Of a DNA stretch of 64,000 nucleotides, positions 1-64,000 are shown one piece after another. Origin of the DNA: Schmidtea polychroa. Taxonomy: Eukaryota. Both the position numbers and the translations under genes were made by a program. Under the pieces are notes generated by a model. It did not search any database. It was not told where the DNA came from and saw nothing but the letters and a program-made list of their open reading frames with translations. The stretch covers positions 10,852,001 through 10,916,000 of the forward strand of contig CM097885.1 in NCBI GenBank assembly GCA_044892525.1, in the 5' to 3' direction. Each line of letters opens with the position of its first letter. The stretch's first letter is position 1.

Positions 1-25
1 TACGAGCATTTGTGTCTGTGACCTA

Positions 26-27
<2 letters not shown>

Positions 28-111
<84 letters not shown>
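28..111. repeat. (TA)n microsatellite
   Basis: Pure TA dinucleotide run. Confidence 0.95.
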
Positions 112-114
<3 letters not shown>

Positions 115-670
115 TCAGAACGGACTAGATTTTTACGAGATTTTGACCTACTTAAAATATGATTAATTTGACGTGAAATACATAAAAAAAATCATGAAAA
201 ACATTGAAATTCTTTAAAAAACAGAAAAATTTCAATGAAAATCATGTGAAAACTTAAATGTTCCGTGACCTACATAAAAATACTAGTTGATCTACTTCTT
301 CAACAGGAAGGGGGTAAGGTGTTAGAAGGGACCTGTGCCAGCGGTGACCAATCAATCTACTGAGGGGGGAAATTGCAGTAAAACATAAGCAATTTAATGT
401 CAATATTAGTACAGGACATATAATATTAAATATATCATTAATTTGAACACATGAGTCAATTTTAAGATTTAATTGTAAATGATTAACATAACTGTAAAAT
501 AGTAAAGTTAAAATAAATTTGTATTGTATTACGCAACGTTCAATTAAATTGATTGGCATTCGGTCTTTGACCTTAGAATAACTTCAGTAAAAGTGATAAG
601 TACAATAGTTTTATTTGTACATTCCTGAATAATGATTCAAAAAAATGTTAAAACATCTTAGTTTAAAGGT

Positions 671-7281
<6,611 letters not shown>

Positions 7282-8239
7282 AGTTAATAATAATAATAAA
7301 TGACTACTTCACGAATTTCCAAGAATAAAAATGAGAGCCAATCAAAAATCAGACGGATCTAAATGTTACTAAATATAGAAACAAAAACAAATTATTTTCC
7401 AAATACAAACAAATGATACAAACAATTGTATGAATGTTGCTGATTTTAATAATTGTAGATTTTTTAACAGCATTTATATCTAATATTAGAAAGATCCAAT
7501 CATTATTGATTGGCTTTAGCCATTAAAATAGAATTGTTATATCTACGTAGACCTGGATAGACTATGTACTAAAATTTTTGTCTTAATTCTGGGAATAATT
7601 GATACACAACGTAAGTAGTATGTATTGATCCTGCAACACCAAAGAGAAAATACCGCTAACCCCTCCACATAAAATTTTTCTTTTTTTTTTTTCAAAATTT
7701 TATAGCTCATTCTATTCTTGAACATCTCCACAAAGTACTTTTGAAGATTTACCAGAAAAAAGTTAAATAAATCAACAAAATGTTTTTTTGAATTTATCAA
7801 AAAATTTTTCAAAAAAGCTACTACCTCTTCTACTAAGTATTTTCAATGATTTTCAATGTACTAGAAAAATTTATTAAAAAATAACAAACAACTCATTATG
7901 TATTCTTATCAATCCTCCACAACAACATCTACAAAATAATTTTGATTATTTACTAAAGAGAAAAACAGTCCAATAAAATAAAACAAACATTTAATTTTTT
8001 TATTCTTATCAATCATCCGACATCAAAGATTTTCAATTTATTATATTAATAACAAAATGCTTTACAAAAGGATTCTGATGAGTTCTAAGGAAAAAACATT
8101 TCCAATAAAGGACCTGTGTAACTTTGTCCCATGGAATATTTGGCTTATAATTTCTCGCCAAGATAATTTTTTCAAAATTCTTATTTTTGTTTAAATGAAG
8201 TAAATTAATTTAAATTAAGTGATTTAATTTTTCCAATTT

Positions 8240-8810
8240 CAAAACCCGACGATGAAGAATACTGACTGTCTTGCAAGTTCTCATAATTGGAGCTGATTTC
8301 CAAATCGGGAAAATATTCGTTACTATCAAAAATTAAATTATTTACATCTTCCAATTCAACAACTTCTTCACTGTTTCCACAGAATATATCATTTAAAATA
8401 ATATCATGACCTTAAAATAAAAAATTATGCATTTCTAGAAGTTATAAATTTCGTACTCAAATCTTCTGAATACATTTTTTACAAAAAAAAATTAAAAAAT
8501 GGAAAATTGTGCAGCGAAAACGGAGATAAAAAATGGATCAATAAGAATTGAGAGGATATAAAAATTGTTCTATTTTTAGAAATGGTTTTCGCGTGATTTG
8601 ATTGGTTTTTCCAATTTTACACACAAACATTTCATAATTGAAACAAATTGTTTTTTACAGACTATTTGTAATTCATTTAAATTTTATTTTAGAAAATTTT
8701 CTTTCATAGAAAAAAATCTAATAATAATTTAATTAATTGTGATTATGAATTTTTATTGAATTTTTAAGTAAACTGTCTTGGAAAATTTTTATAAGAAAAC
8801 TTTAATGAGT
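8240..8810 (-). pseudogene. Truncated inverted copy of the 5' end (upstream region, exon 1, part of exon 2) of ETS paralogue B
   Basis: Near-identical reverse complement of ~33190-33755; ATG at 8475; similarity breaks off near 8240. Confidence 0.8.
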
Positions 8811-9839
8811 GAGGTCTCCACACATTTTATCAACACATTTTAGATAATTTTTAACCACCTAGGAACTTAAATGCTAAAATATTGAAATGGTCACAAAAAA
8901 AACAAACAGCTTGGTTTTTTTGCGTTTGCTACAATGTTAAAATGAAAGTCAAAAAATAAGCTAAGTAAATAAAAATACCAGTTTTGATATGTTGAATTAT
9001 ACAATTTCGTTGAGTAGAGATTTTACAATATTCATTTAAAATTGGAATTTATTAAAACAAATTTATTTCAAACAAAACAATGGGGCTTGGGCACCTTTTT
9101 GCACTGGGGCTATTTTATGAATTTTAAATTATATTAAATACATTATTATTTTTATAAGAAATTTTTTCAAAATTCACCACAGATTTCTTTTCAATTGACA
9201 TTGTATTTATTATAAAGGTTGACTGTGAATCTGTAAATACATCAAAAAAACATCGATATATTTACTGATTCATTGTCAAGTTTTTTAATTAATTGATTTT
9301 CTTTCAATTATGATAAAATATGTAAATTATGTAAAATATGACACACTTACTAGGCCATTGGCGCAATTTCCGCAAGAAAGATTATTTTAATTTTTTGGAT
9401 TTACCTGTATTATTTTTATATGCTAAGTAGAGCTTGTCAAAGTCAGACGTTGCCCAGAATTTTAGTTGTTTATCTTATTTATCAAATATTTATGTTATTT
9501 ATGTTATATTTATGTTACTGAAACACGGTTGGCAATAAGCACAATTATAATTTAATATAAAATTTAATAAAATCATAGGCAAATTAAGTATATTGTTTAT
9601 TTTTTTAATCTGAATTTGATAATGATTTTCGTGAAAAAGAGAGTAAAAGATTATTTAAAAAATTGTTTTTAATTTTTAATTTTAATTTAATATTAAATTA
9701 TTAAATTGATAAAAGTGCTAGTCAGAGGCACTACATTACCAAAATTCACATTCAATCAATAACAATCTTTATCAAAATCTATAAGTAATCACTGTATATT
9801 TGTTTGAAATATTTTATTATCTAGAATATTTCAGAAATT

Positions 9840-10530
9840 CCAGTTTTTTAGCTAACTCCTCTGATTTCGCCTTCAATATTGGGCCGTTGATATTTACGCC
9901 TCTACCACTAACAATAGAAAACTATTGATCTATTGCTCCCCTCGCGTCTTCTTTTGGATGTTCCTGCTTGTCCTTCTTGTAATACCAATTCCTCACGCAG
10001 TTGACTTTCTTGTCGTAAGACACGCGATATGAAATATTTGTGTACACCAGTTATCTCAGCGAGACGACGATAACTTGTATTAAGTGGCTGGCTTTTTATT
10101 TTATCTAGCAAAGCAAGTTTACTGAAAAGTGTCAAATCATTTCTTGGCATTTTGGCAAGGGTCAAATTTTTGAAAAATAAAATTGACAAAAAATAAGTTC
10201 ACGCACTGTTCACGCACGAGGTGTATTGGTGACTGCAAAATAAGCAACAAATGAGACAGTTGTCACGTGCCAGGTGTATTGGTAACTGAATAAGATCGGC
10301 GCGGATTGGCGCCACGCCAATCAGCTGTGAGACAACGCATGATATCAAATTCTTTGCACATATTTTTTCTTAAGAATATGTGTAATATAATATGTGCTGT
10401 GATCTTAAATTTACTGTCCCAATTAAGTGGATTGTTGTCCCAATTAAACATATAAATTTACTATTGGTTTCTTGGTTTGGTTTCGGTTCTTTTAGATTTG
10501 TCCTAATTAGGCGGCTGTCCCAATCGACTG
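9840..10530 (-). mobile_element. Tigger/pogo-like DNA transposon 5' remnant (CENP-B/psq HTH)
   Basis: MPRNDLTLFSKLALLDKIK..SYRRLAEITGVHKYFISRVLRQ, then out of frame NGPILKAKSEELAKKL. Minus-strand terminus TA-CAGTCGATTGGGACA with repeated TTGGGACA motifs. Confidence 0.7.
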
Positions 10531-10681
10531 TATTTAATATATTTTAATTTATTTTTATATTTAAAACTTATTTTAATTTATTTATTTAAGTATTTATATA
10601 AATATTTATGTAATCGGATAAATAAAATTTAAATGTTTATTTGTAATGTTCCATTTTAACTTAAACGTGGATTCTACCCGT

Positions 10682-10841
10682 TCATCCCCCTTCTTTAAAT
10701 TCTTTAATATTTTCAATATTCCTGATTAAAGACTTCCCCCTTATATCTCTCAGCATATAACTACGATCGTGTATTCGTTTTGTTACCGTGTATTGCCCTT
10801 CATACCTATCTTGATCCTTGTTTCGTATTTCTCGTTTGATT
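10682..10841 (-). mobile_element. 3' end of a Gypsy-like integrase plus polypurine tract; target site of the Polinton
   Basis: LIKREIRNKDQDRYEGQYTVTKRIHDRSYML..RNIENIKEFKEGG* overlaps PPT AAAGAAGGGGGA followed by TG. Confidence 0.6.
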
Positions 10842-11172
10842 AGTAGTGAGGAATCTATGCACCCCAGCACCCCCACCCTCAAAAAACAGCGCTATTAACC
10901 CATATTTTCCACATTTATATGCTTTTTTACCCCATATTCTTCACTTTTTTTAACTTTTAAACTTTGTCCCCTGTTGCCATTAACCCTTAATTTCTTCCCT
11001 TAAAAGTAAAAAAGTTCGGAATAGATGTATTTATAGATTAGTAATTCCGAGAAAAGGTAACGGGGTGCATAGATTCCTCACTACTTGGTCTTAAGGATTT
11101 AATGTTATAAGGATTTAATGTTATAAGAATATCAGATTACCTAATTCATAATGATCTAGGTCGCCTGATCAC
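10842..11172 (+). repeat. Polinton left TIR (~330 bp)
   Basis: Starts AGTAGTGAGGAATCTATGC; 10907-11172 is the reverse complement of 25515-25782 with few differences. Confidence 0.92.
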
Positions 11173-11245
11173 TTTTAGATTTAAAAAAAATAAAAATTAA
11201 TATCAAAACCAAAACATCGTATCCAACCAAAAGATTCTTTTAAAA

Positions 11246-14200
11246 ATGGAAGCTATTTTCAATTGTGAAATTTGTGAAAAAAATTTTAAAAATAAAACTG
11301 CTTTAACATCTCATAAAAAATCAAAAGACCATTTAATAAAAGCTAACACACTAGATGACACTAATTCCAAAATCTGTACTAAATGTAAGGATAGATATTT
11401 ATTTTCAGGTTATAAGAAGCATTTTAAAAATTGTATTGGAGTTCCTAAAAACAGAGAAATATTCGAATGTTCAGCATGTGGAAAAACGATGAGGATAAAA
11501 TCTTTTTACTTAAGACACATAGAAGATTGTGGTCTTGAAGCAAAAGATTCTGATTCAAACTCAATGACTGAAAAAGCTGAAAAACTAGAGTTTAATTGGG
11601 ATGACTTCAATCACACCGATGTAATTGCAGAAGTAAAACGAGGACCCAGATCAATCATGCAATATATAAGAGAAAATAAAAAAAAAATAATATCATCAAT
11701 GGATGATGCTATAAAAAAATTTGGTAGATCAAGATTTAATGTTATAAAAGTTAAATTTACAGGAAATGCAAAATACTGGAGAGGAGATGATTCGATCGCA
11801 ATGCCTCTAGATGTAAAAATTGAAACCTCATATAAATATTTATTTTCTACAAAAGCAGGAAATAAACTTGTTAATGATATAGCTAAAGAATTGGAAGAAA
11901 AACAAGAACAGGTGGAACAAGAACTAGGAGAATCTAATTTAAGATTCCACTCTTTTCAAAATATAGAGATTGAATACTGGAGAGGCGCACCACCAAATCC
12001 TAAATCTTTTATTCACACACCATTCACCTCCAACCATGTTATAAATGTACAGAATAAAGATAATAAATGTTTTCAATGGTCAATACTTGCACACTTACAT
12101 CCTCAAGCAACTAACCCACAGAGAGTTCAAAAATATGAAGAATATGAATCTGAATTAATTTATCCAAAAGATTTTTCCCACCCAATGAAAATTGAAGATG
12201 TTCCAGCATTTGAAAAATTAAATAATCTTAAAATTAATATTTATCAATTCATTCCAACCAAAATTACAAAAACTAGAAAAAATAAAAATTATAAACACAT
12301 TATTCCTATTTACATTTCTAACATGGAAATCTCAGATGAAAAGAGAGAAGTAGATCTTTTAATATTAGAAGAAGGTAAACCAGATGAAGACTTTGATGGA
12401 GAAGAATATGGTGAAGAGGTTCAAAGCGTTCACCCGAGGAGAGAAGCAGAAGAAGGCATTTCATTAGAACCAGAAGCAGAAAGCACTGCGTCCGGAGGCA
12501 CTATGTTAGATAAAAAACTTCATTATATCTTAATAAAGAATTTTCAAAGTTTTATGAAAGGAAACACACTCATTCGTGGAGGCATATGTTGTAAAAGATG
12601 TTTATATCATTCAAGTTCAAAACTTGCTGCCATTAAACATGAGAGACTCTGTTGTAAGAATCAACCTGCTTTAATAAAAATGCCACACAAGAAAAATGCT
12701 AATATGAGGTTTAAAAACTATTCCAATCTATTAGAAGCATTGGGAGTGGTTTATTGTGATTTTGAAGCTATAAATGTAAAACTAAGACGAACAAAAACTA
12801 ATACTGTAAAACTAACAAAACAATTACCCTCTGCTTATAAAATGTTTTTTAAAAGTAATTATCCAGAACTTGTAGAATCTAGAGAATATTCATTTAGAGG
12901 AACTTCTGACAAAGAGACTCTAGATCATTTTGTTAAAACTTTAAATAATCTAGAACATGAATTATATATAATATTAAAATCCAACTTTCCTATGAATTTT
13001 TCAGAAGAACAAGAGGAAGAATATAAAAATGCAACACACTGCTGGATGTGTAAACAAGAGTTTGATATTCAGGAGGAGGAGGATGAGGAGCCAAAGGTTG
13101 CAGACCATGATCATTTTAAAAGAGAAAATAATTACAGAGGAGCAGCCCATTAAAAATGTAATCTCAATTGTAAAAAACCAACACACATACCATTTATATT
13201 TCACAATCTTTTTGGCTATGATATTCACCTATTCATTAAGCATCTGGCCGCAAATGCTAAAAACTCTTTCAAGGTTATTGGACTTAAAAAAGAAAAATAT
13301 AAAAGCATTCAATATGGATGCTTTAAGTTTTTGGACTCGTTAAATTTCTTAGGGATGTCTTTGGATGGGATTGCTAAAACTATGAACCCTGAGGATTTTA
13401 AATATACAAAAGAACATGTGTTATTAAAAAACAATATTCCATTAGAGGAATATAATACCTGTCTAGCAAAAGGAATCTATCCATATGATTATATAGACTC
13501 CTTTGAAAAATATAATGAATTACTCCCACCCCAAGAAGATTTCTTTTCTGTTTTAACACAATCAGGGATTTCTGATCAGGAATATTCCCGTGCAGTTAAA
13601 ATGTGGAATCTATTCAACTGTAGAAACCTTGGAGAATATACTGACATGTATCTTTCCTTGGATGTTTATATCTTAGCTGATTGCTTCGAGACATTTTCAA
13701 AAGCTTTTGAATTAAAACCTTATAATTATATAACCGCTCCCTCTCTAGCTTGGGATATATTATTATATACCATATGGACTGATGAAGATGTAGCAGTAAG
13801 AAATAAAACTATTGAATTATTAGTTGAGCTTGATATGTTTAATGTATATAAACATAATATAAGAGGAGGTATTTCTTCAGTACAAGGGAATAGAGAAATA
13901 AATGCTAATAATTTTACAACTCTTTATCCTAAATTTTTCAAAGATCCTAATGCTCTATATGTAGAAATAACAAACCCAGAAGATCGTAAGGAAATAATGG
14001 AAGGTCTTTCTAATCCTTCTGAAATAATGTATATAGATGCAACAGCTTTATATGCGGGAGTAATGACTCAATACCTTCCAATTGGCAAGTTCACCTGGAA
14101 AGAACCCACTGAGGAATTAATACAAGAAATTCTAAAAACACCAAAAGATTCTCAATTTGGATATGTCATAGAATGCGATCTTGAATATCCCAATGAAATA

Positions 14201-15631
14201 AAATCCAGAACTAGATATTTTCCATTTGCTCCTGTAAGAAGAAAGATCTCTCCTGAAGAACTATCAGATTGGCAGATGGCTCAGGATAGATCGCCCTGTA
14301 TAAAACTTTTATGCGATCAGACCGATAAAACTGATTACCTTTGTCATTATAGACTCCTTCAGTTTTATCTCTCCCATGGAATGGTTTTAAAAAAAGTACA
14401 TTCCATTATTAAATTTCGACAAGCCCCTTTTATGAAAAAATTCATAGAGGGAAATATTTTGAAAAGAAATGCAGCAAAGAGAGCTGGAAATGCATTTCTT
14501 GATATGATTTACAAACTCCTGAACAATGCGGTCTTTGGAAAGACCATGGAGAATATAGACAAGTACACACGTGTAGAGCTTTTGACCAATACATCAAAAG
14601 ATCTTAATAGGTACAACCGGATAATTGGAAAGCCCACATTTAAAAATGCCGAGATATTCTCTAGTAACCTTATAGCCATAGAGATTAAAAACTCTGTAAA
14701 AACTTATAATAAACCAATCTTTATAGGGTTTTCAATTTTAGAACTTTCAAAGCTTCAAATGTATGAAGCCTACTATGATGTTCTAGTACCACATTTTGGA
14801 GATCGAATATCCATGCATGCTATGGACACTGATAGTATGTTTTTAAAAGGTCATAGTAAAGATTTAAAAAAGGAAATAAGTGAAAACGAAACCTTAAATA
14901 AATTAATAAACAACTCTGGAGAATTATTTACTTTTAAAGATGAAAAACCAAATACTCCAATAAGTGGAGGAGTGTTTATTAGACCTAAACAATATTCTCT
15001 TGAAATGAAAGACAAACCAATTATGAAAGAGCATACAATAAAATTTATAATAGAAGGATCTGTTGAAATAGATCACACATTTGAATATCCTTCATTCCCT
15101 GAAAACCCGAAAAGCTATAAAGAAAATAAAAGTAAAGGAATTCAAAAATCAGTGTCAAAAACCTTCACACATCAAGAGTATAAAGATTCATTAAATATAA
15201 ATTATAAAAATAAAATTGCTAAAACCCATCATCTTAAATCAGAGAAACATAATATATATCTTGAAGAGTGTAACAAGATTGCTATAACAAATTATGATGA
15301 TAAAAGATTTATACTTTCTGACTTGAAGACAACATTACCTATTGGAAATGATTTAATCCCTATAATAAAAAATCTTGATAAAATAAATGAAATTTATAAC
15401 CTAGAGATTACAGACCTTCAACATGCTAAAGTAGAAATCCAATATCCTGAAATATTAATTCCTAAACCTTTATATAATCAAGTTCAAAATATAAAACCTA
15501 TAGAACTTAAATATTTTAATACTGATCCTGAATATATCCAAGGACTAACACCAGAAGACTTTAAATCACATAAATTAATGTTAAAAAGCATTACTGCAGA
15601 AATAATTATAAATCAATTACGACTGGTCTAA
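11246..15631 (+). CDS. pPolB: Protein-primed family B DNA polymerase with N-terminal zinc fingers and an EndoVII/HNH-like insert; single in-frame TAA at 13151-13153
   Basis: Exonuclease motifs YCDFE, FHNLFGYD, YLSLDV; polymerase motifs YIDATALY, KLLNNAVFGK, MDTDS; CWMC..DHDH..YRGAAH*KCN. Both listed ORFs are in one frame and 13154-13330 translates without stops. Confidence 0.95.
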
Positions 15632-15655
15632 GAATTAGAATTTTAACACTATAAA

Positions 15656-16210
15656 ATGATGGAAACTAAAAATCAAGAAAATAACATTTTTGAAATTATA
15701 AAAAATATTACTAATTTAAAGGATAACAGATGTAAAGGAATACAGAGAGTGGTTGTAAAGAATCTTTCTCATCAAGATTATATAGATACATTGAATCCAA
15801 ATCATAAAGATAAAATTGATGAAATACATCAACTTAAAAGTGAAAACCATGATATTCACTTGATAGAATCTCAAAAAGTATCATTATCAAATTATGATGA
15901 TAAGAGATTCATACTAAGTGATTTAAAGACAACTCTACCTATTGGAAATAATTTAATCCCTATAATAAAAAATCTAGAAAAGTTGAATAAGTTATATGAT
16001 ACAAAGATTACTGATCTTGATATTTATAATGTTGAAATTATTTATCCCGAGAGAGAAATCGAGAAACCTTTATATTCTCAAGTTTATAATCCTATATGTT
16101 TAGAACTTAAATATTTTAATACTGATCCTGAATATATAAAAGGTCTAAGTGATAAAGAATTTAAAGATCATAAATTAATGATTCATAGGTTGGCTTTCAA
16201 CGATATTTAA
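15656..16210 (+). CDS. Stand-alone paralogue of the pPolB C-terminal ~160 aa
   Basis: Gapless alignment to the pPolB end: KGIQ, NYDDKRFILSDLKTTLPIGN, KPLY, ELKYFNTDPEYI, HKLM. Confidence 0.9.
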   Translation: MMETKNQENNIFEIIKNITNLKDNRCKGIQRVVVKNLSHQDYIDTLNPNHKDKIDEIHQLKSENHDIHLIESQKVSLSNYDDKRFILSDLKTTLPIGNNLIPIIKNLEKLNKLYDTKITDLDIYNVEIIYPEREIEKPLYSQVYNPICLELKYFNTDPEYIKGLSDKEFKDHKLMIHRLAFNDI

Positions 16211-16288
16211 TTTTTTAATAATAAAATGTCGACAATTAATTTAAGCAACTATAGCAACTTGATCTACTTTTTTAAAAATTCATCCATT

Positions 16289-16876
16289 TTATAAGTAAGA
16301 ATTCTTTAACCACTTGTCTCGTTTAATTTTTTTAGAATATTCATTAGTTATAATATTTGCACTTTTTAATTTTATAATTTCATTTTTAATATCTTGTATT
16401 ATTTGATTTGATTTCATTATTTCTTCGTCTGTCAGGATTCCATCTTCCAAAGCTTTTAATTGAAATAAAAATAATTTAGAGATTCCTAATTCTATTGATA
16501 AACAAACTTCTCTATATAAACTTTTCTTTTTAGAAGTATAAGATAATGAAACTATTTCAGTTAAGAAACCATCAGCCACAGAAATACTTCCAAGTATTAC
16601 AGGTGCAAGAGTAACAACTGGTAAAGTTATGGGTAAAATAACTGTTAATATTGCAGATGCAAATCCTAAAGAATAACCTATAACTTTTAAAACTGTATTC
16701 CCTTTATTCCATCTGCTTTTAATTTTTTTATAATGTTGAAGTAAATCTTGTAAATGTAATCTTTCTGATTTAAATTCTTTTACTCTCATAATTTCAAGTT
16801 CTGTGGGAGCTGAAGGAAGGGGTCTGACCTCCGGATAAATTTTTTTTACTTCTTCCATCTTTTGAAACTCATCCAT
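16289..16876 (-). CDS. Polinton hypothetical membrane protein with PSAP motif
   Basis: 195 aa intact ORF; N-terminal IYPEVRPLPSAP, coiled-coil-like stretch, long hydrophobic segment VIGYSLGFASAILTVILPITLPVVTLAPVILGSISV. Confidence 0.75.
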   Translation of the reverse strand: MDEFQKMEEVKKIYPEVRPLPSAPTELEIMRVKEFKSERLHLQDLLQHYKKIKSRWNKGNTVLKVIGYSLGFASAILTVILPITLPVVTLAPVILGSISVADGFLTEIVSLSYTSKKKSLYREVCLSIELGISKLFLFQLKALEDGILTDEEIMKSNQIIQDIKNEIIKLKSANIITNEYSKKIKRDKWLKNSYL

Positions 16877-16923
16877 TTTAATAAAACTAAAATAAGAATT
16901 TAACTACTAAGAATAATTAAAAC

Positions 16924-17931
16924 TTAAACTCTCAACAAGACTTTATCAGCCACCAACACCCGTATATCATAGAAAAATCTTGTTGTGAGCTCATCTTTAT
17001 ACAACTCGAATAATGCTTTACGAACTTCATCAACATCAACCTTTTTTTCATAAAATATTAAATCTATATAATGCACAAGTGTGCTTTTAAAATCAATAGT
17101 TTTACTTCTAACTTTGTGTGCTTTACCTGTTTGAGTATTATCATGCCAAAACCCTCGTGTTAAATCATAACTAGTCATTATAACATCACCTTTTTCAAAC
17201 TTACTATTATAATCACATTTCACAAACCATTTCATTGTTTCACCATCATCATTAAACAAAAAGAAATATGGATCAATAATCTTTACAATCATGTAACAAG
17301 ACCATTCTTTACTGTTTGTTGTTATTAAAATTGGTTCTATAAAATGTTTATATGTATTTGCTAATAATGTTTTATTCTGTTCTAATTCAGCAGCTCTTTT
17401 TCTAATGGTGTGTATGCTGTTAATGTGTGTTGTATGAGATTCTAATTTTACAAGTCTTGCATTAAATGATGTAATCATCTCATTTATTATATTATATATT
17501 GCATTAAATTTATTATCCATAAGTTGTTTATCCATAATTTGTTTATCCATAAGTTGTTTATCCATAAGTTGTTTATCCATAATTTGTTTATCCATAAGTT
17601 GTTTATCTTTAGAGATTAACAGACTTTGTAACTTGTCAAATTTATCATTAAATCGTTGTTCGATATTATTAAGCTTTGATTCCATTTTTGTTGTTAATGA
17701 ACTTTCAATTCTTGTTGTTGTTAAATCAACATATTTCTTATTAACTGCATCAGCTTCATCAGTTGGAAAAGATAATTCTTTTATCTTGTGTCCATTTAAA
17801 ATTAAATCACCCTTCATTGAATCACCTCTTTCATTAATATATTTATTTTCTGTTAAAGTTAATATTTCTTCTGTATTAAACCCTGTTTTTATTGTTCCAC
17901 CACCTCTATTACATGGAATATAAGAACTCAT
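16924..17931 (-). CDS. Fibre/spike-like protein with DKQ(L/I)M repeats
   Basis: GDSMKGDLILNGHKIKELSFPTDEADAVNKKYVD resembles trimeric fibre neck repeats; followed by coiled coil and a globular C-terminus; adjacent to penton. Confidence 0.6.
   Translation of the reverse strand: MSSYIPCNRGGGTIKTGFNTEEILTLTENKYINERGDSMKGDLILNGHKIKELSFPTDEADAVNKKYVDLTTTRIESSLTTKMESKLNNIEQRFNDKFDKLQSLLISKDKQLMDKQIMDKQLMDKQLMDKQIMDKQLMDNKFNAIYNIINEMITSFNARLVKLESHTTHINSIHTIRKRAAELEQNKTLLANTYKHFIEPILITTNSKEWSCYMIVKIIDPYFFLFNDDGETMKWFVKCDYNSKFEKGDVIMTSYDLTRGFWHDNTQTGKAHKVRSKTIDFKSTLVHYIDLIFYEKKVDVDEVRKALFELYKDELTTRFFYDIRVLVADKVLLRV
17516..17605. repeat. Coding 15-bp minisatellite x6
   Basis: TCCATAA(G/T)TTGTTTA units in the order G-T-G-G-T-G, i.e. 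a duplicated 45-mer. Confidence 0.95.
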
Positions 17932-17957
17932 TTATTAATAATTTAAAATGGACTTCG

Positions 17958-18722
17958 TTAAACCTGTTTCAAATGTAAATACATTGAAATCTCTTCTCCA
18001 TTAAAATCAATCAATTCTCCTTCTTGATTAAGAATTTTAAAATTAATATCCATTATATATTTTCTACATAAAGGTAAATAATTTGGAGGATTCATTCTTT
18101 CAACTATTTTATATCCCATAGGAACTGTGTTTGAGGGAAAGGAATATAAAACATTTGTTTGTTTACCATTATTATAAGAACCTGTTATACAATCGCAATG
18201 AATATTTATTGTGTTTGTATTTATTATTTTTATATTATGTTCTGATGTTATTATTTTATCTTCTTTTATTGTTATATCCATAGGTTTAAATCCTAAAACT
18301 GTGTGAAATAAACAATTATCTAAAAAACTAATTTTTATATTCTTCAAAGTCATTACACATTTTGAAGTTGGTATATCCATTTTAATTTTAATACCTTCAT
18401 TTGTTTTTTTAGAAAGTATATCATTTAAATCTTTTATCTCATATGCCCCAGGTTCTATTGTTATAATTTCTGGTTTATGCCCATCACGAGTTTGAATAGT
18501 AAATTTATTATTATCTTTAGTTATATTAAAAATAGTATTATAAGCACAAAACCATAATAGCCCCAATTCATAATTTAAATTTTGATCTAATTTAATTGAA
18601 TCTTGAAAGTTTATAGTAAAGTCTGATTCTTTTGAATTTATAGATAAAGTTCTTGAATATTTATCTGACATTATGTTTACCATTTTTTTTAAATTATCTT
18701 CCGGAGGGTTGTGAAGCTCCAT
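17958..18722 (-). CDS. Penton / minor capsid protein (single jelly-roll)
   Basis: YNTIFNI, IEPGAYEI, INIHCDCITGSY, VPMGYKIVE..PNYLPL, LNQEGELIDFNGE motifs typical of Polinton pentons. Confidence 0.85.
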   Translation of the reverse strand: MELHNPPEDNLKKMVNIMSDKYSRTLSINSKESDFTINFQDSIKLDQNLNYELGLLWFCAYNTIFNITKDNNKFTIQTRDGHKPEIITIEPGAYEIKDLNDILSKKTNEGIKIKMDIPTSKCVMTLKNIKISFLDNCLFHTVLGFKPMDITIKEDKIITSEHNIKIINTNTINIHCDCITGSYNNGKQTNVLYSFPSNTVPMGYKIVERMNPPNYLPLCRKYIMDINFKILNQEGELIDFNGEEISMYLHLKQV

Positions 18723-18770
18723 TTCTTTAGTAGTAAATTCATATAGTAAAAATTCTTATAGTAAAAATCC

Positions 18771-19223
18771 TTATAGTAGAGATTCTAGATCATTATAAAT
18801 TTCTTGAATTATAGATTCAAAATCCTGCGTATGCCCCATATTCAATCTATACAAAACATATAAACTTAAAATACCACATATTTTAGTATTCAAAGGTTGA
18901 ACTTGTAAAGAGTTAAAAGTATAACCATTTGGGGAATCAATCGGAGAACCCCTCAAGAGATAATCTTCAACTTCTTTAGTAGGTTTAATCCCAAAAGAAT
19001 CAAAGTAGATAGATTTCTTATATATACAAACCCAATGAGATCCTTTTTCATTTGAATTTTGATAATTGATTATTATATTCAGGGGACTCTCCAGACTTGA
19101 TAATTCATCATTCATTAATATTTTAATTTTTAAATTTAAATAATTTGCATAATCTTTTAAATCAAAATTTGTTTTTGCATTTATTCCAAATGTTTTTAAA
19201 AAATCTAATATTGAAGGAGTCAT
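18771..19223 (-). CDS. Adenain-like cysteine maturation protease
   Basis: GSHWVCI (His), YFDSFG (Asp), QVQ..ICG (Gln/Cys). Confidence 0.92.
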   Translation of the reverse strand: MTPSILDFLKTFGINAKTNFDLKDYANYLNLKIKILMNDELSSLESPLNIIINYQNSNEKGSHWVCIYKKSIYFDSFGIKPTKEVEDYLLRGSPIDSPNGYTFNSLQVQPLNTKICGILSLYVLYRLNMGHTQDFESIIQEIYNDLESLL

Positions 19224-19245
19224 TTTGTATTTTAAAACTTCATAT

Positions 19246-20115
19246 TTATAACTTCGTATACTTATTAAATTTATCTTTTGAAATTATTCCTTGTTTTAAC
19301 AAATCTTTAGAAATCTTTAAAATATCAGAATCTAAATTATTATGTCCTGCTTTCCTTGCAGCTAATAGTTTTCTTAATTCAATAAAAAGATTGATGGGAT
19401 TTCCTTCACTAATTAATCCCTCTCCCTCTGTAACAACATAACCCTTTTCATTTTTATCTAAATAATTCTTTAAATCTTGAATATATTTTGCTTTAGAACT
19501 AGCTCTTATTAATCTTATTAAATTTAAATATTTTTTAATTTCTTCAACATCATCTGAAGAATATCCACAAAGTAATTTATAAAAATCATCTGTAAATTCA
19601 AAGTCTAAATATTCATTATTATAAACATTTTGTGAATGAATACGTGATTTATTTTCTGAATTTGAATATAAAGTAAAGTTTTGTTTATTAATTGTTATTA
19701 TTTGATATCCTTCAGTATTAGTATTAAATGTGGGTCTAATTGAAGGAGGTAAATCATCTCTAATTTTAGGATCAACTTTAAGAGGTTTTGTTTTTAAAAA
19801 CATTTCTTCTTCTTCTTCCGCATTAGAAATTCTTCTGCGTTTTCTTTGATTTCTTTCAGGATGACTTTCACTGGATTCTTCCTTCCACTCTAGTTTTTTT
19901 ATTTTTTGTTCATGGGGACTTCCTCCATCTTCTAACTCTTTAAATTTTGCTTGCTCATTTAATCCTTTTATAGCTTTAATTGTTGGCCCCTGTTGTTGTG
20001 TTATTACCTCATTTAATATTATAGATTCAGCATGTTGACTTGTATCTTTTTTATTATATTTATCTTGTTCTGATTGTAATTTTTTTAAAAGTGCTAATCT
20101 TTCTTCATATACCAT
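19246..20115 (-). CDS. Conserved Polinton hypothetical (putative core) protein
   Basis: C-terminal NPINLFIELRKLLAARKAGHNN..ILKISKDLLKQGII resembles a motif I recall from invertebrate Polinton ORFs; intact 289 aa. Confidence 0.7.
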   Translation of the reverse strand: MVYEERLALLKKLQSEQDKYNKKDTSQHAESIILNEVITQQQGPTIKAIKGLNEQAKFKELEDGGSPHEQKIKKLEWKEESSESHPERNQRKRRRISNAEEEEEMFLKTKPLKVDPKIRDDLPPSIRPTFNTNTEGYQIITINKQNFTLYSNSENKSRIHSQNVYNNEYLDFEFTDDFYKLLCGYSSDDVEEIKKYLNLIRLIRASSKAKYIQDLKNYLDKNEKGYVVTEGEGLISEGNPINLFIELRKLLAARKAGHNNLDSDILKISKDLLKQGIISKDKFNKYTKL

Positions 20116-20137
20116 TTTTATGGTATTAAAAATGGTA

Positions 20138-20746
20138 TCATTTTGGTAAAGGATCCGTTGGAAAGGGCTTCAAGTATAATCCTTTACCATTTTTAGTTTT
20201 ACAAAGGCATCCATTCTTTAAAGATTTACATATTTTTTTTAAATCTTCTTTATCTTTTGAAGATAAAGATTCAGATGTAGAAATTTGATTTTTTAAAAAA
20301 TCATTTAAACCTCTACCTTTATAAGGATCAAGATAGAGACCTTTGCCCTGAGACTTTTGCCGACTCCCCTCATATGGATTAAGATAGAGACCCTTTCCAA
20401 CGGACACTCCCCCTTTAGCTTGCCCTACCTTCTTCATTGAATCGATTTCAGTTTGTAGTTTTTCTTTTTCTAGGTCTGTCTTTTGAGATTCTTTAGCTTT
20501 TTGAACTGTAGTTGCAATTCCTCCAGCTATTCCAGCAGCACCTGATAAACCAGCAATGATTGCAGGTATTAAAGCAGCTAATGGAAGAATGCCACCTTCT
20601 TTAGCTTCGTGGATCTTCGCTCTAACTTGTTCTTTTACATGTTTTCCAATAAAATATTTTTTACCATCAATTACTACTGATTTACTTTTATTTGAATTTA
20701 TTAATTCTTGCAAAGATTCTTCAGTAGAGGAACTCTTCGAGGTCAT
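20138..20746 (-). CDS. Adenovirus pX(mu)-like virion core precursor
   Basis: GGILPLAALIPAIIAGLSGAAGIAGGI resembles the adenovirus pX C-terminus; three GKGLYLxP repeats. Confidence 0.7.
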   Translation of the reverse strand: MTSKSSSTEESLQELINSNKSKSVVIDGKKYFIGKHVKEQVRAKIHEAKEGGILPLAALIPAIIAGLSGAAGIAGGIATTVQKAKESQKTDLEKEKLQTEIDSMKKVGQAKGGVSVGKGLYLNPYEGSRQKSQGKGLYLDPYKGRGLNDFLKNQISTSESLSSKDKEDLKKICKSLKNGCLCKTKNGKGLYLKPFPTDPLPK

Positions 20747-20761
20747 TTTATAATAAACAAA

Positions 20762-21568
20762 ATGGATGTACGAAGTCCAATAATTTGGAAACCAATTTTA
20801 AATAGACATAAGAGTAAATTTAATAATAAAGTATTTCCTGATAATTTTAGATTATTAATTGTTGGTTCTTCTGGATGTGGAAAGAATGTACTTGTTTTGA
20901 GAATGTTACTTGAAGATGATTTTTTAGATTATAATAATTTAATCTTTTATTCTACAACCATAAATCAACCAGAATTACAACTTTTGAAATGTGGATTTGA
21001 AAATAAATTAACTAAAAAAGCAATAATTGATATTTTTAAAAATCAACATAGGTGTCCTGAAGAAGTTTTTCAACCTTGTGATATGGTTGATTGGTATAAG
21101 GAAAAGATTTTAGAATCAGATATTAGTAATAAAAATGATTATATTTGTGAAGAAGGGCAGGAGGCAATTCAAGTTTTATTCTCTAATAAACCTGAAGATG
21201 TTTTACATTGTGATTTACTTCCTAAAGATAAAAAGAATCTAGTTATATTTGATGATGTTGTTAATATGAAAAATCAAGAGATTCAAAAGAGTTACTTTAC
21301 ACGAGGTCGACATAATAATTGTAATGTTATTTATATATCTCAAACATATTATGCTTTAGATAAAAATTCAATAAGAAATAATTCCAATTGTTTTATATTT
21401 TTTAAATTAGATCGCCGTGATAAGAATATGATTTATAATGATTTATTTTCAAATGTTGAACCTGATAAGAATATGTTTGATATGTTTGTTGATAATCATT
21501 GGAAAGAAAAATATAATTATATTTATTTGGATAGAGAAGAAGCTGAAATATGGAAAAGTTTGTTTTAG
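20762..21568 (+). CDS. A32/FtsK-like DNA packaging ATPase
   Basis: Walker A GSSGCGKN, Walker B LVIFDD, RGRHNN, IYISQ, SIRNN. Likely ATG at 20762 (AAAATG context). Confidence 0.93.
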   Translation: MDVRSPIIWKPILNRHKSKFNNKVFPDNFRLLIVGSSGCGKNVLVLRMLLEDDFLDYNNLIFYSTTINQPELQLLKCGFENKLTKKAIIDIFKNQHRCPEEVFQPCDMVDWYKEKILESDISNKNDYICEEGQEAIQVLFSNKPEDVLHCDLLPKDKKNLVIFDDVVNMKNQEIQKSYFTRGRHNNCNVIYISQTYYALDKNSIRNNSNCFIFFKLDRRDKNMIYNDLFSNVEPDKNMFDMFVDNHWKEKYNYIYLDREEAEIWKSLF

Positions 21569-21579
21569 GGCTTGTCGAC

Positions 21580-22989
21580 TTAAAAATCTGTTTTCTGTAG
21601 TTCATTATTATAAAATCTACCTAATATTTTTTCATTATTTAAATCAAAGATGCTATATGTTATTGGAGTTGTATAATGTATTTTATTTATAATAAAAATT
21701 TCATTTGTCCATTTTGCTGTGAATCCTTTTTCAAATTTATTTTTATATTTAAATATTCTTACTCGGTCACCAATTTTAAACTTTGGTTTTATAGGGGTTG
21801 TATCAACAATATTTACCACTTTAATGGTTTCAGGCTTCATGGAAGCATTTAAAGGTGTTAATTTTATAGAACTATGTACATCATTATTATATTCATTTAC
21901 AATCTTTTGTAACAATTCATTGTTCCATTTTTGTTTTCCAATAGCAGTAAAATATTTCCACATTTTATTTTTTAATGTTCTATTTAATCTTTCAACTACG
22001 ACTGCTTTTCCTTCGTTTTCTGTTGAATATAATTTAATATCATTTTCATTTAAAAACTTTGTAAAAACTTTGTTATAAAATTCTGTTCCTTTATCACACC
22101 ATAAATATTTTGGAATTCTTTGATATTCTTCAAATATATTTTCAAATGCTTCTGTAATTGAATATCCTGTTTTATTTTCTAAACACCTTGCAAAAGCAAA
22201 TCTTGTATATAAATCTATTACTGTTAAAATTATTTTATATTTTTCAGGGTCTGATGATTTGGGCATAAAGACTAAATCAGCAGACCATGTTTGATCTTTT
22301 TCATGTACTTGAACTTTTAAATATTTTTTATTTTTTCTAAATTCATGGTGTAATTCGTTGGCATATTTTATTTCTGATTCTGTTGGGGTTTGTAAACTAG
22401 TCTTGGCTGTACTCTCGAGGGATCTTTCAATCTCTGCTTGTTCGATAATCTTTTTATAAGCAACATCTTTTGCTTTCCTAGGAAGTCTTGCACCCATGGT
22501 GATCGGACTGTGTCCTAAGCCTATGAAAATCTTAACTTTCATTGCTAATTTAACTAGAGCTCTTTGAATCTTTTCTTGGGTTGATGGATTTTGGATACTA
22601 TTTAAATCATGTATTAAATTCACATCTGCAACATGTCTATCTCTAAGATCTTTTGAATTGTATGCAATGTCATGTTTTAAAGCTGCTTGATCAATTCTAT
22701 TTATTGGTTCTTCTCCTTGTTTAGGATTATTATTTTCATCTAATCTAATATCTAGACGTGTTCCTGGTCCAGTATAGTTGTGTTTAAATAAATGTCTTTC
22801 ACCTGGATATTTTTCTGTAGTAAAAGGTTTTAATATTGAAGATGCCACTTTTGAAGATTGCAAATCGCCTCCAGCTCGTGGAATTAGATCAACTCTCGTA
22901 TGTTTTTTAGTTTTAAGATGACTTGCTTTATGATGTCTTGTAACTTGACAATTACAACTTTCACATCTCCAATATTTATTTAGAGACAT
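21580..22989 (-). CDS. C2H2 zinc finger - parvovirus-type phospholipase A2 - retroviral-like (rve) integrase fusion
   Basis: CESC..H..H; NYTGPGT and DQAALKHDIAY (PLA2); WSADL, WCDKGTEF, VVERLNRTLK (DDE); FKIGDRVRI..WTNEIF C-terminus. Confidence 0.92.
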   Translation of the reverse strand: MSLNKYWRCESCNCQVTRHHKASHLKTKKHTRVDLIPRAGGDLQSSKVASSILKPFTTEKYPGERHLFKHNYTGPGTRLDIRLDENNNPKQGEEPINRIDQAALKHDIAYNSKDLRDRHVADVNLIHDLNSIQNPSTQEKIQRALVKLAMKVKIFIGLGHSPITMGARLPRKAKDVAYKKIIEQAEIERSLESTAKTSLQTPTESEIKYANELHHEFRKNKKYLKVQVHEKDQTWSADLVFMPKSSDPEKYKIILTVIDLYTRFAFARCLENKTGYSITEAFENIFEEYQRIPKYLWCDKGTEFYNKVFTKFLNENDIKLYSTENEGKAVVVERLNRTLKNKMWKYFTAIGKQKWNNELLQKIVNEYNNDVHSSIKLTPLNASMKPETIKVVNIVDTTPIKPKFKIGDRVRIFKYKNKFEKGFTAKWTNEIFIINKIHYTTPITYSIFDLNNEKILGRFYNNELQKTDF

Positions 22990-23018
22990 TTTAAAATGTT
23001 AAAATATCAGGGATTATA

Positions 23019-24311
23019 TCAAGAATCTCCCCTAACATTTTCGATTATTGAAATCTTTCCACCATATAATTTCATTTCTATTTTCTTTTCTTCTAATATT
23101 AATGTATAGACTTTAGCTTTAAAATTAGAATCCTTTGTTACATGAAGTGTAACATCAACATTATTTATGGCTAATCTATCATCTTGATCTGATACATTTA
23201 TACAAAATATAGAATATAAATTTTTGAAATCTTCTAAACTTAATTGTGGTTCAACTTTGAAATCATAACATGTTTCAATATAATTTAGATATGGGAATAT
23301 GTTTTCATTATTTTCAATATTAAATTCCATTCTATTTATTGGATAATAAGAACTATTTAATTGAATTTGGATTGTTTTTAAATTATCATCTCCAATCTTT
23401 TGAATAAACAAGTTGTTATTTTTTTGGAAAGATGAATCTACTTCTTTGAATCCAATCAAGATATATCTTGGTCGGTATGCTAAATTTGCTACCTTTATAG
23501 AATATGTTGAACCCTCTGTCATACTAAATTCACTACAGATTCTATTTAAATAATTTACATTTATAGACTTGTTGGAATTTAATCTTTCAAGGAGTTTAAT
23601 CTCAGAATGTGGGTTTAATGTCCATTCAGGTATATGTAATTCAAGTGTTGATAATTTTAATTTAGCTTTTGTATCTACAGCTCCATAGAACAATCTTTTA
23701 TCACCTTCTACTCTATTACAGATGAATTCTATAAAAACATTATGAAGTATACGATTATAGTTTTGAAGGAATCCAAACAAGTGTTTTAATTCAAAATAAC
23801 CTTCAAATTTTTTAGATTTATAAAGTTCAGCTCTTTTATAGTAACCATGGTTTACATCTAAACCATCTTTATCTAAATCCCCTTTATTAACATCAGGAAT
23901 CCAACCTGTTAATTCACCATATTCGTTTTTATAATCACAACCAGTCAAAATAAAATTTAACATTGTAGAATATACTCCCGGATGCAAAACAGTTTCAATT
24001 TCTGATGATCCTAGTTTTAATCTCATGTTGGAGAATAAATTTGGAAAGAAATTATTTTCTAGGATTATATCTTTGTTTGCTTCAATTTCTAATTCGATTT
24101 TATAATATAATTTGGCATTACAAATATCTATTGGGTTTGATGTTTGAAGAGATTGAAAAACTATATCACCCCTACGATTTAAGTTTGCAATAGATCCTGA
24201 AGTTGGGGAGATTTTAGGTACATCATTTTTCTTGATTTCATGAGTAAATTCTTTATTATAATCAAGATTTAATTTATTTTTTTCTTGAATTTTAAGATTT
24301 CTATTATTCAT
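23019..24311 (-). CDS. Major capsid protein (double jelly-roll)
   Basis: 430 aa, beta-rich; LKHLFGF, RPRYILIGF, YYPINRMEFN, FKNLYSIFCINVS motifs like Polinton MCPs. Confidence 0.85.
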   Translation of the reverse strand: MNNRNLKIQEKNKLNLDYNKEFTHEIKKNDVPKISPTSGSIANLNRRGDIVFQSLQTSNPIDICNAKLYYKIELEIEANKDIILENNFFPNLFSNMRLKLGSSEIETVLHPGVYSTMLNFILTGCDYKNEYGELTGWIPDVNKGDLDKDGLDVNHGYYKRAELYKSKKFEGYFELKHLFGFLQNYNRILHNVFIEFICNRVEGDKRLFYGAVDTKAKLKLSTLELHIPEWTLNPHSEIKLLERLNSNKSINVNYLNRICSEFSMTEGSTYSIKVANLAYRPRYILIGFKEVDSSFQKNNNLFIQKIGDDNLKTIQIQLNSSYYPINRMEFNIENNENIFPYLNYIETCYDFKVEPQLSLEDFKNLYSIFCINVSDQDDRLAINNVDVTLHVTKDSNFKAKVYTLILEEKKIEMKLYGGKISIIENVRGDS

Positions 24312-24365
24312 TTTTATATATTAAAATTTACACACACAATAGGATTAATTAAATATATTATGTAA

Positions 24366-24446
24366 GCCATTATAGCGGAGTGGGAATAGGCTTCAATTTT
24401 ATCACCGGGAGTCCGGGTTCAATTTTCGATTTTGGTCAATTTTTTT
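24366..24446 (+). ncRNA. Pol III tRNA-like unit 1
   Basis: A box TAGCGGAGTGG (24373), degenerate B box GGTTCAATTTT (24416), partial acceptor pairing GCCA/TGGT, then a T7 run. Confidence 0.55.
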
Positions 24447-24608
24447 CGATATTTTTTTTTCAACGGAATCTGATTCAGCGTACTGATTTTAGTATATATT
24501 TAAATTTTCAGATGGATCTGAGTGGTAGTTGTCGAGAAAATGAATAATTAATTATTAATTTCATCAATAAATAGTCACACATTAACAACTTATTTTATAT
24601 TGAGTATA

Positions 24609-24689
24609 GCTCTAATAGCTTAGTGGTAATAGCACTCGACTGCATTGCCAATACCAATGGGTTCAAATCCCATTTCGGTCATTTTTTTT
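24609..24689 (+). ncRNA. Pol III tRNA-like unit 2 (tRNA-Cys-like)
   Basis: A box TAGCTTAGTGG (24616), D stem GCT/AGC, GACTGCA at the anticodon position, perfect T arm ATGGG-TTCAAAT-CCCAT, T8 terminator. The anticodon stem does not pair. Confidence 0.7.
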
Positions 24690-24848
24690 CAAATTTTTTT
24701 TTTAAACAAAATATTGATCAGCATACTCGATTTTGTACTTGTACAAATTTTAAAGGTGATTGGTCAACGGCAACTCTTGGAAATTTAAGATCAAAAACGT
24801 TTTAACTTGAATCGATTATTTATAGTCTAAAAAATGACAAAAATTCAA

Positions 24849-24930
24849 ACCTTGATGGCGCAGTGGGCTAGACCGGCACAGTGGTTCAAATAGATAGCGG
24901 TTCAAATCCTAACTGTGGTTAGTTTTTTTT
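24849..24930 (+). ncRNA. Pol III tRNA-like unit 3
   Basis: A box TGGCGCAGTGG (24856), B box GGTTCAAATCC (24899), ACC/GGT end pairing, T8 terminator. Confidence 0.65.
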
Positions 24931-25088
24931 CAACATAAAATAATATTAAAAATTTGAAAATAATAGTGTGGGTATCTTATATTTATAAAGTACTTGTATA
25001 TTTTATTTTATTTATTTTATTTTATTTTATTTTTTTATTAATTAATTATTTTTTAAACATAAATATGAAAAAAAAAATATTGAAACGG

Positions 25089-25169
25089 GTGATGGTGGCG
25101 AACCGGTAATTATCGCCACCTGTCTTTCGAACACCCCCGGATCGATCCCGGTAATGTGCACATTTATTT
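25089..25169 (+). ncRNA. Pol III tRNA-like unit 4
   Basis: A-box-like TGGCGAACCGG (25096) inside an 8-bp hairpin GGTGGCGA/TCGCCACC; T-arm-like CCGG-ATCGATC-CCGG. Weak terminator (TTTATTT, or T4 near 25178). Confidence 0.5.
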
Positions 25170-25396
25170 CTTGGTTGTTTTCGGACCTCTTTCGGATTCG
25201 CTTTCGAATTCATTTGAACTTTCGAGCAGCACGCTTAAAACGCCGTTGAAATCGTATTCGAGCGAGAAGCGAATAATAAGGTGTGCTGCTATTATCGAAT
25301 TGATTCTGATGTATGAGTCTGGCCAGCTTGTATATTGGAAGAGATTTGATAAACGAAAGAGGTTGATAAATAAAAAAAAAATGATCCGGATCAAAA

Positions 25397-25467
25397 AAAA
25401 CTGTTGAGGGGACAGTGAAAAAAAAAAAAAAAAAAAAAAAAAAACACTGTCCTCTCAGAGCAGTTTT
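25397..25467. other. Hairpin with a ~27-nt poly(A) loop
   Basis: TGAGGGGACAGTG-(A)27-CACTGTCCTCTCA, extended by AAAACTG/CAGTTTT. Confidence 0.75.
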
Positions 25468-25514
25468 ACTATTTTCATAAAATTTTTTATTTTTAAAACT
25501 TTCAAAACCTTAAG

Positions 25515-25782
25515 GTGATCAGGCGACCTAGATCATTATGAATTAGGTAATCTGATATTCTTATAACATTAAATCCTTATAACATTAAATCCTTAAGACC
25601 AAGTAGTGAGGAATCTATGCACCCTTTGCAACCTTTTCTCGGAATTACTAATCTATAAATACATCTATTCCGAACTTTTTTACTTTTAAGGGAAGAAATT
25701 AAGGGTTAATGGCAATAGGGGACAAAGTTTAAAAGTTAAAAAAAGTGAAGAATATGGGGTAAAAAAGCATATAAATGTGGAA
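25515..25782 (-). repeat. Polinton right TIR, outer ~65 bp missing
   Basis: Reverse complement of 10907-11172; ends abruptly against Penelope-like sequence. Confidence 0.92.
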
Positions 25783-28320
25783 TCCAAAAATTAATGTGCA
25801 GAATACAGTGAATATTCCATGACTTTATCAATAATGTCTCACAAATTACACGTACCCAATAATTATCGACATTTTTAATAAAATTTTAAAATCAGACATA
25901 ACATACCTATTTTAATCTTATTGTGCTCACCAATATGGGTCAAAGCCTTCGGTCTATAATGTTCTTGAGCTCAAATAAAGAGATGACGGGAAGTCTCTCC
26001 AATGTGTGTGACATTACACCCATTACATGTAAACTGATAAACGAGATCGGAACACAATTCGATCGGAGTTTTAGACTTATTAATGAACATATTGCATACT
26101 TTCCATAAAGTTGACACTATCCTATAGTTTAAATTCCCTAACTGCTTTCTTATCTTCACTTTATAATCCTTAAAACCTTCTGAGTACGGCAATACTAACA
26201 CAAATTTAGGCTCATCATCCTTGCTCACACTATTTAATTTATTTAACTCATCAAACTCACACACCTCAACAAAATCACACCAGATTTTCTCAAACATGGA
26301 TCCTTAGGATTTTTAAGAAATTTACAACAGTCTCTCTTACTATAATTAATGAAGAGGATTTTGAATAACCGTTCTTCATTAGCAATTCAACCAATTTGTT
26401 AACACTTTTTACTGAATTTTCAAAAGTAGAAGACAAAGACCATGAACGATAAATCAACCCCTTCACTATATTTCTTTTATACTTGAACTCACAAAAACTT
26501 TCGGATGAAGTATAGAGTACAGTTGGTTTTCTTTAAATCTCTGTCTCGTAGTGTTTCTCTTTGCGTCGTATTAGCAGATCCAAGAAAGCAAGTGATGATT
26601 TTTTCTCCGTTTCACATGTGAATACAATGTTGTTATGTAGACTATTCATATAATGCAAAAACGGATCAACATGGTTCTGATTTTCAAATATAAGAAAAAT
26701 ATCAACCACATACCGTTTATAAACAGTGGGTTTCATACATTGAAAAGATGCAATTTTCTTTTCTAAGCTTGTTAAAAAAATTGAATCCATTGTTGGTGCT
26801 AAAGGAGAACCCATATCAACTCCATATATTTGTTAATGCCATTCATTATTGAAAAGAAAATTGATTTTTGAAGTAGCAAATTCAAGAAGTTCACAAAATC
26901 CTCTTCTATCCTCAATATGATGTTCAGAAATGTTTTCATTCCATAAAAAGCAACATAATTCAATTGTTTCAACCAATGGTAAACAGACTACAAAAACAGA
27001 CTACATACGTCAAACGCAACCATAATTTCATCCAAACTTTGTCTATCGTATTGTGCAATGCAGGAAACCAATTAAAAACTATCTCAACATTCAAATTTTG
27101 ATCTTATTTATGGTTTTAATAATCCATCCAAAAATTTGGCTATTTTATACTGGGCAATACCAATCATGGATAAAACAGGTCTCATAGGCCTGCCATCTTC
27201 ATGGATTTTTGGAAGCCCAAATATATTTGCTTGTTGAGACCCCATTGGGTGAATAGATTTAAACAACTCTTCATCAATTTACTTATTTTTAATGAATTTA
27301 TTCAGTATTTCTTTCCACAAATTCTCATCCTTAAGAGGAGGCTGTATACCATTTTTTCGAGAAATCTCTATTTTCACAAACTGGGGAGCATGCAAAACAT
27401 CATTAAGCTTATTCACATATACATCGTGGTCGAGAATTACCAATCCACTCGCTTTGTCAAACTTGCATATATTGATGTCTTTTTTAGCTAAATATTTTAA
27501 TACAGTAAAATTTTTAATGTTCTGCTTTTTATTTTTATCAATATACTCCATCGTACTCGAACTCAACACACTCATCACATAATTAGTATTAATAACCTTC
27601 ATTGATCGGAGTATATGAAAGTATAAACTTTCAATCTTAGCACATAATTTTGTTTCATCAATTCTTTTCTTAATGGAAAGATTGGGACCAAATTTCAAAA
27701 TACGATCCTCCTCTTCAGACAAAACAACTTTACTCATGTTTATTAATGTATTCTCTACACTAAATTTAGAGATCCCAAATAATTTTCTCAATTTTTAAAA
27801 TTTTTTAATATGAGCATTCTTGTTTGATTTTAACTGAGAAATTGAATTTTTAATACACCATTCAACCCATACCTGCAAACAAAACTCATTTGTTATTTGA
27901 TTCAAAGTAAATCCAATATTTAATAGTTTTTTATCCAAGGATGTTCTCCTAAGCTTCTCTGATTACAACATTCTTCTTAACGTTCTTTTATGTTTTATTA
28001 TTGGCACATTGAAAGACAATCACTATGTTTCATTTTAAAAAAAGAACGAAGGAATCATATTTTCTTCTAGACAAGTTTCAAGAAAACAAATGTCTAATTC
28101 TTTTCTTCTAAGTGCATTATAAATCTTCAATAATCTTTTGAATAGTGAAACTGCAGAAACATGATTTTTGAATAAATAGTTAAACATGCATGGCAATGAT
28201 TTAATTATAAGATAACGCCATCAAGAATTCTTTTCACTATATATTTCGACAGTTTTCCTGTCATCATCAGGTGGGATATAATAACTATATAAATTAAGGA
28301 TTTTAAACAAATTTATTTAT
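25783..28320 (-). mobile_element. Degenerate Penelope-like retroelement (RT + GIY-YIG)
   Basis: MGSPLAP, YKRYVVDIF, FLDL (RT); LVYQFTCNGCNVTHIGETSRHL (GIY-YIG); multiple frameshifts. Confidence 0.9.
28235..28275 (-). ncRNA. Minimal hammerhead ribozyme at the Penelope 5' end
   Basis: Minus strand CAC-C-TGATGA-T-GACAG-GAAAA-CTGTC-GAAA-TATATA-GTG: CUGAUGA/GAAA core, 5-bp stem II, palindromic minimal stem III. Confidence 0.75.
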
Positions 28321-31300
28321 TTTAAAAAAATCTGGTCATGGAGATTGGTTAGAGGATGCAGAGGTTGAATGCCAATTTAATGATAGTTCTTGAAAACATT
28401 TTGAGGGAAGTATCTAGAAACTTGAAAATATTCGGTATAAAGAGTTTTGTACTATAAAGGATGACATAGTTTATTACTTTATTACAGTGGTCTTCAAACT
28501 GTGTTCTGTGGATTCTCAGGTTTCCTCGAGTCAAAACAAAAATTCAAAAAAAAATTATAGAGGAGACATGAATGTTTCTAGACGGTAAAACCTTTACTTT
28601 AAATGAGGAGGTAAAAATCATCTGGATCAGTTCTTTTTCAACAAAGTACAAATTTATGAGCATGGAAAATATTGGACCCAATTAAGCTTTTATGAAAATA
28701 AAAATACAAAAAAGAAAATAAGAAATGAGTTTCAATACGTCAGTTCATGTATAAAAGATCATATTTATCTTATGTTGGTCTTTTACGTCAGTACTATATA
28801 TTTGGATATAATGACGAATTAATAATCCAAACTTACGCCTCACATGTAAATGAACCGATGATCGAGTTTTAATAAATAGAAAATATTTGAGAAAATGATG
28901 TTTATTAGAGATATTATAATCAGATTTTATTTTTAAATTAAAATTACTGATTACAAAGAAATTAATGAGGAACTATTATTTTACGTTATTAAGTGTAGAT
29001 TTAAGCCAGCCATGGTCAACTACCTGACACAATTTTAAACATCAAATCAATAATTGTCTTTTTAGAATTCATATTCGAATTAAGCATGTTTTTAATTAAA
29101 AAAATTGATTCTAAGTTTACTTGAATCGTAAAAACGAGTTATATTTATTTAAATGAATTTATTGTAGCCCGTGATAGTATTTTTCCGAAAATTTGGCCCT
29201 TCGATTGATTTGGGTTGACCACCACTGATTAAAGCAAACCGTTATTTATTTCATTATTACATTAACAGCATCATCTCACTACACCTAATTCCAGATGTTA
29301 AAAGTCTCTATAATACACGTTGGTGTGTTCATCAGTCGATGACTCACCATTTATGAGAATGTGAAGTTATTTACTTCATTTCATTCATTCAATTTTAGAA
29401 GTAAGTTTTTTTAATTTAAGTAACTTTTAAGGTTTGAATTTTGATTTTATAAATTTATGAGATCACCATTCAAGCTTTTAAATGTTACTTGTAGTCAACA
29501 TTTTGATTATAAATTATTTTTAATTAATTTTCAGGATTTTTATAGGATTCTTATGAATATGAATTTATTTGGAATTATTTCAATAAAATGTAAGTTAGAT
29601 TAATATTTTTAACTATGAATAAATAAAGAAATCACCAAAAACATTTATTTTTTAAGACATTTAAGAAAGAAGTGGAGTATTTTTTTAAAGTTTTTGTAAT
29701 GTTCTTTATCCAGCTCATTTATATGGCAAATTTTGTCATTTTATGTAATTCTATGAAATTATTATTTTTTTATACAAGTTATAAAAATTTACGATTTTCA
29801 AATTTTTTTCCAGAAAAATATCTAAAAATCTAAAGAAATAATAACTTCAAAAATATTTTATAAATAGATTTTACGATGTTTTGTGGTCTTTTTGTCGAAA
29901 ACTCAAAGTAGAGTTGTCCGTTTGAAAATCCAAAATTTTTTCTGTCATGAATTTTAATAATTTAAAAATAATGATATGTTAACAATATGTTAATGACTTT
30001 CTACTTTCGGAATAAAAAAAGCTATATTAAATTTACGTGTATTTTATATTATGTGTGCTGTGTTTGTATGTAAAATTATTTTTCTGTCACTTTTTCAATT
30101 CCTATAATAAAACTTTTAACATTCGGAACATTAAATTTTTGCACACAGGTAAGCTTGTGTGTTGCTATAGTATAATTTTATCGATTTTTTTTAGATTATA
30201 GAAACTTTTATATTCTGGATTTAGGTGTATTGAATTTCATAGCCAGTGTGTATTTGTTTGCATACACGACGTAGTACTGTAATTACACACAATTTATTCA
30301 CAAATTTTGAATCTCAGTATTTAAAATTATATTTAAAATTATGTGTCAATAAATCTATAGTGTTGGCAGTTCATTAATTTGATATCCAATAACAGGATTG
30401 CAGACAGAATGTGAATAAGTATAACCTTTTGTCATTGAAAAATAAAACCCGACAATATCAAGACAAATAAATGACGCACTTATTCCTTTTTCTCCTCTCA
30501 CCAGTAAATATTTTGATTATATGACTGGTGATGGAGAAAGGAATAAATGTCAAATATATATAAGATATAAATAATGAAAAATATACACAACCGAGTGGTT
30601 ATGAAAAATTACTTTATAATAATTAAGAGTTAATTTAAAATATTTTTAAAACTAATTTTAATGAAAAATAATTTTAAAAAATTTAAAAAAAATATAAATA
30701 TAAATAGTTCAATTAAAAATATTTCACGGTAAAATATTGAGTTTTTTCTATAAACAAATTTCAAAAAATTCTATTTGTTCTGTCAAAAGCAAATAGCACC
30801 CCCCATTACGGCAGGAGCAGTTTCTAATTCATGAAATTATATAAAATACATAAACAAGAGAGTTGGTTAAAATTAATTCCATTAATTATTTAAAGGATTG
30901 AGTAAACTTAATTTTTCACAAATATTTAAAAAATGAGTTTTAATATTGTTTGGATTTTAATTTAAAAATGTTAGCAATTAAAACAAATTTCAAAGATTTA
31001 ATCTCGATTTCGAAATAATTCATTATGGTCATTATGCCATTAGACTTCTCTTGAAAATTTTGCATTTTCAATGAAATATTGGCATAATAAAACTATAAAA
31101 AACTGATAAATATCTTGGAAATATAACTGATTGGGCATAATAGTTTTTGATAGCTCGAAAAAATTTGATAAAGGTTTTTCAGAAAATTTAAAAAGCGATA
31201 TAAATGATGAAAATAATCTTTCAACGGATTCATGAAGCCTGTCATTTACTTATCTATGCATCATTTAAACAATGTCACTTTATCTCATTAAAGTAGGTAG

Positions 31301-32857
31301 TTAGTAGCCCCCTGCCGCACTTTCCCCTAGGGGGGGGGGGGTAGTGGCAACTCGTTTTTTTTGCTTTTTGATTACATAATTGCGGCAGTGGGCTACTCAT
31401 ATATTTTTCAATAGAAATAAAGGGGGCCTGTAGAAAAAAGCCAGGATTTCTCTGACTATAGTGAGGAGCTCTCGATGGAACCTGAGAATTTCAATAGGAA
31501 AGGATGGTCCTCGCTAAAAATTCCACGATTTCTCTGACTATAGTGAGGGGGTCTCCTTGGTCCTGGAATTTTCAATACATAAAGGAATCTTCACTAATAA
31601 AGCATGGTAAATAGGTAAATTATGGTATAAATTTTTAAATTAAAGTAATCAATGGGTTCAAATAGATAAATTAAGGTTCAAAATTTAAAATTACAGTAAA
31701 TTATGGGCTTTAATTTTGAATTACAATAAATTATGATTCAAATTTCAAAATTAAAGTAAATTATGGTGGTAATGACAAGCAAGGATTCCTAATGATGCAG
31801 AGTCTTAATAAACCCACGATTTAGAGGATCAAAGTGTTATAGAGAAAGAGAATCTAGTAAAGGAAAGAACATTTATGGTTGCATTGTTGACAATAACCTG
31901 TCAGTAATCAATTTGAGTTCTGAACAGAAAGGAATAAATGAAATTCCCAGATTAATAAATGTTGAAATGCCAAAAGGACTTGAACGAAAAGGAACATCTA
32001 AAATCCAAAAATCTTTTAGCTCAACTTCAATGGAACGATATCCAAACAACTTGATTTGACCTACATAAAAATACTAGTAATTTTACGTGAAAATCCTCAG
32101 CAGGGCGTGGCCAATCCATCTACTGATAATTTATATAAATTTGATGGAATGAGAAGAGGACTTGTGACTTTGTGTCCAGTGGAATATTTTGCTTAAAATT
32201 TTTATATAAATGTTTTTATTTAATTTTTTTTTATTTTTAAATTAATATTTATTTTTTGCCAAATATTTTTCTATCCGTATTTTTGCACTCAGGATTTTTT
32301 GATCGAATGTCAGTCTGAAACTCGACACTATAAGCAGAGGGTTTTTTAGTCTTGATAAAAACATTAGAATTTTTCTCTTTAAAAACCCTAAATAAAATAA
32401 AATCCTCAATTAAAAAAGCCTAAGAAATATTTCTCGCTATAAACACTAAAAATAGTTTTTAATGAAAAAGATCAGATAATTTTTAAAAAGCTTAAAATTT
32501 TCAATGAAAAACCTTTAAATATTTTTCATGATTAAAAATCAAAGTAATTTTTATGAATCAATAAGCTTCAATAATATTTAGACTTCGTAAATTCTATAAG
32601 CTTTCTAAACTCACTATAATTTGTTAATTCTGATTCCTTTCCTGTGTGCACGATGCGAGTAGTCGAGTTTTTGGACTTTTTATTGTAATTCATGTTTTTG
32701 ATTTCTCTTGGAATTTTGGTAGTTTTTCAAATGTCGGTTTTCTGGAATTTTCGATTTTCGGATTGGATTTGTATTTCTTTTTGATGAAAGTTGAATTTAA
32801 AAATTTTTTAAAACAAATAATAAAAGTTATAATATATATTAAATGAAATTATTAACG

Positions 32858-33105
32858 CTCGGGTGAGAAGTACTGCCTCATCCTCCATATTCTCCAGACT
32901 AAGCGCCTTCAGATTTCCACCTCTTTCGGTTACTTTTGATCGCTTTGCATGGAGTTTCATTCAAAAATGATGTGGAATTGGATTGGAGTTGATTAGACGA
33001 ATTTTCGAGTCGAATCCGGTAAAGTTTTATCGCCTAGGCATCGAAAAACTTATTGAACGTTGGGAAAGAATCGTAAGCAGCGGCGGAGAATATATTATTA
33101 ACTAA
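32858..33105 (+). mobile_element. Mariner transposase C-terminal relic
   Basis: LG*EVLPHPPYSPD*APSDFHLFR..GIEKLIERWERIVSSGGEYIIN, containing the mariner YSPDLAP motif with stops. Confidence 0.85.
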
Positions 33106-33519
33106 TTTATTGTTTTGTTAAAAAAAATTTTAAATTAAAAAAACTCCCATTACTTATTTTGGTAAAATATGTTGACAAAATTGTAAGTTTTCTTTTAAAA
33201 ATTTTGTAGGACAGTTTACTTAAAAATTCAATAAAAAAATTTTTTTTTAATTTAATTTTAGACAATTTGATGTATGGAAGAAAATATGTTGAAAGAAAAT
33301 TGTCTAAAATAAAATTTAAATGAATTAAAAATAGTCTGTAAAAACAATTTGTTTCAATTATGAAATGTTTGTGTGTAAAATTGGAAAAACCAATCAAATC
33401 ACGCGAAAACCATTTCTAAAAATAGAACAATTTTTATATCCTCTCAATTCTTATTGATCCATTTTTTATCTCAGTTTTCGCTGCACAATTTTCCATTTTT
33501 TAATTTTTTTTTGTAAAAA

Positions 33520-45534
<12,015 letters not shown>

Positions 45535-45629
45535 CTAGATTTTATAAACATTTTTTAAAATTAAATCATTTATACATATCATTTTTATATAAAATTGAAG
45601 TTATACTTTAATGTTCATATTGATTGCCA

Positions 45630-45698
<69 letters not shown>

Positions 45699-46558
45699 AA
45701 ATGATGATTTCTTGGTAGCAGCATTTATTAAGACAAATCAGAAGAGTTTCTTTGTAATTAATCGCATCACACGCTTTATTTGTGCAAAACCATTGTTTAT
45801 TAAACCATTTAACGGGTCCAATATCTTGAGATTGAGCCATGATTGAATTTGAAACATTGGATAATTGTTCAACACTTTGGCTAATAAACATTTGAATTGT
45901 GTTGATCCTTGTAAGAGCTCGATTAAATAGAATATCATATTCATAAGTTAGCAAGTTTATCTTTTTATCGCTCATGTCATAAATGGTTTCAGATAATTTA
46001 CGAATATTTTTAAATTTTTGGGGAAATTTCATAAAAATATCCTCTTCTGTCATTTCATGATTTACAGAAATTAAATCGTTGATTTCCAATCGTTTTGATA
46101 AACTTTGAGAAATTGAATTAAATCTTGATTATCTATGACATTTACATTACTTCCATTAATAATTTGCAACGATCTTTTTCAGCCACGATCACATGGACAA
46201 GTTTCACTGCTGAAAAGACATCTATTGGCTATATTGCTCATTGACATATCAAACATTCATTATCTTCCATATTTCACTAAGGCCGAAAATTCAAAACTTC
46301 ATATAAAAAACAATCTTTTAAACAATAATTCTCCTCTAGACAAAAATCAATTCATTTTAAATCTACAATTCCAGAAAACATAAATCGATTGATTCAGCCA
46401 AACAGTTTGTACTCTACCAATTAATATTTCTCGCGTTTGTGTGCGCACACTAACAAGACTCCGTCTAATCACACCGCGCACACAGACGCGACACAAAAAA
46501 TACCAAACAAACTGCCAGTCAGAAGTAAATGCAATTTCCCCTCTGACTGGTCGAAACA

Positions 46559-46710
<152 letters not shown>

Positions 46711-46727
46711 TGTTGTTATTTAAAACA

Positions 46728-46888
46728 ATAAAATGATAATTTAAGCCTTTTACTGCAAATAATGTATTTAATGAAAAAATTTTGACTATAAGATAGTCCT
46801 TGTCAATATTGACAAGGGCTATATTATAGTCGAAAATTTTTTCATTAAATACATTATTTGCAGCAAAAGGCTTAAATCATCATTTTAT
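46728..46888. repeat. 160-bp loop-less palindrome (MITE-like)
   Basis: Centre TGTCAATATTGACA; arms ATAAAATGAT..AAGCCTTTT / AAAAGGCTT..ATCATTTTAT; half copy at ~42557-42645. Confidence 0.8.
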
Positions 46889-48298
46889 ACTATTATTGTT
46901 ATTGTTATTATTATTATTAATATTATTATTATTGTTGAGCAAAATCTAAATTAAGACCCACTTAGCAGTAACATGATCGGAATGCGTCGGAAAATAGCAC
47001 GCAGACATAGCACTAAATAAAGTTAAAATAAAAACATGTAAAACATCATGTAAACACCATTAAAAGAACTTACACAACACAAAAATTAAACAAGAACAAG
47101 TAGTATAGCACGAAACAAACTAATCATAGAATATTCCAGAAAATAGGCATATCCATCAAAATTAATAAAAAAGATATAAAAAATAAAAATAACCCATAAA
47201 TTATAAAAAATCGTCATCAAAATTGATTTGTTTTACTGAATCAGTGCACGTACAGATACTCTCAGACCAAAATCAGACACTAAATACTGACACATTTTAG
47301 TCACAATTTAATGCTGAAATTTTGATAGACTAAGTTTTTCTGAGTTTGTGCCAGTTCGAAGAAATAAGAATTTGTATTAGTACTGGTGGGTTACGAGTGG
47401 GGAAAATCTTTCCCTTTTTGAAACTTATTTAACCATCTCTTTCACTCTATTCGCGTCCCCCCAGCAACCGCGCATAATTATTTTATTTGACCACTAAACA
47501 GCCGTTGCCAGGCCCCCTCCACACTTCGTCATCTTCTCACGAGCGACTTGACTCGCTAAGCCTGGCGAGCCACTTCTGTCATATAGCGCGCCACATCTTG
47601 GCGAAATTTTTCCATAGGGTTCATACTAATTATTTCTTAATTAAATTTAAGCATATAGTATTAAGCATAGCTTTGTCTTGAAATTCTTATAATTGGAAAG
47701 CTTTATTTTCTTCCGAATTCTGAGTTTGACCTATTTGAATGCTTTGATTTTCGATGTTTAATTTCTTATTTCTGATTTTCAAGGTTGTTGGTGCTTTCTG
47801 TTTTCCTTCGTTTGTGTTGATAATGACTTAAGTTTTAATGTTTTTGTCGTTTGGCTGTTGATTTGTCAGCACCTACACTCTATTTTTCTATTTCTATTTT
47901 GCATCTGTCAATATTTAGACATGCTTTTTTATCATATAATTTATATAATTTTCAACCCTGATTTCTTTAAATTCCTTTGGAGAAATTCACTCATTCTTTT
48001 CAACATTTGTTCTTCTCTTGGGTCTTTTTCCTTGATTCTTTTTCCAACAATTTTTTATGACTTTTGATTTTTGATTTTCTCCAATTTACCCATTTTTCCT
48101 TAATATGATTTTTATCCATCATTCATTTATTGGTCTGACTTCTTTAGCACTTTCTTGGTTTGGAATTATTATATTTTATTATCATTATTCTATTTAGCTT
48201 TTATTAGTTTTTTGTTTTAATCGATGATTGTTTTTTTTGACATTTTTGGTGTTTTTAACTAAATAATTATTGCATTTTCTGTTTTCAGCTTTAATTTA

Positions 48299-48639
48299 TG
48301 TAACAACGATTATGGGAAATTCAGATAATCGGCAGAGTCCTCAGATAGAGAAGACGAAACTGACAACATAAATTTGAGGAACAAAGTCAAGAACTGAAAA
48401 GGGAATTATAAAAGGAACTGAAGAGTTAAAAAAGGAGTATTAAAGGAGTTTCAATTAGAGAGTGGAATATAAAATAAAAAGGTAAAACTTATTTTTAAAT
48501 CGCACAAGGTCGAGACTTTCCAGAGCGAAGTTAGATCAAGAATTTTAAACAAAATTGTGGTTAACTAAAAGTTGTTATCATTTATTGAGAATTGTAAATT
48601 TGCTATAAACAAATATACGTTGGGAGTTTGTGTTTATCA
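48299..48639 (+). mobile_element. Solo LTR (341 bp)
   Basis: TGTAACA...TGTTTATCA termini, 5-bp TSD ATTTA, internal TATAAAA. Confidence 0.75.
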
Positions 48640-51600
48640 ATTTATGGGGCACATGGAGTCAGCGTAATCAACGGTCGACATTCTATTATCATAAAACCCA
48701 ACAGATATATTTACTAATTCATAGTCAAGCTTTTTAATAAATTCAATGTCAATGAAAAAGAAATCAGTGGTGAAATTTAAAAAAATGTTCTTATAAAAAC
48801 TAATTACCGGTTCAGACAATCATTTCAAATAAATAATCAGGCATATAGGCACATACATCTTTAATTTATGGCACGCGTTAAATGATCTTACAGGATTCTG
48901 ATAAAAATTGAGAAAATTCTATCAATTTACAAAACTAATTTTCTTCATCTTATTTAGTGAAAAAATTGCGAAGCTAGCGAATTGAATCATGATAATTAAT
49001 AACATCATCTTTGTCTACCTGCTGACGGTATACCCCTAATGACCTCTGCTAAAGAGTACATCTAGTTGAAATATGACATGGCCAATGTGCGCAGTCTTAA
49101 ACTTGAAGGACCATGGTTCCGGCCTGATCAAATGAAAGCCGCAAACCATAAATTAGAAGTCCAGATGTAGAATTAAAGGAATTAAATTAAAACTTGAGAA
49201 ACGTTCCTTAGACTAGTAGTTAAAATAGAGTCTATTACTCGCGACGCCTTTTAGAAATGAGACATCACCAACTTAAAAAATTGGGCTCGATCCTCGTCCC
49301 TACTTCCCCAGACTACTTCTGCGTCAACTTTCATGACCACGTATGCTGAACAGACAATGTCACAAAGGAAAGGGAAAAGAACCGGACTGCCCACCAATTC
49401 GCAGTAGAGTTCCTACAAAAACACCACCATAGGATATGATCTTACCATTAGTTGCTTTTAACTTAGTTTACTTAGTAATCCATGTGATGTAGTTCATTTA
49501 ATTTTTGTCTTTGTTTATTTTTCTTTGAACAATAAAATCTAAAAATATTATTTTTATTTCTTCATCAAGGAAATACTGAGGCCTGAGATATTAATTATAA
49601 AGTTACATTAGAATATCGATGGTTAAAGTAGTAAAGAATTGGATGAGGCACTCTTAATAAATTATAAGTTAGTGTCATCTATCAATATCTTGGATCCGAA
49701 GAATCCGCGAACTTAACATGCTAGAAGGTCCTCACCTTTATTTTCGGATTCCACCAAGATCACGCATTACCAGAGTCAATTCTGCTGGGATGGTTAGGAT
49801 TTATTGGATTTTGATTAACACTTTAGTGCCCAAATCCGTATTTAACGAATTTCACAACGTGCTACAACGCACACACTACAACTACTGAACTATTAGTCTC
49901 GACAGATGTGTATATCAGTTTGACGCTGCACACTAGAGTTGATGGATATGTCCTTTCCACACCATGTCCCATCCACACCAGTACCCCCCTAGAGATTTTT
50001 TTAAACTCGAAATTTTTTAACAGACAAGGAAAATATATATAGAAAAATATATATAGAAATATATAGAAATAATAAATATATAGAAATAATAAATATATAG
50101 AAAAAATGCATAGTTTTCATGGAAATGAACTCCAAAGTCTCTAACATCAACATCAAATGCCATAATTTAACATCATTCATATATTATCAAACATAGAAAA
50201 TCTTATATTATAGAAATAAAATCATATTCTTCAACACACGTTGGGACAATGAACAAAAGCTTTAATAAAATACTTGGAAAATTTTTAAAAATATGAAAGT
50301 ATTTTTAAGTGAAGGTCACACCACTTGACTTAGAAAAAATTTTGAAAAATAAAATGCCTGGATAAATTTGAAAATTTTAAGGTCACACAACTTAGAAATT
50401 GTTATATAAAAATACTTGGAAAAAATCAACAAATTACTAGAAAAAATCATATGGAATATTTACAAAATATTAAATAGAATATTTGAAAACAACAACAAAC
50501 CAGTAATTTGATGATCCATTTGTAGTTGTAATATTGAACGAATTGAAGCAGATATTTATACTAATTCCATTGTAAACAAAGTTTCAAGTGACAGACATGA
50601 TCAAAACGTGATCAACTAGTCCATTTTATGATAATTAACAAAGTCTGAAATGATTTATGGTATTCAAAGAAATGATTTTTAAATGTTATAGGTTAATTAA
50701 GGTAATATTATCACAAAACAAAAATAATTTATATTTTATTACAACAATACTTTTTTTGCAATTCCACACGTAATGCATGAATTATTTCTCTTTTCTGTAG
50801 ATTCACAAAACATGTACAACTATCATCCCCACAAGTATTCCGTATATTATTTTTACAAAAATCACAATTTTCAACATCATCAATATAGCACGTAATCGTA
50901 GAATGATCCATATGAATTAATTTCATGACATTTATTCCAGTTATTTTATTAATTTTGTAAAACACAACTTCTGGAGCACAATAAATTATGGAATTGTTCA
51001 AATTCGGATAAAAATCTTCAATTTTATCAATCAAACATTTTAGTATATAGTTTCTAAACAAAAATCAACAAATTTAAAATAAAAAAAAGTTACCATCATG
51101 TTCAGTTATTGTTGAATAAATATTCAAGCAAATCCTCGTTACTTATACTTGTAGAGATTGTTAAAGATCTAATCAAATTCTTAACATCGTTTATAATTTC
51201 TTCAACAATAGTATGAAAATCTAAAGTTTTAATACCTAGTACGATTATTTTACGACTCGAAAAAATATTTACACACAGTGGGTTATATTTTGTATAACGC
51301 AGAGCGGGGAATAATTTAGGTTCATATATTCAATCTCCATCTAATTACTTTGCTAAATTATACAAATTAATAGATTGTTCAACCTTGGTAGCTATAGTAA
51401 GACTTTGAACTTGACTATCTTTGATATTATATTGTAAATTCTCGAATTCAATAGGTTTCAACCCATTATACGACATTTACCATTTTGAAATCAATCATTA
51501 CTCTGTGCATTCTGAATTCAAAGCCGCTCATGTTAAAAGATTTAATCGAACCTTGAGAGATAAGCTGAAAAAATTGTTTTTGCATTAAGGTAATAAGACG

Positions 51601-51853
51601 TGGATAAATGTTTTGCCTAAAATTATATATGGTTATAATCATTCATCACAGCAAGGTTTGAAAGGTTTGAGACCTGTAGATATTTCTTCAAAACAATCTA
51701 TTGATTTACAGTTTTCTAAAAGGCTGAAAAATTAAAAAACCAAAATATAAAATTGGTGATCATGTTAGAATTAGTAGAATTAGTGCATCCCCATTCCTAA
51801 AATATTTTGATACAAACTGGAGTGATGAAGTCTTTGTAATTACGAAAATCAAT

Positions 51854-54800
51854 AGTGACAATATTTAACTTGATATATTGTTTAAATATTCAGATTTTAT
51901 AATAAATATATATTTGAAAATAACGTGTTAGTTTAATGACTTTTATTAAAAATGTTACTGGCGACCACGCCGAAATCGCAGCTCTGACGAGATCACAGCA
52001 AAGGCAGAAAATTGTGGAATCTTTGCCAAAGAATATTCAAGATTCAATTTATCTAGTATAAAAAAGTTTTTGGAGGACAAGAAGAAAATGCAATGGACTG
52101 GCTTGTATCTATTGAAGAATTTGTGACGATTTTTTATTGCATGGTGACGCAAAAGAGTTATGGATGGCCCGTTAAGGAAGCACAAAAGACTCCGGCCTCA
52201 GATTAAGAAATAAAAAGTTGGTTTATTTTAAAATATGTAAAATTCAAAAGTTTTTTGCAAAATATCGAAGACATGAGTCTGATAAAGAAGAGATCGGACG
52301 AAAGATTTGAAAATTTTGTAATAATAGTAAGAAAATTAGTGCGCGAAGTTCTTTCCGCAAATCAAACAGAAGACATGATTGTCAAGGATATTGTAACAAG
52401 ACGTATGTATTCAGAAAAAGTTAAAGATGCAATTGCAATGAACCTAGAAGTATCTCTTACAGAAATTGAGAAATTGAATGTAAATTTTGAAAATATTTTA
52501 CATACAGAAGACACCAGAGAGGTATTTGTATTGTCAGATGATAGGAAAAAATCGTCGTATGCATCGGTAACAAGGAATAAAATTCCAGTAAGGCAGAATG
52601 TTCAACCATTGATTAGACCATTTGTTCCTGAGACTAACCGGTATTTCAGTAAAAATAGAAGTTACGAAAATTATGACAATAGACGACATGGTACTGAAAG
52701 AAGACGAAGATCAAAAATTTTATTGGTTAATGAGAGATCCAATAAGTCTACGGTTTCTTTGAAACATATTGCAATATGAGTTTACAACAAAGCGAAAGGA
52801 TTAACAGAACCAGAATTGCGACCTTTACAACCCGGTCAATGTTATTGTTGTGGTGGATCAGGCCATATTCGGAACAATTGTCCTTTAAGCAAGTGCTGTT
52901 TAATATGCGGTAAAAATGATCATTTTTTTACTAACTGCCCTCTATTAAAGAGTAATAATACAAGAAGAATTCACTGTATTCAAGGAGAAAATAATTTAGG
53001 AAATCTGACTTATTAGTATGAAGACCTTGAGAATGATGTCACGTCAGAATCTGAAGTAAATGAAATAGGATCGATTACAGGAAGTAATAGGAAAAATGAC
53101 AAAGACCGTCCTTTGAACGAGATACACTCCATGGCAAACATTTCGTCTGTGGAGTCGTTGAATTAAATGTGCAGAACACAGAAAACCGAAATGTTATGAT
53201 GTTCAAGAAGAAGGATGGAAGGTGGTGGAGTTTTGTTCAGTGTTGTGGAATAGTGATTGAGATGTTGTGGGATACAGGTGCGTCGGTTACTGTAATGTCG
53301 GAGGCCATATGGAGGAAGTGTGGCAGTCCAGTTTTAAAACCGGTAGATATGGCGCTCAGAGGGGCGTTTGGAAATAAGCCGATATCATGCTTAGGTGACT
53401 TTACAACTTCGATTGTTTGGAATGAATTGTGTCAGAAAGTGAATGTAATTGTGGTTAGGGATATAAGTCCAAGTTTTGTAGGTGGAATGAATTTGATTTT
53501 AGCTTTTAAAATATAACTTGTGCCAGATACATCAATTGCATTAATAGATTCAGATACGGTTGGTGTTAGCTACAGTGATACCGAACGATGTAAAAATGCG
53601 CTGGATGTTTTTGGACCAAATTCAGACCCAAAACTGGTGGAGTTAGTAACCATGTATAGTACGATCTTCATGGCATCAGATTTTGATCTAGGTTGTACTA
53701 GTTTGGTTACACATACTATAAAATCTTCTGGAAATCCAATTATTCAAAATCATAGGCGCATGGCAATGCAGATGGAATCAAAAGTGGACGATATGATTAT
53801 GAAATTATTAAAAATGGGCATTATCAGGAAATGTCAAAGCCCATGGAACTCACCTACGGTCGTGGTAGGTAAGAAAGATGTGTCAAGATTTTAGGAAGGT
53901 TAATGAAGTTACTGAAAAATTCAGTTTTCCAATGGCAGATCCTCAAACAATATTCGATTCTTTGTCCGGATCTTCGGTTTATTCATCCCTAGACTTGGGG
54001 CAGGCATATTATCAGGTACATGTGGATGAAGCGTCCCAGTTAACAACAGCGTTTTCTACAAAGAAAGGACAGTTTTGCTACAATCGAATGCCATTTGAAT
54101 TATCCACAGCTCCAGCAACTTTCCAAAGACTTATGCACATATTATTTGATGATATTTTGTATAACGGTGTTTCAGCATATATAGATAATGTTCTGATATA
54201 TGGAAAAACTATCGAAGAACACAATAGAAATTTGGAGGAAGTTTTCAAGCGAAATTAATCAGCAGGATTAAGGATCAATCCTAAGAAGTGTAGTTTTTAT
54301 AAGAGTGAATTGATATTCTTAGGCCATAAAATTTCAGCAGAAGGAATATCCACGAATAACAATATGATAAAGAGAATTATTGAGGTTGAAATACCGAAAT
54401 GCAGCAAACAACTACGTTCATTTTTGGGATTAGTAAATTATTATCGCAAATTTGTTCCAAATTTTGCTGAAATAGCCAAACCGTTGTATGAAGCCAACAA
54501 AAGATATTAAATGGAATGATAAGTGTGAAGAAAGTTGTCGAAAACTTAAACAGGTATTATCGAGTGCACCAATCTTGACGTTTCCAAATAAGGTCGATTA
54601 CTTTATTTTGGATACTGACGCGTGTTTTAGTGGAATTGGTGCTGTTCTAAGTCAAGTTCAAAATGATTATGAAGAAGTCAAAGCATATGGTTCAAGACTT
54701 TTAAGTGCTCACGAGAAAGGATACTGTGTAACTAGAAAAGAACTACTAGCAATTTACGAGTACGTCCTATATTTTCGGCATTATTTATATGGAAAAAGTT

Positions 54801-56341
54801 TGATATACGTACGGATCATAAGGCTTTAAAGTTCTTAAAATCAACTTCGAAACCAATAAGTCCACAATTCCAAACATGGTTGAGTGAGTTGTATGGTTAT
54901 GATTTTGATTTAAAATATAGGAAGGGTGAAAATCATAACAACGCTGGTGGACTATCGAGGATATTGGTTAAGTTATTGCTCACAACGTCAAACTGAACAC
55001 GAAGAAGGAAAAATTGAGAAGAGCCGAATAAGATTTTTAAACATGATTACTTCAAGTAATTTAAATATGCAGTTATATAATGAGAATCAGGAAGCAGATA
55101 ATTTGTTGTCTACAATAAAGAAATATGTACTAAACTCGAGTCCCGAGATGCCTCACTTGATTCGGGATTCACCTTATTTCAAAAGATTGGATCAGATATT
55201 GGTAAAAGACAATTTTTTATTAATAGTAAATGATGATAAGCAGAAGATAATAATTCCGCAGAAGATAGCGTCACAAGTTGTACAGCATATGCATAAAGAA
55301 TTCTGTCATTTAGGAGTTAAGAAACCAACAAATTATATGAACGATTATTTCTTTTGGATACACATGGTAACCGATTTACGAGATATTATTAAAAAATGTG
55401 ATATATGCATGAGAAGGAAAGTTTTGACAAGTAAAACAGCTGAATATTTAATTCCTAGGGTAATAATGAATTCGATGGAACAAATCGTAATCGATATTGC
55501 TCATATGAAGGAAACCAGAAACCGTAACCGTTATTTGGTAGTAATAATTGATCAGTTCAGCAAGATGGTTAGTTTAACGCCTACTCCGAACCAAGATGAA
55601 AAGACTGTATATCGTGTACTTTTACACAATTGGATATACAAATTCGGTAAACCAGCTGACATTGTTTCGGATAGAGGTAAGGTTTTCGAGGGAAGTCAAA
55701 TCAAAGGGCTAGTTAATAATTTTAACATCTGATGGATATTTACTTTGCCATATGATCATAAGTCTAATGGTTTAGCAGAACGGGTAATACGAACTATTCG
55801 TGATATGATCGTGACAATTTTGAGTGATGGTCAAACTGAAGGGTGTTGTTGAATATTCCCTAAACTCAACAACACAGAATTCTACGGGATTTTCGCCAAT
55901 GGAAATACTATTTGGAAGAAAGGAAAGAATTCATTCATAGATCTTAATCGAGAACAAGTATTATTGACAGCACAGAATAATGTTATGGTAGCGGCAGATA
56001 AAATGAGATTAAGAGATGCAGATAAGAAATGTCATCGGCATTTTGAGGTGGGTCAAAGAGTTCTAGTAAAGATGGATCCACATAAGAGATCAAAACATGG
56101 TAATTTGTTCGAAGGTCCTGTAAAGATTCTTGGTTTTTTCAACGGAACACGAAGTTGAACTAGAATATTCAGATGGGAAAAGATGCAGAAGAACTGAATG
56201 GCTGAAAGAGTATCACAGTTCTTAAAGAAGGGGAGAGTGACGATATTTAAATTGATATATTGTTTAAATATTCAGATTTTATAATCAATATATATTTGAA
56301 AATAACGTGTTAGTTTAATGACTTTTAATGAAAATGTTACT
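51854..56341 (+). mobile_element. Full-length but frameshifted Ty3/Gypsy retrotransposon with 106-bp LTRs (51854-51959, 56236-56341)
   Basis: Direct repeats AGTGAC..GTTACT; PBS TGGCGACCA; PPT AAAGAAGGGGAG; two CCHC knuckles, protease WDTGAS, RT LDLGQAYYQ/YIDN, RNase H DTDAC, integrase HHCC plus D,D,E. Confidence 0.95.
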
Positions 56342-57125
56342 AATACTAAACAATATCCAGTAATGTATGTCATTAAAGACTATGATCAAAATATTGTACA
56401 AGGGAAATTTTATGAACAAGAATTACAAGTCATTCCTTCACCAAAAGTATTTAGAATTCAAATAATTTTGAAAACTACAAAGAATTATCAGGATAAACAA
56501 TACTATGTCAAATAGCATGGATATCAAAACCCAACAAAGATATCAACAAAAGATTTAGTAAATTAAAATTTTATACTTTTTTTACCCAGCAATAGATGTC
56601 CTCTTATTCTTCCAGATAATGAAGCAAGTAAATTTATGGTAGAACTACAAAATCCAATTTATTTATATGGTGAGCGGGAAGTGGCTTTATTAGATTTCAC
56701 ATTTGTGAACAAGACATTTCCATTTTACATTAAATCCAGAATCGAATACAAAAAGAAGGAAACAGTTACAAAATATAAAAATTTGGTAATTGATAACGTA
56801 GATGATTTTATTGATATATCAAATCCTCACAATCGAGATGTTACAATGTACATTGATCGAGATTTTCTTTACTTTAACTGTCATCATACTCCATTTCATG
56901 TATCATTTGATAATTTGGAGATTATATTTGGAGATAACATTGAAGATTCGGAATCCTGGATTTACCAAGGTTGGCGCGACTACAGAACCAATTAGGTTAA
57001 CAGTAAAGTTTCCGTTTGATGTATCTTATACAGTTACATTTAATGACAATTTATACATAACCAAACTCGATGAATTACAAGCATATTTAATTCAAAATTG
57101 TGGATATATTTTCATATCTCTAGAA

Positions 57126-59147
57126 CAATGGTTCTCAAACAGGGTGCCGTAAAAAATCACATTTTATAATTTTTTAAGCATAGATTCGCAAAATTATTTA
57201 GTTGTTTCCAGTAAAAATTTAGAATAATATTGGTTTGGATCGTCTTCTGTTTTTTACCCGGAAATATTATGCTATTGTTTGGCATGTAGACACGTACGTA
57301 CTTTTCTCAGAAATCATAAAACCGGATATAGTTCGTGTTACTGTTTGTTTTAGTTTTTAGTCGAGCTCATTTCTACTGACATAATGAACCTGTACAAGTT
57401 TATCAATATATTAATATCAATAAAATTTTGTTCATAGAATATTCTCAATATTTGGTAAGCATAGCATTAAAATAAGTATTTTTACATACTGAAATATTTT
57501 ATTTTTTTTGGTAGTCTAAAAAAATGGACAAATTTATTGGAAGAAAGAGGAGTATAGACGAGAATTCATATTTGCAACCCAGTACAATTGACACAAATTC
57601 TGGTGATACAAATGAAGATAAAGCTCTAACTAAAGAAAAGCATGTAAGAGTAAGACCCGTCTATACCAAGAAAACTATTTGGAATACAGGTTTACCTGGT
57701 GTGCTGACAAAATATCTCCTAATCCGAAATGTGTTGTATGTGGCGAAGTAATGGCTAATGCAGCTATGGTGCCTAGTAAACTATTGCGCAGATGTTTTTA
57801 ATATTTTAGATCAGTATTTATCATCAGTTGGTATATCTTGGGAAACATGTGTTGGCATATGTACGGATGGTGCACCATCTATGATCGGTTCCATAAAGGG
57901 CTTTGTGTCTCTTTTGCTTAAAAAAGAACATGAATATCGTATCAACACATTGTTTATACACCGTGAAGCTTTATTAGCAAAATCCATAAATATAGACTTA
58001 TAATGTGTCTTGAAAATGGTAGTCAAGATGGTCAATTACGTTAAAAGTAAACCTCTGAAGTCATGTTTATTTAATAAACTTTGCGAAGAAATGGGATCTC
58101 AATTTAAAAACCTTATTCTTCACACAGAAGTAAGATGACTTTCTAAAGGGCATGTTTTTAGTCGTTTTTATGATTTGAAAGCAGAATTAATCATATCTTT
58201 TGAAAAAGAAAAGCAACACGAATATTGCGAATTATTGCAGGACGTTGCTTATTTGGCAGAAATCTTTGAACAACTGAATAAATTAAACTCCAGTATGCAG
58301 GGAAGAAATGAAAATATCTTAACTTCTTCAGACAAAATAATGGCTTCCAAAGACAAATTGAAGGTGTGGATAAAGAAAGTAAGCCAGTGTAATATGGGAA
58401 TGTTCTCAAGAATCGAGGAAGTGGAGAATAACGAAATTCGAGAACTCATTATTGAGCATTTAACAACTTTAGCGACTAAAGTTGATAATTATTTTTCCGA
58501 TATCAAAGTGGAACATTATATTTGTATAAGAAATTCATTTGTGGCATCAGTGATGGGAAAAAATGATTTGGAACTTATATAAGAGGAGGAATTGATGAAT
58601 ATTCGAAATGATCGAACACTGAAACTAAGATATGAAGAATTAGACCTAAACTGCTTCTGGATTGAGATTAAAAAAGAATATCCGAATATAGGACTACGAG
58701 CGCTCAAAATTCTCCTACAATTCTCAACTTCATAATTGTGCGAGCTTGGCTTTTCTGCTTTGGTGAACATCAAAACTAAAAGAAGAAAAAGACTCAAGGC
58801 AGTCGAAGATGAAATGAGAGTATGCCTATCTCAAATTTGCCCTGACATTAAAAAAAATATGCCATCACACCAGTCGCATGTTTTCCATTGAATTGATTAA
58901 GCGTATTATAAGTAACTTTGCAATAATTGGTCGTATGTTTATCTAAATGTGATGATATATCTCTGGTATACATATTTATTAATAAAATGTTGTTACGAAA
59001 ATATAAAACTCGCTTGTGTATAAATGTTGTTTTAATATATAAATACATATCTTTACTTATACATGGGAGATGAGAGGATGCAGGGTGCCGTGAGTTTCAA
59101 TACATTATTTTTGGGTGCCAGCAGTAAAAAAAGTTTGCGAACCAATG
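57126..59147 (+). mobile_element. hAT Buster/Charlie-like transposon, degenerate
   Basis: TIRs CAATGGTTCTCAAAC / GTTTGCGAACCAATG; 8-bp TSD CTCTAGAA; CVGICTDGAPSMIG, HTEVR, AYLAEIFEQLN, CELGFS. Confidence 0.95.
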
Positions 59148-60123
59148 CTCTAGAACTTCAAGAAAATAAATATTTCAGATTCTCTTTGAATAATGACATT
59201 TCTGAAATTACTTTTGATAAAAACCTGATAAAAACATTAGGGTTACCTAAAGCAACATTTCTACATGACGATAAAATTAATGAAGGATCGAGTAAACCGA
59301 CATTAATTAAACTTCATCATCAAATGTTCATCTATACTAATATTATTGAACCCATAATTGTTGGTGATTCCGCTGTTCCTCTATTGAAATCTATTTGGGT
59401 GGAGAAACATGAACAAGATGATGTTGTACAAATAATAATGGAAAATCCATTGTATTTACCGGTTTCAACCTCGTGTATAAACAATATAGAAATAAATATA
59501 CGCTATGATTCTGGTAAATTAATAGATTTTGTACAAGATTCAAAAACTCATTTGACGCTACATTTTCGTAAAGTCAATGGCTAATTCCGATATCATGTGT
59601 ATGTATAGTGGTATCCAAGCTGGTGGTGAATTACCATATTTTATTAGTAAACAATATGGATCCAGTTGGTTGCGGACGATTGGTAGATTTGCACTCGTAT
59701 AGGTATTTTTGGTATGAAAACTGCTAAAGATATCATTATGAATAATCAAAAGATATTACCATCTCTGAAAACTAATGCTTTATCCGAACTAGGAAAAGTT
59801 TGATCGGGTGTTGCTGGCATTTTTCAAAAAGAAGAAAAAGCAGAACCACCTCCAGCAAATGTTCCAAAACGTAAAAAACACAGGTCATTCATATATAAAC
59901 AAACGGATGAGAGGACATGGAACTATATTTGAAAAATGATTTGCGGTAAATCTGAATTGTGTATATTTGATCGACTTTTGCCTCAAGCTGTTATCGAATA
60001 TGGAGCATTTGAAGACGTTTTCCCAGTGAATTCTATTACAGATAGTAGAAATGATGTGGAATTTTACATCAATGGTTCTCAAACTGAATATTTAGATTTG
60101 AATTATACATTGCTAACTGTTCA

Positions 60124-61100
60124 GATGTTGCAGATGCCTTCCGCAAACCAAATGGCATCCTGTTATATATTCAAACATGTCAATTGATTTTACGATAGCT
60201 GTCTTCTTTATGTCTTCTTTCCTAATTGGGATTTCGTGGTAGGCCTGTTTGAGGTCTATTTTTGAGAAGAACTTTACTCCTTTTAATCTGTTGATTATGT
60301 CTCTTATTATCGACAGAGGGTAGTTATCTGGTTCCGTGATCTTGTTTAGCATTATATAGTCGCCACAGCTCTCCATTCCCAATTTGTCTTTTGTTTAAGC
60401 ATTAGTGTTTGAATGTCTTACTATTTTGTTGTCAAGTCATTCTTTGAAAATTTATTTTGTTATTTTTGTTTTTTGTGGGTTCAGTTGTCGAACTTTTGAA
60501 TGTACTGTGTTCCCAGTTGTTATGATTGCGTGTTCGGTTTGGTTGTCCGAATTCTCGTAAAAATTTACTGGTTCGGTTAATTTATTGAGTCTTTTTAGTT
60601 AGTTCAGGACCATGATTGGTTGTTTTGTTTTCATTGATTGGATTTGTTTGAATTACCCCAATATCAATTTGTGTGCAGTAGTTTGTTTTAGATTGATTTG
60701 TTTTCGTTTTTGTGAATGGATTTTCGACTATCTTTATTTCTGTAGTCTACTAGTAGGTTATATTGTGATAAGCAATCAGCACTAACTATTGGTTGTTGTA
60801 CTTCAGCTATGATAAACGACCAGCTGTACTCTCTGTTGTTGATTGTTATAGTCGTTGTATGTTCTCCTAGTGTATTTATGTTGGTACCATTAGATGTGGT
60901 AAAGCTGCTATTATGTTTGAACACAGGGATTTTGTTGACCTTATACCTAATAGTGTTAATACTAGTTTTGTTAAATCTATCCATTTTAGGAGTGTTCCAT
61001 TTTTGTCAGTGAAATACTTAGAGATAATCGGTTTAGGGTTTATTATTGAATTTATAGAAAAGGGGTTTATGGCTTTCAATCGATATGTTAGACTAAAAAT
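60124..61100 (-). mobile_element. Gypsy-like protease/RT fragment
   Basis: GDYIMLNKITEPDNYPL..FSKIDLKQAYHEIPI..KTAI; protease-end-like WSFIIAEVQQPIVSAD. Confidence 0.85.
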
Positions 61101-61626
61101 TCTATTTATAAAAATTTAATGATTATTTTTCATTTAAAAATTAATTATTCAATAAATTTCACGTATTTTTATATATCCGTATAATTTTACACATATACCG
61201 AGAATTGAATTAATAGCGTTCCTAATATGTTTTGCAGACGGAGTCGAACTACATAGATGGTACTCATGCACTCCGGTACTCACCAATAAATTTCCAATAC
61301 ATTATATATGGCCAACTTTATTGCCTTATAATTTTCACAGCTCTGCATCAAGCTCGATAACCATTCTCTTCAGCAAAATCTTCACTAAATGTGATATGAA
61401 TATTTTTTCAATAATACAATAAAATCAATCGAATATTGAATTTCAATTTCTTTTAAACTTTCCTATTTAAATATTCTTTTATAAACATATTATCTAATAT
61501 TATCACAACAATAATGAAATATTAACTAAAGTTTAATATAAATTATTAAATCACTTTTATTACATAATTTAAAAAAATGAGATTTCGATTGTTTGTTTAA
61601 ATATTTCAACAAATCATTTATTTTCA

Positions 61627-62484
61627 ATGTATGAAATTTGTAAAGCTGAAGTAGAAGATATTCCTGTGATATTTAATTTTACGAACAATTTAGTTCAACA
61701 GCATGAAGGAATGGAACAGTATTTTTTGACAAGTAAAGAATCTATGTTAGATGCATTTATAAATAATTATTTTGAATGTCTAATTGTTTTCGAAAAAGGA
61801 ATTGAAATTAAAAAGGCAGTTGGTTACATTTTGTATACAGAAGAATATTCATTTCTACATGGTCATGGTTATTATGTAGATGATTTTTATGTATCACCTG
61901 AATTACGTGGTAAAGGTTTGGGGAGACAATTAATGAATCACCTCTTTAAAATAGCATCTGAGAATAAAGCTCAGTATTTGAAACTTGTTTTTCAAATAAC
62001 AGTTCCAGGATTAGAGAAAATGTATTTAAATTTTGGATTTGATATTGTATCTGCTGATATTCATATGTTTTCATTATTCGGTCGACATCAATTAGATCGA
62101 ATAATTAGTGAAGTCAAACCAAATACCGATTGTGAAGAAATTCAATTTTACATGAAAAAACAAACCAAAGGAATCAGCTGACTAGTTTTTGTGTCAAATG
62201 TGAATAGTGGAATGTATTGCACGTTTGTAATACAAATTTGTTTCAATTCTTGGCATGGAATGACAATCTATTTCTCAGATTTTACCGGTAATGTGAACAT
62301 GTTGTCTGCTAACAGTATTAGGCAAGCCTTTGAAGCCATTGACATACCGGAAGTTACGAATATCGTTCTATATGTTCCTCGCAATCACTTGTTAGAACAA
62401 TTGGCAGAAATAGGGGCGGTAGATATAACGATAGAAGAAGACTGGAATTTGGCTTTTATCGCAAGTGAAAAATTCGCTGCTTAA
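61627..62484 (+). CDS. GNAT (spermidine/spermine N1-acetyltransferase-like) with a second GNAT-like half behind an in-frame TGA at 62179-62181
   Basis: YYVDDFYVSPELRGKGLGRQLM (motif A). The downstream ORF is in the same frame and contains FNSWHGMTIYFSDF, echoing YSFLHGHGYYVDDF. Confidence 0.85.
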
Positions 62485-62706
62485 TAGCAATTATCTTTTT
62501 ACGAAAATTATATTTTAATGTAATCTAAAACATTTTTAATGTGATGTACTACTTTTTATAATTTTTAGTGAGTAATACTAAGTATTGTAGTAGTATTATA
62601 TAGTTATTGTGTAATTTACAGTATTTATTGTACTTTTATTGTTAAATTCAATATTTCACAAATTTGCTAAGTGTAATGTTTAACAGTGACCTTCAAAAGG
62701 GATGCT

Positions 62707-64000
62707 AGTAAACGCCACACAGAATCATTATGGTTTTATTGTATTATCGCTTTAGAATTTTTCTTAATTCATTAAGTTAAACATTGAAGAATTTTTGTAA
62801 ATATGATTATTAGGAGAAGATTTGACTTTTTTCAAAGTGGTTTCAAATATATGTTATTCAAAAAAACAATTTTCCAATATAATATAAGTAGGTAAATGTG
62901 AGCCCTTTACTCCACCATCAGTTACCGCGCACTTGTAGGAACAGAGGCCCCTGCCCCTCCATCAAGGTCAAGTCACGATTATTGATTTTTAAATTTTTTT
63001 ATTTATTTAAAAGTACATTTATTGATTTTTAGCCCACATTTTTCAAAAAGAAATCCAAGTATGTATAATTATTGATGTATAATTATTGATTAAAAAAACG
63101 ATTTGCTCAAAGTTTTATTTAAAAAATCGTCAAAATTCAAAGACTCCTTATTAGTTTCAATAGAAATGTCGAAGTTTCTTATTCCTCGCAGAAAAATTAA
63201 TAAAATGTAAAATCAAGCAATAATTCTAAAAAATTTGGTAATGTCCAAATGGATTTGGAAATATTTTCCTCTTATTTATTTATGATAGTTCATCGAAAAA
63301 TTGAGAAGTAATTGAAGCTGATAAGGAATTTTTGGCCATTTTCCAAAAAAACGTTGAGCAAGTCGTGATTAGTAAAGTTTTAGGGTTTGTAACTCTCATA
63401 TTTTAGAAAAAGAAAATTTCCAAATATCTCAAAGATTCTTTTCCTAGTCAAATTTTCTCTTGAGATATTTGAAAAATTTTAATTTTTCCCCAGAAAAGTC
63501 TTGAAGAGATTCAAAAATGTTGTGGTCAGCAAAGATATAGGTGACCTCATCCTATATATTTTAGTCGAAATAATAATCTAAAACCCCCACGCTACAATGA
63601 GATAAAAAAAGTAAAATTTCACTTTAAAATCAATGTTTGCACTTTTTAAACAATAATCATACATTTAAATCAATACTTAGATTTCTTTTTTAAAAATCAA
63701 TAAATTTACTTTTAAATCAATAAAAATAAAATTTTTTGAAAATCAATAATCGCGACTTGTCCTCTGTTCCTACAAGTGCGCGGTAACTAATGGTAGCGTA
63801 AAGGGCTCACATTTACTTACTTATATTATATTGGAAAATTGTTTTTTTGAATAACATATATTTGAAACCACTTTGAAAAAGTCAAATCTTCTTCTAATAA
63901 TCATATTTACAAAAAATCTTCCATGTTTAACTTAATGAATTCAGAAAAATTCTAAAGCGATAATACAATAAAACCATAATGATTCTGTGTGGCGTTTACT
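62707..64000. mobile_element. Non-autonomous element with >=240-bp TIRs (62707-62948 / 63761-64000); right end at or beyond the window edge
   Basis: AGTAAACGCCACACAGAATC..GTAGGAACAGAGG is mirrored by CCTCTGTTCCTAC..GATTCTGTGTGGCGTTTACT. Confidence 0.8.

What the first reader, a model, noticed from the sequence alone, without database searches (positions are those of the whole stretch)
21580..22989. Integrase fused to a parvovirus-type phospholipase A2 and a zinc finger, with possible protease sites between modules
Seen: one uninterrupted 469-aa ORF runs C2H2 finger (aa 9-30), PLA2 with Ca-loop YTGPG and catalytic HDIAY (about aa 64-159, nt 22800-22513), then an intact DDE integrase without a chromodomain. 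The modules are separated by RAGG|D and IGLG|H, which resemble the GxG/xGG motifs in neighbouring structural ORFs. Established: parvovirus VP1u PLA2 mediates endosomal escape, and PLA2 domains in Polinton-like viruses have been reported joined to pX-like proteins. Inference: PLA2 has been shuffled onto the integrase, giving a virion-packaged polyprotein that couples entry and integration and is processed by the element's protease.
Basis: partly seen in the sequence, partly recalled or inferred. Interest (0 to 1): 0.7.

Follow-up and report, generated by a model that had tools for sequence, protein, structure and literature searches.

The report
Polinton lipase-integrase fusion protein
A virus-like mobile element in an animal-like genome joins a membrane-attacking enzyme to its DNA-inserting enzyme in one protein with likely cut sites between them; the pairing is real and widespread and already has a name in published data files, but how it is processed has not been tested.

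Summary
The ORF is real: zinc-finger leader, parvovirus-type PLA2, then an intact RVE integrase without chromodomain. It lies in a ~15-kb Polinton/Maverick with capsid, ATPase, protease and pX-like genes and an interrupted pPolB. It is not a one-off. 116 of the 120 best relatives, and 13 of 150 representatives found with the integrase alone, carry PLA2 in front. The supplement of Buck et al. 2024 already labels two proteins 'PLA2-Integrase', though its text never mentions PLA2.

The cleavage idea holds up. GG/GxG precedes PLA2 in 40 of 48 fusions with a leader (background 3%), and GxG follows it in 58 of 71. These motifs lie in predicted disordered linkers and resemble sites cut by the mavirus protease. 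But they also flank unfused PLA2X, so they predate the fusion. Relatives also include protease-integrase fusions and eight PLA2-integrase pairs offset by -1, hinting at a Gag-Pol-like packaging strategy. Cleavage, packaging and frameshifting are inferred, not shown.

The parts
21580..22989 (-). ZnF-PLA2-RVE integrase fusion ORF, 469 aa
22900..22965 (-). U1/matrin-type zinc-finger leader (C9, C12, H24, H30); variable among relatives
   Evidence: sequence; hairpin-helix model; 9 of 73 fusions; no Pfam hit alone
22864..22878 (-). Putative protease site 1, RAGG|D (aa 38-42); sister proteins P0002 and P0325 have ITGG|D
   Evidence: pLDDT under 50 at aa 32-50
22513..22866 (-). PLA2 cassette (aa 42-159) with Ca-loop YTGPG and H106/D107/Y110/D122
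   Evidence: Pfam PF08398; catalytic residues in 70-72 of 71-72 rows; rice PLA2 2wg7 at Z 6.7, a weak match
22510..22524 (-). Putative protease site 2, IGLG|H (aa 156-160)
   Evidence: G157 in 71 of 71 and G159 in 58 of 71; pLDDT under 50 at aa 158-171
21583..22380 (-). RVE integrase (from about aa 204): D238/D299/E333 core and C-terminal domain, no chromodomain
   Evidence: foamy virus integrase 4bac at Z 21.5, Foldseek E 1e-14
18771..19223 (-). Adenain/Ulp1-type cysteine protease, H63/D75/C116 present; candidate processing enzyme
   Evidence: motifs in sequence; 39% to the N-terminal part of P0157; no Pfam hit above cut-off; family assignment rests on motifs and gene context
20138..20746 (-). 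Stand-alone pX-like core protein with 7 GG/GxG sites (the 'X' half of PLA2X)
   Evidence: Adeno_PX weak, E 0.07; same motifs as the C-terminal part of published PLA2X
23019..24311 (-). [quoted passage not shown]
   Evidence: PF21738 E 3e-26
20762..21568 (+). A32/FtsK packaging ATPase
   Evidence: PF04665 E 1e-8
17958..18722 (-). Probable penton (minor capsid)
   Evidence: gene context and resemblance by eye to a published Penton; no Pfam hit
11246..15631 (+). Protein-primed PolB with N-terminal zinc finger, interrupted by one in-frame stop at 13151-13153
   Evidence: PF03175 and PF12171
10842..11182 (+). Left end: AGTAGT terminus and terminal inverted repeat
25505..25782 (-). Right terminal inverted repeat (278 nt, 96.8%), lacking the outer ~65 nt

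Best explanation
This is the integrase gene of a Polinton (adintovirus) lineage in which the PLA2 cassette has left its usual pX partner and is translated in front of the integrase. The precursor (leader-PLA2-integrase) is packed into the particle. The element's adenain-type protease then cuts it after the GG and after the GxG during maturation. This frees a ~118-aa PLA2 that helps breach the endosome, as in parvoviruses, and an integrase that starts close to where unfused Polinton integrases start. The fusion thus secures 1:1 packaging of the integrase. Shown here: the architecture, its conservation, intact catalytic residues and conserved motifs in flexible linkers. Inferred: packaging, cleavage, lipase activity and the role in entry.
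For: Fusion intact in 128 proteins, 73 below 70% identity, with H106 in 70 of 71, D107 71/71, D122 72/72, D238 72/72, D299 73/73 and E333 72/73. GG/GxG before PLA2 in 40 of 48 with a leader of 7 aa or more, against 3 of 10 with a shorter leader (p 0.002) and about 3% background; GxG after PLA2 in 58 of 71. Both sites lie in pLDDT-under-50 linkers; pTM 0.42 fits independent domains. The linker to the integrase has a median of 8 aa, 48 of 71 at most 15 aa, and 60 of 151 integrases in the tree set have under 30 aa before the same point. Same motif type in the element's pX-like protein and MCP tail. The mavirus protease cuts GG|X and GY|G, and mavirus particles hold the integrase and a cleaved hydrolase (PMC6048507). 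Protease-integrase fusions also have a GG/GxG linker: P0123, P0157, P0168, L015, L022.
Against: The same brackets flank PLA2 in unfused PLA2X and stand-alone PLA2, so they may be inherited. G157 ends the last helix and could be a structural cap. 13 of 71 fusions lack the second G of site 2, and 8 of 48 lack site 1. P4 is mostly K or Y, not the M/I/L of the adenovirus consensus (consensus recalled; counts). In mavirus the integrase was listed as a single product. Six of 83 loci keep PLA2 and integrase as separate genes. This copy has a stopped pPolB and a clipped right end, so it is probably not autonomous. No experimental data exist for any Polinton particle in what I read.
Confidence: 0.6

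Rival explanations
1. The fusion works uncut, or is cut only at site 1: PLA2 stays on the integrase-genome complex and opens the endosomal or nuclear membrane right where the DNA must pass. The C-terminal GxG is a helix cap and leftover.
For: G157 closes helix 137-157. In several fusions GxG abuts the integrase's first helix with no spacer (minimum -2). 13 of 71 lack GxG.
Against: The second G lies outside the helix, in a low-confidence linker, yet is kept in 58 of 71 while the linker varies from -2 to 245 aa. Protease-integrase fusions have a like motif with no PLA2 helix.
Confidence: 0.2
2. The fusion is a tolerated by-product: adjacent PLA2 and integrase genes lose the stop between them again and again, and the ready-made protease site makes this neutral. 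No packaging advantage follows.
For: PLA2-bearing integrases are not one clade: 9 label changes on a 55-row tree, AU p 3e-76. Motifs predate the fusion. 137 of 150 representatives have no PLA2.
Against: The window's protein lies in a starred all-PLA2 clade (8 rows, 100/92) that has kept the fusion down to about 45% identity. In the 8 offset loci the integrase frame has no Met before its first helix, so it still depends on the PLA2 start.
Confidence: 0.15
3. The long ORF is an accident of this decayed copy or a mis-assembly; PLA2 and integrase are really two genes, the second starting at M166.
For: M166 sits in a strong ACCATGG context; the copy is damaged elsewhere.
Against: M166 is absent from the 89%-identical P0002, which is also fused; P0325 is fused too; 116 of 120 top relatives are fused.
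Confidence: 0.04

Closest known systems
'PLA2-Integrase' of Adinto15303 and Adinto6405 (Buck et al. 2024, PMC11071296, supplementary file 2; its naming key lists BK066759 and BK066529)
   Same: PLA2 in front of an RVE integrase in one ORF; GG before PLA2 in both; for Adinto15303, whose whole sequence was shown, GxG after PLA2 and no chromodomain tail.
   Different: No zinc-finger leader. Only a FASTA label: the main text has 0 occurrences of 'PLA2' and 'GxG'. I did not see the GenBank records themselves.
uAdinto11140 and uAdinto15034 'Integrase' (same supplement; listed there as endogenous elements of a Dugesia flatworm)
   Same: By eye the closest published relatives: Cys/His leader, GG|DLQSSK, PLA2, GxG, integrase.
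   Different: Annotated only as 'Integrase'; the PLA2 and leader are not named. Linker shorter. I did not align them.
PLA2X of Alpha adintoviruses (Starrett et al. 2021, PMC8502044); 'CAP' of insect Mavericks (PMC5803895)
   Same: Parvovirus VP1u-type PLA2 with conserved catalytic residues, in a virion-gene module; GxG on both sides.
   Different: There PLA2 is joined to pX and the integrase is separate with a chromodomain; here pX is its own gene and the integrase lacks the chromodomain.
Mavirus virophage maturation (Born et al. 2018, PMC6048507)
   Same: Related cysteine protease cutting GG|X and GY|G; RVE integrase and a processed hydrolase are in the particle.
   Different: Integrase (MV02) and hydrolase (MV13, alpha/beta type) are separate genes.
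Retroviral Gag-Pol / Pro-Pol polyproteins (established knowledge, recalled)
   Same: Integrase made as the tail of a packaged precursor and freed by the viral protease; the core fold matches foamy virus and RSV integrases.
   Different: DNA element, cysteine protease encoded in trans, partner is a lipase; no RT or HHCC domain seen. An analogy, not membership.

Membership tests
Polinton/Maverick (Polintoviricetes; adintovirus) | Protein-primed PolB | tested here: met
   PF03175 E 1e-13; gene interrupted by one stop
Polinton/Maverick (Polintoviricetes; adintovirus) | RVE integrase with DDE triad | tested here: met
Polinton/Maverick (Polintoviricetes; adintovirus) | Double jelly-roll MCP and packaging ATPase | tested here: met
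   PF21738, PF04665
Polinton/Maverick (Polintoviricetes; adintovirus) | Penton and adenain-type protease | tested here: inconclusive
   No Pfam or PDB hit above threshold; motifs, context and hits in related loci fit
Polinton/Maverick (Polintoviricetes; adintovirus) | Terminal inverted repeats | tested here: met
   278 nt at 96.8%, AGTAGT left end
Polinton/Maverick (Polintoviricetes; adintovirus) | Target-site duplication | tested here: inconclusive
   Outer right end missing
Adintovirus integrase as defined by Buck et al. | C-terminal chromodomain | tested here: not met
   No Chromo hit; ORF ends after the C-terminal domain. Definition
PLA2X | Parvovirus-type PLA2 domain | tested here: met
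   PF08398
PLA2X | pX-like domain in the same protein | tested here: not met
   pX-like domain is in ORF 20138-20746
'PLA2-Integrase' (label of Buck et al. 2024) | PLA2 and RVE integrase in one ORF, PLA2 first | tested here: met
Parvovirus VP1u-type PLA2 | Ca-loop YxGPG and catalytic HD...D | tested here: met
   weak hits to parvovirus capsid chains, E 0.4
Parvovirus VP1u-type PLA2 | Calcium-dependent phospholipase activity | not testable with these tools
   needs an assay
Protease-processed virion polyprotein | Conserved GG|X or GX|G-type sites in exposed linkers | tested here: met
   site type
Protease-processed virion polyprotein | Cleavage and packaging shown | not testable with these tools
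   needs biochemistry or particle proteomics

The most novel reading that the evidence does not exclude
Many Polintons have converged on a Gag-Pol-like strategy. The integrase has no start of its own and is made as the tail of a virion protein (PLA2 or the maturation protease), either in frame as here or through a programmed -1 frameshift that sets the lipase-to-integrase ratio. The viral protease then frees it at a GG/GxG site. This would explain how the integrase gets into Polinton particles and would give a direct test that these elements mature as viruses.
Probability: 0.3. Interest if true: 0.7.

Novelty: new member of a known kind. Interest (0 to 1): 0.4.

Why it matters
How Polintons enter cells and bring their integrase to the nucleus is open. 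A lipase-integrase precursor with conserved protease sites gives a small, testable handle: three recombinant proteins could show that a Polinton protease is active, what it cuts, and that entry and integration proteins are packaged together. The architecture itself is not new (labelled in a 2024 supplement, and found in over a hundred database proteins), which limits surprise. The conserved cut sites, the repeated appearance of the fusion across the integrase tree, the protease-integrase counterpart and the -1 variants were not discussed in the papers I searched.

Tried and rejected
One-off read-through or internal start at M166: rejected.

Single origin of all PLA2-integrase fusions: rejected by the AU test. 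The test cannot tell gains from losses, and 'unfused' rows may be clipped gene calls.

Zinc finger as a fixed part of the architecture: rejected (9 of 73; 5 of 73 have a C4 ribbon of DUF5679 type).

Amphipathic helix exposed after site 1: weak (median moment 0.45 against background 0.32, 90th percentile 0.55; the window's own is 0.23); dropped.

A single-sequence model of aa 1-171 failed (pLDDT 34), so the PLA2 fold rests on the full model, where the PLA2 match (Z 6.7) is below the tool's caution line.

No whole genome is held. No RNA holder listed. Contigs of four runs cover the region (61,267 pieces in X7), but none of the listed pieces bridges the PLA2-integrase junction and the tables were cut, so sister copies in those runs were not checked for stops.

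No match in phage records; two further viral-contig scans found nothing; no earlier scan notes.

The direction of the frame offsets is not specific: 5 of 6 breaks inside genes are also -1. No complex prediction and no search for proteins over 821 aa were run.

Full report
Observation. The reading frame 22989-21580 (-) is open for 469 codons. Pfam finds a PLA2-like domain at aa 66-147 and an rve core at aa 229-321, both above cut-off, and no chromodomain. The leader has C9, C12, H24 and H30. It has no Pfam hit alone but models as a hairpin plus helix. An AlphaFold model built on 40 sequences (mean pLDDT 78.8, pTM 0.42) has three confident blocks, with low-confidence linkers at aa 32-50 and 158-171, where RAGG|D and IGLG|H lie. 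The integrase matches foamy virus integrase (Z 21.5). The PLA2 block matches rice PLA2 only weakly (Z 6.7 over aa 56-159).

Setting. The gene belongs to a Polinton of about 15 kb in AT-rich, microsatellite-rich DNA. The element has an AGTAGT left end at 10842 and inverted repeats of 278 nt. It encodes pPolB, a double jelly-roll capsid protein, an A32 ATPase, a probable penton, a cysteine protease with His-Asp-Cys in place and a pX-like protein. This copy is damaged: pPolB has one in-frame stop and the outer right end is missing. Contigs of four runs cover 18700-24400, run X7 with 61,267 pieces, which fits a multi-copy family.

How common. The whole-protein search gave 576 hits among 6234 candidates. 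Of the 120 listed, 116 carry PLA2 in front of the integrase; that search favours fused forms. An integrase-only search of 50% cluster representatives is less biased: 13 of the best 150 carry PLA2 (two with internal deletions) and 3 carry a protease instead. Of 83 DNA loci, 24 have an ORF with both domains (2 of them with a stop inside PLA2). In 16 others PLA2 lies in another ORF: 8 offset by -1 at the junction, 1 with a stop in the junction region, 1 with a stop inside PLA2, and 6 as separate genes. The remaining 43 show no PLA2, many on short contigs. Catalytic residues of both enzymes are kept in 69-73 of the 70-73 rows that have the column, among 73 fusions below 70% identity.

Junction motifs. 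Of the 73 fusions, 58 could be anchored (15 dropped, mostly truncated or divergent). GG or GxG lies within 6 residues before the PLA2 cassette in 40 of 48 with a leader of 7 aa or more, in 3 of 10 with a shorter leader, and in 31 of 1084 background windows. After PLA2, the first G is present in 71 of 71 and GxG in 58 of 71. Such motifs are dense in the pX-like protein (7) and present once in the MCP tail, but absent from the penton and protease. The two closest proteins have ITGG|D at site 1. The mavirus protease cuts GG|X and GY|G, and mavirus particles contain the integrase and a cleaved hydrolase (PMC6048507, passages). Against this: published PLA2X proteins and stand-alone PLA2s show the same brackets, G157 may be a helix cap, and P4 is mostly K or Y. 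The rows are related, so the p-values overstate independence.

Evolution. On a 55-row integrase tree the window's protein sits in a starred clade of 8 PLA2 fusions. Other fusions are scattered (9 changes), and one clade is rejected (AU p 3e-76). The rows were chosen by me: 17 PLA2, 3 protease, 13 near and 22 random others. The result means repeated gain or repeated loss. The leader is exchangeable: U1-type finger in 9 of 73, C4 ribbon in 5, often only a few residues. The eight -1 loci (five or six independent groups) have no Met before the integrase's first helix, and 7 of 8 have a slippery-type heptamer against 3 of 23 in-frame junctions. A-runs are also where decay and sequencing errors fall, only L028 has a strong downstream hairpin, and L001, 78% identical to L032/L033, breaks elsewhere. 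I treat this as a lead.

Mechanism. Most likely (0.6) the protein is a packaged precursor cut at both sites by the element's protease, giving a free PLA2 for endosomal escape and an integrase with a near-normal N-terminus. The role of this PLA2 type in entry is established for parvoviruses and proposed for Polintons (PMC4642659, PMC8502044, passages). Rivals: an uncut tether (0.2), neutral read-through with inherited sites (0.15), artefact (0.04). Nothing here shows cleavage, packaging, activity or expression.

What is in print. Paper searches. Read as passages found by terms: PMC8502044, PMC3671162, PMC5803895, PMC4642659, PMC11131425, PMC11161782, PMC6048507, PMC12567637, 10.64898/2026.10.13.758929, 10.1101/2021.11.30.470311, 10.1101/2023.08.22.554363 and 10.64898/2026.06.19.733378. 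None of those passages describes a PLA2-integrase fusion. For PMC11071296 (Buck et al. 2024) I read passages, one section and searches of its supplements. Its text does not mention PLA2, but 2 of the 59 'PLA2' places in the stored part of file 2 are headers 'PLA2-Integrase', and two entries named 'Integrase' resemble the window's protein, leader included. Those files were cut at about 4 million characters. Starrett's Fig. S1 could not be read and most of that archive was cut. I did not open supplements of the other papers, and most subscription papers and Repbase are outside the library, so an earlier comment on the fusion may exist.

Verdict. It is a new member of an already labelled architecture, with an untested but well-motivated processing model. 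Interest 0.4. The wider Gag-Pol-like reading has probability about 0.3 and would deserve 0.7.

Noticed in passing
L007:376-439, L027:411-468, L028:861-969, L032:524-533, L033:1175-1184, L048:471-510, L049:1461-1500, L001:10417-10444: Eight loci have the integrase in the -1 frame right behind PLA2 with no Met before its first helix. 7 of 8 have an in-register A AAA AAN heptamer, against 3 of 23 in-frame junctions and 1 of 6 breaks inside genes. L028 has a hairpin behind it (z -4.6); the other six do not (z -1.6 to 0.6). Programmed frameshift or homopolymer slips; not resolved.
   Followed up: partly
P0123, P0157, P0168, L015:4458-5957, L022:7459-8925: Adenain-type protease fused in front of the integrase through a GG/GxG linker, with chromodomain; 'Adenain-Int' had 0 hits in the stored part of Buck's file 2.
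   Followed up: partly
PMC11071296 supplement file 2: Adinto13074, AdiHACZ01167797: Annotated integrases listed right after a PLA2X or Adenain entry begin after the first catalytic Asp, as if their true start lay upstream; DNA not seen.
   Followed up: no
reps: Chromodomain-like tail in 2 of 11 PLA2-fused integrases against 61 of 110 others (motif proxy, p 0.025, rows not independent).
   Followed up: partly
window 15656-16210 (+): 184-aa ORF that duplicates the C-terminal end of pPolB (75% over 419 nt).
   Followed up: no
window 10842-10861, 11066-11085, 25602-25621: The terminal 20-mer is repeated in inverted orientation inside each terminal repeat.
   Followed up: no
window 25971-27791 (-): Fragments that look like a Penelope-type retroelement (GIY-YIG and RT motifs, judged by eye; label recalled) begin just beyond the clipped right end.
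   Followed up: no
window 16924-17931 (-), 16289-16876 (-), 19246-20115 (-): Three further element genes without Pfam hits; the first has a 5-aa tandem repeat and an N-terminal GGG.
   Followed up: no
window 1378-3641 / 42876-45132; 8231-8802 / 33185-33764; 37382-42172: Long inverted repeat pairs and a ~4.8-kb AT-rich near-palindrome outside the element.
   Followed up: no
L104-L155: Polinton-type integrases on contigs filed in bacterial and archaeal MAGs, over 40 of them in one assembly; probably mis-binned eukaryotic DNA.
   Followed up: no
L089-L100, L102: The same PLA2 type occurs as a short ORF on viral contigs of 3.3-3.5 kb with no Polinton gene detected.
   Followed up: no

What the first reader, a model, noticed from the sequence alone, without database searches (positions are those of the whole stretch)
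24366..25169. Polinton carries a phased array of four Pol III tRNA-like small-RNA genes (candidate VA-RNA/TMER analogue)
Seen: in the ORF-free arm between the capsid start codon and the right TIR, A-box motifs start at 24373, 24616, 24856 and 25096 (spacings 243, 240, 240). Each is followed 43-44 nt later by a B-box/T-arm motif (GGTTCAATTTT, GGTTCAAATCC, GGTTCAAATCC, GGATCGATCCC), and units 1-3 end in T7-T8 runs. Boxes and period are kept while the middles diverge and cannot form an anticodon stem. The spacers after units 1 and 2 are still homologous (TGATTCAGCGTACTGATTTTAGTA vs TGATCAGCATACTCGATTTTGTA), so the array arose by old tandem duplication. Unit 2 looks tRNA-Cys derived. Established: adenovirus VA RNAs, EBV EBERs and MHV68 TMERs are Pol III viral ncRNAs that affect PKR/Dicer pathways or yield miRNAs, and Polintons are related to adenoviruses. 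Inference: this is a virus-encoded small-RNA cassette (RNAi decoy, miRNA precursor or tRNA mimic), or a nucleosome-scale TFIIIC insulator protecting the provirus. I know of no description of this in Polintons.
Basis: partly seen in the sequence, partly recalled or inferred. Interest (0 to 1): 0.88.

Follow-up and report, generated by a model that had tools for sequence, protein, structure and literature searches.

The report
Polinton's tRNA-derived small-RNA cassette
A virus-like jumping element with about two thousand copies in this animal genome carries, near its ends, worn-down tRNA genes that keep the signals for RNA polymerase III, followed by a strongly folded RNA-like stretch, so it probably makes its own small RNAs much as adenoviruses and some herpesviruses do, although transcription has not been shown.

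Summary
The four A-box/B-box units are real: the only such pairs in 64 kb, inside a Polinton with about 2,100 capsid copies. They are not dispersed SINEs.

The 'phased tandem array' is only partly right. The arm is modular: most U1-U2 copies keep a short ORF between U2 and U3, the window type has deleted it, and U3-U4 spacing runs 212-295 nt. U3-U4 is the core, often copied into both ~950-bp terminal repeats; diverged sister lineages lack all units.

In U3, boxes and terminator are conserved but the cloverleaf is not. Only four T's separate it from U4, against six or more after U1-U3.

Best reading: an accessory Pol III cassette in which U4 drives a TMER/VA-like read-through RNA. Transcription is untested and covariation support is modest. 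The scan noted this cassette on three other copies in this genome and a similar unit in another genome. I found no paper describing it.

The parts
10842..25782 (.). Polinton/Maverick copy that carries the cassette; right end truncated in this copy
   Evidence: Left end starts AGTAGT; TIR 10906-11207 matches 25471-25781 at 94%; gene set by Pfam; other copies run about 63 nt further
11246..15631 (+). Protein-primed family B polymerase, split over ORFs 11246-13153 and 13355-15631 in this copy
   Evidence: ORF list; PF03175 on the second ORF
20762..21568 (+). Packaging ATPase
   Evidence: PF04665, E 1e-8
21580..22989 (-). Integrase with a PLA2-like domain
   Evidence: PF00665 and PF08398
23019..24311 (-). 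Double-jelly-roll major capsid gene, divergent from the cassette
   Evidence: PF21738, E 3e-26; 2,098 exact copies of a capsid motif in G000
24366..24446 (+). U1: A box 24373, degenerate B box 24416, T7; young module paired with U2
   Evidence: 55 copies almost invariant
24609..24689 (+). U2: tRNA-Cys-like unit, A box 24616, B box 24660, T8; anticodon and acceptor stems broken
   Evidence: Rfam RF00005 32.4 bits; alignment to host tRNA-Cys; 1,354 exact motif copies
24804..24830 (+). 3' remnant of a short (about 75-80 codon) ORF that other copies carry between U2 (or the capsid start) and U3
24849..24930 (+). U3: core unit, A box 24856, B box 24899, T8; tandemly doubled in some lineages
   Evidence: 115 copies, 66 haplotypes; boxes vary at 1 of 21 sites against 22 of 52 elsewhere in the unit; six or more T's in 94 of 95
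25089..25181 (+). U4: core unit, A box 25096 inside an 8-bp hairpin, B box 25139, followed only by T4 (25178-25181); candidate promoter of the long RNA
   Evidence: T4 in 52 of 52 arms scored; 2,901 exact motif copies
25184..25364 (+). Structured body: closing stem with hairpin A (25225-25290) and the 61-nt, 25-pair hairpin B (25292-25352)
   Evidence: z -5.31; plus -72.1 against minus -43.1 kcal/mol, 16 of 70 pairs G-U; low substitution density; no Rfam match
25397..25467 (+). Terminal hairpin with a poly(A) loop, followed by T4 (25464), T4 (25472) and T6 (25483); candidate 3' end
   Evidence: fold; found in 99 of 131 arms; one pair reads A-T 55, G-C 37, A-C 4, G-T 3
25471..25782 (.). Right terminal inverted repeat, short type (without units) in this copy

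Best explanation
An accessory RNA polymerase III cassette that one radiation of this Polinton built from captured tRNA genes. Shown: the units are fixed parts of the element's arms, they point outward, and in U3 the A box, B box and terminator are kept while the cloverleaf decays. Shown: a conserved, plus-strand-specific fold follows U4. Inferred: host TFIIIC/TFIIIB bind the boxes. U1-U3 then give short (about 75-nt) transcripts whose sequence matters little; their likely job is to keep the arm open and loaded with Pol III. U4 has only a weak four-T stop, so part of its transcripts should run on into a roughly 380-nt RNA (tRNA-like head, two long hairpins, poly(A)-loop hairpin, T-run cluster). 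Inferred, least certain: that RNA works like a TMER or VA RNA, as a Dicer substrate or decoy that blunts host small-RNA silencing.
For: Only box pairs in the window, 0 of 200 null sequences. U3 shared substitutions: boxes 1 of 21 sites, rest of unit 22 of 52, P 0.002. Six or more T's after U3 in 94 of 95 and after U1/U2 in 57 of 63, but exactly four between U4 and the body in 52 of 52, and no T4 inside the body in 47 of 48; only 1 of 52 blocks of 282 nt on each strand of the element lacks T4. Body z -5.3; the largest plus-minus folding asymmetry among 142 windows of the element. Body substitution density 15 of 192 sites, against 37 of 101 in spacers and 25 of 113 at capsid third codon positions. 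All 6 shared changes at paired sites of hairpin B keep pairing; three copies lose hairpin A cleanly and keep hairpin B. Every U4/body context read lay in a Polinton arm: 30 of 30 and 18 of 18.
Against: No transcript, start or end is shown. Covariation is modest: 6 of 6 in hairpin B has P 0.08 under a transitions-only null (0.007 with transversions); 11 of 14 in the core fold has P 0.15 (0.005); three shared changes break core pairs. In U4 the boxes are no more conserved than its middle (3 of 22 against 7 of 38, P 0.73). U1/U2 are too young to test and U1's B box is off-consensus. The one host tRNA-Cys gene read is followed by four-T runs only, so T4 may stop Pol III in this host. The T4-free stretch is matched by 147 of 1000 shuffles. 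Intact-ended sister lineages carry no unit, so the cassette is dispensable. Lineages are related and recombine, so site counts are not independent.
Confidence: 0.5

Rival explanations
1. DNA-level function only: the units are TFIIIC/Pol III landing sites that act as chromatin barriers at both ends of the provirus, and the RNAs are by-products.
For: U3 keeps boxes but not structure; U3-U4 flank the genes in both TIRs in 20 of 57 unit-bearing elements; unit number varies; planarian Polintons are repressed through piRNA and H3K9me3 (PMC8532177, passages; that the host is a planarian was not tested here). Barrier activity of tRNA genes is recalled, not tested.
Against: It does not explain the plus-strand fold behind U4 or the contrast between long T runs and T4; spacing is not held (212-295 nt).
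Confidence: 0.2
2. The body is the structured 3' end of a Pol II transcript (from the short arm ORF or the divergent promoter), ended at the AATAAA next to 25367; the tRNA-like units are separate.
For: The short ORF lies upstream on the same strand; an AATAAA follows the closing stem; T4 separates U4 from the body.
Against: The body persists in arms without the ORF (U3-U4 and U3-U3-U4 types, 19 of 99) and in left arms facing away from the polymerase gene; it is always directly behind U4 except in 1 deletion copy among the arms classified.
Confidence: 0.12
3. Neutral relics: captured tRNA or SINE heads that hitch-hiked with a successful lineage and were spread by TIR conversion; the hairpins are DNA features of replication.
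For: The cassette is absent from sister lineages; covariation is not significant under the strict null; hairpin arms can be homogenised by DNA-level conversion.
Against: Selective conservation of U3 boxes and terminator; body more conserved than capsid third positions; RNA fold asymmetric by 29 kcal/mol but DNA fold by only 4; no solo copies found.
Confidence: 0.1
4. The short units are tRNA mimics or sources of tRNA-fragment-like RNAs that act through their own sequence.
For: U2 keeps the tRNA-Cys 5' half and a T arm; planarian pseudo-tRNAs yield abundant 5' fragments (PMC7962491, passages).
Against: U3's first seven bases and T-stem 3' strand vary freely, and U4's 3' part is deleted in several lineages; U1, U3 and the window's U4 fold no better than shuffles.
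Confidence: 0.08

Closest known systems
TMERs (tRNA-miRNA-encoded RNAs) of murine gammaherpesvirus 68
   Same: A cluster of tRNA-like type-2 Pol III units near a genome end; U4 plus body has the layout of a tRNA-like head followed by two long hairpins (TMER layout from PMC4838037 and PMC8223928, passages).
   Different: Only one of four units has hairpins; predicted length about 380 nt against 200-250; the cloverleaf is lost, so tRNase Z cutting is doubtful; the carrier is an integrating Polinton in an animal genome; no transcript shown.
Adenovirus VA RNA I/II (Rfam RF00102)
   Same: Internal type-2 promoter (PMC8223928, passage) and a long double-stranded fold, in a related linear dsDNA lineage (PMC8502044, listing and passages).
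   Different: No Rfam match; terminal position, often in both TIRs; larger. VA RNA's length of about 160 nt and its PKR and Dicer targets are recalled, not from a call.
tRNA genes in polinton-like and MELD viruses
   Same: tRNA-derived genes inside this virus group are known: 558 tRNA, 10 miRNA and other Rfam matches in a collection of 8,300 PLV/virophage genomes (PMC12220804, passages); predicted tRNA genes in MELD viruses (PMC8502044, figure legend).
   Different: Those are called as tRNAs and read as codon compensation. These units are not callable tRNAs, keep only promoter and terminator, and lead into an unrelated folded RNA.
tRNA-derived SINEs
   Same: U4 + body + A-run has a head-body-tail outline.
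   Different: No dispersed copies found; U4 count fits at most two per element (2,901 against 2,098); the A-run is a hairpin loop.

Membership tests
Polinton/Maverick (adintovirus) | Protein-primed PolB and retroviral-type integrase | tested here: met
   PF03175 and PF00665; hallmark genes per PMC8502044 abstract start
Polinton/Maverick (adintovirus) | Double-jelly-roll capsid and packaging ATPase | tested here: met
   PF21738 and PF04665
Polinton/Maverick (adintovirus) | TIRs starting AGT and 6-bp target duplication (feature recalled) | tested here: met
   TIR; 6-bp duplication in 5 of 6 end pairs that could be scored, of 7 examined; the window copy's right end is truncated
Polinton/Maverick (adintovirus) | Adenain-type protease (feature recalled) | tested here: inconclusive
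   ORF 18771-19223 has only a weak peptidase hit, E 0.05, and no meaningful PDB match
Functional tRNA gene | Cloverleaf with acceptor and anticodon stems | tested here: not met
   ARAGORN 0; only U2 passes RF00005, with broken stems
Type-2 Pol III gene | A box and B box at tRNA spacing with a downstream T run | tested here: met
   U1's B box is off-consensus and U4 has only T4
Type-2 Pol III gene | Transcription by Pol III | not testable with these tools
   No run on record as RNA was listed
tRNA-derived SINE | Dispersed solo copies with their own target duplications | tested here: not met
   30 of 30 and 18 of 18 contexts are Polinton arms
MHV68 TMER | tRNA-like 5' element followed by two pre-miRNA-like hairpins | tested here: inconclusive
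   Layout met by U4 + body only; the head is not a cloverleaf
MHV68 TMER | 200-250 nt length | tested here: not met
   T runs predict about 90 or about 380 nt
MHV68 TMER | Processing by tRNase Z and Dicer into miRNAs | not testable with these tools
   Needs small-RNA data
Adenovirus VA RNA | Match to the VA covariance model | tested here: not met
   No VA hit at E up to 10
Adenovirus VA RNA | Inhibition of PKR, Dicer or exportin-5 (recalled) | not testable with these tools
   Biochemistry needed

The most novel reading that the evidence does not exclude
This Polinton makes its own Pol III-driven counter-silencing RNA: U4 reads through into the folded body, hairpin B is diced into a small RNA or saturates the host Dicer/Argonaute route, and tandem promoter-only units at both ends hold the provirus open. 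Gaining the cassette fuelled the expansion to about 2,000 copies. Animal Polintons would then have arrived at VA-RNA-like genes from tRNAs repeatedly, showing in a living series how adenovirus VA RNAs could have arisen.
Probability: 0.3. Interest if true: 0.88.

Novelty: new variant of a known kind. Interest (0 to 1): 0.67.

Why it matters
Polintons are known almost only by their proteins. A Pol III non-coding RNA cassette would give them a layer of regulation and counter-defence like that of adenoviruses and gammaherpesviruses. This genome holds lineages with zero, two, three, four and five units side by side, so gain, duplication and copying into both terminal repeats can be followed. With about 2,900 U4 copies the RNA could be abundant and easy to detect, and existing small-RNA and knockdown data sets could test the idea directly.

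Tried and rejected
Expression: no RNA holder listed (five holders were only guessed to be RNA). Four such runs were laid on 22900-25899. They are contigs, so depth cannot rank parts and was not used. Contigs cover parts of capsid, units and body; none listed has 31 letters on both sides of the T4. One contig from a second organism label covers 25212-25366. The joint skipping 24328-24804 is explained by DNA variants in G000.

Relatives outside the genome: none in viral contigs by capsid, alignment or U4 motif. Nineteen metagenome loci had no tRNA and no box pair, but most hold little DNA upstream of the capsid and the longest has ORFs there, so this says little. Searching G000 with distant capsids returned the same broad family.

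Selection test on the 29 closest copies: too few variants. SINE origin, a strict 240-bp phase, and capture of the host tRNA-Cys repeat with its spacer (no spacer similarity) were rejected. One search used 7 changes for hairpin B by a miscount; the right number is 6.

Literature: searches listed no paper on Pol III RNAs of this kind in Polintons, judged from listings and the passages named. A motif search of full texts gave one unrelated hit. Six cassette motifs were absent from the readable supplements of a planarian tRNA catalogue (PMC7962491; positive control found; its figure file and one index file could not be read). Supplements of a planarian miRNA paper (PMC3854530, abstract only seen) were unavailable, and one further paper was not held, so an earlier annotation of hairpin B as a miRNA is not excluded. 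Repbase entries were not searchable.

Full report
Setting. The finding lies in a 14.9-kb Polinton (10842-25782) with polymerase, ATPase, integrase with a PLA2-like domain, and a double-jelly-roll capsid gene. The left end starts AGTAGT; the right repeat stops about 63 nt short in this copy. The family is very large: a capsid motif has 2,098 exact matches in G000, and the 40 scored matches to the arm were 96-100% identical over nearly its full length. Six-base target duplications were present in 5 of 6 scorable end pairs. Earlier notes of this scan take the host for a planarian; I did not test that.

The four A+B pairs sit where stated and are the only ones on either strand of 64 kb; 0 of 200 simulated sequences gave one. 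Units 1-3 end in T7-T8. Spacers 1 and 2 are homologous, spacer 3 is not. Unit 2 is the only Rfam tRNA hit and matches the host tRNA-Cys gene in 26 of 30 columns from A box to anticodon. None is a cloverleaf.

The array is modular, not one phased repeat. Among 99 arms picked by capsid similarity (the 30 closest copies and duplicates left out; the sample leans to diverged capsids), the types were ORF-U3-U4 23, U1-U2-ORF-U3-U4 22, U3-U4 11, ORF-U3-U3-U4 9, U3-U3-U4 8, the window type 3, other unit-bearing 5, and no unit 18. The ORF is a 75-80-codon gene whose tail survives at 24804-24830. In the first 17.7 Mb of contig C1, 7 of 36 U2 copies with a nearby U4 have the window's spacing and 28 the ORF-containing spacing. 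U3-U4 spacing runs 212-295 nt (n 79). Most lineages with 81-89% capsid identity, and a few close ones with other terminal repeats, have no boxes in the arm. In the same 17.7 Mb, 57 of 68 capsid motifs have U4 or the body in their arm, and 20 of those 57 have it in the opposite arm too. There U3-U4-body is part of terminal repeats of about 950 bp, facing outward. All 30 and all 18 contexts read were Polinton arms, which rules out the SINE alternative as far as sampled.

What is conserved. In 71 arms (of 97; 26 near-identical copies dropped), sites with a second allele in at least three copies were 4 of 43 in boxes, 43 of 104 elsewhere in U3/U4 and 63 of 101 in spacers, gaps included. On substitutions alone the contrast holds for U3 (1 of 21 against 22 of 52, P 0.002) but not for U4 (3 of 22 against 7 of 38), whose middle is itself conserved. 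U3's first seven bases and T-stem 3' strand vary freely, and several lineages delete the 3' part of U4. Six or more T's follow U3 in 94 of 95 cases. U1/U2 are too uniform to test. These P values treat sites as independent and are overstated for related, recombining copies.

Behind U4 lies a 180-nt fold (25184-25364) with z -5.3 (-4.5 with U4 included). It folds at -72.1 kcal/mol on the plus strand and -43.1 on the minus, with 16 of 70 pairs G-U, the largest such asymmetry among 142 windows of the element; as DNA the difference is small. Its substitution density (15 of 192) is below spacers (37 of 101) and capsid third positions (25 of 113). Hairpin B (61 nt, 25 pairs) has the shape of a pre-miRNA (inference). 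In 101 copies all 6 shared changes at its paired sites keep pairing, and three copies lose hairpin A while keeping B (29 of the 101 were picked by an exact motif overlapping hairpin A). This is suggestive only: P 0.08 under a transitions-only null, and 11 of 14 for the whole core, P 0.15. A terminal hairpin with a poly(A) loop shows one compensatory pair (A-T 55, G-C 37, other 7; possibly one event) and is followed by T4, T4, T6. Between U4 and the body the longest run is T4 in 52 of 52 arms, and the body lacks T4 in 47 of 48; shuffles reproduce the latter in 15% of cases. Rfam has no match.

Mechanism. Most likely (0.5) the boxes recruit host TFIIIC/TFIIIB. U1-U3 then yield short transcripts whose value lies in the act of Pol III loading, and U4 yields a roughly 90-nt product plus a roughly 380-nt read-through RNA that serves as a small-RNA precursor or double-stranded-RNA decoy. 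The anatomy, copy structure and conservation are shown; binding, transcription, read-through and target are inferred. Rivals are a pure chromatin barrier (0.2), a Pol II 3' end (0.12), neutral relics (0.1) and tRNA mimicry (0.08). The host's tRNA-Cys gene is followed by T4 runs only, which warns that T4 may be a full stop here.

Comparison. It works most like the MHV68 TMERs, described as 200-250-nt Pol III RNAs with a tRNA-like element and two pre-miRNA hairpins (PMC4838037, passages; PMC8223928, passages), and like VA RNAs, but it is a member of neither family. tRNA genes and a few other Rfam matches are already reported in polinton-like viruses (PMC12220804, passages) and predicted in MELD viruses (PMC8502044, passages). 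Planarian Polintons are piRNA-repressed (PMC8532177, passages), which would supply a motive if the host is one. Searches found no description of degenerate Pol III units with a folded RNA in Polinton ends; subscription papers, Repbase and some supplements were out of reach.

Earlier scan notes. Three notes describe this cassette on other copies in the genome and one a similar unit in another genome. They are unchecked AI notes and not independent support. One reads the units as recruitment sites only; my U3 result fits that, but the fold behind U4 argues for an RNA product as well.

Verdict. A real, accessory, tRNA-derived Pol III-type cassette with a candidate structured RNA: a new variant of a known kind, interest 0.67, limited by the absence of expression data.

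Noticed in passing
G000:C1:269250371 onward (L061-L066); C4:76658343 onward (L031-L053); C140 and C333 (L054-L060): Host tRNA genes lie in long tandem arrays: tRNA-Cys with a 281-bp period (1,004 motif matches), tRNA-Lys 424 bp, tRNA-Arg 278 bp.
   Followed up: partly
window 11246-13153 against L173-L198: The window's polymerase N-terminal ORF is only 47-69% identical in protein to that of elements with long unit-bearing TIRs, though capsids are 95-99% identical in DNA: polymerase and arm modules appear to be swapped between lineages.
   Followed up: partly
L179:815-1054; L086, L101, L104, L131: Short charged, probably coiled-coil ORF (75-80 codons) divergent from the capsid gene, present also in unit-less lineages; function unknown, no family scan obtained.
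   Followed up: no
window 10842-10865, 11062-11085, 25601-25624: The first 24 nt of the element recur inverted about 220 nt inside each TIR; unit-less lineages show the same layout with different sequences.
   Followed up: no
window 15656-16210: A 184-aa ORF that duplicates the C-terminal part of the polymerase (72% over 300 nt).
   Followed up: no
window 24883-24892: U3 holds a second, conserved B-box-like word in its middle, in front of the true B box.
   Followed up: no
window 24600-24617: A 9-nt duplication at the head of U2 is present in the window type and absent from most of the 55 copies.
   Followed up: partly
L229; L233; L019/L020; L162: Rearranged derivatives: a 1.9-kb mini-element with both ends and a capsid fragment, and head-to-tail arm duplications.
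   Followed up: no
window 37382-42172 and 1345-3639 with 42880-45132: Large AT-rich inverted repeats outside the Polinton, one 921 nt at 99%.
   Followed up: no
other G000 windows: Earlier notes report Polintons in this genome with a miniature TATA-binding protein; TBP is part of TFIIIB (recalled). No TBP family hit appeared among this element's 12 ORFs.
   Followed up: no
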